Assembly (NCBI GenBank): GCA_022969815.1
Contig: GCA_022969815.1_4535.1
DNA: 64,000 bases
Source: Escherichia coli
GTDB lineage: Bacteria; Pseudomonadota; Gammaproteobacteria; Enterobacterales; Enterobacteriaceae
Direction: 5' to 3' (one strand)
Below, piece by piece: positions 1 to 64,000 of the stretch. Under the pieces are notes generated by a model. It was not told the DNA's origin. It saw nothing but the letters and a program-made list of their open reading frames with translations, and made no database searches. The translations under genes and the position numbers were made by a program. Position 1 is the first letter of the stretch, and each line of letters starts with the position of its first letter.

Positions 1-10
1 GCCAAAAGCT

Positions 11-973
11 GTGCCTACCCTGCCAACAATGTCTCGTAAAGAGATTGAAGAAGTAGGTGCAGAAGCAGGTTTAACTCTCCGTTCTCTGAACGCTGAAGTG
101 CTGAAGCACCAACGTAGCAATCAAGGTGACGAAATGAGTCAACGCCTTACCGCCTTGATTAAACAAGCCAAACAGCTTGATCCTGCCTCCATTAAGCAGA
201 GTAAAGGTGTAGGTAAACTCATCAAGAAACTGATGGGGATGAAAGAAGATCTCTTCGGCGAGTTTGATAACGTGAACAACCGTATCGAAGAACTCGTTAA
301 GAATCTTCAAATGGATATCCGTAAAGAAGAAGACTCTCTGGTGTACCTGGAGAAGCTGCACCAGGCGATCGGGCAGTACGCCGCAAGTCTGAATCGTGAT
401 ATGGAATTACTCACAGCAGCTTATGAGCAAGAACTGGCTACTTTTGAAGCCACACCAGAAGATGATGTAGAAGCCCGTCAGAGCGTCCGTGACACGCTTG
501 ATCTTCTGGAGATACGTATTGCTGACTTAAAGGCATTACGCTTGCTGTGCGTGCAAATGGGGCCGCGTGTACTGGGTATGCAGAAAGTATCTGCCAGCCT
601 CATGCGTTCTGCTCGTAATATTGTGAACAATGTGATTCCTGCTTACTCTGCCAACTTCTCAATGTATATTGAAAGTCTGCGCCAGAAGAAAGCAGCAGAA
701 ACACAGAACAACGTTCTGGACGAGTTCAACCTGGCAATCAAACTGGGTAGCGATCTTGCCACACAGAATCAGATCGAAGCAGCAGCACTGGCTAACCGCC
801 AAGTGTTGGATATTGAAACCCTGCGTCACGATCAGGAAAACTTGGTTAAGATGTTGGAAGAAACTAACCGCATCAATACGGAAGCCCGTGCTGCCCGTGT
901 TGATTACATCAATGAAGTTCAATCTCTCGAAGATGGGATGGTTGATGCTGTTAAGAAGGGGCTTGGTAAATGA
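11..973 (+). CDS. TelA-like (toxic anion resistance family) all-alpha protein, tentative; may be 5'-partial (frame is open to the window edge; candidate starts GTG 11 or ATG 29)
   Basis: 320-aa ORF with no upstream stop in frame; helical, charged composition; the name rests on the TerD and vWA genes immediately downstream, not on an alignment. Confidence 0.4.
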   Translation: MPTLPTMSRKEIEEVGAEAGLTLRSLNAEVLKHQRSNQGDEMSQRLTALIKQAKQLDPASIKQSKGVGKLIKKLMGMKEDLFGEFDNVNNRIEELVKNLQMDIRKEEDSLVYLEKLHQAIGQYAASLNRDMELLTAAYEQELATFEATPEDDVEARQSVRDTLDLLEIRIADLKALRLLCVQMGPRVLGMQKVSASLMRSARNIVNNVIPAYSANFSMYIESLRQKKAAETQNNVLDEFNLAIKLGSDLATQNQIEAAALANRQVLDIETLRHDQENLVKMLEETNRINTEARAARVDYINEVQSLEDGMVDAVKKGLGK

Positions 974-1164
974 GAATCCGTATCTATATAATTGATGATA
1001 GTTTTGGTGTACGTTATGATGACGAACGTCGATTCGCACCTATGAGCAGCGTACATCCCCCAAGCATTTTAGCAAGTTTACGGAAAGATTATTCTTATGA
1101 AACTTGTAATAGTTTCGGTTTTGAGATTCTTTCAGATATAGAATTTAATGAGGAAGAAGAATGA
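970..1164 (+). CDS. hypothetical protein
   Basis: ATGA start/stop overlap with upstream gene (translational coupling); acidic C-terminus. Confidence 0.5.
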   Translation: MRIRIYIIDDSFGVRYDDERRFAPMSSVHPPSILASLRKDYSYETCNSFGFEILSDIEFNEEEE

Positions 1165-1334
1165 AAATTTTACGAGTGAGCATCGAAACAGCTTGGTGTG
1201 GATGTAGTGAGGTTGTTGATATTGAGATTGAAGAGGATATGTCTCAAGAAGATATCGAAGATCTTGCAAAAGAAACATTCCAGGATTATTGTAACTACGG
1301 GTTCCATATTTTAGAGGAGGGAGAAGATGTTTAA
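1161..1334 (+). CDS. hypothetical small acidic protein (57 aa, below ORF-track cutoff)
   Basis: ATG at 1161 overlapping upstream stop; stop TAA 1332-1334 overlaps next start at 1327; fills an otherwise empty gap. Confidence 0.4.
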   Translation: MKILRVSIETAWCGCSEVVDIEIEEDMSQEDIEDLAKETFQDYCNYGFHILEEGEDV

Positions 1335-1530
1335 CTACGAGAACGACCCTAACATTATCCAGTTAACTCGACAAGAACTGATCACAATCATGGAAGATGC
1401 TTTTATCGATGGGTGGAAGACTCAAAACTATGATTGGAGTGGCCCAGAAGACTTTCTGCGTCTTCATAAAGAGTATGACGAGTCCAGTGAGACGACTATT
1501 GCCATTGACGATCTTAAGGCAGGTGTATAA
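1327..1530 (+). CDS. hypothetical protein
   Basis: GGAGG upstream of ATG; tightly packed operon. Confidence 0.55.
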   Translation: MFNYENDPNIIQLTRQELITIMEDAFIDGWKTQNYDWSGPEDFLRLHKEYDESSETTIAIDDLKAGV

Positions 1531-2099
1531 TGGGTTGCTTTAGTTTTCTGTGTAAGGAGTCGGGCAAAGCTGCCCTCTCCACCTCTTTCGATGGATCTCC
1601 TTGCTATCTCTTTCTACTGAAAGATGGAAAGGTTATCGAAGAGATGCACGGCAATTATGATAGTTATGGGCGTGTCTTCTCCAGTAAGCAGGATGCTCAC
1701 GGGAACAGAGAAAGCTTTAAATGGACTATACCTTGGAGCGACGTTTGTGATCTTATGTTCTCTGTAAACCGTGGAGACGGTATTGCTATGGTTTTAGCAG
1801 AACACTTTACAGGAGAAGCCCCCACAGAACGATCCGAGGATGATCCTAATCAAGGTTGGGGAGACGGAGAAGAAGAGGAAGAAGAGGATTATTTCTACAG
1901 CACCGAAAATAATATTTTCAAACGTGTTGACAACCCTTATCATAAAGTGCATAATGTCCTCACTGAAACAGAAGACGACAAAATGGAAATTGAAGAAGAT
2001 GATCCTCTTGTAACACTGCCTACAAGCGAGTTACAAAAAATCATCAAAGAAGCTTACGATTTGGGCTTCAAAACTGGTAAAGGAGGAGTTAATGTTTGA
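1530..2099 (+). CDS. hypothetical protein with poly-Glu acidic stretch
   Basis: ORF with overlapping start/stop coupling; EEEEEED run. Confidence 0.55.
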   Translation: MGCFSFLCKESGKAALSTSFDGSPCYLFLLKDGKVIEEMHGNYDSYGRVFSSKQDAHGNRESFKWTIPWSDVCDLMFSVNRGDGIAMVLAEHFTGEAPTERSEDDPNQGWGDGEEEEEEDYFYSTENNIFKRVDNPYHKVHNVLTETEDDKMEIEEDDPLVTLPTSELQKIIKEAYDLGFKTGKGGVNV

Positions 2100-2364
2100 T
2101 TTTAAAATAAAAGATTCAAAACCCCAAGACGTAGCGGTTCGCTTCGAAGAGTTGGGGATTGGTGAAACTTTCATGTATTATTCAGCATACGAAGAAAATG
2201 GTTTGGATACATTTGCAAACTTAGTATTTCTTAAAAGCGGCGGCGCGACTGCTGTTTGTTTGAATAGTTCATCAAGAGGGAGTGTTCATACCGTATCCCC
2301 AGATGTGCCGATGGTTGCAGTTCGTTTAGTAGTTACCGATATTACACTTACAGAGGAGAAATAA
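2092..2364 (+). CDS. small protein, paralogue A of duplicated cassette (pairs with 3386..3667)
   Basis: N-terminus MFDFKIKDSKP and internal YSAYEENGLD match MLNFAIKKDSKP and KSAYDEDGLDP in the 3386 ORF. Confidence 0.55.
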   Translation: MFDFKIKDSKPQDVAVRFEELGIGETFMYYSAYEENGLDTFANLVFLKSGGATAVCLNSSSRGSVHTVSPDVPMVAVRLVVTDITLTEEK

Positions 2365-2365
2365 T

Positions 2366-3166
2366 ATGTCCAATAAAATTAGCCTGAAGAAACGCCAAGA
2401 CACCCTGACCATTTCACTGAAGAAAAAGAAAATCGTGAACGAAGATCAAAAGATCGTTCTGCGTGTTGCAAGTGCACTGGATATCTCCGGTAGCATGTCC
2501 AGCCTGTATCGTAACGGTACTGTAAGTGAGTTTGTTGGTAAGTTGCTTCCGTTTGGTATGCTGTTCGATGATAACGCGCAGATCGATATGTGGGCTTTCA
2601 ACAATAGCTCTCGTGAAATCACTCCAGCAACTGCTGATGTGTATGATGATTACGTTGGTAAATGCATTAATGGTCGTGTAACAGTCCAGGGTGGCACAAG
2701 CTATGCACCTGTTATGCAGGATATTTACGATTCCTACTTCGGTAGCACCACTAAATATGAAACTGTAGAAACTCCTGTAACCAAAGAAGTTCCTAAGAAA
2801 GGTTTCTTCAACCGTTTACTGGGTAAAACTGAAACTGTAGAAGCTGTTGTAGAAAAAACTGTAGCCGTTGCTGTGCCTGGTGTAGACGTTACTCCGGCAG
2901 TTGTGTTCTTCCAGACAGATGGTGAGAACGATGATCCGAGCCGTGTACTCTCCGTACTGGAAAAGAACAAGGGTAAACCTATCTACTGGTTCATGGTGGG
3001 TGTTGGTAGTGCTCGTTTCTCTTTCCTGAAAGATTTGGCTGAAGCTTACGACAACGTAGCATTCATTGGTCTGAACGATCTTTCCTTGACAGACGAGCAG
3101 CTTTACGATAAACTCTTGTCTGAAGAGTTCGGTGAGTGGGTCGAAAAGGTTGGTGCTAAGAAATGA
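2366..3166 (+). CDS. vWA-domain protein with TerD-like N-terminal tag (TerY-like)
   Basis: N-terminus MSNKISLKK...ISLKK nearly identical to the TerD ORF at 3683; DxSxS MIDAS-like motif (DISGSMSS) typical of von Willebrand A domains. Confidence 0.6.
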   Translation: MSNKISLKKRQDTLTISLKKKKIVNEDQKIVLRVASALDISGSMSSLYRNGTVSEFVGKLLPFGMLFDDNAQIDMWAFNNSSREITPATADVYDDYVGKCINGRVTVQGGTSYAPVMQDIYDSYFGSTTKYETVETPVTKEVPKKGFFNRLLGKTETVEAVVEKTVAVAVPGVDVTPAVVFFQTDGENDDPSRVLSVLEKNKGKPIYWFMVGVGSARFSFLKDLAEAYDNVAFIGLNDLSLTDEQLYDKLLSEEFGEWVEKVGAKK

Positions 3167-3405
3167 TCGACACGCTGATCTCTCAAACGGTGTTACAAGT
3201 GATGCGCGAGAGAGAAGCTTTCATCATGAAGGGTCTTAAAGATTACTTTGGGACTCTTTCTTTGGAAGAACTCAAGCTACGCGTTGAAATCCATCAGTAT
3301 CCTTTTTATGAAGAATGGATTGACAAAGCAAATAAAGCTGTTATAATGCGTATCAACAAACCAGAAATCACGACAGGAGGACAAGATGTTAAATTTCGCC
3401 ATTAA
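3163..3405 (+). CDS. hypothetical protein
   Basis: ORF overlapping upstream stop. Confidence 0.5.
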   Translation: MIDTLISQTVLQVMREREAFIMKGLKDYFGTLSLEELKLRVEIHQYPFYEEWIDKANKAVIMRINKPEITTGGQDVKFRH

Positions 3406-3667
3406 GAAAGATAGCAAACCAGAGATTCAGACTTGTCGCATTGCAAATCTTACACATCGGGATTTGTTTGTTCTGAAAAGCGCCTACGATGAAGACGGTC
3501 TTGACCCAGAAGCAGTCATCGTTTATATGGTATTGCGGCGAGACGAAGACACCAAGCACCCATATAATGCGGTAGAAATGAATTACAATGCAATGTTGTG
3601 TTCAATACACCATACGGCAGAGTTGGTGCAGGTAGAGTTAACAGTTAACGAAATTAAACTTAAATAA
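3386..3667 (+). CDS. small protein, paralogue B of duplicated cassette
   Basis: Shares N-terminal and internal motifs with 2092..2364; sits immediately upstream of the TerD gene in the same arrangement. Confidence 0.55.
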   Translation: MLNFAIKKDSKPEIQTCRIANLTHRDLFVLKSAYDEDGLDPEAVIVYMVLRRDEDTKHPYNAVEMNYNAMLCSIHHTAELVQVELTVNEIKLK

Positions 3668-3682
3668 TAGAGGAGACATATA

Positions 3683-4285
3683 ATGAGCGATAAAATTTCC
3701 CTGAAAAAAGGTTCCACCGACAAGATTTCCCTGAAGAAAGTTGCTCCGGCACTGAAAGAACTGCGTCTGGAGTTCTCCTGGAAATCAAACTCTAAACTGG
3801 ATCTGGATGTAAGCGCACTGGTATGCCGACACAACGCTTCTGGCAACCCTGAAATGCTGTCTGCACGTCATCTGGTTTGTTATGCTAACAAGTTTGATCC
3901 AGAACGTTCTGTATTCGCGGGTGATGATGTTCGTGACGGTACTGGTCAAATGGAACAGATCGATGTAACCTTGGCTAAGATCTCCGATAAAGCCGAAGAG
4001 ATTGCTTTTGTCCTGACTATTGATGATGAAACGGGTCAGAAACGTCTGGGTCACGCTACTGAAGGTATGCTGAAGATTTTCGATTCCGAACGTAACGTAG
4101 AGATCCTGGACTTCGACTTCCTGGCTCCTGAAGTAGCTGGTAACACGATCTGCCACGTAGCTTCCTTGGTTCGTGAAGACGGCGAATGGAAACTGAAAGC
4201 TTACGGTGTTGGTAAAGCAGGTATGGATATCTGTGATGTGGTTATGGCCTTCGGTGGTCAGAAAGAATGGTATGATTGCCCGTAA
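3683..4285 (+). CDS. TerD-family protein (tellurium-resistance / Ca-binding TerD domain)
   Basis: ISLKK repeats at N-terminus, GDDVRDGTGQ Ca-binding-like motif, GEWKLKAYGVG near C-terminus; matches my recollection of bacterial TerD; RBS AGGAGA upstream. Confidence 0.65.
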   Translation: MSDKISLKKGSTDKISLKKVAPALKELRLEFSWKSNSKLDLDVSALVCRHNASGNPEMLSARHLVCYANKFDPERSVFAGDDVRDGTGQMEQIDVTLAKISDKAEEIAFVLTIDDETGQKRLGHATEGMLKIFDSERNVEILDFDFLAPEVAGNTICHVASLVREDGEWKLKAYGVGKAGMDICDVVMAFGGQKEWYDCP

Positions 4286-4382
4286 GATTTAACTGAAATG
4301 TTGTTGGGGGAGAAATCCCCCATTGCAAAAACGCCTCTCATGTGTTATACTGGTAGTTCATTCACCCAAAAGGAGGCAAAAT

Positions 4383-4904
4383 TTGCTGATAAAAAACTTT
4401 GTAACAGTTGCGTTACTATCCTTAACTGCTTTTACATTTACACCTGTCACGGCAACCGCCGAAGCTGCAAACGTAAAGACTGCTAAAGTAGTTCACAAAT
4501 GTGCAAAGCAAGATACTAAAGAAAATCTCTTAGCTTGTGCAATTTACGCTGAAAGTCGTAATCAGGGTAAACGTGGAATGTATGCTGTAGGTAACGTAGT
4601 ATTGAACAGGAAAGGTGATGATTACTTCCCTGACAATATTAAAGATATTCTCTTCCAACGGGGACAATTCTCTTACAGGAAGAAGTTTAACGTTACTGAA
4701 GCAGAGCGATGGAAAGAAGCTAAAGCTATCGCAAAACGACTTATATACCTGGATACAAACTTCCCTACACTTAGAGAAGCCCAGGACATGACAAAAGGTG
4801 CGACATTTTTTAAGAAAGTAAAAACCCGTGCACACTGGACAAAAGATATGGTCTTAGTGTATCGTTATAAAGAACATCAGTTCTACTCACCGACAAGGAG
4901 CTAA
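4383..4904 (+). CDS. SleB-like cell wall hydrolase with N-terminal signal peptide (endolysin candidate); likely TTG start at 4383
   Basis: AAGGAGG at 4371-4377 followed by TTG 4383; hydrophobic signal VTVALLSLTAFTFTPVTATAEA; CAIYAESRNQ...GMYAVGNVVLNR resembles the SleB/Hydrolase_2 family. The ORF track shows a longer 4323 start. Confidence 0.55.
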   Translation: MLIKNFVTVALLSLTAFTFTPVTATAEAANVKTAKVVHKCAKQDTKENLLACAIYAESRNQGKRGMYAVGNVVLNRKGDDYFPDNIKDILFQRGQFSYRKKFNVTEAERWKEAKAIAKRLIYLDTNFPTLREAQDMTKGATFFKKVKTRAHWTKDMVLVYRYKEHQFYSPTRS

Positions 4905-4905
4905 T

Positions 4906-5190
4906 ATGCGAGAAGATAATACTGTTGTTGTTGCGAGCTATCTCGTTATCGGTTTAACCGAAGAAGATGTGTACTACATTCGTAAAGGTTTGGAAGCTTA
5001 CGCTACCCTCTTCATGGAAGACGAAAGCGATGTTGATAAATATTCCGTGGAGTTGATCAACGACAGTATTTATCCTTGCATAGCTCTTAAAGTAGATGCT
5101 GTTCTGTGGGAGCGTTTTGCAAGAAGTCACGATGCTATTGAATCTTCAATGGTTATGACACAAAACAACATTTTGGGGGTGATTCACTAA
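4906..5190 (+). CDS. hypothetical protein
   Basis: ORF with AGGAG upstream. Confidence 0.5.
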   Translation: MREDNTVVVASYLVIGLTEEDVYYIRKGLEAYATLFMEDESDVDKYSVELINDSIYPCIALKVDAVLWERFARSHDAIESSMVMTQNNILGVIH

Positions 5191-5420
5191 TGGCAGATAT
5201 CATTGAGGTAAACTTCCGTACTCGGAAGAAAGTAGAGAAATATACAATATTGAAAAGTGTTTGCGTTGTTTGTTTCAATAGTGTAATCTACGATTCAAGA
5301 AAGGGCGAAGACGGTAATGAGCCGTATATCGAACTGTCAAAGGGCAACGGTAGTTGCATTTGTAAAGCTTGTGCTGTTCAGATTAAGGGGGTTGTTGATG
5401 AAAACGAATGGGATAAATAA
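5190..5420 (+). CDS. hypothetical zinc-ribbon protein
   Basis: CxxC...CxxC pairs (CVVC, CICKAC). Confidence 0.45.
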   Translation: MADIIEVNFRTRKKVEKYTILKSVCVVCFNSVIYDSRKGEDGNEPYIELSKGNGSCICKACAVQIKGVVDENEWDK

Positions 5421-5592
5421 TACAGGGGAACTTTCTCTTGAGAACGTAACAAACGACAAACTGATTAAAATGCGAGATGTAGCTTTGGATCATCTCCAAG
5501 ACTCCTTCAAGGAATATATGGAAGCACGGGATCGTGTGCTTGAGATTCGTCAAGCAATGGTTAAACGCGGAATGGTAGTGGATTCTAAGTAA
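5398..5592 (+). CDS. hypothetical protein (start chosen at internal ATG preceded by GGGGG)
   Basis: Track ORF 5317..5592 overlaps the previous gene heavily; ATG 5398 reduces the overlap to 23 nt. Confidence 0.35.
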   Translation: MKTNGINNTGELSLENVTNDKLIKMRDVALDHLQDSFKEYMEARDRVLEIRQAMVKRGMVVDSK

Positions 5593-5601
5593 GGGGTTAG
5601 T

Positions 5602-6165
5602 ATGATTTATTATATTACCCCGTATCTGACTGGAGATATCGGCAAAGCAATTAACGATGCTATTGCCGTTCTTCATGAAGATAGTTGGGTGTGTTTACGT
5701 GATACAGATACCATGTTCTTACTGCCAGACCAACCTTCCATGTTGGAAGATTTGGTAGCAACCAACCCACCGTTCGATGTAATCGGTGCATCCTGTAACC
5801 GTTTAGGCAGTAGTTATCAACTCCTCGGCGGAAAGATTGATGATGATCCTGACATTCTGAACCATATTTCTCATGCCAAAGTTGCTCGTGATTACTATGG
5901 TGATGAAATTGAGGAAGTCCCACAAGGCACTCCCTTGGCAGGTTTCTTCCTATTGTTCAGGAAATCATTATGGAAGGAGATCCCTTTTGAAGAACGTAGC
6001 ATCCAGTTCGATATAATCTTCTCAAACACTTTACATGAACGAGGGAAAAGGTTAGGATTGATGCGTGGGATGTATCTCTTCCACATTTACCGTTTAGGTC
6101 AAAAAGATCCTCAACGGGCAATATCACACCTCATGCATTGTCATGATCACCGGAAAACTATTTAG
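5602..6165 (+). CDS. hypothetical protein (possibly glycosylation-associated)
   Basis: ORF directly upstream of the glycosyltransferase block. Confidence 0.5.
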   Translation: MIYYITPYLTGDIGKAINDAIAVLHEDSWVCLRDTDTMFLLPDQPSMLEDLVATNPPFDVIGASCNRLGSSYQLLGGKIDDDPDILNHISHAKVARDYYGDEIEEVPQGTPLAGFFLLFRKSLWKEIPFEERSIQFDIIFSNTLHERGKRLGLMRGMYLFHIYRLGQKDPQRAISHLMHCHDHRKTI

Positions 6166-6173
6166 GGGGAAAG

Positions 6174-6857
6174 ATGGAAAATGTTAAAATTGGGGTTGGC
6201 GTTATCACTGTAGGCGTTCGTCCACTTAAAGATTACATGGTTGCACCTGGTGTAGACTTCAAAGTGTTTCACGATCCCGATCGTAAAGGTGTAGCTTATG
6301 CTCGCAACCAATTGATGAAACAGTTCTACGATGAAGGTTTTGACTACTGGTTTATTTTCGACGATGATTGCTATCCAGTTAAACGTGGTTGGGAAGAATA
6401 CTTCGTTAACCAGGCTGTCGAGAATGGTTGGGACTTCTTCGGTATGCCAGAATACTTCAAAGATACTGTGATCGGTTGTTCTGGAGAAGTAGTCTTCTGG
6501 GAATTGGCTATGTGTCAGTTTGCAATGTATTCTCGTGCAATTGTTGAGACGATGGGTTATTTCCGCCCGTATACGCACGGATATGGTTTTGAAGATGCGG
6601 AATGGACTAACCGTCTGAAAGCTTCAGGTTTGAATAAAGGACTCCAGGGCGTACCTTGCCCGATGCGCATTATGGCGTACATTCACCCCGACGATGTTTT
6701 CGGAGACAACCCTTTACCTTTTGCGAATCTGACGAAAGAAGAGAAAGAAGCAGCAATCGGGATCAACTGGGAAGAATACAAACTATCTTTGGAGGATATC
6801 AATAATGGCAAAACATACATCTCTTTTGAAGAGGCTGAAGGATATGGCGTTAAATAA
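6174..6857 (+). CDS. putative GT-A-like glycosyltransferase
   Basis: DDD (DxD-like) motif in FIFDDDCYP; GGAAAG RBS-like upstream. Confidence 0.4.
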   Translation: MENVKIGVGVITVGVRPLKDYMVAPGVDFKVFHDPDRKGVAYARNQLMKQFYDEGFDYWFIFDDDCYPVKRGWEEYFVNQAVENGWDFFGMPEYFKDTVIGCSGEVVFWELAMCQFAMYSRAIVETMGYFRPYTHGYGFEDAEWTNRLKASGLNKGLQGVPCPMRIMAYIHPDDVFGDNPLPFANLTKEEKEAAIGINWEEYKLSLEDINNGKTYISFEEAEGYGVK

Positions 6858-7791
6858 GAAACCAACCCTACTGTGCGATAACAAATTCAACAGTGGTTGT
6901 GATTATCATCGCATTGTTATGCCATTTTCTCACATAGAGATCAAGCCACGTACTGATGTACTGGTCTTTAACCGCATCTTCTCGAAAGGTTCTGATGAAG
7001 TAGCCAAACTTAAGCGTCAAGGTGTTAAGATTGTTGTAGATTTGGATGATTTCTATCAGTTGAATCCAGAGCACTACCTTGCGCATCTGTACGCGCCAAA
7101 CACCCGCACCATTGTGGAAATGGTTAAATTGGCAGATGCGGTCATCGTGACAACAGAATACCTGGCATATAAAATTCGTCACTTAAACTCTAATGTTGTT
7201 GTGATCCGAAATGCTCTACCGTTCGATGATGACCAGTTCACTCTCTCGAATGATCGTACTTCGGGTACGCCTATTATCTGGGCTGGAGGTGCAAGTCATG
7301 AGCCTGATTTACGTTTGCTTTCAAATACTTTTGATGATAGTCTGTTGTCTATCGCAGGGTATGAAGCGAGCAGCACAGTGACAGGGCAAGAGTGGGTTAA
7401 GATTCGCCGTAGTTTGCCTAATGCGCAGTATAAACCTGCTGTACATTCTTTGGATGAGTATATGTCGGCATACGATGGTCACGCTATGGCGGTAGCCCCG
7501 TTAGTAGATAATGACTTCAACCATTGCAAGAGCAACCTGAAAGTATTAGAAGCTGGTGCTAAAGGCATTCCAATCGTTTGTTCTAAGGTATTACCTTACT
7601 ACAACCCGATCGATGCCCGTGCAGTAACCTTCGCAGATAGCAAGGCAGAGTGGCACTATGAAGTTGTAAAACTACTTCGTAATCCAAACTACCGTGAAGA
7701 TCGTGGACTGTTCTTGGCTGAACATGTTCGTACTCATTACAACTTGAAGGATGCAAACGAATTGCGTCGTCAAGTGATCGAAAGTCTATAG
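6805..7791 (+). CDS. putative GT-B fold glycosyltransferase, tandem paralogue 1
   Basis: C-terminal LEAGAKGIPIVCS resembles the GT-B EX7E region; strong similarity to the next ORF (CDYHRIVMP, PFDDDQFTL, YDGH..APL.DN.FN.CKSNLKVLEAGAKG); true start may be the internal ATG near 6844. Confidence 0.5.
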   Translation: MAKHTSLLKRLKDMALNKKPTLLCDNKFNSGCDYHRIVMPFSHIEIKPRTDVLVFNRIFSKGSDEVAKLKRQGVKIVVDLDDFYQLNPEHYLAHLYAPNTRTIVEMVKLADAVIVTTEYLAYKIRHLNSNVVVIRNALPFDDDQFTLSNDRTSGTPIIWAGGASHEPDLRLLSNTFDDSLLSIAGYEASSTVTGQEWVKIRRSLPNAQYKPAVHSLDEYMSAYDGHAMAVAPLVDNDFNHCKSNLKVLEAGAKGIPIVCSKVLPYYNPIDARAVTFADSKAEWHYEVVKLLRNPNYREDRGLFLAEHVRTHYNLKDANELRRQVIESL

Positions 7792-8742
7792 GTGTCTATG
7801 GGACAAATTATTCTTGACAATCGTGCTGGAAAAGAATATAGTGTCTGCGATTATCACCGAGTAATGCTGCCTTACACAAGGCAGTTCTCGGCTCAACCGT
7901 CACAGAACGTATATGTCTTTAACGGTGTCCCTACAAAAGGGAAACAAGGTTTCATAGCCCTTAAGAGCATGGGTTTTAAGATGGTAATGGATTTGGATGA
8001 CTCCTTAAACATTCCTCAAGGACACATGCTGGAAGACATTTTTGATGCAGGTATTCGAGAAGACTTGCAATGGTTTCTTGAACGTAGCGATCTTGTGACG
8101 ACAACAACACCTGCTCTCCAGGTGGAACTGTCCCAGTACAATCCTAACGTACATATTATTCCAAATGGCTTACCGTTTGATGAGGATCAGTTCACGTTAA
8201 CTCGTGATCGCTATTCCAAATCGCCGATAGTATGGGCTGGAAGTGAAACACATAAACAAGATTTAGCTCTACTGCCGAATTTTGGAAGGGATTTAACAAT
8301 CTGCGGATTCCGTAGAGATAGTGAAGTCTTAAGTAGTAAGCAATGGACTGACATACGTGAAAAAGTGGCTCCAAGCTGCAATTATGAGGCTGTTAGACCA
8401 TATGAGAGCTATATGGAATCTTATGATGGTCATCAAATAATGCTTGCGCCTTTGACCGATAACCTGTTTAATAACGCCAAAAGTAACCTTAAGATTCTGG
8501 AGGCTGGTGCCAAGGGTCTGCCTTTGGTCTGTTCTCCTCGTGAGAATTACTTCACAGAAGAGTTTAAGGATTTACTGTTCTTTGCAGAATCAAGAAGTGA
8601 ATGGGAAGATATTGTTAATTACCTGATCCAAGAACCTGATGTGGGGATCGAGAAGGGATTGGCTTTAGCTAAATATGTTCGTAAGCATTATCACATTGAT
8701 GTGCTGAATGAACGCCGTAGATTATTATTTGAGGAGCTATAA
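7792..8742 (+). CDS. putative GT-B fold glycosyltransferase, tandem paralogue 2 (start GTG 7792 or ATG 7798)
   Basis: Shares motifs with paralogue 1 (CDYHRVMLP, PFDEDQFTL, YDGH..APL.DN.FNNAKSNLKILEAGAKG). Confidence 0.5.
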   Translation: MSMGQIILDNRAGKEYSVCDYHRVMLPYTRQFSAQPSQNVYVFNGVPTKGKQGFIALKSMGFKMVMDLDDSLNIPQGHMLEDIFDAGIREDLQWFLERSDLVTTTTPALQVELSQYNPNVHIIPNGLPFDEDQFTLTRDRYSKSPIVWAGSETHKQDLALLPNFGRDLTICGFRRDSEVLSSKQWTDIREKVAPSCNYEAVRPYESYMESYDGHQIMLAPLTDNLFNNAKSNLKILEAGAKGLPLVCSPRENYFTEEFKDLLFFAESRSEWEDIVNYLIQEPDVGIEKGLALAKYVRKHYHIDVLNERRRLLFEEL

Positions 8743-9020
8743 TGCTGAATACTTTTGATTTTGAGTACACTACGAAAAGTGGTTTTAATGTTGTGGTGGA
8801 AGTTGATTATTACTACGAAGAACCTGATCCACACTCACGGGAAAGTGATTGGGATTACCACGGTGGGTTACTGATCGACGGTATCCGTTTCTATGCGGGT
8901 CTGGAACAGCTTGATGCGGAAGATATTAACGTGACCGTAACAGAAATCGCATACCAATTCAAAAAACATATGGAGGCATTAGAAGCCGCGTACATGATGG
9001 AAACTAACGAATCATTTTAA
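8742..9020 (+). CDS. hypothetical protein
   Basis: ATGA-coupled ORF. Confidence 0.5.
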   Translation: MLNTFDFEYTTKSGFNVVVEVDYYYEEPDPHSRESDWDYHGGLLIDGIRFYAGLEQLDAEDINVTVTEIAYQFKKHMEALEAAYMMETNESF

Positions 9021-9032
9021 CAGGAGAGGATT

Positions 9033-10814
9033 GTGACACACATTATAACGAAATATGGATTTGATGTTGATCTTAGCAGGGAAGGGCACACTGGCTGTCC
9101 ACGCTGCATGAAAAATGGCAAGGATCGCTCTCGTAATAACCTGATGGTTTATGGATTGGATTCTAACGGTGAGCATAAAGGAGCTAAATGCTTTGCGTGT
9201 GAGTACACAATCCCCAGCGTTGAATGGTTAAGAGAGAATGGTGAAGTTTTAGAAGAAGAGGAGGATATTGTGGGTTCGGAATTTAATAAAGAGATTCATC
9301 GTAAGATTGTAGAAGAAACAGGTACTAACCCACGAGGCTACCGTGGGATCAAGGAAGAATATTCTAAATTCTACGGTGTTCGTTACCAGTATAAACAAGA
9401 AGAATCTAATCTTGTTGTGGAACATACTTTGTATCCAACAACTATCGGTAAAGAACTGGTAGGTTTTAAGCGTCGTATCCATCCTAAAGACTTCTCCAAG
9501 CCCATTGGTCAAGTAGGTAAAGATGTAGATTTGTTTGGACAATTTCGTTTCCTTGAGCGTTCCCATACCGTAATCATTACTGGTGGTGAACATGATGCCT
9601 TGGCAGCATATCAAATGTTGGCAGAAGGTCTTGACAGGAAATATGAATTACCAGCAGTAGTTAGTGGCACAACTGGTGAAACCAGTATGTACAAACAGGT
9701 ACAGGCACAGTACCCTTTCTTTGAGAAGTTCAAGAAGATCATCGTCTGCATGGATAATGATAAAGCAGGTAAGGAAGCTTTTGAGAACATTGTAAAAGTG
9801 TTGCCTCGTAATAAAGTTTACCTGATGAAGATGGAACTGAAAGATGCTAATGAATACCTGTTGCAAGATAAAGCAAAAGACTTTGTGAAGGCTTATTGGG
9901 GTGCAAAACTCTATACCCCAGCAGGTGTTTATGCTTCAAACGAACTTTATGAAGCTGCAATGGATTGCTTGGATGCACAAGTGATCACTCTCCCTCCGTT
10001 CATGCGTACTGCTGCGAACATGTTGGGTGGTGGTCTGGTAGAAGAAGAGATCACAGTTATTCTGGCTAAAACGAGTATCGGTAAGACGTTGATGGTGAAT
10101 GAGATCACCAAACACATTATCGTAGCTCATCCAGAACATGTGTTGGGTATTCTGTCCCTGGAAGCAACGTATAAGAAATACTCACGTAACCTTCTTTCTT
10201 CGTTCCTGCATATTCCTTTGCATCGTAAGACTAAGGAAGAAAAGGCTGCGATCCTGGAAGAGAACAAGGAAGCTATTAATAACTTCTACGTTCGTGAAGA
10301 TGGTTCTCCTCGCTTCTTTGTCTGTGATGACCGTGGTGCAGACATTGATTCAATCAAGGAGAAGGTGCTGGAGATGATTATCTACTTTGGCATTACCATC
10401 TTGGTAATTGACCCATACTCGGATCTGTTGTCGGGGATGAGTGTTCAGGAACAAGAAGAATTGGCAACGTGGTTGAAGCGCATCATGAAAGAATATGGCA
10501 TTACGATCATCGTGATCTCTCACGTTAAGAAAGCTGCGAACAATGGTAATGAGCACTTAACCGAAGATGATGCAATGGGTAGTAGTTTCTTGGCAAAAGG
10601 TGCAGGTATTACACTGGCACTGGAACGAGATAAAGCCGCAGAAGACCCTGTTGAGCGCAACACAACTCATTGTTATATCTTGAAAAACCGTGAGTTCTCA
10701 GAAACTGGTCCTGCTGGACAATTCTATTACGATATTAAAACTGCCACACTGCACGACAAAGCACAGTATTTTGCTAATCCTGATAATGCAGGTGGTGCAG
10801 AAGGCGCATATTGA
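9033..10814 (+). CDS. DNA primase-helicase (zinc-ribbon primase N-terminus fused to a DnaB-like helicase)
   Basis: CPRCMKNG...CFAC zinc ribbon, central primase-like region, C-terminal helicase-like region; RBS AGGAGAGGA before GTG start; gene ends at a terminator hairpin. Confidence 0.75.
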   Translation: MTHIITKYGFDVDLSREGHTGCPRCMKNGKDRSRNNLMVYGLDSNGEHKGAKCFACEYTIPSVEWLRENGEVLEEEEDIVGSEFNKEIHRKIVEETGTNPRGYRGIKEEYSKFYGVRYQYKQEESNLVVEHTLYPTTIGKELVGFKRRIHPKDFSKPIGQVGKDVDLFGQFRFLERSHTVIITGGEHDALAAYQMLAEGLDRKYELPAVVSGTTGETSMYKQVQAQYPFFEKFKKIIVCMDNDKAGKEAFENIVKVLPRNKVYLMKMELKDANEYLLQDKAKDFVKAYWGAKLYTPAGVYASNELYEAAMDCLDAQVITLPPFMRTAANMLGGGLVEEEITVILAKTSIGKTLMVNEITKHIIVAHPEHVLGILSLEATYKKYSRNLLSSFLHIPLHRKTKEEKAAILEENKEAINNFYVREDGSPRFFVCDDRGADIDSIKEKVLEMIIYFGITILVIDPYSDLLSGMSVQEQEELATWLKRIMKEYGITIIVISHVKKAANNGNEHLTEDDAMGSSFLAKGAGITLALERDKAAEDPVERNTTHCYILKNREFSETGPAGQFYYDIKTATLHDKAQYFANPDNAGGAEGAY

Positions 10815-10815
10815 T

Positions 10816-10848
10816 TCAGAAGGGGCGCAAGCCCCTCTTGACTTTTGA
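10816..10848 (+). terminator. rho-independent terminator-like hairpin
   Basis: GAAGGGGC-GCAA-GCCCCTCTT stem-loop followed by a T-rich stretch. Confidence 0.5.
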
Positions 10849-10897
10849 TTGAGGAATGTGATACCCTTCAGGTTGAGTTACATAATATGGAGGACTA

Positions 10898-13495
10898 ATG
10901 AGTAAGTTTACATGGGATATTGAAGCAACCGCATTACTGAACAATGACACAATTGATTACCTGGCAAGCCCTTATCGATTGAAAGACACTTTTGGTATGC
11001 ATTGTATTTGTCTGGAAAACCACGAAACAGGAGAGATCATTGCTTTTCACGATGGTCCTAAGTACATTTTCGATGGTCGTCCTTATGAAGAGTCTGACGG
11101 TAAGTACACTTATGTACTGAAGGAGTATGTGGCACAAGAATACACACACTTTCCTCTGGCAGATTTTCCAGATTTTGTCAACCATACAGGCAAGTTCGCA
11201 GATAAGCCTGAATACCTCGTAGAAATGGCTGTAGCCCATAACGGCATCAACTATGACCACTTGGCAGTTAAGCTTTACTACGGGCTGAATTACAGCGTTA
11301 AATACAACACTTGGGGTGATTCAAAAGTTAAGATTATTGATACCTTAATCCTTAGTAAAGTATTGAACCCTGATCGCAAGGTTGATGGTAAACCTGGACA
11401 CAACTTGAATGCCCTTTCTAAAAAAGCTGGCGGGGATGTTAAGATCGATTTCCGTAAAGAGATTCCAGAAGGAGAGCGATTCAAGACGTTCGCCGCAGAT
11501 ATGTTGTACTACTGTATCTACGACAACAAGGCAACTACAGCAGTATATTATTACCTCATGGAAGAATGGGGTGATTATAAGAAGTGGCAAGAGCCGTTCG
11601 ACTTGGAGCAACGTATTGCGGATATCATCACCCGTCAAGAACACCGTGGCTTTAAGTTCAACATGCAACAAGCTGAACAGAACCTGGAATTCTTGGACAA
11701 AGAAATGGAACGTCTACGTTTGTTGGTAGAGCCTATTCTTCCACCTAAACCAGCGACTAAAGGTTATCTGAAAGATTTTATTCCACCGAAACTTCAAATC
11801 AAGAAGAACGGTGAGCCAACAAATCATATCATCAGGTTTGCGGAGAAACATGGCGGTAGCCTTGAAGAACGTGAAGGTGATTGGTGGCTGCTTGTTTTAG
11901 ATAAAGAGTTTAAGTTACCGATCTCAAGTGAAGAACCTATTTGTGAACCTACCATTCCGTCTACACTGAATGATACGACACACATTAAAAACTGGCTTGT
12001 AGGTTTGGGTTGGGTTCCGTCTGAATATAAAGACAAAGACTTGACGCTTAAATCTGGTTCGAAGATCAAGAAAGATCCTGACGACTTAGAGAAAGGTATT
12101 CTGTCTTATGTCAAACAAACTCTGGAAAGCAACTTCTGTAATGATCGTTGCGAACACTTACAAGCTGATGCTGAAACATTAGAGCTTAGAATCCGTGAAC
12201 GTCTGGCTAAAGGGAAAGGTCGTGGTCTTAAAGTGCTGACCAACCCATGCTTCACGAAGGGGCAGGAGAAAGAGATTTGTCCTAATCTTGAAGCACTGGG
12301 CGAGAAGTTCCCGTATGCCACGCAGATTGTGCAGTACCTGACGTACAAACATCGTCGAAACTCTATTTTGGGCGGTGGTGCAGATTGGGAAGACGATGAG
12401 GAAGATCAAGAATACGATAAAGGCTTCTTAGCAGCAGTTCGTGCCGATGGTCGTATATCGACTCCAGCGGCTACGTGTGACGCTGCAACATCTCGTATGA
12501 AGCATCGCTCTGTTGCGAACGTTCCTCGCGTTACATCGTTGTTTGGGTACGAAATGCGTAACTTGTTTGGGGTAGAAACACCGCGTTACTTCCAGATCGG
12601 TTATGACTTTGACTCCTTGGAAGCAAAGATTGAGTCGCATTATTGTTGGCGCTACGAACCGGAGCCTCATGAATATTGTAACGCTCTCTTGTTGGAGAAG
12701 CCTAACGATGTTCATACCATGATGGCAAGACGTATCACAGAAACTATTGGACGTAAGTTTGAACGTAGTCCAGCTAAATCTGTTAAGTACGGGATTACAT
12801 ATGGAGCACAGGCAGACAAGGTTGCTAAGACAATTGGTAGTGATAAGTACACAGGACAACTGGTGTTTGATGCATTCTGGGAAGCGGCTTTCCCGTTAGC
12901 ACAACTGAAAGAGAAGTTGAATGCTTTCTGGGTTAACACTGGCAAGCAGTATGTTCTCGGTATCGATGGACGTAAAGTCCCAACACGATCTGCACATGCA
13001 ATCTTAAACTCACTGTTCCAAAGTGGCGGGGTTATCTGTGCTAAACGTGCAATGGTGATTTATGACGATATGATCGAAGAGGAAGGTTTAGCTGTTGACT
13101 TCTTCGTTGACGACTGGAAGAATAAAGACTTCGTTCAGCAAATGATCGCTTACCACGATGAAGCGCAGCTTGAAGTATCTCGTAACTTGGTGGAATTTAA
13201 ATGGTTCTCCAAAGAATCTTTAGGTTGGGTTAAAGTGGATGACGAGAAAGAGCAGAAGAAAATAGATGCGGAATGTCTTGCAAAAGCTAACGAATGGAAG
13301 CATAATAAAGAGAAAGAGACAGGGCAGATTTGGGCTAACGTTCACGAATCACCTAAAGGTGGTTGGTTTACCGCTTACAGTCGTGCCGGAGAACTTGCTT
13401 CTCTTGCTGTTATCAAAGCTGGGGAATATTACAAACTAAATGTTCAGCTTACTGCTGGATACGATGTTGGTAGTTCCTGGGCGAGCTGTCACTGA
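10898..13495 (+). CDS. DNA polymerase, family A (Pol I-like) with 3'-5' exonuclease domain
   Basis: 865 aa; N-terminal WDIEAT exonuclease motif (DxE); RBS GGAGGA 8 nt upstream. Confidence 0.8.
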   Translation: MSKFTWDIEATALLNNDTIDYLASPYRLKDTFGMHCICLENHETGEIIAFHDGPKYIFDGRPYEESDGKYTYVLKEYVAQEYTHFPLADFPDFVNHTGKFADKPEYLVEMAVAHNGINYDHLAVKLYYGLNYSVKYNTWGDSKVKIIDTLILSKVLNPDRKVDGKPGHNLNALSKKAGGDVKIDFRKEIPEGERFKTFAADMLYYCIYDNKATTAVYYYLMEEWGDYKKWQEPFDLEQRIADIITRQEHRGFKFNMQQAEQNLEFLDKEMERLRLLVEPILPPKPATKGYLKDFIPPKLQIKKNGEPTNHIIRFAEKHGGSLEEREGDWWLLVLDKEFKLPISSEEPICEPTIPSTLNDTTHIKNWLVGLGWVPSEYKDKDLTLKSGSKIKKDPDDLEKGILSYVKQTLESNFCNDRCEHLQADAETLELRIRERLAKGKGRGLKVLTNPCFTKGQEKEICPNLEALGEKFPYATQIVQYLTYKHRRNSILGGGADWEDDEEDQEYDKGFLAAVRADGRISTPAATCDAATSRMKHRSVANVPRVTSLFGYEMRNLFGVETPRYFQIGYDFDSLEAKIESHYCWRYEPEPHEYCNALLLEKPNDVHTMMARRITETIGRKFERSPAKSVKYGITYGAQADKVAKTIGSDKYTGQLVFDAFWEAAFPLAQLKEKLNAFWVNTGKQYVLGIDGRKVPTRSAHAILNSLFQSGGVICAKRAMVIYDDMIEEEGLAVDFFVDDWKNKDFVQQMIAYHDEAQLEVSRNLVEFKWFSKESLGWVKVDDEKEQKKIDAECLAKANEWKHNKEKETGQIWANVHESPKGGWFTAYSRAGELASLAVIKAGEYYKLNVQLTAGYDVGSSWASCH

Positions 13496-13499
13496 TGGT

Positions 13500-13520
13500 A
13501 CGGGGCTTCGGCCCCTTTAT
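13500..13520 (+). terminator. terminator-like hairpin
   Basis: GGGGC-TTCG-GCCCC followed by TTTAT. Confidence 0.45.
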
Positions 13521-13530
13521 AGGAGGATAT

Positions 13531-13725
13531 ATGAGTTACGATTTAGATTACTTTGGTATGCCTTACCTACCCGATGAGTTCGCAGATGAGGCGGAGGATC
13601 GTGAGTGGGATGATGGGGATATCCGTTGTTGGTCTTGTGGTAAAGACATGTCTTATGAACAACACATGCACAACGATGGCTTCTGTCCACACTGTCAGAA
13701 TGAAATCGATTTAGAGGAGGACTAA
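13531..13725 (+). CDS. hypothetical zinc-ribbon protein
   Basis: AGGAGG then ATG 13531 downstream of the hairpin; CWSCG...CPHC motif; the track's longer 13495 start would overlap the hairpin. Confidence 0.45.
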   Translation: MSYDLDYFGMPYLPDEFADEAEDREWDDGDIRCWSCGKDMSYEQHMHNDGFCPHCQNEIDLEED

Positions 13726-13727
13726 TA

Positions 13728-13895
13728 ATGACTTCCGGTATTATGATCTGTTATAAGATCGTTCGTATTGTTGGGGATGAAGTTACTACTCGCCACTTTA
13801 TGATTGAAAATCACGCTGACGAAGTGTATAATGATTGGCTGGAACAAGGCGGATACGACTTCGTATCTAAAGAAACTTTCCACTTGGAAGTATAA
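13728..13895 (+). CDS. hypothetical small protein (55 aa)
   Basis: GAGGAGG RBS 13714-13720, ATG 13728, TAA 13893-13895. Confidence 0.4.
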   Translation: MTSGIMICYKIVRIVGDEVTTRHFMIENHADEVYNDWLEQGGYDFVSKETFHLEV

Positions 13896-13904
13896 GGAGA
13901 AGAA

Positions 13905-14123
13905 ATGCGTAAATTAGTGAGTTTTAATGTTTCAATTCTTGTTGATGAACAACATGAAGATGTTATTAAAGGTCTTGCAAATAAGCTTGCAGGTGGAATG
14001 ACGGAAGCTGAAGTGTGGGAAGAATGTGCTCGACTTTATGAGGAAGGTGTTATTGAGGTCTTGGGGGATGAGATTAATATGGACGATGTTGTAAAAGTAA
14101 CTGTGGAGCGTATCAATGACTAA
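13905..14123 (+). CDS. hypothetical protein
   Basis: AAGGAGA RBS, ORF. Confidence 0.5.
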   Translation: MRKLVSFNVSILVDEQHEDVIKGLANKLAGGMTEAEVWEECARLYEEGVIEVLGDEINMDDVVKVTVERIND

Positions 14124-14712
14124 ATCAAGCCAGATTACCCTTGCCTGTGAGATCCTTACTGTTCTTAAGATTGCTGATCCTCGTTCAATCCTGGCAGGTG
14201 GCGCAGTCCGTGACTGGCGAATGTTAAATGCTGCTGGGCGAGATCTTGACTTCTACACCTCTCTTCCTGCATATAACGGGGAAGCAGAGATTAAAGAATT
14301 TATCACCACATCTTTACGTGGGACAAATATTAAGCTTTTAGGTAACAAAGATTTACCTGAAAACTATTCGTCAATGGTTGGTTTGAAACATGTGTTTGAA
14401 TTTGAACGTGATGGTCAATTATGTAACCTCATGATCATGGAAAGGGGCTACCTACCACAAGTAGCACATAACTTTGATACATCTGTTTGCCAAGCTTCTT
14501 TCGACGGAGACACCTACTGGTATAGTGATAACTTTGAAGTTACACTCGCTACTGGTATTTGTTTCTTGCACAAAGATGCAAAGGAGGATGCCAAACATGT
14601 TCGTAAACTTGCTGATCGCTTCCCAACTATGCGTTTTGTTCGTGAAGTACATGTTCGTCCCGACCCGCAAGCGGATAATTTTGAAGATTTTCAGGACGAC
14701 ATTCCTTGGTAA
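14116..14712 (+). CDS. nucleotidyltransferase, Pol-beta superfamily, CCA-adding/poly(A) polymerase head-like, with SSB-like acidic tail
   Basis: AGGAVRDW...GRDLDF matches the GGxVRD...DxD signature of tRNA nucleotidyltransferase heads; C-terminus ends DFQDDIPW. Confidence 0.5.
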   Translation: MTKSSQITLACEILTVLKIADPRSILAGGAVRDWRMLNAAGRDLDFYTSLPAYNGEAEIKEFITTSLRGTNIKLLGNKDLPENYSSMVGLKHVFEFERDGQLCNLMIMERGYLPQVAHNFDTSVCQASFDGDTYWYSDNFEVTLATGICFLHKDAKEDAKHVRKLADRFPTMRFVREVHVRPDPQADNFEDFQDDIPW

Positions 14713-14757
14713 ATAAAGCTTGACTTTCACTAATCTTTTATGATAGGATGACAATCA

Positions 14758-15153
14758 ATGACTGAACGTTCAAAAATAAGTGTTGAAACTGAATACAGCG
14801 AATACCTGAACAGTTTGATACTTGTTGAAAAAGATGTAATAGGTCTGGATAACTCGTTCTTCTTTCAAATCCTGATAGGTAAGGGTGGACACCGAAAGTT
14901 ATTCTCTCGTGTGGAAGACTCTGACCTATCCGAAACTGAAATAACGGTTAAAGAATTTATTAGCTTGCAGGATAACATCCGAAAAGTTATTGACACAGCC
15001 GGAAACGCTGTTACAATAAAACTCGATATGCATTCTGTGCAATTTGTTCATTTTCCGAATGGAGAAATTGGAGTTGGAATAGGTAAAGGTAAGTACCTTT
15101 TAGAAAAAGAAAACGCAGAGCTTCTTCGTGAGTTCTGTGCAAAAACAATGTGA
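14758..15153 (+). CDS. hypothetical protein
   Basis: ORF. Confidence 0.5.
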   Translation: MTERSKISVETEYSEYLNSLILVEKDVIGLDNSFFFQILIGKGGHRKLFSRVEDSDLSETEITVKEFISLQDNIRKVIDTAGNAVTIKLDMHSVQFVHFPNGEIGVGIGKGKYLLEKENAELLREFCAKTM

Positions 15154-15170
15154 ATATAGAGGAGATAATA

Positions 15171-16079
15171 ATGTCCGTAATTAATACTGAAACTGATCGT
15201 AAAGGCAAAACTGTAACTTATGCAACTGGTGTTGTAGACTACGTTAAACTGGATAAATTTGCAGAGCCTAAAACCTTCCAATGGGATGGTAAGTCGATTG
15301 TTTCTACTCACCGTGCTTCACTCGTTCTGAAAGAAAAGGGTGCCAAGCAGGATGCAAAAGGGACGTGGATTAGCCTGGGTGATATTGAACTGAAAGAAGG
15401 TTACGAAAATCTTCAGGTTAAAGATGGTGATACTTGGATCACTATCGAAAAAGGTGTTGAAGTTAGTATTGATATCGACAAAGTTGATACCAAAGGTGAC
15501 AAAACTTACTACAATACTAAGAAATCTCGTATCACTGTTCTTTCTACTGAAGGCGTTCAAAAGAAAGAAAATAAATCAGGTGGCACTGGCGTTTCAGGTA
15601 ACACTGGAAACAAACAATCCTTCAAAAAACGTGATACCGTAGGTCTTGAGACTGGTCACGCAGTTAACGGAGCTTTGGAACTGATTCGTAATGGTGTGAA
15701 AGGTGAAGCGTTTGATATTGCAGGTGTGGTTCAGTCTGCTACTGTGACTCTGAAAGCTGAAGTGGCTAAAGAGCGTGGCGTAGATATCAGTGATTATGAT
15801 CTGGGGGCTTCTGTTGGTCACGCTGTTCTGAATGCCTGTAAAGATCATTCCGGTAAGTCTGTTTCAGTAGAAGATTTGATTGAAACTGCTCGTGAAGTTC
15901 TGGCACTTTCTGACAAGGTAGCTAATGCCATTCGTGGTGCAGCAGAACAACCTAAGAAAGAAGAAGCCAAGAAAGAGCCTAAGAAGGAAGAACCTAAGCA
16001 GGAGCCTAAGCAAGAACCTGCTCCTCAACAAAATCAAGAAGAACCTCCAATGGACTTCGACGATGATATTCCTTTTTGA
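15171..16079 (+). CDS. ssb: single-stranded DNA-binding protein (SSB-like) with canonical acidic C-terminal tail
   Basis: C-terminus ...PPMDFDDDIPF matches the bacterial SSB tail; GAGGAG RBS then ATG 15171; low-complexity linker before the tail. Confidence 0.6.
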   Translation: MSVINTETDRKGKTVTYATGVVDYVKLDKFAEPKTFQWDGKSIVSTHRASLVLKEKGAKQDAKGTWISLGDIELKEGYENLQVKDGDTWITIEKGVEVSIDIDKVDTKGDKTYYNTKKSRITVLSTEGVQKKENKSGGTGVSGNTGNKQSFKKRDTVGLETGHAVNGALELIRNGVKGEAFDIAGVVQSATVTLKAEVAKERGVDISDYDLGASVGHAVLNACKDHSGKSVSVEDLIETAREVLALSDKVANAIRGAAEQPKKEEAKKEPKKEEPKQEPKQEPAPQQNQEEPPMDFDDDIPF

Positions 16080-16108
16080 TCTTATTGATTTATAAAGAGT
16101 TTTTATAA

Positions 16109-16142
16109 AAGAAAAGGGAACCTTTGCGGGTTCCCTTTTTTA
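16109..16142. terminator. bidirectional rho-independent terminator between convergent genes
   Basis: AAAAGGGAACC-TTTGCG-GGTTCCCTTTTTTATT, with A-run and T-run flanking a perfect stem. Confidence 0.7.
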
Positions 16143-18818
16143 TTAGTCGTAATATTTCAAACCTGTAATGAACTTCGATCCCCAATCCGCACTTGCGGCG
16201 GTGAACGTCAACATCCAAGTAGTAGCTGTACCAGTGAAGACCTCTCGTTGCACAGTCCCATCCGTGTGGTAAATGTCCACCCCAGTGTGTCCGTTCTTAG
16301 GAATAGTGAAGGTAGCAGCACTGGAACTGTCTCGTGCATAAGAACAAACAAATGGTGTCCCCGCCCAAACTGGATTTGTCATATCACCCATCTCAAGCTG
16401 TGGAACCCAAGCAATAAGACCTGCCGTACCATCTCCTGCGAAAGTGTCTGATCCACTTGCATTCAAAGCTATAATCTCATAGGTTATAGATGCTTGTTTG
16501 GCAACTGTCACTTTGTGTAGAATTACACGATACCAACCATTCCCCATATCGATTATGTTTGCATCTGCACCTGTAAATGTTCCAGCTACAAGATCATAAG
16601 TCCCTTCGTTAATCTCGTCTCCTGAAGTCAATTTGAGTTTCACTTTAGTGATCCCGTCTGGCTTCAAGAATACAGATGCCGCCCATTGTTTACCTGCTGT
16701 GATATCCGAAGCCGTGTTCACTGCTGATAAAATATGTTGTCCTGAAGTTGTAGAAGGTGTTAACTTGTAAGTGTTAGCGGTAGTTCCAACCGGAGAGTTG
16801 ATTGTTGATGCTGCTACTGTCAAGTTAGTCTTCAGCCACGGGGAGGCGGTTGTCAAGTTATTGTTGATAAAGATATGTGTACGACTGTTTGCTACAACAC
16901 GTCTACCCTGTGGAGTTGTACCAACATATTCTAAAGGTGCTACGGGAGCAGAACTCTCTGTAGGTACAAGGATATCTCCAGAAGTCCTCGCATAACGGTT
17001 ACTCCTGTTTACGCTTACACCTGCCGGAATAGTTTCTTGCGTCAAATCATAGTCCATCACAATCACCACAGCATTTACCGCTAAATAAGAACTATCTTCC
17101 GCAGTTACCACGCCTTGATAGGTTGCTCTACAACCGATACGACAATCCCCATCAGTAACCGCTGTAATAACGCCTGTAACGGGGTCAACTGTTGCTACCG
17201 TAGGGTCGTTAGAGAAATACTCAACAACCATGCCAGGGAGGTTCTCCGCCCCTGCTGGAGTTATTTCTGCCACCAATGTCTGCGTTGTTCCTTCATCCAT
17301 AGCTGAAAGGCTCGGAGTATACACCCCCAGTACAGAAGCATATCCCCCAGAACTGTCGGATAAGGTTGTTCCTGCTGCGTTTAATGCTGTCATCCCTGCA
17401 TCAAAACCACCTTCAGCAACAAACGTCATCAAACCAGAGGAAGATATCGTCATATAAGCTGGGGCAGATGTTGTGTAAGCTTCGTTGAAGATCTTACCTC
17501 CTGAAGGACTTACTGAATAGGTTAACTGTTTGCTCCCACCAACAATACAAATACCTAAAGAATCTGTAGTTAAACTGGTAGCCAAATCTGATCCTAAGAT
17601 CGAATCTTGTGAAATAGGTGCGAACTTGTTAGAATTCAACGTCCCATTAAACAGAGGGTTGGTCTTACCGTCAACAGTAACACCAGAGTAAAACAGATTA
17701 CCATCGTAGACAAAGAAAGTAGCATGGTAGCCTAACTGGTTAGTCACATCCAGATTCTGACTGTGGACACTTGTTAGTTTGCTCATGTCCCAATTCGGAA
17801 CACCTTCGGGTTTAAGAGGCTTCTCAACAACCAAAGGATCTGCTGCCAGAGATGCGTAACCAACACCTAAGTTTCCTGTGTAGTTTTTACCTACAGCCCA
17901 CAAACTGTTATTAATACTTAAGAAGAAAGCGTGGCGACTCATTGGGAAACTCCATGCAGAGAAACCGCCGGAGAAGTTGCTTACTTTCGTATAAGTTGTC
18001 GCAGTGTTAGAACGTGCATACAAATAATTCGTTGTTCCAGTACCGCCAGAGGTATCTCCAATTACCAATGTCTGGGAAACCGTGTTAACGTAATCTTTCA
18101 CAAAAACTGTTTCGGTAGAAGATATAGTCGCAGTAACGAAAGCTGTTGTTGTACTGTTGTTACCTGCCATACCTTTGCTTGCACCGCAAACACGTAATGC
18201 ACCGACATTGTTAAGGTAAGAACACTGGTTGTATCCTGCATCAAATGCTAAAGCAACAGAAGTTATTTGACGTGGATTTGGGATTTGGTTAGTATTACTT
18301 GCACCAAGGCTTCCTACTGTGTTTTGTCCCGAACCATAAAGGACTCCATTGTTCATGAGCCACAAGGTGTTATTATAACCCCCTTTGACCTCTTTCAGGT
18401 TGGCTAAGGTTATGATTGAGGTAATAGATGATGGGAAGCTGGTCCACGTAGTCATGCAAACATCAGCGCCGCCAGCGGCTGTAGATCCAACAAGACCTGC
18501 TAACAATCCTGCATACTGCCAACCACCACTTTGAAGCTTGATAACGAAGCAACGATCTGCTGGAAATATATCTGCTGCTGTTGTTGATGCTAAATGGAAG
18601 GTAGAGTATTTTGCTGTACGTGTGCCGTCAGCAATCTCTCCGAACACATTATCCCCTTGAGTGAATAAACGCCCATCGTTCAAGAGGAGAGCTAAACTGC
18701 TTTTAGAATTGCCAGAAGCATCTGGGTAATCTAAAGTTATTACTTTCTTGATTATTCCTGCTGGAAGTGGAACTACACCTGTGCTGGTCATAATCATCAT
18801 TACTGGAATTGGAAACAT
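16143..18818 (-). CDS. tail fibre / receptor-binding protein with Ig-like (Big_2-like) segment
   Basis: 891 aa, Thr/Ser/Gly-rich beta composition; segment TVDPVTGVITAVTDGDCRIGCRATYQGVVTAEDSSYLAVNAV resembles bacterial Ig-like domains. Confidence 0.55.
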   Translation of the reverse strand: MFPIPVMMIMTSTGVVPLPAGIIKKVITLDYPDASGNSKSSLALLLNDGRLFTQGDNVFGEIADGTRTAKYSTFHLASTTAADIFPADRCFVIKLQSGGWQYAGLLAGLVGSTAAGGADVCMTTWTSFPSSITSIITLANLKEVKGGYNNTLWLMNNGVLYGSGQNTVGSLGASNTNQIPNPRQITSVALAFDAGYNQCSYLNNVGALRVCGASKGMAGNNSTTTAFVTATISSTETVFVKDYVNTVSQTLVIGDTSGGTGTTNYLYARSNTATTYTKVSNFSGGFSAWSFPMSRHAFFLSINNSLWAVGKNYTGNLGVGYASLAADPLVVEKPLKPEGVPNWDMSKLTSVHSQNLDVTNQLGYHATFFVYDGNLFYSGVTVDGKTNPLFNGTLNSNKFAPISQDSILGSDLATSLTTDSLGICIVGGSKQLTYSVSPSGGKIFNEAYTTSAPAYMTISSSGLMTFVAEGGFDAGMTALNAAGTTLSDSSGGYASVLGVYTPSLSAMDEGTTQTLVAEITPAGAENLPGMVVEYFSNDPTVATVDPVTGVITAVTDGDCRIGCRATYQGVVTAEDSSYLAVNAVVIVMDYDLTQETIPAGVSVNRSNRYARTSGDILVPTESSAPVAPLEYVGTTPQGRRVVANSRTHIFINNNLTTASPWLKTNLTVAASTINSPVGTTANTYKLTPSTTSGQHILSAVNTASDITAGKQWAASVFLKPDGITKVKLKLTSGDEINEGTYDLVAGTFTGADANIIDMGNGWYRVILHKVTVAKQASITYEIIALNASGSDTFAGDGTAGLIAWVPQLEMGDMTNPVWAGTPFVCSYARDSSSAATFTIPKNGHTGVDIYHTDGTVQREVFTGTATTWMLTFTAASADWGSKFITGLKYYD

Positions 18819-18835
18819 TTTTATCCTCCATAAAA

Positions 18836-18859
18836 GAAAAGCCCCTTGCGGGGCTTCTA
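18836..18859 (-). terminator. terminator hairpin (minus strand)
   Basis: minus-strand AGCCCCGCAAGGGGCT followed by TTTTCTTTT. Confidence 0.55.
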
Positions 18860-20905
18860 TTATCGTGTTACAACAACCATGTCCACGATATTACCCACAC
18901 CTGGATACGTCAACTGTAGAATTGTCACAGCACTTGCTGCTGTTGCTACATCCGTATCGTTCAGTGCTCCGTAAGACGCATCCAGCGTCACGGTGTGTCC
19001 CGTTGTATCTTGCAGAAGGTAAATCATTGCAGAGAAAGCTTTCGGTTTTGTAGCCCCTGTAACTCCAGGCCATGCTCCGATCGTCAATGCGTCTGTAACG
19101 TTGACCACGTACATATTGGTGGCTCCAGAAGGAGTCCAAGAAGTACCTGAACTTGCTACCGTAGTAGTTTCCAGTTCCAGATAACCCGCTGTTACCTTCG
19201 TAGGCGTGATTGCTTCTGTAGGATCTCCCGCAGAGATTTCAATCCAATCACCATCAGAACGCCCGTAGGTTAAACCATCTTCAGGAGCTTCAGGAATGCT
19301 TGGAAGTGTACCAACTTGCGTCCAAACAGTAGCAGCGGTTTTCTTAAAGACAGCCCCTGTTGCAGTGTTGAAAGCGTAGTCGTTAATAACACCTTCGGCA
19401 TTGGTTGGGTTGGTTGCAGCTACAAACCATTGCGCTCCATCCTTACCATCTGTTCCATCAGTCCCTGGTGTACCGTTAGTTCCGTCTGTTCCGTTAGTAC
19501 CTGCTGGACCTGGATCACCCTTATCTCCCTTGTCACCTTTGTCCCCTTTTATACTACCCATGTCAACAAAAGAGGCGGTGTTCGTATCTTTGTCATAAGT
19601 GTAGATATAGAGGTTGCTGGTGTCTTCTGTCAGATAAGCATCGCCGTAGCTGTTGTACGTTGGCAGCGCAGAACCGTTTGGTACATGACCTTTGGCAGTG
19701 ATAGATGTTCCACCAAGGCTTCCTACGTTCATCCAGTCTGTAGCGCCTTCTACCCAAACATACAAGTTGTTGTTGATAATATATGCATCACCAACTTCCC
19801 CTGTTGCTGGGAGTTCAGATTCATTAGAGAGAACGTCTAAGATTTCCAAGCCAGAACCTGTTGCACCAACTGGACCTTGTGGGCCTACTTCACCCTGATC
19901 GCCTTGTTGACCCTGAATCCCTTGGTCGCCTTTCTCCCCTTTGATCGCTGCGATAAAATCTACTTCTGTCCCTGTGTTACCGATATCTAACCAAGATTGG
20001 TAAGCTGACTTCCCTTCGTCACCGTCTGTCCCATCAAGACCATCAACACCTGCTTCACCTTGCGGACCTTGTGGGCCTACAATGTTACCCATGTTAACCC
20101 AGTCTTCACCATTAGAGACATAAAGATATCCGCCAATAGAGTAAGCTTGGCTTACGTTATTTGGGTTAGCTGCTGGTAGGTTAGCAGTAGAGTCAAGATC
20201 CCCACGGTAATCAAAACCGTTCGCATTAAGACCTGCCGCCCCTTGTGGACCTTGAGGACCAACATCTCCTCGATCTCCTTTCAGGGATTCCAGGTAGTCG
20301 TAAATTGTACCAGTATTACCTATTGACAACCATACTTGGTACGCTGACTTCCCTTCTGGACCCAGAGAAGAAATCATTTTCCAAGTTGCGCCGTCCCAAG
20401 CGTAAATTGCGTCCCCGACAATCCAACCATCTCCTAAAGCATTACCTGTTGTAGGTAATTGGTTGATGTTGTTCAAAGATCCTTTGATATTTAATTGTGC
20501 GCCAGTGTCACCTTTAAGAGACGCTAACCACTGTTGTTCTGTGCCTACGAAACCATTATCCAGAGCAATCTGGTAGGCTGATTTCCCAGCTTCAGGGATT
20601 TGAGAAGAGATGTTATTGATCTCTTGCTGCATTATTGCAAAACGGGCATTAATTACTGCGATATCATCAGCAGTGCCTACGCTCTCCCATCCAGTGGAGT
20701 TAATGCCGCCTGTGCTTGCCGGAGTAGAGTTCTCAGGAACAACTTTCGGAAAAGCACCTTTCCATTTATAATAGTTACCGTCATCATCTAAAAGCAGAAC
20801 TTCACGGGCATTACGTAAAGTAAATCCCGCTGCAAAGCTTCGACGTTTACGGTACGTAGCTTCGACCATATCTGCAATCGAGCTATTCGGTCTTGTTAAA
20901 AGCAT
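18860..20905 (-). CDS. tail fibre protein with collagen-like Gly-X-Y repeats
   Basis: Several G-X-Y runs (GPQGPQGEAGVDGLDGTDGDEG, GDQGIQGQQGDQGEVGPQGPVGATG, GDKGDKGDKGDPGPAGTNGTDGTNGTPGTDGTDGKDG) interspersed with repeated GKSAYQxWL..GNTGT...LKG modules. Confidence 0.65.
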   Translation of the reverse strand: MLLTRPNSSIADMVEATYRKRRSFAAGFTLRNAREVLLLDDDGNYYKWKGAFPKVVPENSTPASTGGINSTGWESVGTADDIAVINARFAIMQQEINNISSQIPEAGKSAYQIALDNGFVGTEQQWLASLKGDTGAQLNIKGSLNNINQLPTTGNALGDGWIVGDAIYAWDGATWKMISSLGPEGKSAYQVWLSIGNTGTIYDYLESLKGDRGDVGPQGPQGAAGLNANGFDYRGDLDSTANLPAANPNNVSQAYSIGGYLYVSNGEDWVNMGNIVGPQGPQGEAGVDGLDGTDGDEGKSAYQSWLDIGNTGTEVDFIAAIKGEKGDQGIQGQQGDQGEVGPQGPVGATGSGLEILDVLSNESELPATGEVGDAYIINNNLYVWVEGATDWMNVGSLGGTSITAKGHVPNGSALPTYNSYGDAYLTEDTSNLYIYTYDKDTNTASFVDMGSIKGDKGDKGDKGDPGPAGTNGTDGTNGTPGTDGTDGKDGAQWFVAATNPTNAEGVINDYAFNTATGAVFKKTAATVWTQVGTLPSIPEAPEDGLTYGRSDGDWIEISAGDPTEAITPTKVTAGYLELETTTVASSGTSWTPSGATNMYVVNVTDALTIGAWPGVTGATKPKAFSAMIYLLQDTTGHTVTLDASYGALNDTDVATAASAVTILQLTYPGVGNIVDMVVVTR

Positions 20906-20944
20906 TTATTTACTCCTGATTAATCATTCGTTTATCGTTGGGAG

Positions 20945-20970
20945 TTAAAAGGGGGACAAGCCCCCTTTCA
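20945..20970 (-). terminator. terminator hairpin (minus strand)
   Basis: minus-strand AAGGGGGCTTGTCCCCCTTTT. Confidence 0.55.
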
Positions 20971-20971
20971 C

Positions 20972-23900
20972 TTATGTCGTCGGAGTATCAATCACCGGAG
21001 TAGGACGAATTACCGCAGTGTTACCAACCGCAACGTTGCTTGCGCTATTAGGAATAGTTGTGATACGTACTCCTGCTGCTGTCGCTGTTTGGATAGGATC
21101 TGCAATATCCACCTTCACTGGGTTGGTCCAAGTATCGTTATCCTGATAAGGGGCACGAGTGATTACTGTGTCCAAATCAGATCCGCCTGGACCCGCACCT
21201 GGGATACGGATACGTGTACCTGCTGACAGTGGGTAATGATATAACCAAGAAGCATTTGTCGCTGTACCGTTAGGTGTCAGGTTCTGCACAATCGATTTAT
21301 CACCAACATTTGTCGCTCGGATACCGAAGGCTGGAATGTCTGGGATGTACGCACCACTTGTAGTTACAAGGAAGAACGTGTTATCTGCTTTAACGATAAT
21401 ATCTCCTTTATCGAACTCTTTCCCTGTTGGGAAGTGCATCCCGTCAATGTTACGACCTGGGATTGCTTCGATGTAGTAAGATTTACCAGTAGAGCCTACC
21501 AGAGCACCAATACCACCTGCGATGTTCGTATACATATTCGCTTCAACGTTACAGTTGATACGATGTATATCCGAGTAACGGCAACGGCTCCATTGAGGAC
21601 GACCAGTTACCATTGTGTTTCCATTTGGATAGCAGTTTACGTTCACCATCTCCAGTACGGACTTCTCTCTACGGAAGAAACCATCGTAGAAAGTACCTGG
21701 ACCAGATTCAGGCTGACCCACACACTCGAAAGAGTTACAAGTGATGTTAGCCATTGACAACCAAGAAGCGATACCAAACAATTGCAGAGCGTTACAACGG
21801 ATGTTATCGAAGCTAACGCGGTTCTCAAAGCCTGGACCCGCTGATACACCTGCGAAGACACGTCCTGTAGCTGTATGTACGTTACGTACCGAGTAATTGA
21901 AGCAAGGGTTTGATGGGCGACCCTGTGCAGGAACAACAGGTTTACCATCCTCGCCTAAAACTGCGTTCGTACCCCATTCCAGATAGATCATACGGATTGC
22001 ACTTGGCAACGTACTGTCGTCTGTAATAGGCTCACCATAAACACCATCGATCGTGAAATCTTTACAGCCGTACATTACAACAGCGCCTGTTGCAAGCCCT
22101 GTACCAACAGAAACTGTCTGGTCAGGATCACCGTGGATGTTCTGGATAGAAATGTTACGACCAACTTCTACGTGAACAATCTGGCGGCAACGTTTCGCAA
22201 ATACGTTACGGATTGTAATATTCTTACAATACTGCGTATCTGGAATGTCATAACCGTATGGGCCTTTACCTGCTACACCGATACCGATACCCCAGTTGGA
22301 AAGAGGAATTGGTGCGTTCGTTCCGTCGATGTGAGACAAGTAGATGTTCTCAATAACACAACCTTCATCGTAGTGCTTGTTGATTACGTTCAGTTCGATT
22401 GCATCGCCCTGCATATCCATAAACGTCAAGTTACGGAAGACACCGCGACTAACTGGTTCACCAGTACCTTGTTGAAGGATACCGTAAAGTCCGTTTTTAA
22501 ACGTACAGTTGTCAATCTCAAAAGTACCTGGAATTGGGTTGCCCTGGAATACCAAGCTACCAACCTGTCCTGGACGAGGTGCACCATCCCACAAGCAGTC
22601 ATAGATACGCACATCGCCACCCCAGTACATTACACGGGAGTTGCGGAAAGTTGTACCTTCCACTTTACAGTTTTGTAGACGGTAGTCACGTTGTCCACGG
22701 AAGACACCACCAAGGAGGGTGATCCCAGTAATATCAAAAGAACTTGTAGTGAAGGTCATATCACAACCATAAGCATTCAGGATCTTGCTCTTGGTTGCTG
22801 CTGTTGCCACGAGAGCCGCTTGGAAAGCTGCTTCTGGAGTAGCGTACACTGCACTGTTTGCAAACTCGGACAGGTAAACAACATCAAACAGATCATCAAA
22901 CTTACCACCATGTGGAGTTAACAGACCTTCTGTGTTTGTCAGTACCCAAGCATTTGGACCTACGCCACCAGAGGAGGCAAGGGTGTCACTCGCAGAGAGA
23001 GTTTTTGGCAAAGTGCCAGCCCAACGGTAACGACCTGCACCCATACCAATAGTCTGGTGTTTAAGGGTCAGGGTAATTTCATTACCGAAACTGGTAGGCA
23101 GATGTACATATTGCTGACGTTCAACTGCTAATGCTGCCAAGTCAACAGTACCAGAAGAGTGGGTAAGAACACCAGTATCTGATAAGCTAACAAATGTCCC
23201 AGTTAAACCAGGTGGCAGGGTGTAAGCTATTTGGTTAGTGGCATCATACAGGGCTTTCAGACCTACTAAAGCTTGTCCTGATTTTGCGTAAGCCACTTCA
23301 TAATTCAGGAAACCATATTTACGAGCAATTGTCTGAAGAGGAACAGCGTTCATATCTTCGGTCAATGTTTCAGTAGTTGTTTCCAGGTTAGAAATTCGGT
23401 TTTCGAGGTTAGGATCGTTTTCTGCGCTTGCTACAATCTTGCCGATGTAAGCAAACAACTGATTAGGTAATCCAGTTGCAGGATCATGTCCAAGTGGTTC
23501 GGACAAGATGATCTGACTGTTCTCAATACGGAATGCATCACCCACGATCTGGATAACGCCGTTGATAGTCACAATAGCACTATCGAACACATAAGGAGGA
23601 CTGATTACTTTTTCATAACCTGTTGCAGAGGTATACAGCCAAGGAATAACTTCACTTGGCAGTTGTTCAGTCTGCATTCCCCACAGCACCCAGTTATTGT
23701 CCCCGACTGGAGTCCCTTGCATTGGGATAGGGTTCACCAGTGTTGCTGCTGGAGCGTAGTAGTATCCACTCAAGATTCCGTTCTGATAGAAACGGAGTTG
23801 GTTGAATACTGTTTCATTGGTCCCTTGCGCCCAGGCAATAGGACTTTTGAAGTAAAAGTTATCAACCAAAGCCTTACGTAAAGTCGGAATCAATCCTGAT

Positions 23901-24022
23901 TCCGTATCAATACTTTCTGTTGCGCTTCCGTTGATGATATCATGTATCTGGTTAGAAGAAAAGATTACCAGATCTACGCCCTGTTCCAAGGACGTAGCGG
24001 GATATGTTGGGAATAGTGTCAT
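20972..24022 (-). CDS. tailspike-like protein, probable right-handed beta-helix (depolymerase candidate)
   Basis: 1016 aa; long Asn/Gly/Val-rich repetitive central region typical of pectate-lyase-like beta-helices. Confidence 0.5.
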   Translation of the reverse strand: MTLFPTYPATSLEQGVDLVIFSSNQIHDIINGSATESIDTESGLIPTLRKALVDNFYFKSPIAWAQGTNETVFNQLRFYQNGILSGYYYAPAATLVNPIPMQGTPVGDNNWVLWGMQTEQLPSEVIPWLYTSATGYEKVISPPYVFDSAIVTINGVIQIVGDAFRIENSQIILSEPLGHDPATGLPNQLFAYIGKIVASAENDPNLENRISNLETTTETLTEDMNAVPLQTIARKYGFLNYEVAYAKSGQALVGLKALYDATNQIAYTLPPGLTGTFVSLSDTGVLTHSSGTVDLAALAVERQQYVHLPTSFGNEITLTLKHQTIGMGAGRYRWAGTLPKTLSASDTLASSGGVGPNAWVLTNTEGLLTPHGGKFDDLFDVVYLSEFANSAVYATPEAAFQAALVATAATKSKILNAYGCDMTFTTSSFDITGITLLGGVFRGQRDYRLQNCKVEGTTFRNSRVMYWGGDVRIYDCLWDGAPRPGQVGSLVFQGNPIPGTFEIDNCTFKNGLYGILQQGTGEPVSRGVFRNLTFMDMQGDAIELNVINKHYDEGCVIENIYLSHIDGTNAPIPLSNWGIGIGVAGKGPYGYDIPDTQYCKNITIRNVFAKRCRQIVHVEVGRNISIQNIHGDPDQTVSVGTGLATGAVVMYGCKDFTIDGVYGEPITDDSTLPSAIRMIYLEWGTNAVLGEDGKPVVPAQGRPSNPCFNYSVRNVHTATGRVFAGVSAGPGFENRVSFDNIRCNALQLFGIASWLSMANITCNSFECVGQPESGPGTFYDGFFRREKSVLEMVNVNCYPNGNTMVTGRPQWSRCRYSDIHRINCNVEANMYTNIAGGIGALVGSTGKSYYIEAIPGRNIDGMHFPTGKEFDKGDIIVKADNTFFLVTTSGAYIPDIPAFGIRATNVGDKSIVQNLTPNGTATNASWLYHYPLSAGTRIRIPGAGPGGSDLDTVITRAPYQDNDTWTNPVKVDIADPIQTATAAGVRITTIPNSASNVAVGNTAVIRPTPVIDTPTT

Positions 24023-24028
24023 TTATAA

Positions 24029-24364
24029 TTAACCCTTACTCTGTGTACGTTTAGTAATATCCTCTAACATCATCTGGATCGTTGCATTCTTGAGGTCCAT
24101 GATTTTTTCAATCTTCTGCTCAAGAGTCGTATTGTTCGCCAGTAATGTAGAGTTAATCTGATTCAGCATTTGAGTAAGTTCAGCTTTCGTTGCGTAAGTG
24201 GATTCGACGAAAACAAGTTTCTTTTCCAACTCACGGGCCTTGTCTTCGACCTTCTCCAAATCAACACCAAACTTATCTATTTTTTGTTTAAACAGAAACC
24301 AGATTAAACCGATTAGAGGGATGATTGCATCCTTAGCAAGACCCCAGACTTCTTGAAATTCCAT
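24029..24364 (-). CDS. hypothetical membrane-anchored coiled-coil protein
   Basis: N-terminal hydrophobic segment IIPLIGLIWFLF then coiled-coil-like sequence. Confidence 0.45.
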   Translation of the reverse strand: MEFQEVWGLAKDAIIPLIGLIWFLFKQKIDKFGVDLEKVEDKARELEKKLVFVESTYATKAELTQMLNQINSTLLANNTTLEQKIEKIMDLKNATIQMMLEDITKRTQSKG

Positions 24365-24375
24365 ATTTGCATCCC

Positions 24376-24921
24376 TTATTTTGTTGGTAGGGTAGGCCAG
24401 TTAACCTCGTAAGGATATCCCTCTTGAAGAGGCACACGGTTCAATTCCACAACATAAACTTGGAGTTGCTTCAGTTCCGCAAGTTCTTCGGGTGTCGCTA
24501 TCTCAAGATCTTTTGCATATTGCAAAGGCGTGATAAGGGCAACGGCTGCTTCTTGCTTATTCTTTATTTCAGCAGAAACCTTGACAATCATTTGTTCACG
24601 ACTGTACTCTTTATCTTTCAGTGTAAGAGTTTCTAAGTCTAAAACCTTGTCACGGATATCTTCGAAACTTGTAATCTCAAAATCAACTTGTGCAAGAGAC
24701 ATGTTTTCGGGACACAACAGAGTAGGATCTGTGTTCCAAAAAACTATACGGTTCTGATCGTCAAACACAACTTTCATTTTGTCGTTTTTTAACAGACCAT
24801 CGCGTAATTCATACCAATCAAAACCCTGGTCGCAAAGTAGGAACAAAATGTTCTCTACTTCTACGAGTTCTCTTAGGGCGGGATCTTCTGGGATATACTT
24901 CTTAAAATTAGTGTAGAGCAT
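24376..24921 (-). CDS. hypothetical protein (possible tail fibre assembly factor)
   Basis: ORF between fibre genes. Confidence 0.4.
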   Translation of the reverse strand: MLYTNFKKYIPEDPALRELVEVENILFLLCDQGFDWYELRDGLLKNDKMKVVFDDQNRIVFWNTDPTLLCPENMSLAQVDFEITSFEDIRDKVLDLETLTLKDKEYSREQMIVKVSAEIKNKQEAAVALITPLQYAKDLEIATPEELAELKQLQVYVVELNRVPLQEGYPYEVNWPTLPTK

Positions 24922-25983
24922 TTAGCCTCCAATATCGTACCAGTTTCCGTTCACGTTTCGCTGGAGACGTTTGAAGTAAACACCACCAATGTTATCCGCA
25001 GAACTACGGCCTGTTTCCTGGACAATAATACCAGAAAGAACATAGCCGGAAGAACAAACATATGTCCAAGACACTTCGTTACCTGGTGGGTAATATACGC
25101 CTTGGCTGGTATAACGTATGTCACGAACAAAAGTACCATTCGCATAGTTATAGTTGTTACTGATCTGGTTTTGCAAGTTATTGTTCACGTTGTCAATACG
25201 TGAGTTCAAGTTGTTGTTAACGTTGTTCAGGTTGTTTTGAACAGAGTTAATATTCGTTTGCAAGGTGTTCTGTAAAGAGCTTAAACGTGAGTTCAAGTAA
25301 TCTAAACGAACCAGAGCATTACCGTTCCCAGTATCTTGTCCACTATTAGATCGTGGATTATCAATCAGGACATAACCACCATCATACAAACGTACTGCAC
25401 AGGATACGTTACCATTGGTAGGGTTCCTGCGATACATGTAAAGGTGTCCTCCGTTATTGTATTCGGAAGAGATTTCACCGTTGGTTTGACCTGCGAAGTT
25501 TTTAAAGAATATAGTAGCAGGATCTGAAGTAGATGTACCATTTACATAAATATCTCCACCATAGATAGCACCGCCGCCGTCACGTTTAACTAACACGTTA
25601 GGGGTTACTGTAGTGCTTGTTGCATCTGTGATGTTTGAAGATAAGTGGTTGTGGCTGTTATCTACAACTTGGATAGAAAGCGTTACTGCTGCATTTCCGT
25701 TCCAGGTTACTTCACCTGTTGCATCCCCTGCCATTGTTATTTTAGTACCAACCAGAGGAAGATATGTATTTGGTAATGTTGGAAGAAACTCGTCAACCAG
25801 ATAACGAATCCATAGCCCGTTATTGTTGAGTACCCAGTTCATTTCTTCACAAGTCATGATCTGACCATAATCCATACCCACGGTACGAATAATTTCTTTA
25901 GGTCGAATCTTGTTTAAGTTTTGTGTTCCTGGGAGGGTAACTGTTTCTACAGCCCAATCAGGATAGTATATTGGCTTCGCCAT
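24922..25983 (-). CDS. tail fibre protein (short) with Asn-rich coiled-coil repeats
   Basis: NNLNNVNNNLNSRIDNVNNNLQNQ heptad-like repeats. Confidence 0.5.
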   Translation of the reverse strand: MAKPIYYPDWAVETVTLPGTQNLNKIRPKEIIRTVGMDYGQIMTCEEMNWVLNNNGLWIRYLVDEFLPTLPNTYLPLVGTKITMAGDATGEVTWNGNAAVTLSIQVVDNSHNHLSSNITDATSTTVTPNVLVKRDGGGAIYGGDIYVNGTSTSDPATIFFKNFAGQTNGEISSEYNNGGHLYMYRRNPTNGNVSCAVRLYDGGYVLIDNPRSNSGQDTGNGNALVRLDYLNSRLSSLQNTLQTNINSVQNNLNNVNNNLNSRIDNVNNNLQNQISNNYNYANGTFVRDIRYTSQGVYYPPGNEVSWTYVCSSGYVLSGIIVQETGRSSADNIGGVYFKRLQRNVNGNWYDIGG

Positions 25984-25992
25984 TGGAACTCC

Positions 25993-26622
25993 TTAATCGA
26001 TTTGTTTCAGAAGCATACACATGCGTCCAGTTTCATCTCCTGTAGATTCCAAGTACAAGGAACCCAAACCACCAATACCATGAGGATCTTTGGTAGCGTA
26101 ATAAGAGGTGAATCCAAAAGCTGATCCGGCTTTAGCTCCCAGTCGATAGTTGCTTATAATTGGGAACACACTTAAAAGTTGCTCAAGAGCTTGATCAGAC
26201 TGAAGACACAAGTTATAAAAGAACACATCAAAGGATTTATTCAATCCCACATATGTGTTAATTGTATCTCGTTTTGTACCTGTGAAACGGGCGAAGATAT
26301 CAATAATGTCCCCACGAGTCCCCGAAGAGGCAACACGATAAGCCCTGATTTTTAAAATTGTGCGGTACTCTTCATCATCAGAACCATTTCGTTCAATACC
26401 CATCTCTTCACCAAGGAGATCAAGATAATCTCCCGTGGCTGTAGATATTAAACGGTGTTTAGCAAGATAGATCATTGCCTGATCTATCTTTTGCTTTTCA
26501 CTTGATACGATGTAGAGGAGCTTGACAATGTTAGGGGAAGATTTAAAATCTTCAATCAACAGATCTTTAACGTCTTCATTGATATTCTCCCAAGTCGTTA
26601 CATGGTCAACACTCACTGCCAT
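25993..26622 (-). CDS. baseplate-associated protein
   Basis: Position immediately downstream of the baseplate J-like gene. Confidence 0.4.
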   Translation of the reverse strand: MAVSVDHVTTWENINEDVKDLLIEDFKSSPNIVKLLYIVSSEKQKIDQAMIYLAKHRLISTATGDYLDLLGEEMGIERNGSDDEEYRTILKIRAYRVASSGTRGDIIDIFARFTGTKRDTINTYVGLNKSFDVFFYNLCLQSDQALEQLLSVFPIISNYRLGAKAGSAFGFTSYYATKDPHGIGGLGSLYLESTGDETGRMCMLLKQID

Positions 26623-26624
26623 TT

Positions 26625-28112
26625 TTAGACTCCATACTCGTAGGAAATGTTATCAAGGTCGAAAGACGGGACAATATTGTAGGCAGGAATAATGTTCCCT
26701 TCTGTATATTTACTGTCGTCTTCATTATTAAGTTTAACATAAACACGGAGAGAAGTCAAGCGCCCAAAGGCAAGTGCTGCATAAATAACACCTTTAATCT
26801 GGTCGTTTGTCACAGAAGAACCCAATTCGAAATAGGCTTGCAGGTTATCCAATGCTTTAACAATGTTTTCTTTCTCTGTTCCACTTAACGTTGTACCGTT
26901 GATTGTCTGGTATACAAGTTTCAAAGAGTACGTTGCAGTAGCACCAGGAGAGAAGCGGATAATCTCTTGTCCACCGTCTTCCGTCATGACAGTAATGTTA
27001 GTTGTGCCATACGTCAAGGTATTGATTGGTTTAGTGTCGTAAATCACTTTAGCAACTTCTTCGGCACTCCCACCATACACGATTGTCTGGAAACTCATTG
27101 CAGGTGCATGTTCCTGATCGTGGATTGTCGGGTTGTCGTAAATCTTAACCTTAGTTACGCCATCAGTTTGCAACAAGGCTTTAACGATAGCTGCGCGTGT
27201 ACCTGCGTTTGCTTCATCAAGGTTATCGTTGAAACGTGAGCGGAACTCTGCGTCTGTCTCTACATCTCGTCCTGAAGAGAAAGCATAGAAGTTACCAGAA
27301 TCAAGGTAGCCTGTGAAGGTTGAAGAGATTCCAGAAATGGATTCCACACCTACCGGATTGTACCCTGCTTCCGCCCCTACCACTGGAATTTCACTCCACT
27401 TCATCCCAACAGGGACAGAAGCGTAGAATTTTATTGGTGTTACCAAACCAACAGGTTCTGCATCTCCCGCTGCTGCGAAGCCAACGTAAACGTTACTTGC
27501 GTCTGCGTGGATTAAACCTTGATCCGTAGTGGAGAGGTTGTCTCGAATAAAGTTTGCAAGATCTGTAATGAATGTCGAAGAAGCTGGAGAGAGTACTCGA
27601 CTGTTCAGACCACCATCATTTGCACTTTGTGCGTAGAAAGTTATGTTAGCCATACCTGTAGCTGTTGCATTCGCACGCGAGATTTGATATGCTGCGATCT
27701 TAGCATTCAACATAGTAGGTGCACTGACATAATAGTTCATGTCGTTGTCTGCATTAAAATACGTATCTGTACCAAGTTCAAAAGTCCAAGGGGCTTTGTT
27801 GTTGCTTTTCACATAAGCAAAACCTGAACCAGGTGCAGCGGCTGAACGGTAGAAACCACGTTTGGAGAAGATCTCATCAAGGTAGATACCTTCGGCACCA
27901 TCCAGTGTCTGGGTATTATAAACCCCTTGCATCCCTTCCCATAATGTGTAGTCGGTATAAGCAATAATACGGAACAACTGCCCGAAAACAGTATCCTCCG
28001 AAGTCGCTGCATCAGCACCAAAGGTGTTCTTAAGTGCAGTCATGTAGTTGTTAAGTACATCGTCGAATGTCGGGATTACAAATCCCGCATCGGTTAAACC
28101 ATATTCATCCAT
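26625..28112 (-). CDS. baseplate J-like protein (gp47/gpJ family), tentative
   Basis: Size, N-terminal composition and position in the baseplate block. Confidence 0.5.
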   Translation of the reverse strand: MDEYGLTDAGFVIPTFDDVLNNYMTALKNTFGADAATSEDTVFGQLFRIIAYTDYTLWEGMQGVYNTQTLDGAEGIYLDEIFSKRGFYRSAAAPGSGFAYVKSNNKAPWTFELGTDTYFNADNDMNYYVSAPTMLNAKIAAYQISRANATATGMANITFYAQSANDGGLNSRVLSPASSTFITDLANFIRDNLSTTDQGLIHADASNVYVGFAAAGDAEPVGLVTPIKFYASVPVGMKWSEIPVVGAEAGYNPVGVESISGISSTFTGYLDSGNFYAFSSGRDVETDAEFRSRFNDNLDEANAGTRAAIVKALLQTDGVTKVKIYDNPTIHDQEHAPAMSFQTIVYGGSAEEVAKVIYDTKPINTLTYGTTNITVMTEDGGQEIIRFSPGATATYSLKLVYQTINGTTLSGTEKENIVKALDNLQAYFELGSSVTNDQIKGVIYAALAFGRLTSLRVYVKLNNEDDSKYTEGNIIPAYNIVPSFDLDNISYEYGV

Positions 28113-28369
28113 TACTCATCCTCTTTGTTGTGTTCAGGGTTAGAAGACCTACCCCAACGCAGGTCTATTAGATTTTTCATTAATCGTGAGGGAGTGATCA
28201 TAAAAACAAAAGCCCAGCCCATCCATTCAGGAATTTCTTTTTCTATTCCTAAAAAGATGAACATGCCTGTCATTGTCATCATACCTACGGCGTTCCATAC
28301 TTTAGTGGAACTTACCCCGTTCCCAGGGTAAGTGCAGAACATGCCACGTAAAAATTTTTTAATGCTCAT
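28112..28369 (-). CDS. small membrane protein
   Basis: Hydrophobic segments (GMMTMTGMFIFLGI, MGWAFVFMI). Confidence 0.4.
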   Translation of the reverse strand: MSIKKFLRGMFCTYPGNGVSSTKVWNAVGMMTMTGMFIFLGIEKEIPEWMGWAFVFMITPSRLMKNLIDLRWGRSSNPEHNKEDE

Positions 28370-28370
28370 A

Positions 28371-31202
28371 TTATGGCCTCAAGTCAATACCGATGTTTGG
28401 TAAGCTGGATTGTGCATTGCTTCGACGATACAAAGCGTACAGACCAAAGCCACGGAGGATTTCTCCAGAGTGGAAACCAAACGCCGGAGCGTTATCATTT
28501 GCAGCATCAGGGTTAGAACTCCAAGAACCGTTCATTACATGGTTGGGACCAGCAACAACATAATTCTCTTGCAGGAGGTCAAAGCAACGATCCGCTACGA
28601 TGGAAATATTAGGGATCTGGTTTTCCAGATTAGCCAACCCGATATAACAGCAACCCGCCAGGAACAATGCAGACATGTGGGATGTAAAGTCCCATGTAGG
28701 AGCCGAGACTGTGCCATCAGGCATGAAGATTGTAGGAGTACGCCCTTCGTTGTTGTCTTGGAACCACTTCAGATAGTTCACCCAGTTCTTAGTCACTGTC
28801 ATGAGTTTGGCTGGAATAGGTTCACCACGAGCTTGCAGTTCATGCAAACAACGAGCACCACAATAAAATGCACGAGCTTCATATCCATCCCAAGCTTTTT
28901 CATTCCAGTGTTTCATTGTAAACTGGTTCTTTTCCCCGTACTTCAATGCATCCCAACGATCCCATACAAAGGCTTGAGCCATTGGTCCAGGCATAACAGG
29001 ATCAAATGTTTCATAGAACCACATTTGAGAGTCATAAAGGAAGTTGATACTTTCTGTTAATCGTGTATACTCAATATTCTCACCAGCAAAGCAATACAAT
29101 ACTGGGTACTGGTATCCAGGGTAGGGCAGTCCACGCCAACCATCAAAGAGCGCCGTATTAGGATCGCTAATGTTGGAGAATGGAATAATACCTGGTGTGT
29201 AATGGAGGCTATTCAGTTTGTAGTCAACAATTACGCAGTCGCCAAGTTTCGCGCTGTATGGATTTTGTGCTTGCAAAGAGATGCGGAAATACATTGTGTA
29301 ATCATCACCATTTGCAGAAGAATACCGAGTAGGTACTTCATTCACACAATACCAATCAAACTGTGCGTTAACACCATTAACAGGATCAGTGTCCAATCCG
29401 ATGTTGATTTGGTCGAGAGCACTAATGTCGATAGTCGCAGGTTTAGGATCTGTTTCTGGGTGATTCGGTTGCCAAGAGCTTAACTGGAAACTTGCCGCAG
29501 TTATTGTCTTAGTTACCCAAGTCCCACCAGTTTTCTCCAACATAGCCCACCATCTCCATCCGTCTTTATCCGTCAATGTGATATTGAAATCATCATTGTA
29601 AGTACGGTAAGATAAAGATTGGAGTGGTGCTACTTCTTCATCCAGTAACCAGAAACCAATAGAGATTCCACCGTCAGTATCCATAACCGCAGTGCAAATC
29701 TGATCGCTAATGTTTGAAGGTAAAATATTCGTTGTATACTGGAAGTTTACCACAGTATTGTCACCCCAGTCAATAACATTTCGCGGATCAGCAACAATAT
29801 ACTGTCCACCACCTGGAGGTGTTGAACGAATGAAGCTGGATAGCGGAATATCCATCGACTGGATAGAGGTTGTCGCTGTTGGGATACCACAACGATAATC
29901 TACCAGGTCATCATTCGTTTTTGTCTTACTCAAAGACAATTCTGGACGGAAGATAACAGGGACACCCGCATCATCCACACCTGCAAACTCTACACGCAAT
30001 TTGGAATTATTATCCACACGGAACCAAATAGCTTGTTGCTCCATTGTCGTCTGTGCAGCCACTTTCTGACGAATGGTAATGTACCCTTGAGCATCACGAC
30101 CAAAATCAGCCGTAGATCCTGATGGATAGTAATAGTCATAACTAATACCATCTGTGAACGGAATACTTGCCAATGTGGATTTACGGAAGAACTTGTCGAA
30201 ACGGTCAATATCAGAGTAATCAATACAAACCATCAAAGAAGACTTCCATGCCAGACGATACTTTTCTTCTCCGGTGATCTTGTACATCATGTAACAAGCA
30301 TCGCACCACCAAGTTTCAGCATCGGAAGCATTATCTGCAAACGAAATATCAATCGGAACGTTTACTGGGCGGTTATGCCACATTTCGTTACGTCCGATCA
30401 GATAACCACCTTTGTCTACAGGATTACATGTTGCATAGTTGAACTTGTAGTTGCCAGTGACTGTCTTGTTTTTCAGTTGAACCGTACCGTACTCGGAAAG
30501 AGAGTGTCCAGTAGAAAGAATGTTTCCGTCCCAGTCTACTTTACGTCCCAGACGATCGATAATCCAATCTACATCCCACTGACTACCCTTAACGTCCCAA
30601 TCTGTTGATCCGTCTGCCTTGGTGCCATATACTGTAGCGTTTACAGAGTTCCATCCCAGATTACCGTCGAAAGCAAACCAAGCTTTATCCAAGTATTCTC
30701 CCCAATGTGGAGCACCTTTAGGAATCACTGTGCGTCCGTTGGTCCAAGTCATCACGCTTCCTTTAAAGCCGCCGTGAGTTGGATACCCATCGTCTGTCAG
30801 AGGATAGTGAGCCAAACGAGGCTCCTTTCCGTTGATGATCCAGTTAGGACGATATTTTGCCGGAGGATTAGGGATTGGCTGACCACCAAAGAAGTGGTCA
30901 ATGTAAGCTTGCCAGTAAGTTTTAGCCAAGTCAAGATACTTAACATCGCCAGTACCCAAATAAGCATAAGCACACCCCAGAACTAAAACAGATTGACCTT
31001 CTGTGGTCGCATCTCCGTTGGGCTGTCCTTCCTGTCCAGTCCAGTTGATGAAGTGTCGGTTGTTTGCAAGAACATGCTCTGGGTTGATAAGGTAATGCTG
31101 TACCGTTGGGTCGATTGTCAAACCTGTGCTTCTTTCCATGAACTGGACATGACCATCAATCAGTTGGAAAGCATTATCAATATTGTGCTTAATTTGAGAC
31201 AT
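28371..31202 (-). CDS. large baseplate/tail-associated protein, possible C-terminal glycosidase-like domain
   Basis: 943 aa; Trp/Tyr/Asp-rich, consistent with a carbohydrate-active fold; position in baseplate block. Confidence 0.45.
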   Translation of the reverse strand: MSQIKHNIDNAFQLIDGHVQFMERSTGLTIDPTVQHYLINPEHVLANNRHFINWTGQEGQPNGDATTEGQSVLVLGCAYAYLGTGDVKYLDLAKTYWQAYIDHFFGGQPIPNPPAKYRPNWIINGKEPRLAHYPLTDDGYPTHGGFKGSVMTWTNGRTVIPKGAPHWGEYLDKAWFAFDGNLGWNSVNATVYGTKADGSTDWDVKGSQWDVDWIIDRLGRKVDWDGNILSTGHSLSEYGTVQLKNKTVTGNYKFNYATCNPVDKGGYLIGRNEMWHNRPVNVPIDISFADNASDAETWWCDACYMMYKITGEEKYRLAWKSSLMVCIDYSDIDRFDKFFRKSTLASIPFTDGISYDYYYPSGSTADFGRDAQGYITIRQKVAAQTTMEQQAIWFRVDNNSKLRVEFAGVDDAGVPVIFRPELSLSKTKTNDDLVDYRCGIPTATTSIQSMDIPLSSFIRSTPPGGGQYIVADPRNVIDWGDNTVVNFQYTTNILPSNISDQICTAVMDTDGGISIGFWLLDEEVAPLQSLSYRTYNDDFNITLTDKDGWRWWAMLEKTGGTWVTKTITAASFQLSSWQPNHPETDPKPATIDISALDQINIGLDTDPVNGVNAQFDWYCVNEVPTRYSSANGDDYTMYFRISLQAQNPYSAKLGDCVIVDYKLNSLHYTPGIIPFSNISDPNTALFDGWRGLPYPGYQYPVLYCFAGENIEYTRLTESINFLYDSQMWFYETFDPVMPGPMAQAFVWDRWDALKYGEKNQFTMKHWNEKAWDGYEARAFYCGARCLHELQARGEPIPAKLMTVTKNWVNYLKWFQDNNEGRTPTIFMPDGTVSAPTWDFTSHMSALFLAGCCYIGLANLENQIPNISIVADRCFDLLQENYVVAGPNHVMNGSWSSNPDAANDNAPAFGFHSGEILRGFGLYALYRRSNAQSSLPNIGIDLRP

Positions 31203-31675
31203 TAGATCACTCCCGCCATTACCATACTTCCAATCCAGGAAGCACCGTTGTCTAAACTGATAAATTCAAAAGTATCGATCGCACCTTGACGATAACTCAA
31301 AACAGGTGCACGCCCAAAACTCCACTTAACCGATGCTGGCCATACCACTTTATTCGCCCCACTACCCTGACGCAAAGCCAAACTAAAGTTTAAAACTGTC
31401 GCTGTGGTAACAGGAATGTTTGTAAAGCTGATCGTACAAGAAGCGGAAGAGAGAGTCGCATAAAAATACTCTGCCGAACCCACATCTAAAGCCAATGTAC
31501 TGGTGGCAGTGCCACGGGTACTTAAACGATTACGAGTAACCCCAGCACCATTCAAAAGAACGCGCAGGGACGTTTTCTTAGTTATCCCTGCCTGATCCGT
31601 TACAAAGAAATCTGTATCTGAGACAGACGTGGTTTGAACCAAATCTGTAACTTTGATAGTTGTTAAATCTGCCAT
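31202..31675 (-). CDS. hypothetical baseplate/tail protein
   Basis: ORF in baseplate block. Confidence 0.45.
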   Translation of the reverse strand: MADLTTIKVTDLVQTTSVSDTDFFVTDQAGITKKTSLRVLLNGAGVTRNRLSTRGTATSTLALDVGSAEYFYATLSSASCTISFTNIPVTTATVLNFSLALRQGSGANKVVWPASVKWSFGRAPVLSYRQGAIDTFEFISLDNGASWIGSMVMAGVI

Positions 31676-31676
31676 T

Positions 31677-32297
31677 TTATACTCCTGTCATAGCCGTAAG
31701 GCCGAAGTTATTACTTGTTGAAAGAACTGAACCAGAATCGCTAACCATCATGCGTTCAACAGCAGTTTCCGTCGCCCATTCATTCCACCAAGTAGAATAT
31801 GTATTTTCAGGCAGACCAACAAAGTTAATGAAGCGGTACAGACGGTTAGAAGATTCAACAATGGTATATGCTTCACAAGTGATTGCTGCATTGTCATCGC
31901 CAGCTTCTGGGTAAATAAATTCTTCAGAAGGTTGGGTGTTGAAACTTGTTGTTACTGTGTCTGCGCCTACTGTGACAACAACATCCATATTATAATAGCG
32001 TTGGTCACGATCGTAATAAGATTTGTAAGAATTGATTGTGTCTATATAAATGTTCTTGGCAATCTCTGCCAGGAAGATTCGGTCCACAATATCTTTCTTT
32101 CGTGCTACACCGATAATCTCTTGCAGGTAAGGAACACCGAACGAGGTGTTAAGGAACCATTCTCCACGATATGTTTTGAGGGTGATCCCTAATGTCTGCG
32201 CTGCAATCTCGGTACGAGTGGTTGTCAAAACAAGATCCCCATCATCCATGATGAGGTCGTTGTCTGATCCCAATTTTAAATCATATGGGATACCCAT
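31677..32297 (-). CDS. baseplate wedge-like protein, tentative
   Basis: Position and size. Confidence 0.4.
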   Translation of the reverse strand: MGIPYDLKLGSDNDLIMDDGDLVLTTTRTEIAAQTLGITLKTYRGEWFLNTSFGVPYLQEIIGVARKKDIVDRIFLAEIAKNIYIDTINSYKSYYDRDQRYYNMDVVVTVGADTVTTSFNTQPSEEFIYPEAGDDNAAITCEAYTIVESSNRLYRFINFVGLPENTYSTWWNEWATETAVERMMVSDSGSVLSTSNNFGLTAMTGV

Positions 32298-32299
32298 TA

Positions 32300-33034
32300 T
32301 TATGCTCCTGAAGGTTTCAAGGATTCCGCACTTGAGCTTCCGCTCTGAATGTTGCGAACCGTATGGGTGTGGGTATGGAAGCCAATACCATTACCGTCTG
32401 TCATCAATCCATTCTGATCAATCTGTAGTCCGTTAATGTTTGCAGACGTGCCTTTGAAAGTCATGACACCACCTGTCAAATCCAGGGTGCCGGAACCGTC
32501 TGTCATTGTTATTCCAGAAGGAGTAATATCAATCTTCATTCCTTGGCTATTCCATATAGATATAGTGCCAGAAGGATCGAAAGATGCATACGTGTTTTTG
32601 TTATTTGAAATAACTACCTTCTCGGAATCTACTGCTTCTGTTGAATCGGTGCCTGTGGAAATCTTAGGAATAAAGCAAATCGGATATAAACCGCAAGGCT
32701 GCATCAATGTAGTCGTTGTGGCTGCTTCTCCAGAAGTTTGCATTGCATTCGAAGGATCTCGTTCAGAGAAAATAACAACACCAATATCACCGGATTTAAT
32801 AGGGAAGGAGATACGCCCTGTACCTCCTCCGTTAACCATAAAAGGAACATCGTGGAAGGTTGGATAGTCGATAGAATCTTCTTCTGATCGCGTATTCTTC
32901 ACAATGGATTCCAATGTCAGTGTTTTTGCACCGTAGTTAACACCTGTAACTCGCACTGGTAATGAGGTATGCACCTCTGCCAGTTGTTCTGTCATCATGC
33001 CACGCATTGCTGTGACAAAGTTCAAAGCATCCAT
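32300..33034 (-). CDS. baseplate spike (gpV-like) protein, tentative
   Basis: Position; Gly-rich beta composition. Confidence 0.4.
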   Translation of the reverse strand: MDALNFVTAMRGMMTEQLAEVHTSLPVRVTGVNYGAKTLTLESIVKNTRSEEDSIDYPTFHDVPFMVNGGGTGRISFPIKSGDIGVVIFSERDPSNAMQTSGEAATTTTLMQPCGLYPICFIPKISTGTDSTEAVDSEKVVISNNKNTYASFDPSGTISIWNSQGMKIDITPSGITMTDGSGTLDLTGGVMTFKGTSANINGLQIDQNGLMTDGNGIGFHTHTHTVRNIQSGSSSAESLKPSGA

Positions 33035-34047
33035 TATTTACCTTCCTTCGTCATAATTGCAGATACAGATACACACTCAACTTCTGTCACCCACTCGCTA
33101 CCTTCCTTGTCCCCGTGATGCGATACAGATACCACTTTAAATGGACCATCATAATCGCGGCTCTTGAGCCAAATGGTTTTTTCAGGTAAGATTGCACCAT
33201 TCATCTGGCATTTGAACTTCACACCGTCTGTAGGTTTCTTGGCTTTCTTAGAAGCTTTAGTCACCTTCTTGGCAGGTTTGATATCGTTGTGGAATGGTTC
33301 TGGGCTTCCTATCAACCCTGTTTCAGGACTGATGTAGGCGCTTCTTGCGTTGGACATTTGAGAACGAGGTGTAACATAAACAGACCCATCTTGAATGGAC
33401 ACGTTATGATCAATACTCTTACAAATGTGTTCCAGGTAGTGTGAAGTATTTCCACACATCGCTGTCGCAGAAGAAAGGGTCTGATCATTATCAATATGAA
33501 TGTTACCTTCTGTTGTCCCAAGATCCTTAACAAGATCTGCAACAACACGTTTTACTTTCGTTCCTTTAGGGTAGCTACGACTGGTACGGGCTTCAGAGAT
33601 GTTGATACCCCCGTCCAGACAATGGAGAACAGTTTTACGATCGACGCTATCAAACGTATCACTTACCCACTGAATTGTACCCTTGAAAATCATAACCAAT
33701 TCTTGCCCTTCGTATCCAACTGCTAAAGCTACTGCCAGGTTGTTACGAATGCCTCGGTTGATGTAGTTTACTGTGTCATCCGACAGGTTGTAAATAGTAA
33801 TCTCCGCCTGGTTAGGATCTTTGTTATTATCTTTCTTGATATTGAAAGTAATTTGATGATGTTCAAGTAGATACAAATTAGAAGAAGATTTTGTAGTGCT
33901 TCCCAATTTAGTATCCAAATCTACTGTTGATTTAAAGGATGAGTTGCTTGTCCTTTTCTGCACGGTATTCGTTGCCGTACCAATCAACAGTTTATATGCC
34001 CTGTTCAGATTGGGAACAGGGGCTTTTGTATATTCTCTTTCTGCCAT
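33034..34047 (-). CDS. baseplate hub / tail protein, tentative
   Basis: ORF in tail block with ATGA-type coupling to the downstream gene. Confidence 0.4.
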   Translation of the reverse strand: MAEREYTKAPVPNLNRAYKLLIGTATNTVQKRTSNSSFKSTVDLDTKLGSTTKSSSNLYLLEHHQITFNIKKDNNKDPNQAEITIYNLSDDTVNYINRGIRNNLAVALAVGYEGQELVMIFKGTIQWVSDTFDSVDRKTVLHCLDGGINISEARTSRSYPKGTKVKRVVADLVKDLGTTEGNIHIDNDQTLSSATAMCGNTSHYLEHICKSIDHNVSIQDGSVYVTPRSQMSNARSAYISPETGLIGSPEPFHNDIKPAKKVTKASKKAKKPTDGVKFKCQMNGAILPEKTIWLKSRDYDGPFKVVSVSHHGDKEGSEWVTEVECVSVSAIMTKEGK

Positions 34048-34065
34048 ACAATCTCCCCTTAACTA

Positions 34066-34479
34066 TTAAGCTTGGTTCGATAGATTATCTATGTAAACCA
34101 AAACAAAACGTTTTTCAATTCCTGTTGTTGTGTAACCAGGACGACCATTAATCTTCACCGTGTCAATCATATAAAGCTGTCCGTCTGGAACGCCTTCAAG
34201 ATATTTGTACGGTTTCAACAGATCGAGTCCGTTGGTTATCTTAAACGTTACACTTGGTTCATCTCCTGACAAACCTATAAGACACTGCCAGGCTTCATCA
34301 CGAGTATTCCAGCGTAAACGTATGTCATAATCCACACCATCCAATGTTACGGTGTAGGTTTGGTCTGGATACTCTTCAGTTTTTAAATACCAGGCGAAGT
34401 AATCAGAACGGTCTTCCAAGAAGACAGCCTTGTATCCAGAGTTTGTTGTGCTTCGTGTTGCTTTAGAGTAAGTTGCCAC
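34066..34479 (-). CDS. hypothetical tail protein
   Basis: ORF. Confidence 0.45.
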   Translation of the reverse strand: MATYSKATRSTTNSGYKAVFLEDRSDYFAWYLKTEEYPDQTYTVTLDGVDYDIRLRWNTRDEAWQCLIGLSGDEPSVTFKITNGLDLLKPYKYLEGVPDGQLYMIDTVKINGRPGYTTTGIEKRFVLVYIDNLSNQA

Positions 34480-34481
34480 GA

Positions 34482-35216
34482 TTAACCTCCGTTATTCGAC
34501 GGTGTGTTGGTATCCCTTGCAGCATCCCTGTTGATCGGGTTGTCAACTTTAGCTCCGCCAGTTGGCGCTTTGCTCTTAACTTCACCACCAGTAGATTTGT
34601 TCGGAGCGGTCTTCACAGCTATCGCGTTAGTTGTTGCAGTGCTCACCAGACGAATCTGTTCCAGTTCCAGATTAAATTGCATAGCAAACTCTGAACGATA
34701 TTCGTAAGTGTAACCTTTCAGGATCACGTTCTCGAAAGTACGGTGTTCTGTCAATAGAACTATCGGTTGACGAGCATCAAAAATCTGATCCAAATACTCA
34801 ATTGCTTGAGAGATACGTGTTCCATTAACACCTGCACTGTAAAGCTGATCACGCATCAAACGTACAGGCGTTTCTGTAATAACACCTGTCAATTTAAAAG
34901 TGTTGTTGTTTATTTTGACGTTATCACTCACTGTACTACCTGATTCAACAGGGAAGCTTGTGATATCGGCTGAACGAGTTACTCCAACTTCCGGTGCGGA
35001 GTCGAAAGTAATCGCCATAAAGTTTTGTATGTATTGATCACTTGAGCTATTGTAAACACTGGCTAAGATACAAAAACCGTTATCACCTTTCACCGTGGAG
35101 GCGGAGTTATTCGTATTTTGTGTTGAGTTCACCTCTTGCTCGGATTTGTAGACGGCTCTTACCGACTGTTGTGGAGTCATTGCTGCCATGATAACCTCAT
35201 AGTAATGGTAATGCAA
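34482..35216 (-). CDS. hypothetical tail protein
   Basis: ORF. Confidence 0.45.
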   Translation of the reverse strand: MHYHYYEVIMAAMTPQQSVRAVYKSEQEVNSTQNTNNSASTVKGDNGFCILASVYNSSSDQYIQNFMAITFDSAPEVGVTRSADITSFPVESGSTVSDNVKINNNTFKLTGVITETPVRLMRDQLYSAGVNGTRISQAIEYLDQIFDARQPIVLLTEHRTFENVILKGYTYEYRSEFAMQFNLELEQIRLVSTATTNAIAVKTAPNKSTGGEVKSKAPTGGAKVDNPINRDAARDTNTPSNNGG

Positions 35217-35291
35217 AGAGGAAGATGCAAGATCTTCCCATATTGATTATAATACCACAAATGTCGCCGTTATGTCAATGTAAAAATAATC

Positions 35292-35321
35292 CTTGACTAC
35301 CGTGATCCGCCTTGCTACACT
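35292..35321 (+). promoter_or_regulatory. sigma70-like promoter for the plus-strand cassette gene
   Basis: TTGACT (35293-35298), 17-nt spacer, TACACT (35316-35321), upstream of RBS AAGGAGG and ATG 35347. Confidence 0.4.
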
Positions 35322-35346
35322 GTATTTATTAACTAAGGAGGAAATT

Positions 35347-36360
35347 ATGGGCGTGATTAAAGGTTGGGACATTCAGAAGAAAGAATGTGAAGAAGTGGCA
35401 AGACCAGGTATTACTGTTCTTGGATTTGTTGAACCGTGGAATGGTGCACATACTAAACTGATGCTGAAATGTGAGAAGCATGGAGAATGGAATACAACCT
35501 CCATCAACAACTTCAAAAAGAATGGTTCTGGTTGTAATGGTTGTCGAGCAGATATATGTGGTGCGAGAGCAGAAGGGAATAGTTTTGCAAGTAAAAATGC
35601 TATCTCAGATGAGCAACACATTAAGGATTTCTTGGCTACCGGATTGTTTGCAGAGGGGACGACTTTCGTAAACACAGGGGTGAAAACAAAAGCTAAGAAC
35701 GATTGTTTCTGGAAAGTAACTTGTCCTGTTTGTGCGGTAGACGAATACTCCAAAGCAGGATTAGGAGATGGATCTTTTGAAGCCAGAACTTCGCATATGA
35801 AACGGGGTCAAATCCCTTGTCGTTGCTCTCCTCGGCATATCTACTCTAAAGATCAGTGGATGTTTAGATTTCAGTTAATGTGTGAAGAAAAAGGTTATAC
35901 TTTTGTCAAGGCCATTTATGAAGGGGAAGCATACTCTCACGGAGATGTTGAATACACCTGTCCAGAACACGGCTCGCAACGCATGACTGTGAAGAACCTC
36001 ATGTCAGGTAAAGGTTGTCCAGAGTGTGCCAATAAAACGCAACAGTTCTGTTATATTAATGAAGTGTACGATGAAGATAATAATCTCTGTGCTCTTAAAT
36101 TTGGAATTGCCAATGATGCTGAACGTAGGATCAAAGGTCAGAATTCGAAGAATGCTTTCATAATGAAACAGAAAGTTGTCTACTTCTTTGATGATATCAA
36201 GTCGTGCCGAGCAGCGGAGAGGGAGTGTTTGAAGCTGTTGGAGTGCGGTGTTGTGAATAAATTTCAGTTGAAGGATGGACACACAGAAACAACACACCTT
36301 TCAAACTACACCAAGATTGTCGATATCTTTGAAGAATTTGGAGGGATGTTACAGAAATGA
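35347..36360 (+). CDS. zinc-ribbon repeat protein, possible free-standing homing endonuclease-like gene
   Basis: Opposite strand to the surrounding tail genes; own promoter-like and terminator elements; repeated HG.W...G.GC..C modules; weak GIY-YIG-like spacing (YINEVY ... LKFGIA ... RRIKGQN) near the C-terminus; about 0.8 kb from the intron. Confidence 0.4.
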   Translation: MGVIKGWDIQKKECEEVARPGITVLGFVEPWNGAHTKLMLKCEKHGEWNTTSINNFKKNGSGCNGCRADICGARAEGNSFASKNAISDEQHIKDFLATGLFAEGTTFVNTGVKTKAKNDCFWKVTCPVCAVDEYSKAGLGDGSFEARTSHMKRGQIPCRCSPRHIYSKDQWMFRFQLMCEEKGYTFVKAIYEGEAYSHGDVEYTCPEHGSQRMTVKNLMSGKGCPECANKTQQFCYINEVYDEDNNLCALKFGIANDAERRIKGQNSKNAFIMKQKVVYFFDDIKSCRAAERECLKLLECGVVNKFQLKDGHTETTHLSNYTKIVDIFEEFGGMLQK

Positions 36361-36386
36361 AAAAAGGGGCCGAAGCCCCTTTCTTT
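36361..36386. terminator. bidirectional terminator
   Basis: AAAAAGGGGC-CGAAG-CCCCTTTCTTTT. Confidence 0.65.
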
Positions 36387-37156
36387 TAGTTGCTGTTTGA
36401 CTGTCCACTTAACGTCTGCAAAGTCAGGCTCTGCATGAACGATTCAGAAGAAGCTTTAGCATTGAAATCAATGTAATCGGAAAGACGAGAAACATCACTT
36501 TGTAATGTCAAGGCAACTTCCGGTGTCAACGTAATGTTGAAGGTCGGGTTTGTCTGGTACTGCATAGCTTTAGATTGGAAATTCTGTGCGTCTTGACGAA
36601 TAGATTCTCCGGTAAACGTATAATTGTTTGCCGCAGATCCTGATCCATCTTTCTCAAAATATCCCACAACCTTATCCCAAATAGAAACACCTTCATCATT
36701 TTTGGAAGTGAGTCCATCTGAAACCGCCGCAAAAGGGTTAAAGGTTCTGTTCGCCATATCCCACACACTGGCATCTTTTCCTGTAGCTGCATAAATGAAA
36801 CCGAAGTTCTCGCGCATGAAGCTATCCAACCCTGTAAAGATGTTCAGGAACATGGTTGCAGTTTTGGCTGTGTTGACAGTTAACTTACCCATCTCTTCAC
36901 CCAAATCTTTCGCTACCTTATCCAACATTTTTACGTTGTCCAACCAGGACTCGTCTTTAGGTATTGCGTTCATAAATCCTTCCAGGAAATAGTTCTGCAT
37001 ACCTTGCCCGACCAAGCCTACCGTGGCAGTCAAGCGTGTGTACTCTTTAGAAGCTTCCATTTGCTCATTGGTCAACGCAGCACCAGTACGTTGAAGCATA
37101 CGGAGGGTTTCTTGGAAGCCTTCTCCGTTCTTGCTAAACATACGTTGGTAATGCAT
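36386..37156 (-). CDS. tail tape measure protein, C-terminal segment (3' exon; the ORF continues upstream of this ATG in frame to 37189)
   Basis: In-frame open reading continues 33 nt upstream of ATG 37156 into the intron 3' end; position after tube and chaperone genes. Confidence 0.5.
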   Translation of the reverse strand: MHYQRMFSKNGEGFQETLRMLQRTGAALTNEQMEASKEYTRLTATVGLVGQGMQNYFLEGFMNAIPKDESWLDNVKMLDKVAKDLGEEMGKLTVNTAKTATMFLNIFTGLDSFMRENFGFIYAATGKDASVWDMANRTFNPFAAVSDGLTSKNDEGVSIWDKVVGYFEKDGSGSAANNYTFTGESIRQDAQNFQSKAMQYQTNPTFNITLTPEVALTLQSDVSRLSDYIDFNAKASSESFMQSLTLQTLSGQSNSN

Positions 37157-37523
37157 GAGGTCGTCACCAAGGTTCTCAAGGCTTTGATTTTAAAGGAGTT
37201 TTTGTTAGTAACTCCCCCAGTTCTAACTTCGAACTGCTGCAACTTTCATTGCAGGAAAGACTATATCTTCATCTACGTGAGATGCTTCGCACTTCGCCCC
37301 ACTTGGGGCTACTCTACTCGCTTCCGTATCACTACGTGCTTTCGATAGTCGTTGAACTTTACTCTCGGTGAGAGTCTTAGCTGCTGATTACCCATTGTAC
37401 CATCTTGACAATTTTCAAGCATTCACGCCTGGCGTTGCCGCCTACGTTGTAGCTTGTCAAGCTTTAGGGAGTTCCAGCAATTCACGAAGTTTTCATTACC
37501 TTATCGCTAAGGTACGGCCCCTG
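37157..37523 (-). ncRNA. group I self-splicing intron (compact, no ORF) interrupting the tape measure gene; boundaries approximate
   Basis: On the minus strand the four conserved core elements occur in order: P AATTGCTGGAA (plus 37472-37482), Q AATCAGCAG (37381-37389), R GTTCAACGACTAT (37345-37357), S AAGATATAGTC (37259-37269), with P/Q and R/S pairings; region has no ORF. Confidence 0.75.
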
Positions 37524-38690
37524 TTAAGAAAGGCGACCAATCTGTGCCGAGTTCATGCCACGACGCTCACCTTCATTCACAGTTGCCTGTATGAAAGCTA
37601 ATGGATCGTTCTGCATGTGTTTAATTTGTGAAGGGTTCCAACCGAACATGTTCATGATATCGTTGATACCGTTATCACCCCCACGCCATTTTCCTTTTTT
37701 CTCATCCCATTCAGCAGCCATCATCGAGTTACCCAAACGTTCACGAACGTCTTTAAGGTTATCGATTGACTTAATAATGTTTGCCGAGTCAACACCGTTC
37801 TGTTCACCCCAAGCAGTCATTGTCATAATGGCGTTAGCGTTTGCCTGAACGTTCTCTGCACCACGACCTATGAACTTGATACGATCGTTAGCAGTTTGTA
37901 ACGTATTACCTACAACAGAACCACCTGCAAACAGTCCTGCACCAATCATGGATGAAACCATCATGCGAGGATTAAGGCCCAAAGCGCCATCTCTCATTTG
38001 CGAGTATTGACGATCTTTATCTCGGCGTTGCTGTGCCAGTTCACGTTTATGGTTACGCTCAATATCACGTAGCTCTTTATCACGCATACGCTGACGTTGT
38101 TTGGCTTCTGCTTCCAATTCACGACGAACTCGACGACGACCACGTACTTCATCTTCGATATCTTTTACTTTCTCTCGGTGAGATCGACGAAGATTATCAA
38201 GCTGGTGGGCCAGTGTCTGGTTCATACGTTGAAGAGTGATATCTCCACGTTTGTACGATTCTACAGAAGCATCCATGATTTGTTTGGCTTGGCGTTGCGC
38301 ATCTAAGGAAGCTTTGGTATACTGCATACCACGCTTTTCAAAGTTCTCCATACGGAGATTGCCTAAATCATTACGACGAGCCTGTAGCTCGGCAGCGCGT
38401 TCTTCTGGAGTTTTCTTTCCTGGTTTAGCTGGACGACCAGGACCGGAGGTAGTTCCACCACCTTTTGGAGTAGGAGGGGGAGCAGGGCGAGCAGGGAAAG
38501 TCTGCGCTTTACGCATTTCTCTTTCGATCTCTTTCATCTGCTGCCTAAACTTACTCATGTTTAAGGTGGGCTGTATTCTTTCAGCGAACTTTTTAACACT
38601 CTCTACAGAATCTTTGGCTTCTTTGAGACTGTTCTTGTCCACCTTAAATGTGACTACGTTACTGATTTTAGCCGCGTTTATATCTAACAA
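37524..38690 (-). CDS. tail tape measure protein, N-terminal segment (5' exon; the annotated TAA stop is probably inside the intron)
   Basis: 388-aa charged coiled-coil protein rich in R/K/E/Q; located after tail tube and chaperone genes; too short alone for a tape measure. Confidence 0.55.
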   Translation of the reverse strand: MLDINAAKISNVVTFKVDKNSLKEAKDSVESVKKFAERIQPTLNMSKFRQQMKEIEREMRKAQTFPARPAPPPTPKGGGTTSGPGRPAKPGKKTPEERAAELQARRNDLGNLRMENFEKRGMQYTKASLDAQRQAKQIMDASVESYKRGDITLQRMNQTLAHQLDNLRRSHREKVKDIEDEVRGRRRVRRELEAEAKQRQRMRDKELRDIERNHKRELAQQRRDKDRQYSQMRDGALGLNPRMMVSSMIGAGLFAGGSVVGNTLQTANDRIKFIGRGAENVQANANAIMTMTAWGEQNGVDSANIIKSIDNLKDVRERLGNSMMAAEWDEKKGKWRGGDNGINDIMNMFGWNPSQIKHMQNDPLAFIQATVNEGERRGMNSAQIGRLS

Positions 38691-38705
38691 AGTATTTTCC
38701 TCATG

Positions 38706-38954
38706 TTAGTGGATCATTTTCTTAAACATGTCTTGCATTTGAGTAGCGTTCTCTTGTTGCTTTCTCTTTATTGAAGTGTCTTTGGTGTACAGAGCTTCAA
38801 TATATTCCTCATAAGTGAGGTACTCGTACATCCCCAATAGATAATCCACCCCGTATTGATCCAGGGTGGAGCGTGTTTCCGAGGTATTCTTCACGACCTT
38901 GCAGAGAATGATCTCATACCACTTCAACGTAAGGGTCTTCTCTGCTGTTTCCAT
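38706..38954 (-). CDS. tail assembly chaperone-like protein
   Basis: Position between tube and tape measure. Confidence 0.4.
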   Translation of the reverse strand: METAEKTLTLKWYEIILCKVVKNTSETRSTLDQYGVDYLLGMYEYLTYEEYIEALYTKDTSIKRKQQENATQMQDMFKKMIH

Positions 38955-38974
38955 CGCATGACGAATGGCTGGGC

Positions 38975-39457
38975 TTAGTTCGTTGCCAGATCCTGAACTG
39001 CTTGGAACTGGGTCAACAGTTTTCCGAAACCTCGTTTGAAAAAAGGGCCGTAGTTCACCTCAAGAACTTTTGCTGTCAAGTCGAGGACAAGTTCTGGGTG
39101 AGCAAAGAAGAGTTCGTCGAAGTTATCAGATACGTTGTGACCTGCTTCGGTATATACTTCATCTAAGATCTTACGGAGGAACACAGTAAGGTTCTTCTCT
39201 TCAAGACCAGAGAACAATTGAATAAGTGCCATTGCAATACGAGATTCCAGATCTTCTTCAGCCGACATAAGGGCAGTATTGTACATGGTCATAGGTACAG
39301 CTAAAACGCTACCGAGTTCTGGGATACGCTCGAAGACCTTTGAAGGACTCCATTTCAGAATACGGAAGGTTACAAAACGGGTTTCATCTAAGTAGATTTT
39401 TACGATTTCTTCTGGACGTGCATATTGTTTGATAGTATCATCTTGTTGTTCGGACAT
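38975..39457 (-). CDS. tail assembly chaperone-like protein
   Basis: Position between tube and tape measure. Confidence 0.45.
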   Translation of the reverse strand: MSEQQDDTIKQYARPEEIVKIYLDETRFVTFRILKWSPSKVFERIPELGSVLAVPMTMYNTALMSAEEDLESRIAMALIQLFSGLEEKNLTVFLRKILDEVYTEAGHNVSDNFDELFFAHPELVLDLTAKVLEVNYGPFFKRGFGKLLTQFQAVQDLATN

Positions 39458-39480
39458 AGTTTCCTCTCTTTTTAGTTAAA

Positions 39481-39505
39481 TAAAAAGGGCATTTCTGCCC
39501 TTTCG
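39481..39505 (-). terminator. terminator hairpin after the tube gene (minus strand)
   Basis: minus-strand AAGGGCAGAAATGCCCTTTTTATTT. Confidence 0.55.
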
Positions 39506-39508
39506 TTA

Positions 39509-39988
39509 TTATTGAATGGTCAGTGCGGAGATAGAGTTAAGAACACTCATACCTACACCAACTTCATTACGTAACAGGCTTGCATCTTTCAGACCGATAA
39601 CCCATTGGTTCTCTGTAATCATTTCGCCCATAGTGTCTTCAGGTTGAGATTGAATCCAACCAATGGTGCTAATGTAGTAACCACGAGGATCTTCCAGGTA
39701 AACACTGAATGCTACTTGACGAGTAGAATACATTGTTTGAGCATAAGTTGCCAAAACTTCGTTTGCCGGAGATGTACGTTGCAGAGAAATAGTCATGGTG
39801 CCGAGACGGTTGCGGCTAAGAGCCAGAGAAACATCGCCATCAGTACCAGCATATGGGTTAATAATATCGTTGGCTTTTGCAATTACAATTTTAGTGTCGG
39901 TTGCAAAACCCCACGGCTCCCATCCACCCAGGGACAGAACGATTTGGGAAGGATCATAGGCCATTACGCCAGTAAGCATTTTATCCAA
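39509..39988 (-). CDS. tail tube protein
   Basis: 159 aa, immediately downstream of the sheath gene. Confidence 0.55.
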   Translation of the reverse strand: MDKMLTGVMAYDPSQIVLSLGGWEPWGFATDTKIVIAKANDIINPYAGTDGDVSLALSRNRLGTMTISLQRTSPANEVLATYAQTMYSTRQVAFSVYLEDPRGYYISTIGWIQSQPEDTMGEMITENQWVIGLKDASLLRNEVGVGMSVLNSISALTIQ

Positions 39989-40034
39989 TTTGGATCTCCT
40001 TTAGGGATAAGGCGAGGTTGCCCCCGCCAAATTA

Positions 40035-41408
40035 TTAGTTTGCAGTACGGTTGGTCAGGACGTGAACCTGAACCTTAACGTAATGGAAGAATCCTGCGTA
40101 AACGTATTCAATCTTCATGCCGTCAACCAGACGCTGATTAATCTGCGAATCAGTCATGTCAGCACGAGAAGGAAGGTAAACGATAGGCTTCAGGTCAACA
40201 CGCAGTCCAGTTTCTTCTGAAACAACCACTTCGTTAGAAATAGAGCCATTCAGAATACCAACTTGGATCGGGTTAGCCAGAACCGCTTGTTTAATCAGAG
40301 CCAGACCATTGGAAGTAGCACGAACACCACCACCCAACATTGACTGCTGTTTGAACAGAGTGAACAGAGATTCTTCGGTACGAGCTTTGAACCACAGAGC
40401 GTGAACTACGTAGTCAGCAAAGAAACCGTTAACCATCAGACCATCGCGGTAGAACAGAGTTGCGTGTTCTTTACGGTAGATGTTACCATTCTGTTGAACA
40501 ATGTTATTTTCCGCAGTCTGACCGAGTTTCTCGATTTCAACTCCAACCAGAGTTTTACCATGCAGAGTCGTAGTACCAGGCTGTGCAGAGCAGATAGAAC
40601 CAACAACAGCAGCTTCTGGGAATACAGAGTCTGCGTCGCTCATCCACAGAGCAAAACAGGTATTGACATAGCCAAGGTCATTTAAACGCTCAAGAACGTT
40701 GTCTTCGGCTTTAGTAGTGATACCAACGTCTGAACTGGAGAAGAAGTATACTTTGTCATTCTCTTCTACCCAAGCAGCTACGTCAAGAATATCTTCAACA
40801 GCATGGGAGTCAGACAGAACCCAGAACCAGCTACTATCAATATCGTGCAGAGCGGAGATATCTTCGGTAATACCGTTAGCGTAGACGGTTTCTTTAGCGA
40901 AGCCGCTTGCATCCAGAGAAGCGTATTTGCCTACAACTGGAGAAACAGTGATCACAGCGCCATCGTTAGCAACGGTAAACAGACCACCGTAAACTACGTC
41001 TGCATTGATCATTTCTGTCAGACCAACAACGATTTCTTGTGCTGTTGCAGTGTCGTCAGCAATGAATTTGAAATCTTTCTTGTTCTTGCCTTCTTTGATA
41101 GTGATAACATATGTTGCACTATCTTCAACTGCTGGGGTCAGGGTAAAGTTTGTTACTTCACGCTTACCAACAATCACTTGACTTGGTGCGAATAATCCGT
41201 TAAACAGTTTAACTGCCATGATATAGGCTGGATCATTAACACCGTAACCCGCTTCCAGAAGTGCGTCAGAAGAGGTGTAATATTCAATCGCGTTACCAGT
41301 GACAGTCTGACCAGTAAGGATCAGGGGAATGTCAAACTGGGTTTCACGGATTGATGTAGCTCCGTACAGTAAAGTTACGGTTGCTACCTTTTCACGAAAA
41401 GTTGCCAT
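40035..41408 (-). CDS. contractile tail sheath protein
   Basis: 457 aa; composition and size typical of sheath proteins; followed by the tube gene. Confidence 0.65.
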   Translation of the reverse strand: MATFREKVATVTLLYGATSIRETQFDIPLILTGQTVTGNAIEYYTSSDALLEAGYGVNDPAYIMAVKLFNGLFAPSQVIVGKREVTNFTLTPAVEDSATYVITIKEGKNKKDFKFIADDTATAQEIVVGLTEMINADVVYGGLFTVANDGAVITVSPVVGKYASLDASGFAKETVYANGITEDISALHDIDSSWFWVLSDSHAVEDILDVAAWVEENDKVYFFSSSDVGITTKAEDNVLERLNDLGYVNTCFALWMSDADSVFPEAAVVGSICSAQPGTTTLHGKTLVGVEIEKLGQTAENNIVQQNGNIYRKEHATLFYRDGLMVNGFFADYVVHALWFKARTEESLFTLFKQQSMLGGGVRATSNGLALIKQAVLANPIQVGILNGSISNEVVVSEETGLRVDLKPIVYLPSRADMTDSQINQRLVDGMKIEYVYAGFFHYVKVQVHVLTNRTAN

Positions 41409-41441
41409 TTATGCTCCTGTTAGAAACTTATTCCAATGAAT

Positions 41442-42080
41442 TTATTCGTTGGGGTTGTTAAATAATGATCCATCATCAGTTACTGGTGAGTATTCGCCAT
41501 TAACCTCATGAACTACGTAAATTCTATCCAGAGTTAAATCCAGAGGTGTGGGATCATTGTAGCTATCTCTGAATGATCGAATATGCATGTTGACAGCCTC
41601 TATAGGGGTTGTCATAATATCCTCAATACTCATACGAGTGTTGAAGGTCATAATCATACGCGCTCTAACTTCAGTCTTATCTCCATCCAGAACTGTGTTT
41701 GCCTGTGTGATATTTGTTGCTGACAGGAAACCCATCCCTTTGGAATAGAGATGCTTGTATTTTAATTCCTCTGCACCACGTAGAGCAGCCAGAACATAGC
41801 TCAACAGAGTAGTGGGTCTTCCACGGAAAGCCATGAGTTCAATCTCATAGGTATTGTCCATCTCGTAGGAAAACATATCCTGCTCTATTTTGCCTCGGTA
41901 AGACCACCCGCCAGAATCACTGGAGGTGATAATACGTAGTGCCAGGTATGGATTGGTTGGTTGGACGAACGGTTTGTCCATCACGTAAATTGGCAATCCA
42001 GTTAATTCTTGAAGGAAACTACCTATGTTAAGATAGATAGCATTCTCATACGCTTCGATTTGTTCGTAGATATTAGCCAA
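41442..42080 (-). CDS. neck / tail completion protein
   Basis: Position between head and tail blocks. Confidence 0.4.
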   Translation of the reverse strand: MANIYEQIEAYENAIYLNIGSFLQELTGLPIYVMDKPFVQPTNPYLALRIITSSDSGGWSYRGKIEQDMFSYEMDNTYEIELMAFRGRPTTLLSYVLAALRGAEELKYKHLYSKGMGFLSATNITQANTVLDGDKTEVRARMIMTFNTRMSIEDIMTTPIEAVNMHIRSFRDSYNDPTPLDLTLDRIYVVHEVNGEYSPVTDDGSLFNNPNE

Positions 42081-42522
42081 AGTTTCCTCCCTCTTGATCG
42101 TAATCCCACGTATTGTTTTGATCGTCTAATATGGCGACACAATGATGATGGGTTAGGAAAGTAGTTCGAGTCCAATCTTTAAGGGAGTACACAGAATACC
42201 ACTGACCATCAATCAAGATTTGGTCGGATAGTTGAGAGGTTCCTTGTTGGATGCCTCGCATTTCTGTTTTAGTCCAGAAACTATATTGCGCCTTTGATCT
42301 GTACCCTTCGGGCAGTGCTTTTAGAGTTTTTCCAGAGATTGGTTGCAGACTTGCAGCCGCTATCTCAAACTCTTCATATTCTACGGTACTACCCATATTG
42401 GCGATAACAGAACCTACAGCTTCTTTGTAGACACGTCTACGCCCTTGATATGAGGTAAGATCAAGGAGAGTGAATTGATCAAGTAACACCTGTATCTCCT
42501 TTTTAGTATACATCAAAAACAA
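42073..42522 (-). CDS. neck / tail terminator-like protein
   Basis: Position. Confidence 0.4.
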   Translation of the reverse strand: MFLMYTKKEIQVLLDQFTLLDLTSYQGRRRVYKEAVGSVIANMGSTVEYEEFEIAAASLQPISGKTLKALPEGYRSKAQYSFWTKTEMRGIQQGTSQLSDQILIDGQWYSVYSLKDWTRTTFLTHHHCVAILDDQNNTWDYDQEGGNFG

Positions 42523-42534
42523 AATTTATGCAAG

Positions 42535-43023
42535 TTATTTTTTAGACTTGCCTTTTGTGATCTTCGAGTCTATCTCGTTAATCATGTGCCCTGTGTCAAT
42601 CAAAGTATGCGTAGAGTAATTCCCTTTATCACGACGAATCTTAATTGTCACCGGAGAAAGTGCTCTATATCGTTGGGAAGCTATTGCTCTTGCTATTCCT
42701 TCACGAGAAGCTTTCGCTATCGGCTCAAAAACTCCGAGTCCTTTATTTCGCATAAGGTATTGAACAAAAACATTCGGTAATAGCTTGGCTATCTCTTTAC
42801 TGGAAATCACAGCACCGTCAGTCATAAACGGACGGGCTGGAATATTATTTGTTTCGTTACCATATTGCTGGATAGCAGCTATCGCTGGAATAGTGAGATC
42901 TGATTCAGGGTGTCTCTTGTTTTCAAGGAAACCAGCTTCAATTTCCACATTCTCTAATACCATCATCTTTTTAATGATTGTATCCCAGTCTGTGTCTGTA
43001 CCTGGTAAGATCTCACTTTTCAT
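42535..43023 (-). CDS. head-tail joining protein
   Basis: Position. Confidence 0.4.
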   Translation of the reverse strand: MKSEILPGTDTDWDTIIKKMMVLENVEIEAGFLENKRHPESDLTIPAIAAIQQYGNETNNIPARPFMTDGAVISSKEIAKLLPNVFVQYLMRNKGLGVFEPIAKASREGIARAIASQRYRALSPVTIKIRRDKGNYSTHTLIDTGHMINEIDSKITKGKSKK

Positions 43024-43571
43024 TATTTGTCCCTACGATAATATGATACAGGTCCGTAGTTTCGCAGATAGTTTACGTTACGTGTTTTACGATCTACACT
43101 GGCAACATTACCTAAACCATTCACAGAGTTAGGATCGCTGTTGACACGATCGATTTCACGAGCATCTACACCGCCAATCAGAACACGACTTGTTGCACCA
43201 CGTCCAGCGGTACACCCTGGAATAACCATTAAGCCGTTCAGGTAGTTGTTGTAGATATCTTCCCAAGGAGATTTGTATTCTACTTGACCGTTACTAAATT
43301 TAACTTCTACTTCCACTTCGCCCATCTTTTCACGGCGGGACATTGCACCACCACTTTGACTGTTGTTATTTAAAACATCAGTGTTCCACAGGTATTCAAG
43401 AACAGAAATTAAACTGTTCCATAGAACAGCACACTTATTAGAGTCGGCGTTACCAATAATATCGATCCATGTCTGGATAATCTGAATCAACACTGCGTCT
43501 GGCAAAGTTTCTTGAGACGGATTATAAACAAGGATTCGAACCATTGGTGCCAATTCAGTAGCAATCAGCAT
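43023..43571 (-). CDS. head completion / adaptor protein
   Basis: Position. Confidence 0.4.
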   Translation of the reverse strand: MLIATELAPMVRILVYNPSQETLPDAVLIQIIQTWIDIIGNADSNKCAVLWNSLISVLEYLWNTDVLNNNSQSGGAMSRREKMGEVEVEVKFSNGQVEYKSPWEDIYNNYLNGLMVIPGCTAGRGATSRVLIGGVDAREIDRVNSDPNSVNGLGNVASVDRKTRNVNYLRNYGPVSYYRRDK

Positions 43572-43580
43572 AACTTCTCC

Positions 43581-43925
43581 TTACTTTTTACGGAGTGATC
43601 GTTTCTTGGCTGGTGAATCTACTGCTTCAACTTTCAGAACTTCCTGTTCGACTTCGATCTCTTTGTAATCTTCGAAGCTGACAAGGAAATAGCCCATGTG
43701 CTCTTCGCTACTAAACGGATGAACCAACAGACCAGTTTCTTCACGCAGACGTTGTAAGAAATGAATAAAATTACCACCTAAAGCAACACGACCATCTTTC
43801 AGATAGAAAGACATTGGAGGCGCTTGAGTGAGAGTCTTCTCTGCATCCAGATTGCTCACGAGCTTAGAGAAGTCCTGAATCATTTCGTGGTAGCTGAAGT
43901 AACGTTTTAATTGTGGGTTTGACAT
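43581..43925 (-). CDS. head-tail connector protein
   Basis: Position. Confidence 0.4.
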   Translation of the reverse strand: MSNPQLKRYFSYHEMIQDFSKLVSNLDAEKTLTQAPPMSFYLKDGRVALGGNFIHFLQRLREETGLLVHPFSSEEHMGYFLVSFEDYKEIEVEQEVLKVEAVDSPAKKRSLRKK

Positions 43926-43958
43926 AACAATCTCCTCGGTATATAGTGTTCATATAAC

Positions 43959-43995
43959 AAAAAAGGCTCGCCCATCACGGACGAGCCTCTTTTAG
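43959..43995 (-). terminator. terminator hairpin after the major capsid gene (minus strand)
   Basis: minus-strand AGGCTCG-TCCGTGATGG-CGAGCCT followed by TTTTTTGTT. Confidence 0.6.
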
Positions 43996-44007
43996 AACAG
44001 AGTTCTA

Positions 44008-45006
44008 TTAAGCAGTGGTCAGACGAACAATCAGTTCTGGGCGAACGTTAACTGCCAGAAGAGAGAATTCAGACTGAAGACTTACAGTACGGTGCTCACT
44101 GATCATGAACGTGTACAGTTCACGAGCAACAGTGTTAGCCAGTTCTGGAGTATCCGCAGGAGCGTAGTGCGCCTGGAACATATCCGCGATACCCATAGGC
44201 AGAACATATGCTTCACCAGCAGGGATGTTACCGTGAATATCTTCGATGTAGGTTACGCCGTTCCATTCGAACACCTGAACGTCCATGTTACCGTTCAGAC
44301 GGTCACGCAGGAGGTTAGGAGTGCCCTGGAAGTACTGGTAAGCCTGACGAACGAACGGAGAGTTAACCAGAGAAGCGAAGAACTCACGAGAGCACAGAGC
44401 AACGATACGAGTAGCGGTAGAACCGTCTTGTTTTTCGTCGATGATGTATGCACGAGCTTCTTGCTCAACGGTAGCCGCTGGAGAAACAGTGGTAGAAGCG
44501 AAATCTACAGGAACTGATTTCTGGGTAGCGCCCCACTCGGTGTACCAGTTGTACGCAGAGTTAGCAGCGCCGCCGCCAGTGTATGCACGACCCATTACTG
44601 CTTCAGCAAAGATCTTCTCTTTGGTTTTTGCAGCATCGCGCAGAATCTGCGTCATATAACGGTTAACTACTTCTGCTTCAGTACGCAGAGAGTCGTTGAT
44701 ACCAGCCATAGCGAAGCTACGGAAAGACTGGATATCTTGAGCTTTGATGTTCTTATCCAGTGGGAAGAATGGGATACGGAACACTTTGACTTCTGGAGTA
44801 TCCATAGTCAGGAAGTTACGCTCACCACCACGTTCACGGGCAGGAATCAGACCATCTTGAGTTTTTTGTTTGCCGATTTCAACAACGGTAGTTGCATGGT
44901 ACTGTACATCAAACAGACCCAGGCTGGCAATCAGTGTATCAGGAGTATCCTGAAGTTCGATCATTGGGCTGAAATCAACAACCTGATCTAAAATTACTGC
45001 TGGCAT
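44008..45006 (-). CDS. major capsid protein, lambda gpE-like
   Basis: 332 aa; size and sequence character consistent with the lambda E capsid family; preceded by a decoration-protein-sized ORF and followed by a strong terminator. Confidence 0.6.
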   Translation of the reverse strand: MPAVILDQVVDFSPMIELQDTPDTLIASLGLFDVQYHATTVVEIGKQKTQDGLIPARERGGERNFLTMDTPEVKVFRIPFFPLDKNIKAQDIQSFRSFAMAGINDSLRTEAEVVNRYMTQILRDAAKTKEKIFAEAVMGRAYTGGGAANSAYNWYTEWGATQKSVPVDFASTTVSPAATVEQEARAYIIDEKQDGSTATRIVALCSREFFASLVNSPFVRQAYQYFQGTPNLLRDRLNGNMDVQVFEWNGVTYIEDIHGNIPAGEAYVLPMGIADMFQAHYAPADTPELANTVARELYTFMISEHRTVSLQSEFSLLAVNVRPELIVRLTTA

Positions 45007-45028
45007 TATATTAATCTCCTATCAAAAA

Positions 45029-45421
45029 TTAAGAAGTGAAAACGACTTTTTCAGTCAGTTTCAGATCACGAGTTTCCAGTGCTGCTACGCCAGCGTCGTC
45101 AATCAGATTACCGTTGCTATAGAATACAGCAAAGCGGTTCAGAGTCAGGTCGCGTACACCAACAACGGCGGTGAAAGTGTCACCAACTGCAACATCATCG
45201 ATACCGAACAGAGCATCAGTCCACAGCAGAACTTTAGCAGCATCAGCGGCAGCGGCAGCTTCGGTGTTGTCAGCTTTCAGTACGGAACCAATTTTCATGG
45301 TTGCGGTTTTAACCAGGTTTACTTCGCGTACACAGTGTCCGAGGTCAGAGCTAAAAACTCCACCCAGAACCAGGTGTCCGAATTCCTGGCGAGAGTTAGA
45401 TAAAGTAATTCCTTTAGCCAT
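45029..45421 (-). CDS. head decoration protein (gpD-like), tentative
   Basis: 130 aa, directly upstream of the capsid gene. Confidence 0.45.
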   Translation of the reverse strand: MAKGITLSNSRQEFGHLVLGGVFSSDLGHCVREVNLVKTATMKIGSVLKADNTEAAAAADAAKVLLWTDALFGIDDVAVGDTFTAVVGVRDLTLNRFAVFYSNGNLIDDAGVAALETRDLKLTEKVVFTS

Positions 45422-45440
45422 TTAATTTAATCTCCTAAGA

Positions 45441-46559
45441 TTATTGTTTCTGGGCTTTTTTGAGTTCGGCAGCTTTCTGACGAATCAGTTCAGATGCAGA
45501 TTTGGCAACAACTTCCACATTGGCAACATCAGCGCCTTGTTCTTTACCAAACTCTTTCTTAACTGCTTCAACTTCTGCACGGGCTTTTTCGAATGCGTTA
45601 ACAACAGTTTCAGCGATCTCTTTATTATCGATCAGGTATTTAACCAGTGCTTCAACTTTTTCTTCTTCTACGAAAGCGTAAGACTTAACAACAGTGGTGT
45701 ACTCTTCTTCGATACGAGCCAGTTCAGCTTTACGAAGTTCTTCTGCTGCGAGTTCTGCTTTAGCGATCTTTTCCTGTGCTGCCAGTTCTGCTTGTTCACG
45801 GGCTTCTGTCGCTGCTTTTTCTACAGCTTCAGCAATCTGTGCTTTCATCAGGTCTTGGAATTCGGCAGATTTCAGGAATTCTTCTTTGTTAATATTTTCC
45901 AAAGGTAATTCTCCTTTATTGATTCCAGTTGTGTTTGCAGATTTGTCACCTGCGGGGTTAGCCTCTGCATCCACAGAGTTCTTATTGGTTTGAGCATTAT
46001 GTGCTTTCACCAGATAATCTTTAACTTGATCGTGTTTCAGAGCACCTTTAATAAGATCGCCAAGAGCATCTTCGATCAGGTCTTCAAAGAAATCGACGGA
46101 AACCATAACGTCACCATCAACAACTTGATAATCGGTAGTACGTACAACAGGTTTAGCAACTTCTTCGAGTTCAACAACTAAACCGTTCAAAGTAAAGTTT
46201 ACGGCAAACATACCGTGATCAGAACAGAAGATTGCAACGTTAGCATCAAAGTCTACATCTGCCAGCCAAACCCAGTCCCAACATGTGGAGAACTTTTCGT
46301 TTACAGCGTTGGCGATGCGGTCCATTACTTGCTGAATGTAACCTTTACGTAATTCAGTAACGTCTTCACCCATTTTAGCCAGAGCTTCGATTTTCTCGAA
46401 GGTCACTTCAGGAGAGCCGTCAGATTTAAAAAGCAGTGGGGTATTGTAACCAGACGCTGCACCACCTTGAAAATCGAAAGTGTATGCGATATGTGCGCCC
46501 AGAGTTTCTTCCGTAGCTTTACCCGAAAAGTCTACGTTAGTAAGATATGTATTTGCCAC
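45441..46559 (-). CDS. scaffolding protein, possibly fused to a prohead protease
   Basis: C-terminal half is an A/E/K-rich coiled coil (AEAVEKAATEAREQAELAAQEKIAKAELAAEELRKAEL); position between portal and capsid. Confidence 0.5.
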   Translation of the reverse strand: MANTYLTNVDFSGKATEETLGAHIAYTFDFQGGAASGYNTPLLFKSDGSPEVTFEKIEALAKMGEDVTELRKGYIQQVMDRIANAVNEKFSTCWDWVWLADVDFDANVAIFCSDHGMFAVNFTLNGLVVELEEVAKPVVRTTDYQVVDGDVMVSVDFFEDLIEDALGDLIKGALKHDQVKDYLVKAHNAQTNKNSVDAEANPAGDKSANTTGINKGELPLENINKEEFLKSAEFQDLMKAQIAEAVEKAATEAREQAELAAQEKIAKAELAAEELRKAELARIEEEYTTVVKSYAFVEEEKVEALVKYLIDNKEIAETVVNAFEKARAEVEAVKKEFGKEQGADVANVEVVAKSASELIRQKAAELKKAQKQ

Positions 46560-46561
46560 AA

Positions 46562-47041
46562 TTAGTCCTTCTTGACTTTCACGCCCATCGCACCTATACT
46601 CAAACCTTTAAGAACGCCGTCCTTACGAGCTTGATATAGTTCAGGGTCGTTGAATTGGATTTTAACGAGGGGAGTTCCTTCCACAACGAGTTCGTCACCA
46701 ATGTAACAATCAACTTCGTTCACCCAAGCTTTAACTGGGGCAAATTTGTCTGTGTTCTTCATGTGACCAAGATTACCACTTACGTTAGTAATATTCTCAT
46801 TGAAGTTGTCTACCATCTTCCTGATTTCCATATCAGACATACGCTCACCGTGGAGGTCGTCTTTTTCAGGTGGACAATACAATACCTCAATAACCTGCAT
46901 TTGCTCTTCGTCAAACTTATTATGTTTGATTACTGTTTGAGGTTGTTGAGGGGGTGTAGAATCTTGTTGGGATGGGGTTGATTCTTTCATACCGCTGAAC
47001 GATTTGAAGAGTTCCCAGAGTGTATCTTTATTAAGTTCCAT
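46562..47041 (-). CDS. hypothetical head morphogenesis protein
   Basis: Position after the portal gene. Confidence 0.4.
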   Translation of the reverse strand: MELNKDTLWELFKSFSGMKESTPSQQDSTPPQQPQTVIKHNKFDEEQMQVIEVLYCPPEKDDLHGERMSDMEIRKMVDNFNENITNVSGNLGHMKNTDKFAPVKAWVNEVDCYIGDELVVEGTPLVKIQFNDPELYQARKDGVLKGLSIGAMGVKVKKD

Positions 47042-47132
47042 ATGAACCTCTTAAAAACAAATATCCCATAAATCTTAGTCTACAGGATATTCGTCATTTT
47101 GTCAATACCTAAAATCAAAAAAGTTTAATTTT

Positions 47133-48698
47133 TTAATTCGATAAGTTTGCTGCTGATGGATCAAGAGCCGAAACGCTGGTGGATGTACCTGTACCTGCGG
47201 TCGCCATACCGTCTCCAGAACGTGAAGTTTTATCTGGCATGAATGTCTCCATATATTCTACGAATTTATCCTTGTCAGAAACAATGTCGTCTGGTATACG
47301 ATAATCAAAGCCTAACTTCTCTAAGAACTCATTGATAATTTCCGCTGTAAGTGGAATAGCTCCTGCTGCAACAATCTGTTGGATCGCTTTAGCGTTTACT
47401 TCGATATCAGGATCACCCATTTCACCACTAACAAACTTCGGCATATCTTCATCAGAAAGGAAGATATTGTTTAAGCGAAGTGCTTGTGGAATGAGTTGAG
47501 AGTTAATAGCTTCAACAACAATATCTACATCGCGTTCAATGAAGTGTGAGAGCAGGGTCTGTTTATTATCGGACAATGCAAAACTGCCAGCGTCCCCGTC
47601 ACCCATTATCAATACACCCGCACCAAAACGGTTGTAAATATCCAGTTTACGTTGTTTGATCAGTTCTTGCGTATCAAACTGTTTACCAGCCCCTTCTACG
47701 CCCTGGAACACCAGATCGTACTGACGCATAACAGTTCCTTCATAAACGTCTGAAGGTAATACCATGTATGCTTGTTCACCAGAGTGCAGGTTGGCAATAT
47801 TTGCCTGGAGAACTCGTAAGGACTGTGCTTCATCTCCAGCAGGATCAAGAGATGCGCGGTTAAGAATATCGCTCGGTACTTTCAGAACAGGCATACCGCC
47901 CAAATCTTTAGAAACCCCGATAACTTCGAATTCTTGAATTAAAGATTTTTCACGCCAACTACGATAAACAGCCAACAGAGGTGACACACCCAAAGGATTG
48001 TTTTCTGTGATATTGCTACCCACAAAAATAACCTTGTTCATAGGGATTTGACGTACACCCAGTTGCAACTTACTGTTACCTGGAGCCAACATGGTATTAG
48101 TGATGTTCTGGTTTACCGAAATAACGGTGCGACCATCATCAGAATAGGTGAAAGGGTTTGCCATATCCAAAGTATCTTGCGGTCGGAAAGCAAGTTTAGT
48201 GAGGCGGTAATAGCCATAGTATGGACTCTTCGGATCTTCGTCAAGTTCAAACACCTTTTCAGCAAATGCAAAACCGAACTGTTTGTAAGTAAGAAGAGAT
48301 CTCACATACTGACGTAATGGTGCTTGCATGTTGCGTAACATATATTCAATAAACTTTGCAGCTTTTCTTGACTTGGCAGAGTTTACGTTGTATTTTATTT
48401 TAAAGTCGAAAAATGCTCTGTCTACGAAAATGTATGTTGCGTCAAGAGCGGTAGCAACATCTGGGTCTTCACCCATTTCCTTATAAGTACGGATGTTTTC
48501 AGGAAAGCGTGTTTCATACGGTTGCATGAAGTTAGTGAATGCTTTGATTGAGTTCAACCCAATCGTCCCGATTTCAGGAGAGAGAAGTAAACTCTTTTCT
48601 TTCTCTGCCTGTTTTGACGGAGAGAGAGCAGCTTTGTTCACTGCACTTTGTTTCCAGTAATCCGACTTCTTAGTGTACTGTCTTTTTTCTGTTGACAC
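47133..48698 (-). CDS. portal protein
   Basis: 521 aa, directly downstream of the large terminase. Confidence 0.65.
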   Translation of the reverse strand: MSTEKRQYTKKSDYWKQSAVNKAALSPSKQAEKEKSLLLSPEIGTIGLNSIKAFTNFMQPYETRFPENIRTYKEMGEDPDVATALDATYIFVDRAFFDFKIKYNVNSAKSRKAAKFIEYMLRNMQAPLRQYVRSLLTYKQFGFAFAEKVFELDEDPKSPYYGYYRLTKLAFRPQDTLDMANPFTYSDDGRTVISVNQNITNTMLAPGNSKLQLGVRQIPMNKVIFVGSNITENNPLGVSPLLAVYRSWREKSLIQEFEVIGVSKDLGGMPVLKVPSDILNRASLDPAGDEAQSLRVLQANIANLHSGEQAYMVLPSDVYEGTVMRQYDLVFQGVEGAGKQFDTQELIKQRKLDIYNRFGAGVLIMGDGDAGSFALSDNKQTLLSHFIERDVDIVVEAINSQLIPQALRLNNIFLSDEDMPKFVSGEMGDPDIEVNAKAIQQIVAAGAIPLTAEIINEFLEKLGFDYRIPDDIVSDKDKFVEYMETFMPDKTSRSGDGMATAGTGTSTSVSALDPSAANLSN

Positions 48699-48769
48699 TT
48701 TCTTCCTCCGGCACTGTGCTTAAAGATCAATAGGGCAAGGGTTAAATAAATTAACCCGCCCATAAAGTC

Positions 48770-48798
48770 ATTGTACACTTTAAAGTAACTTTTGTCAA
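48770..48798 (-). promoter_or_regulatory. sigma70-like promoter upstream of the portal gene (minus strand)
   Basis: minus-strand TTGACA (plus 48793-48798), 17-nt spacer, TACAAT (plus 48770-48775). Confidence 0.55.
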
Positions 48799-48801
48799 CA
48801 A

Positions 48802-50880
48802 TTATCTTCGACGAGGGGCACTTACCGTAGTGAAATGCCTTGAGTTCATGTTACTGTACCCAGTAGGTGCATTTGTTGTTGCAGGTATCGCTACAGCCTT
48901 GTGTGCCGTCTCTTTCGCCAGAGTGTTGAAGCAAGATGCTGCGGCATCTGGAAGGTCATCTTTAAGCATTGCTGTAGATCGTTCACCGTTAAAAGATTCC
49001 AATTCTTTATAAAAGTGATTCAAAGTTTCAATGTTAGGAAATGAATCTTCCACGATATAAACAAAGCCGTTCTGACAGGCACTACTGAATGGCATGAAAC
49101 GTTGGAGTTTCTTTTTGTTACCTGGCATTGCGTCCGGTTTAACAACGAAGCCTTCAACAATAAGTTTTTTAGCCGATTCCGTGTATTCGATGAGTCCAGC
49201 ACCAGACGGGTCTTTTGGAAGAACGATCTGAACATCTGGTCCATCAATCTTAGCTTGTTGGAGGATCAGGTTATCCCTGTCACCAGGTAAGCGTCGGAAT
49301 CTTCCGAAAACTTTACTCTTCTCGTCTATAGCATCGTAATCATAATCCCCGAAGATATAAATGTTCCCGTTTAGGTCTTTACCCATCTTAACAGATGCCG
49401 TATAGTCGGGATAACGATAACGTTCACTTGGAACGGATACAGCTTTATCCCATGCACGCATATACTTCATGTTGTTAGGAACATCTTTGTATTCTATCTT
49501 GTGAAGCCATTCACGTTGGAAGAATGATTCCTCTTGAATACGGGCAAACCAACAACCGTCCAGAAGCTGTGCTCGCTTGATCGCTGTCTGCGATTTAAGA
49601 GAAGCCAGGTATTTCGGGTTAAGGCGAATCAGTTCAGGGTTATCAAAGATCGTACCACCGATAAACACAAACGTTTGAGGCTCGATCGTAACAACCTCAC
49701 CAGTGTTTGGGTTCTCCATGAAACAGTTTTCAGGATACTTCTCTTTAAGTTCCTCTGCTGTGTCGGCAAATACAGGCTCATCATTTACAATAATGAAGTA
49801 GGTTTGTTTACCACACATATCTTCACGAGGATAACCACCTTCGTCAAGATAAGGTAACACCCAGTTCAGTACCCAGCTATCCGCATCGGGGTTACAGGTA
49901 CAGAGCATGAAAGATGTTTCTGACTCGGAACGCATACGACCGAGAAGATAAAGCATCTCATACTGGGTGAAATGGGTGAGTTCGTCAAAACCAACCATAC
50001 TGTACTGTGTACCCTGATGGTTAGTCTCGGCTGTAACGTTATCATTTTCCAGATGGTCAAACTTCAAAGTACCGCCGTTAGTGGCCTCGAAGATAATGTC
50101 CATCGTACTTTCTTTTACGTGCGGTTGTAAAGGCAGGTACAGACGTTTAGCTTCTGTAAACAAACCACCTGGCTTACGGTGTGCAGTGGTGTTCTTACGG
50201 AATAAGATACCACCGAACAAAGGATCTTTATAGGCAAACTTAAGAGCTTTTAGCAGTAGCAGACGAGACTTGCCGCTATTGCCAGTAACGAAGCAGTGAT
50301 TGCCCCGTCTAAGGACAATATAGCTACTTGGAGTTTCAAAGCAATATTTTTTATCATCGGATGTAATAACCTCGTGTATTTTTAAATAAGTGTTTTGTTT
50401 GCCTGGGATGTTAAACGGAACGCGCTTACCAAAAGGATCTTCAATGTATCCTTTCAGTGGTGCTCCTGCTTGTTGCAGAGCAATAAGATCTCCCACAGCA
50501 ATCTCAAAATGTTTTTTGGATTTCTTTTTCTTGTAAAAGACGAAACGATGTTCCATACTCAATTCTTGGAACACTCCTGCACCGTTAGTGATTCGGTACA
50601 AGTTATCATCTTTCATATCATATTCTACGAAGTAAGGCGTGACCAATTCTAAGCGTTTTCTCTTAGGATTATACTGATAGATATCTTCTCCGCTGTATTG
50701 GCTTATTTGTTTCCAGCCGTCGCGGGTAAGATACTCTGTTTCAGCAGATACACAACCTGCGGCACCACCATAAATCATAACTTCCGGCATTAGATCCATT
50801 GCCAGCGTCTGTTTACCTGGTTGAGCTTTTACTTCGATATCAGCGCCAGCTAAACTGCCAGCCGCTTTTTTCTTAGCCAC
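48802..50880 (-). CDS. terminase large subunit, containing an in-frame mini-intein in the Walker A motif
   Basis: 692-aa precursor; ...MIYGGAAG / C...159 aa.../ SGKSRLLLLKA, so excision would give GGAAGSGKS; C-terminal nuclease-like region. Confidence 0.7.
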   Translation of the reverse strand: MAKKKAAGSLAGADIEVKAQPGKQTLAMDLMPEVMIYGGAAGCVSAETEYLTRDGWKQISQYSGEDIYQYNPKRKRLELVTPYFVEYDMKDDNLYRITNGAGVFQELSMEHRFVFYKKKKSKKHFEIAVGDLIALQQAGAPLKGYIEDPFGKRVPFNIPGKQNTYLKIHEVITSDDKKYCFETPSSYIVLRRGNHCFVTGNSGKSRLLLLKALKFAYKDPLFGGILFRKNTTAHRKPGGLFTEAKRLYLPLQPHVKESTMDIIFEATNGGTLKFDHLENDNVTAETNHQGTQYSMVGFDELTHFTQYEMLYLLGRMRSESETSFMLCTCNPDADSWVLNWVLPYLDEGGYPREDMCGKQTYFIIVNDEPVFADTAEELKEKYPENCFMENPNTGEVVTIEPQTFVFIGGTIFDNPELIRLNPKYLASLKSQTAIKRAQLLDGCWFARIQEESFFQREWLHKIEYKDVPNNMKYMRAWDKAVSVPSERYRYPDYTASVKMGKDLNGNIYIFGDYDYDAIDEKSKVFGRFRRLPGDRDNLILQQAKIDGPDVQIVLPKDPSGAGLIEYTESAKKLIVEGFVVKPDAMPGNKKKLQRFMPFSSACQNGFVYIVEDSFPNIETLNHFYKELESFNGERSTAMLKDDLPDAAASCFNTLAKETAHKAVAIPATTNAPTGYSNMNSRHFTTVSAPRRR
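50278..50754 (-). other. mini-intein (Hint domain, no endonuclease domain) within the terminase; about 159 aa, boundaries inferred
   Basis: Starts with Cys (CVSAETEYLTRDGW), ends ...NHCFVTGN followed by Ser; excision restores a canonical P-loop. Confidence 0.5.
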
Positions 50881-50889
50881 TTCTCCTCC

Positions 50890-51231
50890 TTACTTACTGA
50901 TAATCCCTTTCTCTTGCAGAGCCTTAATGTAGTTTTGTAAACCGATCACTTTGTTTCGGTCTTGACTCCAGAGAACATTATTTGTGGTCCCGTTATCAAC
51001 TACTTCAGAACGAGAAACACCTTTAGCAATTTGTTGATCTGTGTACGGTACAGGTTCACTTACACCTTCCATTAAAGAAGAGTCTGGTCCTCTGACTTCC
51101 TGCACTGCTACAGCTTTACATTCGTCAATTAGAATCGGGGAGGCTTTTGTTGAGGATGTGCAACCCGTCATCATTAGGGCCGAAGCAAGACATAGACCCA
51201 GTAGTAGTTTTTGCATAATTTGTTTTCTCAT
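50890..51231 (-). CDS. outer-membrane lipoprotein, o-spanin candidate (Rz1-like)
   Basis: Signal peptide with lipobox-like LMMTGC; start lies inside the upstream gene in a different frame. Confidence 0.4.
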   Translation of the reverse strand: MRKQIMQKLLLGLCLASALMMTGCTSSTKASPILIDECKAVAVQEVRGPDSSLMEGVSEPVPYTDQQIAKGVSRSEVVDNGTTNNVLWSQDRNKVIGLQNYIKALQEKGIISK

Positions 51232-51532
51232 CGTTTACCTTCTTCTCCTTGTTTGCTAAATCTTTTTTCAATTTAGCATTCTTTTCGGAGAGGGAAGCTA
51301 TTTGGTTGTTAAGTGCCAGACGTTCATCATCGGCTTTCTTTTGAAGAACATCGAAGTCTTGTTTAGCTTTTGCTTGTTGTTGCTGATAGATAGTTACTTG
51401 ATGTTGTTCTCCTGCTGCGTAACCATTATCATACAGAGCCTTTCCGCCGAAGTACAAACCAGCTAAAAGTGCAACTAACAGAAGAATAACGTAAAACCAC
51501 TTACTCTTCAGAATCATTGTTATCAGTGTCAT
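51125..51532 (-). CDS. i-spanin candidate (Rz-like): N-terminal transmembrane segment plus coiled coil
   Basis: FYVILLLVALLAGLYFGG transmembrane segment then coiled coil; 107-nt overlap with the lipoprotein ORF. Confidence 0.45.
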   Translation of the reverse strand: MTLITMILKSKWFYVILLLVALLAGLYFGGKALYDNGYAAGEQHQVTIYQQQQAKAKQDFDVLQKKADDERLALNNQIASLSEKNAKLKKDLANKEKKVNDEKTNYAKTTTGSMSCFGPNDDGLHILNKSLPDSN

Positions 51533-51564
51533 CTTTAAATCTCACTTTAGGTAAGGATGGAGAG

Positions 51565-51738
51565 TTATTCACTACCTTCTTCACTTCCATCGGTTTGGCT
51601 TCCGCAAGAATCTCTTCCCACGTCTTCTCGATCATCATCTAATTCGTCCTCAAGATCCCATTGACGGGAGTAATCATTTTTCCTGTCACGATGGACAGAA
51701 GCTTTGTTAAAATCATTCTTAACTACAAAGTTGCGCAT
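51565..51738 (-). CDS. hypothetical small acidic protein (57 aa, below ORF-track cutoff)
   Basis: Strong RBS (minus-strand GAGGAGG) 7 nt before ATG at plus 51738; fills a gap. Confidence 0.4.
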   Translation of the reverse strand: MRNFVVKNDFNKASVHRDRKNDYSRQWDLEDELDDDREDVGRDSCGSQTDGSEEGSE

Positions 51739-51799
51739 ATTTTATCCTCCTCAATATTGATCTTATCACAAAACATATACACAATGCAAGCCCTAAAAA

Positions 51800-51836
51800 G
51801 AAAAAAGCCCCTAACCTTTCGGAAAGGGGTTGTTAA
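51800..51836 (-). terminator. terminator-like hairpin
   Basis: minus-strand CCCCTTTCCGAAAGGTTAGGGGCTTTTTTCTTTTT. Confidence 0.5.
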
Positions 51837-51879
51837 AATAACAAGGAGGAGAGGGCAAAGTGCCCCAAGAGAGGAGAGG

Positions 51880-52170
51880 TTAAATTACAATTTTCTTAGG
51901 CTGTTCTTCCACAACGGTAGGAGTTTCTTCCTCCATTGCTTCATAATGTTCTTCCAACCAGTCTTCTACTTGCTCTTTAATGGCTTTCGCTGCTTGGAAT
52001 CGGAGAGGTTTTGCTGCTTCGTTATCATACACAAGTTCAACGATGTATTTCATTGCTGCGAGATAGTTCTCGGCAAACAATTCCTTCACTGTTGCTTGTG
52101 CTGCATCCATAGCATAAATTTGTTGCATTTCTGCTGTAGGTCGTCCACGACCACGTTTGAGTTTAGGCAT
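51880..52170 (-). CDS. small DNA-binding protein with AT-hook-like N-terminus (small terminase candidate, speculative)
   Basis: N-terminal KRGRGRPT; 96 aa; upstream of the terminase region. Confidence 0.35.
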   Translation of the reverse strand: MPKLKRGRGRPTAEMQQIYAMDAAQATVKELFAENYLAAMKYIVELVYDNEAAKPLRFQAAKAIKEQVEDWLEEHYEAMEEETPTVVEEQPKKIVI

Positions 52171-52228
52171 ATACAGTCCTCCTACATTTTATCCTATCAT
52201 ATAAAAAGGATGGTGTCAAGGTTTATAA

Positions 52229-53065
52229 TTAAGACAGTACAGAAGTAGGGGCTTCTAACCAAGTAAGGGAGATAACCACCCTGTTTGCATTTCCAGATGT
52301 GTTTATCAGTTCCATCCTAAAAGATCCACCTGCTGGTATTATCCTGTAACCAGAAGATACTGAACTAACTCCTGTTGCCCTGTTGTTCGGATTTGCACCA
52401 GAGGCTGGGATAAATGCAGGTATGAAGTACACAGTACCCACCGTAGGGTTTCCAGTTAAGGATCGAAATTGCGCAGCGGAGTTTGTTCCATATTTTAAGT
52501 TAACGTTCCTGTTAGCGTAAGAAGTACCGACTACACCTCCCGTAGAACCTGTGATAATTTTAGCTTCAAAACCTGTATAGAAAGGAGCAAAACTCCAATC
52601 TATAAAAGCACATTCTTTATCTGTAGGAGCCATAAACTCAAACCACTGTGTCACTCCTGATGGTAAACTAACATCTACCGTAAGTTGAAAAAGTCTACCT
52701 TCTATACTTGCAGCTTCTACTTGTGTCAATGTTTGTGTGAGGACTCTTGGATCTGACAAACCTGCAATTTTACGCATCGCGGCTTTTATATCAGTGTTTT
52801 CTGCCCTACGTATCGAAATCTTACCTGGTGCTGTACCCTCTGCTATTACAGAAGCAACGCCCCAGTTAGGCTGGATGAAAAAATCTTCATTAGGTTGTAA
52901 TAAGATGCAGTTTTTAACTTCAGACAGTGTTTCATTGTTTAAAGCTAAACGTATACCGACAGAGGATACGTTCTCTATGACATGTGCATATTTAGGATCT
53001 ACTTGAACTATGTCGAAAATGTTAGTCCATGCATTCGTCCCTATACCAGGTGCAATTATTTTCAT
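52229..53065 (-). CDS. hypothetical protein (start moved to the internal ATG with RBS)
   Basis: Minus-strand GGAG 8 nt before ATG at plus 53065; the track's 53125 start would overlap the terminator hairpin at 53075-53106. Confidence 0.5.
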   Translation of the reverse strand: MKIIAPGIGTNAWTNIFDIVQVDPKYAHVIENVSSVGIRLALNNETLSEVKNCILLQPNEDFFIQPNWGVASVIAEGTAPGKISIRRAENTDIKAAMRKIAGLSDPRVLTQTLTQVEAASIEGRLFQLTVDVSLPSGVTQWFEFMAPTDKECAFIDWSFAPFYTGFEAKIITGSTGGVVGTSYANRNVNLKYGTNSAAQFRSLTGNPTVGTVYFIPAFIPASGANPNNRATGVSSVSSGYRIIPAGGSFRMELINTSGNANRVVISLTWLEAPTSVLS

Positions 53066-53074
53066 TGGTATCTC

Positions 53075-53106
53075 CAAAATAAAAAGCCTCCACGAGGGAG
53101 GCTTGG
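53075..53106 (-). terminator. terminator hairpin (minus strand)
   Basis: minus-strand AGCCTCCCTCGTGGAGGCT followed by TTTTATTTT. Confidence 0.55.
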
Positions 53107-53185
53107 AATATGTTAGGGCTAACATGTGTCCCTAATGCTATTTTAACATTTTGGTATAAAAATGTCTTTAGGATAATTCTTAGAA

Positions 53186-53455
53186 TTAAGGTCGGTTAAT
53201 TACCTTAACAGTTTGTCCTTTGTCGTTCATCAGATAGGCTGATTCAGTTTTGTGAACAAAGATAACACGTTCACCTGCGATAACAGAGGCTACCACGCCA
53301 TCTGGTCGATCATAACCTTCCCAATGATACTGAATAATTACGTCATCCTCTAAGCAGTAAAAGAATTCTTCTTCATTTACATTGAAAGGGACGGTATTGT
53401 AAATCTTTACTTCATCTTCTTTAGAAAATTTACGGATTGTTTTTAACGTATACAT
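53186..53455 (-). CDS. hypothetical protein (start moved so as not to overlap tRNA genes)
   Basis: Track ORF 53186..53683 runs through two tRNA genes; internal ATG at plus 53455 has an AGGA RBS. Confidence 0.45.
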   Translation of the reverse strand: MYTLKTIRKFSKEDEVKIYNTVPFNVNEEEFFYCLEDDVIIQYHWEGYDRPDGVVASVIAGERVIFVHKTESAYLMNDKGQTVKVINRP

Positions 53456-53575
53456 GATTTGTCCTATTAAGTATTTAGTGTTTAGTGGGTTGTGCGTTTT
53501 AGGAGTCGCACCCCTCCCTCTTAGAAGGAACCAGGCAAGGTCTTCAAAGATACCGCTGGCGCGATATTTGGAGGC

Positions 53576-53654
53576 GGGAATCGGATTCGAACCGATGATC
53601 TCCAGCATATGAAACTGGCGAGGACGACCAAACTCCTCTATCCCGCTATTAGGT
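53576..53654 (-). tRNA. tRNA-Met (anticodon CAU), CCA encoded; A1/C72 mismatch suggests initiator or Ile2 identity
   Basis: Hand-folded cloverleaf: D-stem GAGG/CCTC, anticodon stem CCAGT/GCTGG, loop TTCATAT, T-arm ATCGG-TTCGAAT-CCGAT. Confidence 0.7.
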
Positions 53655-53660
53655 GTCCCG

Positions 53661-53729
53661 TGCTGGATTCGAACCAGCATCACAATAGTTGTGGATCTCT
53701 TATCCTGTAAGTCTAACGGGAAACTGGTT
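53661..53729 (-). tRNA. tRNA-like element, non-canonical (possible pseudo-tRNA)
   Basis: Intact T-arm (GCTGG-TTCGAAT-CCAGC) and 6/7 acceptor pairing, but I could not fold a canonical D-arm or a 5-7-5 anticodon arm; no encoded CCA. Confidence 0.35.
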
Positions 53730-53731
53730 GT

Positions 53732-53805
53732 TTCGACAAGAATCGAACTTGTATCTCACGATTATCAGTCGTGGGTTCTACCATTGAACTACGAAACATT
53801 TAATT
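53732..53805 (-). tRNA. tRNA-Ile (anticodon GAU), CCA encoded
   Basis: Acceptor TGTTTCG/CGAAACA, D-arm GTTC-AATGGTA-GAAC, anticodon arm CACGA-CTGATAA-TCGTG, T-loop TTCGATT. Confidence 0.75.
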
Positions 53806-53821
53806 GGTAGGAATTGCAGGA

Positions 53822-54163
53822 TTACCAAGTAACATCATGCCCTGAATGGAAAGCGCAATGACAGTTCTTACAGAGTAAGACGCAATTCTCTATCTCTTTG
53901 TCTATTCTTGCAAGTGACCAGCCACGCATAGATCCGTAGTTCTTATCTTTTATTGCTGGGTCAAGATGGTGAATATCCAAAGATTCTTCATACTGATTAA
54001 ATCCGCAAGCGGCGCACTTACCTCCTAACTTATCACGAGCATATTTTTTCTTATGTTGTCCAAGTTCTGTCGTATACTTATTATGACAGGCTCCACAAAT
54101 AGATTTCTTATGTCCGTAGAATTTCGTAGGATCTTCTTCGCCACAATGACTGCATTTACACAT
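53822..54163 (-). CDS. HNH homing endonuclease inserted in the tRNA cluster
   Basis: Cys-rich with HHLDP ... N ... LLCKNCH (HNH-type motif); sits between tRNA genes. Confidence 0.65.
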   Translation of the reverse strand: MCKCSHCGEEDPTKFYGHKKSICGACHNKYTTELGQHKKKYARDKLGGKCAACGFNQYEESLDIHHLDPAIKDKNYGSMRGWSLARIDKEIENCVLLCKNCHCAFHSGHDVTW

Positions 54164-54184
54164 ACAAAAAATCTCTTTACAAAT

Positions 54185-54260
54185 TGGTCAGCCTAAGAAG
54201 ACTTGAACTTCTAACCTCACCGCCCCAAACGGCGCACTCTTCCAATTGAGCTATAGGCTG
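54185..54260 (-). tRNA. tRNA-Pro (anticodon UGG), CCA encoded
   Basis: Acceptor CAGCCTA/TAGGCTG, anticodon arm CGCCG-TTTGGGG-CGGTG, T-loop TTCAAGT. Confidence 0.75.
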
Positions 54261-54460
54261 TTAATAAAAAATCTCACGTCTTATACAAGCTAACCTTTTG
54301 CCTGATGCATGAAATTTAAATACATTCTAAAGGTACACCGTAAAAGATTGTCGGGGCGATACTTCAAAAACATACCGATCCGTAGATCGATAATCAGACA
54401 AACTTCGACGGCTCCTCGTTTTTAACTTCACACTTAAGGTAGTGACTCACCTTTGTTATA

Positions 54461-54536
54461 TGGCTGGTCTGTCTGGATTTGAACCAAACCTACGACAGTC
54501 AAAGTGTCGTGTGCTACCGGACTACAATACAAACCA
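54461..54536 (-). tRNA. tRNA-Gln (anticodon UUG), CCA encoded
   Basis: Acceptor TGGTTTG/CAGACCA, anticodon arm CGACA-CTTTGAC-TGTCG, T-loop TTCAAAT; D-stem looks to be 3 bp. Confidence 0.65.
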
Positions 54537-54626
54537 TTTAATGAAGGGCAACCAGAAGAGGTGTGAGAGAAGGAGAAAACCATGAGTAAAAGAGAAAGTT
54601 TTCTGGCAACCCTTTATTAAATAATT

Positions 54627-54700
54627 TGGAGCGTTCTACGAGTTTCGAACTCGTGCCGCCGACTTGGAAGGACGGAATGCTACCGCTACACCAAGAACGC
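54627..54700 (-). tRNA. tRNA-Gly (anticodon UCC), CCA encoded
   Basis: Acceptor GCGTTCT/AGAACGC, anticodon loop CTTCCAA, T-loop TTCGAAA; one U-U mismatch in the anticodon stem. Confidence 0.65.
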
Positions 54701-55268
54701 CCTACATCTTTACTATACTACATTTTACTATCAGTTGTCAATAGTTTTATTGGGCGGGACAGTGACGAGTATCCCATTGGGTGACTAACCCTACGTTCGG
54801 TTGTGATTAATCTCCTGGGTGTCGCTTGCAACACTGGAAAACTCTCACGTCGATGGGAGAATCCGCTTCTTCTTTACCCCATCCAACCCTACTCCGGTCA
54901 AGTTTCAGGTGACTCTTTTTGTGATCAACACAATACTAAGAACACTGTCTTTCGAGCAGACCTTGTGCACAGGATACGACGATCAATCACAGTGCTCTTA
55001 ATGTTGTGCCACAATAATAAGAACATTCAAACGATGACCACTTTTAGTGGAGAGATTTACAAAATGCTCTTAATGTTGTGTTGTGAATACTAACCTCGGA
55101 ACTCATTACCGCGCTTTGGCTCGACCTTATTACAGGTTAGTGAATGTCTTTCGTCCGATTACATTCAATAAATTTGCTTTCTTCACAACGATAAGAACAC
55201 TTAACAGAAGATAGGTCTGATTGCCTCGGATGATTTCTCAGTAGCCTAAATGTTCTTACCTGTTATGT

Positions 55269-55344
55269 TGGTGCTCCAAGTAGGACTCGAACCTACGACC
55301 TCATGCTTACAAGGCAAGTGCTCTACCAACTGAGCTATTGAAGC
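55269..55344 (-). tRNA. tRNA-Thr (anticodon UGU), CCA encoded
   Basis: D-arm GCTC-AGTTGGTA-GAGC, anticodon loop CTTGTAA, T-arm GTAGG-TTCGAGT-CCTAC. Confidence 0.7.
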
Positions 55345-55696
55345 GTATTGCGCCCCTTCAGCCATGCTTGATGTTGACCAGAACACAGTTAAACTGTGGG
55401 AGGAGGAACACCGCAGGGGGCTTCAGTTGGACGACTTACAGGGAGCGACCCTGTTTCTTTTCTGGGACTCGGCAGGATTCGATACCTGCAATTCCAGAAG
55501 CCTCTTGGCAACTGAGGGTTTACCTTAACCCTACAAGTCCATAATTCTTAAATACTTTGGAGCCTTACTGATAAACCGTTAGTTTGTAACATAGCGTATT
55601 TCCATTCTGGGGCACCGCCTGTGAATGTAATTCCAATACAAACTTTCTCAAGATCAAACCAATTATCAAATAACATTACAACCTCCAGTTTGAATT

Positions 55697-55780
55697 TGGT
55701 GTGAGATGATGGATTCGAACCACCGCGCCTTTCAGAAGGGATTTACAGTCCCCCGCAATCGACCACTCTGCCAATCTCAC
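55697..55780 (-). tRNA. tRNA-Tyr (anticodon GUA), long variable arm, CCA encoded
   Basis: Acceptor GTGAGAT/ATCTCAC, anticodon arm GGGGA-CTGTAAA-TCCCT, 12-nt variable arm, T-loop TTCGAAT. Confidence 0.7.
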
Positions 55781-55904
55781 AAAATTGTTTTTAAAGTAGC
55801 CAGTATTCGCGGTACTGACTATGCGGTATCGGAGATGGTGAGAGCCATCTGCCGAAAGTTTACTCTGTTAAAGTAAGAAACAACAAGCTACATTAAAAAC
55901 AACT

Positions 55905-55990
55905 TGGCGGTAGATGTAGGACTCGAACCTACACGCCGTTTCCGACTACAGTTTAGCAAACTGTTGTGGCTACCATTTCACCAATCTACC
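55905..55990 (-). tRNA. tRNA-Ser (anticodon GCU), long variable arm, CCA encoded
   Basis: Acceptor GGTAGAT/ATCTACC, anticodon arm ACAGT-TTGCTAA-ACTGT, 15-nt variable arm, T-loop TTCGAGT. Confidence 0.7.
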
Positions 55991-55996
55991 TAAATT

Positions 55997-56086
55997 TGGA
56001 GGAAGGTAATGGAGTCGAACCATCACCGTATCTCTACAATGGGCCAGGGTTCAAATCTGGTTGCGTACCACTACGCCCTACCTTCC
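55997..56086 (-). tRNA. tRNA-Ser (anticodon UGA), long variable arm, CCA encoded
   Basis: Acceptor GGAAGGT/ACCTTCC, anticodon loop TTTGAAC with A31-C39 mismatch, long variable arm, T-loop TTCGACT. Confidence 0.6.
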
Positions 56087-56321
56087 ATACATTTAATCTA
56101 ACATAAAACGATGTTGATTGTCAACACCTTTTAAAACATTTTATTATGAATGGTGACTCCACCAACCCCCGTTCTCCACGAACGGTACTCTTCGAGCAAT
56201 CTACCCTTGCAATCAAACGTTGTACACCGTTAGCTTACTCATGCATATTTGCCTCATTCTCTGCCAACCATGATCAGTGGTAGGGTTCAAATCACTTGAG
56301 CTAATTCATACTAAAATGTTC

Positions 56322-56396
56322 TGGTGTCTTTACAAGGAATCGAACCTTGACTAAGAGTTTAGAAGACTCCTGTGCTATCCATTACACCATAAAGAC
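56322..56396 (-). tRNA. tRNA-Arg (anticodon UCU), CCA encoded
   Basis: Acceptor GTCTTTA/TAAAGAC, anticodon arm GGAGT-CTTCTAA-ACTCT, T-loop TTCGATT. Confidence 0.75.
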
Positions 56397-56398
56397 GT

Positions 56399-56473
56399 TG
56401 GTGGCCCTGACTGGTTTCGATCCAGTTGCCTATCGGTTATGAGCCGACTGCTCTCCCATTGAGCTACAGGGCC
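56399..56473 (-). tRNA. tRNA-Met or Ile2 (anticodon CAU), CCA encoded; unusual A at T-loop position 54
   Basis: Acceptor GGCCCTG/CAGGGCC, D-arm GCTC-AATGGGA-GAGC, anticodon arm GTCGG-CTCATAA-CCGAT, T-loop ATCGAAA. Confidence 0.65.
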
Positions 56474-56684
56474 GTAAATGTGGTAACAGAGACGTTGAAA
56501 GTAGTAGGAAGTAGCTACCATTCCTCGGACGTAAGCCCAACATTCAGCGTAAATGTTCTTGAGCCGAAGCTTTTCCATATGTTCTTTGGTAGCTAACCTC
56601 CGAACAAGTAGCCTCTAACATCTCCCCGATGCAAATCCGTCTTAACAACAGTCAACGACCCTGTTACCACACTTGATAAAGCGT

Positions 56685-56713
56685 ATCTTAACAAAATAAG
56701 ACACGCTTGTCAA
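56685..56713 (-). promoter_or_regulatory. sigma70-like promoter reading into the tRNA cluster (minus strand)
   Basis: minus-strand TTGACA (plus 56708-56713), 17-nt spacer, TAAGAT (plus 56685-56690), AT-rich UP-like region upstream. Confidence 0.45.
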
Positions 56714-56730
56714 TACTTATTTCAAATATT

Positions 56731-56979
56731 TTAGGCGTAATCTTGAACCTCTTCAGAGTCACGTTTTTCAAGTAGTGCTATAACAAGTGCTTCAGCATTT
56801 TGCCAAGAGTTCTCCAGGTCCATTTGACGCATAAGAGCCAGGAAATCGATAACTTTAACGTCCTCGTTGATGACGATCCTAACACCGTCTTCACTCTCGG
56901 TAACATACTTCTCTGGGTTGAACATGAAGATTGCTCCACCTTCACCGTCAGTCAACACATGTTTTTCTACTAAAGACAT
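56731..56979 (-). CDS. hypothetical protein
   Basis: ORF with minus-strand AGGAGG-type RBS. Confidence 0.45.
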   Translation of the reverse strand: MSLVEKHVLTDGEGGAIFMFNPEKYVTESEDGVRIVINEDVKVIDFLALMRQMDLENSWQNAEALVIALLEKRDSEEVQDYA

Positions 56980-56990
56980 ATTGATTCCTC

Positions 56991-57251
56991 CTAATCGATT
57001 GTTTGTTCGTCCTCCATTACATTAGAAATGAGAACGTCTGTTATACCTTGATGCTGATAGACCCTTTCGGGGCTGTCGTCAAATGCCAAGCCTGTACATA
57101 TCGAACAGAGATCTGACTCTTGAATAATTCCATTTTTATCACGTCTGGAATGGTTAGTCAAGTGTCTGTTACAAGCCCGACAACGAAAATAAAAATTGTT
57201 TTGCATAAATCCTTCGAACCCCAAAATGGGGAGTAATCGGCATCTCCTCAC
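56991..57251 (-). CDS. hypothetical zinc-ribbon protein
   Basis: CRACN ... CSIC motif; true start may be an internal Met. Confidence 0.4.
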   Translation of the reverse strand: MRRCRLLPILGFEGFMQNNFYFRCRACNRHLTNHSRRDKNGIIQESDLCSICTGLAFDDSPERVYQHQGITDVLISNVMEDEQTID

Positions 57252-57280
57252 TTTTAGTGTAGCACGAAGGTTATGTTAAG

Positions 57281-57472
57281 TCAACTGGGAATAATCTTAT
57301 CGCGTTTTGTTTCGTAACCTGTCCACTCAAGATCTCCCCAACCCTCATCACCATCCATCAAGTTATCTTCATCATCGTAAGATGAAATGTTGTAAATTGA
57401 CTTCGGATTACAAGACATACAATCTTTGATTGGGATGTGGTGCCACTTGCACGGATTCTCGCTGGTACTCAT
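57281..57472 (-). CDS. hypothetical small protein
   Basis: ORF with minus-strand GAGGAG RBS. Confidence 0.4.
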   Translation of the reverse strand: MSTSENPCKWHHIPIKDCMSCNPKSIYNISSYDDEDNLMDGDEGWGDLEWTGYETKRDKIIPS

Positions 57473-57789
57473 GTTAATCTCCTCTGTTATCGTGTTCTTG
57501 GGATGAACTCTAACATATGTAAGATCTAAAAGTCAACTAATTCTTTTAACTACTAACTAATAATAATTATTTTCTTTTTTGTTAGTTAGTTTGTTGATCA
57601 GTATAGAGCAGATCTGTTACTATCTAACTGTCTTTAAGATCTTTAAAACCTAAGTCTTTTAGATCGAGCATATACTTAACCAATAAAAACAAGACCTTAA
57701 CTCGCTGCGCTCGTTAATAGGTTTTTAGGGTATCACATTTCGATAATCAAAGTCAAGACAATTTTCAAATTATTTTCATTGTGCAAAGC

Positions 57790-57817
57790 TTGTGTTCTTT
57801 GGTGTATGTGTTATAGT
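57790..57817 (+). promoter_or_regulatory. sigma70-like promoter with extended -10 for the rightward early genes
   Basis: TTGTGT (57790-57795), 16-nt spacer, TGnTATAGT extended -10 (57809-57817), then RBS GAGAGGAG and ATG 57848. Confidence 0.45.
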
Positions 57818-57847
57818 GAATAAACTTAAACAAGAGAGGAGATATAA

Positions 57848-58060
57848 ATGAGTATTGCTAAGACAGCCAAACAACGTATGAAAGAAGGTATCAACCTAAC
57901 ACCACGACCTAAGCCTGGAGGTCACTATGTAACACATGCAAAAACTTACTGGGTTGATCAGATAGTCGGTAGTCGTGAAGTGGACAGTCCAAAAGAGTTC
58001 GACCGCCTGTGTTATGGGTACAGCGATATGGAAGACTTCATAGATCGCATTGTGGATTGA
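57848..58060 (+). CDS. hypothetical early protein
   Basis: RBS GAGGAG, ORF. Confidence 0.5.
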   Translation: MSIAKTAKQRMKEGINLTPRPKPGGHYVTHAKTYWVDQIVGSREVDSPKEFDRLCYGYSDMEDFIDRIVD

Positions 58061-58132
58061 TTAAGGTGCGAGGTAAGGTGATTTATCATCTTCATTTAAA
58101 TAGTACGTTAGAGACGCATTTAGGAGGGTAGG

Positions 58133-58459
58133 ATGAGGTTTACAAGACAAGAGGTGGTTGTACTGGACGAGGTAATGACAATGATCGTCTTTTACTATGA
58201 AGATATCTTCTGTGCAGCGTATCATTTAAACGACATTCAAATTGAATGGCAGCAGATAGCATTCCTGTTGGACAAGAGTAATCATCTGGATGGATTTGAG
58301 TATTTGGAATGGGATGGTGCAAGACAAATCAAAATTGTTGGATTAAATCATGATCAGCTTGTTGACATTGATTGCAAGCTGTGTCATTATCAGTTCTCAA
58401 ACAAAGTTAAACTCGAAAGACAATTGGAGGTAGTTAAAGATGATAGCACTAATCAGTGA
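58133..58459 (+). CDS. hypothetical early protein
   Basis: RBS GGAGGG, ORF. Confidence 0.5.
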   Translation: MRFTRQEVVVLDEVMTMIVFYYEDIFCAAYHLNDIQIEWQQIAFLLDKSNHLDGFEYLEWDGARQIKIVGLNHDQLVDIDCKLCHYQFSNKVKLERQLEVVKDDSTNQ

Positions 58460-58552
58460 TCACCCATACCTGGCAACATTTGTTCTGATTTTTGCCCTTG
58501 CTGTAATTCACGATGTTCTGATAAGTTATTTTGACAACAAAGGAGGTAAGAA

Positions 58553-58747
58553 ATGAAAGATGTTATTCAAATGATTTTCCGTGTCACCCTTGATGATAAT
58601 CATGTTGTTAAAGGCACCCAGAACTACACAGAAGCGAAAGAACATTTCCTGGAATGGATTGAGACGTTGAAGACACAAAACGTGTCCTACAGTCGCGTTA
58701 CGCTCTCTGGCGACCATATGCCGATCATGGAGTATACAAAGAAATGA
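58553..58747 (+). CDS. hypothetical early protein
   Basis: RBS AGGAGG, ORF. Confidence 0.5.
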   Translation: MKDVIQMIFRVTLDDNHVVKGTQNYTEAKEHFLEWIETLKTQNVSYSRVTLSGDHMPIMEYTKK

Positions 58748-58983
58748 GTAAATATCCAATTACAGGTGTGACCTACTCGTGCGTAGGTAAAGGTGGTTTG
58801 TATTCGGTTGTGGAATTTCCAAAACCTGCTGGAGTATCTAAAGTCTTCGATCCAATCGTTATCTATGAAGACTTACGTACTGGACAACACTACTGGCGTT
58901 TCCAGGGTGATTTTTTAGATCGTATGGAGGTAGTTAATGGCGACAACACCGAAGAAGTCATCAAAAACAAAAACCGCTACTAA
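58744..58983 (+). CDS. hypothetical early protein
   Basis: ATGA-coupled ORF. Confidence 0.5.
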   Translation: MSKYPITGVTYSCVGKGGLYSVVEFPKPAGVSKVFDPIVIYEDLRTGQHYWRFQGDFLDRMEVVNGDNTEEVIKNKNRY

Positions 58984-59293
58984 GAAACCCAAGAAGAACG
59001 AAGTTCTGAAGGTTGCTAAATCAGTCCCTAAGAAAGATAAATTTGATACGGAGGCATTCGTCTTTGACACAGCTATCGAGAAAATTGAAGAAGCGTTGCA
59101 GCGTCTTGAGGAGCAGGAGGCAGACCCAATGGCTGAACCACTCACCCAAGATCAACTCTACTGGTGGGGAGTATGGACCTTGCAAATGCCAGACGCAAAA
59201 AGACGAGGAATGACTTCAGTTCCTACTTGTGCAAAAGAGGCTGCTGTGTTAGGCTTGTACGAGAAATCCAAGAAAGGGGGTAAAAAGAAATGA
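58937..59293 (+). CDS. hypothetical lysine-rich basic protein
   Basis: K-rich N- and C-termini; overlaps the previous ORF by 47 nt. Confidence 0.4.
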   Translation: MATTPKKSSKTKTATKKPKKNEVLKVAKSVPKKDKFDTEAFVFDTAIEKIEEALQRLEEQEADPMAEPLTQDQLYWWGVWTLQMPDAKRRGMTSVPTCAKEAAVLGLYEKSKKGGKKK

Positions 59294-59571
59294 CCAAGAC
59301 TTTCCTGAAGTGTGTAAAAGCAAAAGAGAACGAATGGTACTCTGGACTCTTTACTGTAGGCAAGAAGTACGAGATCCTCAACGGGACAGGTAAGAAGTTT
59401 TCTCTTGTTGTAAACGACGAAGGTGCGGAGCAAATGGTATTTGCTGAAAGCTCTGTCTACGGTATCTTTGAAGTAGTGCAAGAAGGTTCTCCATTAGTCC
59501 TGGAGTATCTCGGCACTAATCAACCATACACTGCCCTGGATGTTATCAACAACAAGAAGGATGCAAAATGA
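59290..59571 (+). CDS. hypothetical protein
   Basis: ATGA-coupled ORF. Confidence 0.5.
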   Translation: MTKTFLKCVKAKENEWYSGLFTVGKKYEILNGTGKKFSLVVNDEGAEQMVFAESSVYGIFEVVQEGSPLVLEYLGTNQPYTALDVINNKKDAK

Positions 59572-59750
59572 TTCTGCTTTATTCCGGTAAGGCAAAATAC
59601 ATGCAAGGTGTTAAGCGTGTAGAGGTTACTAAGACGGTTACAATTGGAAAGTCTTTCGTGGTATACTGCTTCCTTGTTAACGGAACAGAGTATGCTGTTG
59701 CAAAGACTTTGGTTGATAATGGTAAAACTTGGAAAGTGGAGGCACTATGA
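59568..59750 (+). CDS. hypothetical protein
   Basis: ATGA-coupled ORF. Confidence 0.45.
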   Translation: MILLYSGKAKYMQGVKRVEVTKTVTIGKSFVVYCFLVNGTEYAVAKTLVDNGKTWKVEAL

Positions 59751-59944
59751 TCAGTGTGGCTGGATGGGTTGTACTGGCAACCCTCAATGGGAATGTCACC
59801 GTGGAGACTAAAACAATCTTCAAAGCACCAGAAGATTGTTATAACTCTCTGGTGGCATGGCCTCGTGATGAGGATGATAAGGCAGAGTATCAGTGTTTTT
59901 ACATTGAAGCTCAACCTGTTGAATTTGAGGTTAAAGTGAAATGA
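59729..59944 (+). CDS. hypothetical protein
   Basis: ORF; alternative overlapping frame 59754..59939 not preferred. Confidence 0.4.
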   Translation: MESGGTMISVAGWVVLATLNGNVTVETKTIFKAPEDCYNSLVAWPRDEDDKAEYQCFYIEAQPVEFEVKVK

Positions 59945-60426
59945 AAATAAAAATTACTAAAGCAGAGGTAGATAATCCACAATTCTTTTCTTTGAATAAA
60001 AGCTACGATATTAAAAACGGAGACGAGTTTGATGTTGTAGATATTGTAACAGAGGCTGATGGTGTAGACATTGGATATATGATTGTTCCGCCTTGTGGTG
60101 GTAGTCCTATTATCGTATTGCGTGACGAAGCTGTAGAGGTATGTTCCGATGAACCTCCATATGACAGCCCATACATGACAGAGTGGGTTGTTGCTGTGGA
60201 TGTTGGAGGTATGGTTTCTGTACTGAAAGCTCCTAATCTCCACCCTGGCTTCACAGAGAACGGTAAGACAGCTTTGGATTACGGGTTGCCGGAAGATGTT
60301 GACAATACACCGCCAGGTATGTATCGTTGGATCTGCTCTTTCCACGAAGAGAAGGATTGGGAATCAGGTCTTGTGGATGATTGGCATTTCGAAGTGGAGA
60401 GTTCCTTTTTAATCATGCCAGCTTAG
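59941..60426 (+). CDS. hypothetical protein
   Basis: ATGA-coupled ORF. Confidence 0.5.
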   Translation: MKIKITKAEVDNPQFFSLNKSYDIKNGDEFDVVDIVTEADGVDIGYMIVPPCGGSPIIVLRDEAVEVCSDEPPYDSPYMTEWVVAVDVGGMVSVLKAPNLHPGFTENGKTALDYGLPEDVDNTPPGMYRWICSFHEEKDWESGLVDDWHFEVESSFLIMPA

Positions 60427-60436
60427 AGGAGGTTAT

Positions 60437-60793
60437 ATGGGTGCTATTATTTGGCTTGACGATTTACGTGATCCGAAAGATTACGGTTGTCCAGATGCAA
60501 TCTGGTTTAAAACATCACAGGAACTTCTTGCCTCTCGTTACATGAATGAGGTGCAGAAGGGTTATCGTTCTGTAGACGAGTGGCATTTTGACAATGATTT
60601 AGGAGAAGACTCTGATCAAGAGGGGTACGATGTTTTCTTGCGCTTGGAAGAACTTCTGTTTTTCGGTAAGCCTTGTTTTGGCAATCCTCTTATTTTTGTA
60701 CATACTTCTAACCCAGCAGCGGCAGAGAAGTTTATGCTTGCAGAGGAATCTATGTTGAGGTATGGTATTGAAATGATTCGTGTGAACTATTAA
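60437..60793 (+). CDS. hypothetical protein
   Basis: RBS GAGGAGG, ORF. Confidence 0.5.
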   Translation: MGAIIWLDDLRDPKDYGCPDAIWFKTSQELLASRYMNEVQKGYRSVDEWHFDNDLGEDSDQEGYDVFLRLEELLFFGKPCFGNPLIFVHTSNPAAAEKFMLAEESMLRYGIEMIRVNY

Positions 60794-60948
60794 GGAGGTG
60801 TTATGCTTTATGTTATTTGGGTAGATGAAGGGGATGGGTTTTATGTATACAAACACACTAACCACTGGCCCGATGTAGAAAAAGCACTTGCAACTTTTGA
60901 AGATTGCTTTTACGATATACATACAGACGAAGAGTAAGGAGAAACCTA

Positions 60949-61305
60949 ATGAGCAGTCTTGATCATAACATTTGTCACCAACCTCTCACCTGGATTGGTG
61001 AGGGTCATTATGCGCAACGTGTTATCGTCTGTGCTGCGAATAAGTATATTCTGAATAATGGTGAAGAGTTAATTATCCCTTGCGTTCGACATGCAAATCC
61101 TGTACTATATGCACAGTTAAGCGTGTTGAAAGAAGCAGGTGCGATCAGCAAAACTTTGTGCACGCCAGATAATCAAGGCTTTATCGATCAGTATTACAAT
61201 TGGTGGAGTCGTGAGGATGCTTACATCATCGCGGAAAATGCTGACCAGATTGACCATGAGCGTAATGGTCACGACCATGAACTATTTAGCGAGGGATTAT
61301 ACTAA
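60949..61305 (+). CDS. hypothetical protein (start at ATG 60949 after RBS TAAGGAG)
   Basis: Same frame as track ORF 60904..61305 but with a proper RBS. Confidence 0.45.
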   Translation: MSSLDHNICHQPLTWIGEGHYAQRVIVCAANKYILNNGEELIIPCVRHANPVLYAQLSVLKEAGAISKTLCTPDNQGFIDQYYNWWSREDAYIIAENADQIDHERNGHDHELFSEGLY

Positions 61306-61850
61306 TGTTTATTACAAGCGATTTGCATTTTATGCACAAACGTATTCGAGAGTTTGCTCCTGAATATCGTCCGTGGGAAGATATGGACCACATGACAGAA
61401 GCTCTGATTGAAGCATGGAACAAATGTGCTACTACTCCTGGTGTTAAGATGTGGCATTTGGGCGACTTCTGTTTCGGGACTGAAGAAGATACCCGTAAGA
61501 TTGCTTCCCGTCTCCAAGGAGATATCACTTATCTTGTTGGGAACCATGATTACAGCAAGCACCGAGAAGTGCTTGCAGAGTATGGCGAAGTGGTGTATTA
61601 TGACGAAGTGAAATACCAGAAGCTGTTCTTCGTCTTAAGTCATTACCCTATTGCCTCCTGGAACAAACAGGGTCGCGGTAGCATAATGCTCCACGGACAT
61701 TCTCACGGATCTTTCCCTGATGAAGCCTACGGTAAGATGCTTGACGTTGGTTGGGATGCACATGGCAAGATCCTGCACTTTGATGAAGTTATTGAAATGA
61801 TGGAAAAACGAGAAGTCATCACTGTAGACCATCATAAAATTATCCGATAG
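61305..61850 (+). CDS. calcineurin-like metallophosphoesterase
   Basis: Spacing of metal-binding motifs typical of the metallophosphatase fold: D..H near the N-terminus, GDF, GNHD, then GHSH. Confidence 0.55.
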   Translation: MFITSDLHFMHKRIREFAPEYRPWEDMDHMTEALIEAWNKCATTPGVKMWHLGDFCFGTEEDTRKIASRLQGDITYLVGNHDYSKHREVLAEYGEVVYYDEVKYQKLFFVLSHYPIASWNKQGRGSIMLHGHSHGSFPDEAYGKMLDVGWDAHGKILHFDEVIEMMEKREVITVDHHKIIR

Positions 61851-61858
61851 GAGGAACA

Positions 61859-62185
61859 ATGCAAATTTATACAGATGATCGTAAGTACGAAACGATTCTT
61901 GACGAAGATACTGGACGAATCACAATCTTGCGCCACGGGGAAGAGTGGCGAGATGAAACTGGGGATAATTATATCTTATCTCTGATTCATCTTGTTGAAC
62001 AGATGCGTGACGACTACACCGAACTTCATTACGAAAATGAATTGAATAAGGTGAAGTTTGAAAACGAGATTGAAGAGAAAAACTTTGAAATCCTACAGCT
62101 TAAAGAAGAAAATCTTCGTCTTGAAGAAGAGATTGATGCTCTCCAGGAAGAGATTTACGAACTCAACAACGAACTGAATGCTTAA
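61859..62185 (+). CDS. hypothetical coiled-coil protein
   Basis: C-terminal leucine-zipper-like heptads (LQLKEENLRLEEEIDALQEEIYELNNEL). Confidence 0.45.
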   Translation: MQIYTDDRKYETILDEDTGRITILRHGEEWRDETGDNYILSLIHLVEQMRDDYTELHYENELNKVKFENEIEEKNFEILQLKEENLRLEEEIDALQEEIYELNNELNA

Positions 62186-62194
62186 GGAGGAAAA

Positions 62195-62347
62195 ATGGCA
62201 ACAATCTATATTTTGTTTGCTCTTTGGAGTCATGGTAGTAATGATTATACACAAGAATTCGGATCGCAAGGGGCTTGTGAGATGGCTTTAGCAGAAGGCA
62301 TCCGTAAGAATGTATTTGATCGTGGATTCTGCACACCTAAAGGTTAA
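62195..62347 (+). CDS. hypothetical small protein (50 aa, below ORF-track cutoff)
   Basis: Strong RBS AAGGAGG then ATG 62195; TAA 62345-62347. Confidence 0.4.
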   Translation: MATIYILFALWSHGSNDYTQEFGSQGACEMALAEGIRKNVFDRGFCTPKG

Positions 62348-62356
62348 GGAGAAAAC

Positions 62357-62548
62357 ATGAAGAAAGATATCGTTGTTGTTGGTTGGCTGACTTGCCCTTG
62401 TGGTAGTAATGACATAACTGTAAACACAGAGGGTGATAAAAATTATTTATTCTACGGTGATAAAATCACTTGCAATACCTGTGGACGTGTTGGTATTATA
62501 GAAACCGATGATTGTTGTGCTTTTGAATCTTGGGATGAAGAGGAATGA
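62357..62548 (+). CDS. hypothetical zinc-ribbon protein
   Basis: CPCG ... CNTCG motifs; RBS AAGGAGA. Confidence 0.45.
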   Translation: MKKDIVVVGWLTCPCGSNDITVNTEGDKNYLFYGDKITCNTCGRVGIIETDDCCAFESWDEEE

Positions 62549-62772
62549 GTACTGCATTTTATGTACGTAACGAGGATGAAGATTTCCTTGCTTCTTTCGA
62601 CGACGATTGCGATCTTGAAGAAATGTATGAAGACATGTTGGATTATGCCAAAGGTCAACGCTTTACGAGTGTTGATCATATGTTGGCAACTTCAACCATA
62701 ATCTTGGATCAAGATTTAGATGAGATCTGCAATCGATTAAAAATTGCATTATTTACTTGGGACGAAACATAA
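62545..62772 (+). CDS. hypothetical acidic protein
   Basis: ATGA-coupled ORF. Confidence 0.45.
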   Translation: MSTAFYVRNEDEDFLASFDDDCDLEEMYEDMLDYAKGQRFTSVDHMLATSTIILDQDLDEICNRLKIALFTWDET

Positions 62773-62996
62773 TGGCAACAACATTCTATTTTGAAGGTAG
62801 TGAGAAAAAGACTTCCATTACCTTTCAAAGAAACACACCAGCAGAAGATTTCTTATGGATGATAATCGATCATCTGAGAAGCGAAGGTATTCACCATATA
62901 GACGAGTATTTCGCAGAGTCTACAGACTGGCAAAACGTTGTTATGGAAGATGTTATTTTCGAACTACACCATATTATTACGGAGGAAGGAATTTGA
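62757..62996 (+). CDS. hypothetical protein
   Basis: ORF. Confidence 0.45.
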   Translation: MGRNIMATTFYFEGSEKKTSITFQRNTPAEDFLWMIIDHLRSEGIHHIDEYFAESTDWQNVVMEDVIFELHHIITEEGI

Positions 62997-64000
62997 AACA
63001 GACGAATCAAACACTTTACGGTAAAGACTCAAATGGCAAACTGAAGCAATGGACTGTTTTCACAGACGGTGCAACAGTTACTGTAGCTCACGGTAAAGTT
63101 GGTGGAAAGATTACACAAAAATCATACGAAGCGGAAGCTAAAAATACTGGACGTGCAAATGCAACCACTCCAGAAGAACAAGCAGAAGCTGAAGCTTTTG
63201 CCAAGTGGACAAAACAACTGAAAAATGGTTATTATAAAACTATGGAAGAGGCGGAGAACCACGTCCCATCCACACCTATGAAATGCCAGGACTATAAAGA
63301 TTTTGCGCATAAGGTGGTCTTCCCTGGATATGCACAATACAAACTGAATGGCTTACGTTCAATGATCAACATGAAGGGCGAATGTTTGTCTAAAGCTGGA
63401 GAAGTTTACAAACTCCCTCCGCACTGGCAAGGTATTCCAAACTTCATCAGCGAAGTTGTTGGTCATCCTCTGGATGGGGAAGTGTTCGCTGGTCTTGGTG
63501 TTCTTAGTTTGCAACAGATTAATAGTGCATGGAAAAAGCACAATGAGAACACGCCGCTCCTGAACTATTATGTTTATGATGTTCCTGTGGCAGATATGCC
63601 ATTTGAGAAGCGTGTTGAAGTATTGGCGGCTCTTAAGGCTGTAGCTGAAGAGAGTGGTCTGGATGAACTGATCTGTGTAGTACATACAGAGTATATTGAA
63701 AATCAAGAACAGTTGGATGCATTTTATGCTAAAGCTTTGCTTGAAAAAGCTGAAGGTATTGTGTATCGTAATGCTCATGGTGTCTATGAGTTTGATAAAC
63801 GTTCCTATGACGTGATCAAACGAAAACCGCGCCAGACTTTGGAAGTTAAAGTTATTTCTATGCGTTCTGATAAAAATAACGATGGGGTGTTGACAGGTGA
63901 GATGGAGAATGGTAAACTTGTTGAGTTCTTGATGCGAAAAGATGCTCACGAAACTATCAACTACCGTAAAGCAGAAAATGCCGAAACTTTGATTGATCAG
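62993..64000 (+). CDS. ATP-dependent DNA ligase, 3'-partial (runs off the window end); TTG start
   Basis: RBS GGAGGAAGG then TTG 62993; nucleotidyltransferase motifs in order: I KLNGLR, III HPLDGEVFA, IV EGIVYRN, V DVIKRKP; no stop before position 64000. Confidence 0.6.
   Translation, partial: MKQTNQTLYGKDSNGKLKQWTVFTDGATVTVAHGKVGGKITQKSYEAEAKNTGRANATTPEEQAEAEAFAKWTKQLKNGYYKTMEEAENHVPSTPMKCQDYKDFAHKVVFPGYAQYKLNGLRSMINMKGECLSKAGEVYKLPPHWQGIPNFISEVVGHPLDGEVFAGLGVLSLQQINSAWKKHNENTPLLNYYVYDVPVADMPFEKRVEVLAALKAVAEESGLDELICVVHTEYIENQEQLDAFYAKALLEKAEGIVYRNAHGVYEFDKRSYDVIKRKPRQTLEVKVISMRSDKNNDGVLTGEMENGKLVEFLMRKDAHETINYRKAENAETLIDQ

What the first reader, a model, noticed from the sequence alone, without database searches (positions are those of the whole stretch)
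54700..55268. ORF-free gap in the tRNA cluster with direct repeats and a recurring TAAGAACA motif
About 570 nt between tRNA-Gly and tRNA-Thr has no convincing ORF or canonical tRNA. It contains an exact 16-bp direct repeat, TGCTCTTAATGTTGTG, at about 54993 and 55065, and three copies of a (C/A)TAAGAACA(C/T)T-like motif near 54936, 55017 and 55192. This could hold phage-specific promoters, processing sites or a small non-coding RNA. A second gap at 55350-55690 and a third at 56090-56320 contain further hairpins (for example CCGTTCTCCACGAACGG at about 56168-56184) and a fragment resembling a D-loop fused to a T-loop (TCAGTGGTAGGGTTCAAATC, about 56274-56293).
Basis: seen in the sequence. Interest (0 to 1): 0.45.

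Follow-up and report, generated by a model that had tools for sequence, protein, structure and literature searches.

The report
Shuffled RNA hairpin cassettes between phage tRNAs
The "repeats" in this gene-free gap are the two arms of a conserved RNA stem that closes a chain of small folded RNA modules transcribed with the phage's tRNAs; the same stem occurs in phage lambda and in many other phages with many different inserts, and none of the matches I listed is annotated as such.

Summary
The 16-mer occurs exactly twice (54993-55008, 55065-55080). TAAGAACA occurs three times on the + strand and once inverted, all inside the 568-nt gap.

The motifs are not promoters. Read on the tRNA (minus) strand, they are the 5' and 3' arms of a ~19-bp helix, CACAACAnnUAAGRGCA / UGYUCUUAnnnUUGUG. 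This helix closes three hairpin units: A, C and D. A fourth unit, B, lies between A and C.

- Units A and D covary strongly across unrelated phages.
- The B core is a 38-nt element found in about 990 phage records, including T4.
- Unit C is unique to this phage and lies exactly between the two 16-mers.
- Close relatives differ by whole units, as cassettes would.
- The same stem sits just after tR' in the lambda late leader. About 98 IMG/VR loci carry it, with roughly 30 different inserts.
- No Rfam family matches any unit.
- The gap ends in a strong sigma-70 promoter for tRNA-Gly.

The second gap holds a homologue of T4 rnaD (species 2 RNA).

Best reading: these are co-transcribed structured RNA modules, probably excised by RNase III. 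Their apical domains are conserved, but their function is unknown. No expression data were available.

The parts
55269..55344 (-). tRNA-Thr(UGU), whose encoded CCA end is followed directly by unit A
   Evidence: ARAGORN; Rfam tRNA 73.7 bits
55184..55268 (-). Unit A. A Y-type hairpin: 5' arm ACAUAACAGGUAAGAACAUUUA, 43-nt apical domain, 3' arm UUAAGUGUUCUUAUCGUUGUG
   Evidence: MFE -24.5 kcal/mol, z = -3.5 on the minus strand against -15.4 kcal/mol, z = -0.65 on the plus strand. Found in 28 phage records. Helix 96.3% paired, 9 pairs with changes on both sides, 0 of 500 shuffles reach this
55204..55246 (-). A core GGCUACUGAGAAAUCAUCCGAGGCAAUCAGACCUAUCUUCUGU. Nearly invariant from E. coli phages to Xanthomonas jumbo phages. 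Contains a UGA-GAAA-UCA tetraloop hairpin that covaries (A-U to C-G)
   Evidence: Alignments A1 and A2. Absent from 185,579 bacterial and archaeal species genomes apart from one chance hit inside a coding region
55081..55189 (-). Unit B. An X-type unit closed by GUUGUGAA / UUCACAA(C), with two inner arms (GAAUGU..ACAUUC and ACUAACCU..AGGUUAGU)
   Evidence: Fold. 85% identical over 135 nt to Klebsiella phage Pylas, where it also lies between two Y-type units
55102..55138 (-). B core AACCUGUAAUAAGGUCGAGCCAAAGCGCGGUAAUGAG, a 37-38 nt element
   Evidence: blastn with unit B finds 992 phage records, mostly matching this core alone at 87-97%. In T-even phages it lies in the untranslated stretch upstream of vs.8. 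In rV5-like FV3 it lies upstream of the tRNA cluster
55010..55080 (-). Unit C. A Y-type hairpin with an insert unique to this phage. With one extra G it is the 72-nt period between the two exact 16-mers
   Evidence: phiWec188 lacks exactly this unit. The insert has no match in 50,697 phage records, IMG/VR or the metagenome collection. MFE -19.5 kcal/mol, z = -5.4
54929..55008 (-). Unit D. A Y-type hairpin with a conserved apical domain UGAUUGAUCGUCGU..UCUGCUCGAA. In phAPEC8-type relatives it follows tRNA-Thr directly
   Evidence: 79 phage records and 11 of 5426 E. coli genomes, in prophages. Helix 97.5% paired against 42-55% when slid, with 7 pairs changed on both sides. MFE -28.6 kcal/mol, z = -4.3
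54993..55008 (-).
55065..55080 (-).
54919..54933 (-). Small hairpin UUGUG-UUGAU-CACAA, an 'empty' X-type site after unit D
   Evidence: Read from the sequence; conserved in relatives
54742..54918 (-). Tail specific to Phapecoctavirus. It has several hairpins, including GAUGGGG..CUCCCAUC at 54852-54883, and a variable middle part
   Evidence: Alignment and RNAalifold: 39 pairs, 4 with compensatory changes. The fold is not better than shuffled sequence (z = -0.8)
54712..54741 (-). Sigma-70 type promoter TTGACA-18-TATAGT for tRNA-Gly and the tRNAs downstream of it
   Evidence: 11 of 12 consensus positions. Conserved in all six relatives, and kept after the 710-nt insertion in ZCKP1
54627..54700 (-). 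tRNA-Gly(UCC), first gene of the next transcription unit
55345..55457 (-). Homologue of T4 rnaD (species 2 stable RNA), ending just before tRNA-Thr.
   Evidence: 81% over 85 nt to the phage ECO4 counterpart, and 86% over 36 nt to T4 rnaD, with a compensatory CCGG/CCGG to CAGG/CCUG change. MFE z = -2.6 on the minus strand against -0.1 on the plus strand
56095..56124 (-). Sigma-70 type promoter (TTGACA-18-TAGATT) at the downstream end of the third gap, upstream of the two tRNA-Ser genes
   Evidence: conserved in relatives
56168..56184 (-).
   Evidence: Invariant stem in five Phapecoctavirus sequences. The gap is conserved only within Stephanstirmvirinae

Best explanation
**What it is.** The gap is the 3' trailer of one tRNA transcription unit, read on the minus strand. 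From 5' to 3' it contains:
- tRNA-Thr;
- hairpin unit A;
- cloverleaf-like unit B;
- hairpin unit C;
- hairpin unit D;
- a small empty hairpin;
- a lineage-specific tail;
- the sigma-70 promoter of the next unit, which starts with tRNA-Gly.

**What the repeats are.** Its 5' arm is CACAAC-A-nn-UAAGRGCAyUn and its 3' arm is nAGUGYUCUU-nnn-GUUGUG. That gives about 19 bp with one bulge and one 1x1 loop. The stem presents a 40-48-nt apical domain that differs between units. Its outermost 6 nt, GUUGUG and CACAAC, can instead close the unit lying between two hairpins (the X type, here unit B). In other phages that intervening unit is a tRNA-like element.

**How it most likely works.**
- *Shown:* these are conserved RNA structures on the tRNA strand, and they belong to a large family that includes a hairpin just after tR' in the lambda late leader.
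- *Inferred:* the units are co-transcribed with tRNA-Thr.
- *Inferred:* the long imperfect duplex is cut by host RNase III, in the way the stalks of rRNA operons and the T7 and lambda processing hairpins are cut. This would separate the tRNA from its trailer and release the apical domains as small RNAs of about 45-65 nt.
- *Inferred:* the nearly invariant apical cores (A, B, D) bind some factor or act in trans. Their target is unknown.
- *Shown by comparison:* the shared arms coincide with the break-points at which whole units are gained, lost and exchanged between phages. That this happens by recombination at the arms is inferred.
For: **Strand and fold.**
- The minus strand folds with z = -3.0 and the plus strand with z = +0.2. 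For units A-D alone the values are -3.8 and -0.7.
- Each of A, C and D folds on its own into the predicted hairpin and is 3-9 kcal/mol more stable than its complement. G-U pairs in the stems would be A-C mismatches on the other strand.

**Covariation.**
- Unit A: 22 pairs, 96.3% paired against 36-48% with slid partners, 9 pairs changed on both sides, 0 of 500 shuffles reach this.
- Unit D: 20 pairs, 97.5% paired against 42-55%, 7 pairs changed on both sides.
- Across 78 distinct Y stems from IMG/VR, the first pair inside the fixed search pattern is GC 41, CG 18, UA 6, UG 5. That is 92% paired against 47% when shuffled.

**Conservation of the cores across unrelated phages.**
- Unit A occurs in Phapecoctavirus, Taipeivirus, Kuttervirus, Gamaleyavirus, Jedunavirus, a Bas81-type siphovirus and Xanthomonas jumbo phages. 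In the jumbo phages it sits on a different stem directly after tRNA-Tyr-CCA.
- The B core occurs in about 990 records.
- Unit D occurs in lambdoid and other (pro)phages.

**Cassette behaviour.**
- phAPEC8 and phiWec179 have only D. SF1-1 and phiWec188 have A+B+D. The window has A+B+C+D. All break-points fall at the arm sequence.
- Bas81 and Sashavirus carry D at the position where T765, nithesis and fGh-Ecl02 carry A.

**Family.**
Of these, 98 have the outer arms, and they carry roughly 30 different inserts.
- Lambda has one at 44,788-44,862, right after tR'.

**Orientation.** All 15 units that have a called tRNA in the fetched locus (up to 5 kb on each side) lie on the same strand as that tRNA, at a median distance of 221 nt.

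[quoted passage not shown] It is cited as reference 49 of PMC7547250.
Against: - No transcript, 5'/3'-end or RNase III data exist for this phage in the tools I had.
- I could not read the 1988 lambda paper. Whether its RNase III sites lie in this hairpin is therefore unverified.
- The outer arms can pair in two registers, and lambda's MFE and centroid structures differ in exactly this respect. The in vivo fold is therefore uncertain.
- Unit B as a whole is not more stable than shuffled sequence (z = -1.3). The two small helices of its core are invariant, so they neither support nor contradict a structure.
- Unit C has no homologue, so its apical domain has no comparative support.
- High nucleotide identity between unrelated phages (88-95%) could reflect recent transfer rather than selection.
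- Most family members in prophages have no canonical tRNA nearby: 83 of 98 units had none in the fetched locus.
Confidence: 0.6

Rival explanations
1. Decayed relics. The units are remnants of tRNA, tRNA-like or tmRNA-like genes and their spacers. They were carried along by recombination, are still transcribed, but have no function of their own.
For: - X-type units in other phages are tRNA-like. PGAP calls one a 'pseudogenic tRNA-Gly'. Lambda's X unit ends ...CAGCACAA-C-CCA.
- In Pylas a Y stem encloses a T-arm.
- The units co-occur with tmRNA-like tag regions.
- Close relatives do without A, B and C.
- Unit C is an orphan.
Against: - The 43-nt A core is nearly invariant between Xanthomonas jumbo phages and E. 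coli phages, while its stem changes by compensatory substitutions. Relics should decay in the core as well.
- The D core and the 38-nt B core behave the same way, the latter across about 990 genomes.
- ARAGORN and Rfam see no tRNA or tmRNA signal in the gap, even at E <= 10.
Confidence: 0.15
2. DNA-level element. The inverted and direct 16-mers are binding sites (iterons or operators) for a DNA-binding protein, part of a replication origin, or sites for a site-specific recombinase that moves the cassettes.
For: - The repeats cluster in an ORF-free stretch.
- Whole units are gained and lost exactly at the repeats.
- An HNH endonuclease gene lies in the same cluster.
Against: - The two strands differ by 27 kcal/mol in folding energy.
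- Stems contain many G-U pairs that are A-C on the other strand. They also keep pairing through double substitutions. A DNA-binding site has no reason to show this pattern.
- Units always share the strand of neighbouring tRNAs, 15 of 15.
- In lambda the element lies in a well-mapped transcribed leader, not at ori.
Confidence: 0.08
3. Self-cleaving 3'-processing element. Unit A, which directly follows the CCA end of a tRNA here and in the jumbo phages, would be a ribozyme that trims the tRNA trailer, as HDV-like theta ribozymes do in gut phages.
For: - Unit A starts at the first base after tRNA-Thr-CCA in the window, and within about 3 nt after tRNA-Tyr-CCA in XbC2-type phages.
- It has an invariant 43-nt core on a variable stem, as is typical of catalytic or ligand-binding RNAs.
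- Theta ribozymes are documented next to phage tRNAs (PMC10879173).
Against: - No Rfam ribozyme family (HDV, hammerhead, twister, twister-sister, pistol, hatchet, hairpin) matches at E <= 10.
- A simple closing hairpin encloses the whole core, which is not the nested double pseudoknot of HDV-like ribozymes.
- The CUGAGAA stretch lacks the essential G8 of the hammerhead core (read from the sequence).
- In T765, nithesis and Bas81 unit A does not follow a tRNA.
Confidence: 0.07
4. The TAAGAACA motif is a phage-specific promoter or other transcription signal.
For: The motif is over-represented in the window, 14 copies against 3.4 expected.
Against: - Inside the gap every copy is one arm of a hairpin and is matched by its complement 40-50 nt away.
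- The ten copies outside the gap are scattered on both strands.
- The extended 16-mer is confined to the gap.
- A canonical sigma-70 promoter already accounts for transcription of the next tRNA.
Confidence: 0.03
5. Unannotated small proteins are encoded on the + strand (ORFs of 96, 60 and 43 aa).
For: The ORFs exist. One relative, PsgM04F, annotates hypothetical proteins across the region.
Against: - There are no Pfam or PHROG hits.
- The ORFs are cut by the presence or absence of whole units in close relatives.
- Conservation follows RNA pairing, not codons.
Confidence: 0.02

Closest known systems
Hairpin in the phage lambda late-operon leader, just downstream of tR' (lambda 44,788-44,862). 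RNase III processing of this leader was reported by Daniels et al. 1988
   Same: - Same closing helix: lambda has CACAACAGGUAAGAGCAUUG / CAGUGCUCUUUCCGUUGUG, and window unit D has CACAACAUUAAGAGCACUG / CAGUGUUCUUAGUAUUGUG.
- Same design, a stem of about 19 bp with an apical insert of about 40 nt.
- In both, a unit closed by GUUGUG..CACAAC follows.
   Different: - The apical insert is different.
- Lambda's copy lies in an mRNA leader, not in a tRNA cluster.
- Whether the mapped RNase III sites fall in this hairpin could not be checked, because the paper is not held.
- The GenBank record of lambda does not annotate the element.
T4 rnaC and rnaD (species 1 and 2 stable RNAs of the T4 tRNA cluster)
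   Same: - They are small structured RNAs of unknown function, encoded between or after phage tRNA genes on the same strand. From general knowledge, they are processed from the tRNA precursor.
- The window has a true rnaD homologue in the neighbouring gap, 55345-55457.
   Different: - Units A-D share no sequence with rnaC or rnaD.
- The T4 RNAs are not enclosed by the Y stem and are not known to be modular.
RNase III processing stalks of rRNA operons, and the T7 early and lambda N-leader RNase III hairpins (general knowledge)
   Same: A long imperfect duplex, formed by sequences flanking a structured RNA within a polycistronic precursor. A length of about 20 bp with small internal loops suits E. 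coli RNase III.
   Different: Cleavage is not shown here. The stem sequence is conserved far beyond what RNase III specificity would require.
HDV-like theta ribozymes next to phage tRNAs (PMC10879173)
   Same: A compact conserved RNA placed directly at the 3' end of a phage tRNA.
   Different: The topology is different, and there is no match to any Rfam ribozyme model. No catalytic-core signature was recognised.
GOLLD and ROOL large ornate RNAs of phages (Rfam families; general knowledge)
   Same: Structured non-coding RNAs of unknown function in ORF-free stretches of phage genomes, often beside tRNA genes.
   Different: - No Rfam hit.
- Here the RNA is a chain of small interchangeable units, not one large fold.
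- The host range is enterobacterial, not Firmicutes or freshwater.
PeSL 'promoter-early stem-loop' cassettes that mediate modular shuffling in T4-type genomes (from memory: Arbiol et al. 2010, not checked here)
   Same: Short conserved sequences at module boundaries, at which genome segments are exchanged between phages.
   Different: PeSLs are terminator-plus-promoter DNA signals flanking genes. Here the conserved sequences are arms of RNA helices that flank RNA domains.

Membership tests
Y-stem hairpin family (type example: lambda late leader 44,788-44,862) | 5' arm CACAAC-A-nn-UAAGRGCAyUn paired with 3' arm nAGUGYUCUU-nnn-GUUGUG | tested here: met
   Units A, C and D carry both arms with 1-5 substitutions per 19 nt, and these substitutions keep the pairing. 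For comparison with lambda and 78 distinct IMG/VR stems.
Y-stem hairpin family | Variable apical insert of about 28-55 nt on an otherwise constant stem | tested here: met
   The inserts are 43 nt (A), about 40 nt (C) and about 48 nt (D), and are unrelated to one another. The family shows roughly 30 insert types.
Y-stem hairpin family | Helix maintained by compensatory change (an RNA-level constraint) | tested here: met
Y-stem hairpin family | Cleavage by RNase III in vivo | not testable with these tools
   Only the title of Daniels et al. 1988 could be confirmed. The paper is not held.
T4 rnaD (species 2 RNA), applied to 55345-55457 only | Sequence homology to T4 rnaD, same strand as the tRNAs and adjacent to one | tested here: met
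   86% over 36 nt to T4 rnaD and 81% over 85 nt to the ECO4 homologue, with one compensatory pair. The element ends at the base before tRNA-Thr.
tRNA | Cloverleaf with D, anticodon and T arms, recognised by ARAGORN or by the Rfam tRNA model | tested here: not met
   No call in 54701-55268. There is no Rfam tRNA hit there at E <= 10.
tmRNA | Tag reading frame with a resume codon, plus a tRNA-like domain | tested here: not met
   The window has no tag-like motif beyond chance and no Rfam or ARAGORN tmRNA. Homologues of A, B and D in other phages do lie beside tmRNA-like tag regions.
HDV-like / theta ribozyme | Nested double pseudoknot (P1, P1.1, P2, P3, P4) with a catalytic C in J4/2, cleaving at its own 5' end | tested here: not met
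   No HDV-family hit in Rfam at E <= 10. The covarying helix encloses the whole element as a plain hairpin. The published RNArobo descriptor itself was not run.
GOLLD / ROOL | Match to the Rfam covariance models | tested here: not met
   The scan finds no promoter-like site at any motif copy. The one strong site, 54741->54712, is unrelated to the motif.

The most novel reading that the evidence does not exclude
The Y stem is the common scaffold of a widespread, so far uncatalogued class of phage RNA cassettes. A constant, nuclease-cleavable helix would display dozens of interchangeable apical RNA domains. Phages of many families, lambda included, would swap these by recombination at the arms and express them as processed small RNAs. 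These RNAs might act as decoys or regulators aimed at host translation, tRNA-targeting defences or competing phages. The cassettes are often chained with tRNA-like and tmRNA-like elements. Under this reading, the window's gap is a four-cassette array of that system, and its unit C is a newly acquired domain.
Probability: 0.3. Interest if true: 0.8.

Novelty: new variant of a known kind. Interest (0 to 1): 0.6.

Why it matters
Phage tRNA clusters are usually annotated as tRNAs separated by meaningless spacers. Here one spacer is a chain of conserved RNA modules.

- **An overlooked shared stem.** The closing stem is shared with the late leader of phage lambda and with about a hundred IMG/VR loci. 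A lambdoid late-leader stretch containing such a unit also matches, at least in part, 957 of 5426 complete E. coli genomes. No Rfam family and no listed GenBank or RefSeq annotation covers it. An abundant RNA element of the best-studied phages may therefore have gone unnoticed.
- **Conserved cores without a function.** The apical cores (A, D and the 38-nt B core present in T4-like genomes) are conserved well enough to suggest specific partners. They are cheap to test by Northern blot, in rnc mutants and by deletion.
- **A concrete example of shuffling.** The cassette polymorphism between near-identical phages shows how non-coding modules are shuffled between unrelated phages.
- **A possible link to translation.** The same loci in other phages carry unannotated tmRNA-like tag regions. 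This would connect the modules to manipulation of translation or ribosome rescue.

Tried and rejected
**Known RNA families.**
- Rfam 15 at E <= 10 on 52-58 kb, and at gathering threshold on the whole window, found only tRNAs and one group I intron elsewhere. Known ribozymes, riboswitches, GOLLD/ROOL, YrlA and tmRNA are therefore rejected for the gap.
- Hidden tRNA or tmRNA: ARAGORN finds nothing. The window has no tag-like motif.
- HDV-like, hammerhead and twister readings of units A and B were tried by hand against remembered consensus sequences. I dropped them because the topology or essential bases do not fit and Rfam is silent.

**Protein coding.** The gap ORFs have no Pfam or PHROG hit. 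The 113-aa ORF of FV3 that follows the B core is unrelated to the window's HNH protein. T4 Vs.8 gave no useful domain hit.

**Host mimicry.** blastn of A-D against 5426 E. coli genomes found only unit D, in prophages. The A core against 185,579 species genomes gave one chance hit inside a coding sequence.

**Origin of unit C.** There is no match in the phage records, IMG/VR or the metagenome collection.

**Motif outside the gap.** A fuzzy search for arm motifs elsewhere in the window returned only noise, with no further exact copies.

**Literature.**
- I found no paper describing the stem sequence, phage tmRNA-like loci or an RNA upstream of vs.8.
- The 1988 lambda RNase III paper is not held.
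- vs.8 is discussed only as an ATPase-like protein.

**Other gaps.** A link between the other gaps of the cluster and the modular family was not found. The third gap is conserved only within the subfamily.
Full report
**1. Context**

The window comes from a Phapecoctavirus-type myovirus (Stephanstirmvirinae). Positions 53500-57000 are 98.7% identical to Escherichia phage phiWec188 and about 88% identical to phAPEC8. Eleven tRNA genes lie on the minus strand between 53569 and 56473. The finding concerns the 568 nt between tRNA-Gly (54627-54700) and tRNA-Thr (55269-55344). Everything below is therefore read on the minus strand, in the direction of tRNA transcription.

**2.

- The 16-mer occurs exactly twice, at 54993-55008 and 55065-55080. 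With up to three mismatches there are eight matches in the window against 0.81 expected, and five of them are in the gap.
- TAAGAACA occurs at 54937, 55018 and 55192 on the + strand.
- The window holds 14 copies against 3.4 expected, and four of them fall in these 568 nt.
- ARAGORN and Rfam see no tRNA, tmRNA or any other family in the gap, even at E <= 10.
- Mechanical ORFs of 96, 60 and 43 aa on the + strand have no Pfam or PHROG hit. They are also interrupted by indels in relatives.

**3. What the repeats are**

On the tRNA strand the 16-mer reads CACAACAUUAAGAGCA, and the TAAGAACA copies read UGUUCUUA. The two are complementary, with one G-U pair that exists only on this strand. They alternate along the gap as 5' arm, insert, 3' arm, three times.

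This defines three hairpin units:
- A, 55184-55268;
- C, 55010-80;
- D, 54929-55008.

Each unit has a closing helix of about 19 bp, which I call the Y stem. Its layout is 6 bp, a bulged A, 2 bp, a 1x1 loop, then 10-11 bp.

Folded alone, the units give:

| Unit | Minus strand MFE (z) | Plus strand MFE |
|---|---|---|
| A | -24.5 kcal/mol (-3.5) | -15.4 kcal/mol |
| C | -19.5 kcal/mol (-5.4) | -16.8 kcal/mol |
| D | -28.6 kcal/mol (-4.3) | -20.7 kcal/mol |

The whole gap folds with z = -3.0 on the minus strand and +0.2 on the plus strand.

Unit B (55081-55189) lies between A and C. It is closed by the outermost parts of the neighbouring arms, GUUGUGAA and UUCACAA, and has two inner arms.

After D come:
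- a minimal hairpin UUGUG-UUGAU-CACAA;
- a 177-nt tail found only in Phapecoctavirus, with a few weakly covarying hairpins;
- a near-consensus sigma-70 promoter, TTGACA-18-TATAGT, at 54741->54712. It lies immediately upstream of tRNA-Gly and is conserved in every relative.

**4. The gap is a mosaic of units shared with unrelated phages**

blastn of the gap shows that different segments have different relatives.

*Unit A* occurs in 28 phage records. These include:
- a subset of Phapecoctavirus;
- Klebsiella Taipeivirus;
- an Enterobacter Kuttervirus;
- Gamaleyavirus (N4-like);
- Jedunavirus;
- the siphovirus Bas81;
- the 368-kb Xanthomonas phage XbC2. Two related IMG/VR jumbo contigs and one 72-kb IMG/VR contig carry it as well.

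In an alignment of ten versions, the 43-nt core is almost invariant while the stem changes by compensation:
- AAGAACA/UGUUCUU, AAGGGUA/UGUCCUU, AAGAGCA/UGCUCUU and AAGGGCA/UGCCCUU all occur.
- The jumbo phages use a completely different stem, CACUAC/GUAGUG.
- Overall, 96.3% of cells pair against 36-48% with slid partners. Nine of 22 pairs have changes on both sides, and no shuffle out of 500 reaches the observed values.

*Unit D* occurs in 79 phage records and in prophages of 11 of 5426 E. coli genomes. In a Klebsiella lambdoid phage it lies 180 nt after four tRNAs, between Q and the holin gene. Its helix pairs in 97.5% of cells against 42-55% when slid, with seven doubly changed pairs. This includes a fully re-coded 19-bp stem in a Sashavirus.

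*Unit B* is 85% identical over 135 nt to a segment of Klebsiella phage Pylas, where it also lies between two Y-type units.
- Its 38-nt core, AACCUGUAAUAAGGUCGAGCCMAAGYGCGGUAAKG, is found in 992 phage records.
- In T4-like phages it sits in the untranslated stretch between denV or ipII and vs.8. Three annotations start vs.8 60-80 nt downstream of it, and the T4 record probably starts the gene too early.
- In the rV5-like phage FV3 it sits upstream of the tRNA cluster.
- Its two small helices never vary, so only conservation supports it. Flanking pairs show a few compensatory changes, read by eye.

*Unit C* has no homologue in 50,697 phage records, IMG/VR or the metagenome collection.

**5. Cassette behaviour**

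Aligning the Thr-Gly gap of six Phapecoctavirus genomes shows whole-unit differences:

| Phage | Units present | Gap length |
|---|---|---|
| phAPEC8, phiWec179 | D only, directly after tRNA-Thr-CCA | 313-316 nt |
| SF1-1, phiWec188 | A+B+D | 496-497 nt |
| window | A+B+C+D | 568 nt |
| ZCKP1 | D, plus a 710-nt insertion carrying an XRE/HigA-like ORF just before the promoter | 1027 nt |

- Every junction falls in the arm sequence.
- The 72 nt that the window has and phiWec188 lacks are exactly one period between the two 16-mers.
- The arms of C and D are 31 of 32 identical although their inserts are unrelated. I read this as local homogenisation or as insert replacement within a fixed stem.
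- In other phages, A and D occupy the same slot after the same pseudoknot-like sequence. T765, nithesis and fGh-Ecl02 have A there, while Bas81 and Sashavirus have D.

**6. The family, and lambda**

- Of 122 hits, 98 also have the outer arms cACAACAGG...tCCGTTGTG, which the pattern did not require. The rest look like chance matches.
- They carry 70 distinct inserts in about 40 similarity clusters. Roughly 30 of these clusters belong to genuine units.
- The first base pair inside the fixed pattern covaries: GC 41, CG 18, UA 6, UG 5, which is 92% paired against 47% when shuffled.

One of these inserts is that of phage lambda itself. At lambda 44,788-44,862, immediately after the tR' terminator of the 6S RNA and 320 nt upstream of gene S, lies CACAACAGGUAAGAGCAUUG-[37 nt]-CAGUGCUCUUUCCGUUGUG. 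A unit closed by GUUGUGCUG...CAGCACAA follows it and ends in C-CCA. The lambda record annotates nothing there.

A 601-nt stretch of a lambdoid late leader containing such a unit matches, at least in part, 957 of 5426 complete E. coli genomes. The listed matches carry no annotation other than tRNAs. No Rfam model hits eight such loci, and no paper in the library prints the stem sequence.

In other (pro)phages the units between Y hairpins are tRNA-like, with an acceptor-type stem UUGUGGU/ACCACAA, a T-arm and N-CCA. PGAP labels one of them 'pseudogenic tRNA-Gly'.

Where a canonical tRNA is present in the fetched locus, it is on the same strand in 15 of 15 cases, at a median distance of 221 nt. 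However, 83 of 98 units have no tRNA nearby.

**7. Mechanism**

*Shown:*
- conserved RNA-level structure on the tRNA strand;
- modular exchange at the arms;
- membership of the lambda-type Y-stem family;
- a promoter that ends the gap.

*Inferred:*
- The units are transcribed as the trailer of tRNA-Thr. No terminator-like site lies between them.
- The ~19-20-bp imperfect duplex is cut by RNase III. This is how comparable stalks are processed in rRNA operons and in T7 and lambda transcripts (general knowledge). A 1988 paper reports RNase III processing sites in the lambda late transcript (title confirmed), but I could not check that they fall in this hairpin.
- Cleavage would free the tRNA 3' side and release the apical domains.
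- The near-invariance of the A, B and D cores over large phylogenetic distances argues that they do something specific, such as binding a protein or another RNA. I have no evidence for what that is.

I put about 0.85 on 'conserved structured RNA modules of the lambda-type family'. I put about 0.5 on RNase III processing and about 0.35 on a trans-acting role for the excised domains.

**8. Rivals**

- *Functionless relics of tRNA or tmRNA genes* (0.15). This fits the tRNA-like neighbours and the dispensability of A-C, but not the invariant cores on covarying stems.
- *A DNA-level site, such as iterons, an origin or a recombinase site* (0.08). Strand asymmetry, G-U pairs and compensatory change contradict it.
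- *A self-cleaving tRNA-trailer ribozyme* (0.07). This is attractive for unit A because it abuts the CCA end here and in jumbo phages, as theta ribozymes do. But no ribozyme model matches and the topology differs.
- *A promoter motif* (0.03) and *small proteins* (0.02) have little support.

**9. The other two gaps**

*Second gap (55345-55696).* Positions 55345-55457 are a homologue of T4 rnaD, the 'species 2' stable RNA that follows tRNA-Arg in T4.
- It is 86% identical over 36 nt to T4 rnaD and 81% over 85 nt to the ECO4 counterpart.
- It has a compensatory change in the first hairpin.
- Folding gives z = -2.6 on the minus strand against -0.1 on the plus strand.

*Third gap (56087-56321).* It is conserved only within Stephanstirmvirinae.
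- It contains a sigma-70 promoter at 56124->56095.
- It contains a 12-nt identity with the anticodon arm of tRNA-Ser(UGA), not a D/T-loop fusion.

Most spacers of the cluster fold better than shuffled sequence.

**10. A side finding**

In several phages, homologues of A, B and D lie in ORF-free arrays of 1-1.5 kb. These arrays also contain a tmRNA-like tag region, for example AUAAAU-GCA AAC GAU GAU GUU AUU CUG AUG GCG GCG UAA UAG, which encodes ANDDVILMAA.
- Rfam tmRNA models score it below threshold, and ARAGORN does not call it.
- blastn finds this region in 769 phage records, including Kuttervirus, Felixounavirus, Gamaleyavirus, HK620 and several siphovirus groups. None of the listed matches is annotated as RNA.
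- The window has no such tag.

**11. Novelty and score**

The general kinds are known: processed stable RNAs in phage tRNA operons, and RNase III-type processing hairpins. What I could not find described is:
- the shared Y stem as a scaffold for many interchangeable apical domains;
- its presence from lambda to virulent myoviruses;
- the individual A, B and D cores.

My literature access was limited, and the key lambda paper could not be read. I therefore file this as a new variant of a known kind, with interest 0.6.

Noticed in passing
L006 1035-1125; L005 1340-1425; L007 845-955; L004 1973-2060; L008 1090-1125; L024 780-815: Unannotated tmRNA-like tag regions occur in virulent and temperate enterobacterial phages. 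Examples are ANDDVILMAA*, ANDNTFLAVA* and ANDSEVLMAA*, each preceded by AUAAAU and followed by pseudoknot-like sequences. Rfam tmRNA_permuted and beta_tmRNA score them below threshold and ARAGORN is silent. blastn finds the region in 769 phage records (159 at 80% coverage or more), including Kuttervirus, Felixounavirus, Gamaleyavirus and HK620. The window has none.
   Followed up: partly
L146 989-1145 (lambda 44,788-44,944): The lambda late leader, right after tR', carries a Y-stem hairpin followed by a unit closed by GUUGUGCUG/CAGCACAA that ends in C-CCA, like a tRNA 3' end. Neither is annotated. The equivalent unit in an E. coli prophage is labelled 'pseudogenic tRNA-Gly' by PGAP (L025 966-1080).
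   Followed up: partly
L002 1001-1038 (T4 64,859-64,896); L019, L021, L022 around 701-738: The 38-nt B core is conserved upstream of vs.8 throughout T4-like phages, within a conserved non-coding stretch of about 200 nt. The T4 record starts vs.8 about 100 nt further upstream than three other annotations do, so that the ORF swallows this element.
   Followed up: partly
window 37237-37540 (-): A group I catalytic intron (Rfam RF00028, 84.6 bits, E = 4e-20). The host gene was not examined.
   Followed up: no
window 53822-54163 (-): An HNH homing-endonuclease ORF (113 aa; PHROG 2255, E = 2e-23) is inserted between tRNA-Ile and tRNA-Pro. In phiWec188 these two tRNAs are 6 nt apart and the ORF is absent.
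   Followed up: partly
L017 about 2790-3500 (Klebsiella phage ZCKP1): In the same Thr-Gly gap, a 710-nt insertion carries an XRE/HigA-like antitoxin ORF. It lies just upstream of the tRNA-Gly promoter and is flanked by direct repeats GTCCCACTCAA.
   Followed up: no
window 53654-53722 (-): A weak tRNA-like match (Rfam tRNA 21.3 bits, E = 0.75) between tRNA-Met and tRNA-Ile. It may be a degenerate tRNA.
   Followed up: no
window 56474-56684, 55781-55904, 54537-54626 (-): Other spacers of the cluster fold much better than shuffled sequence. The leader before tRNA-Met has z = -4.9, the Ser>Tyr spacer -4.7 and the Gly>Gln spacer -4.4. They share no sequence with the modular family.
   Followed up: partly
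window 56282-56293 (-): GAUUUGAACCCU is identical to 12 nt of the anticodon arm of the neighbouring tRNA-Ser(UGA). It is conserved in relatives and has no tRNA fold around it. Unexplained.
   Followed up: partly
record OR584014.1 (hit H3): 'Pseudomonas phage PsgM04F', with host listed as Pseudomonas coronafaciens, is 97.6% identical to this E. coli-type Phapecoctavirus across the tRNA cluster. This could be an unusual host assignment or a labelling issue.
   Followed up: no
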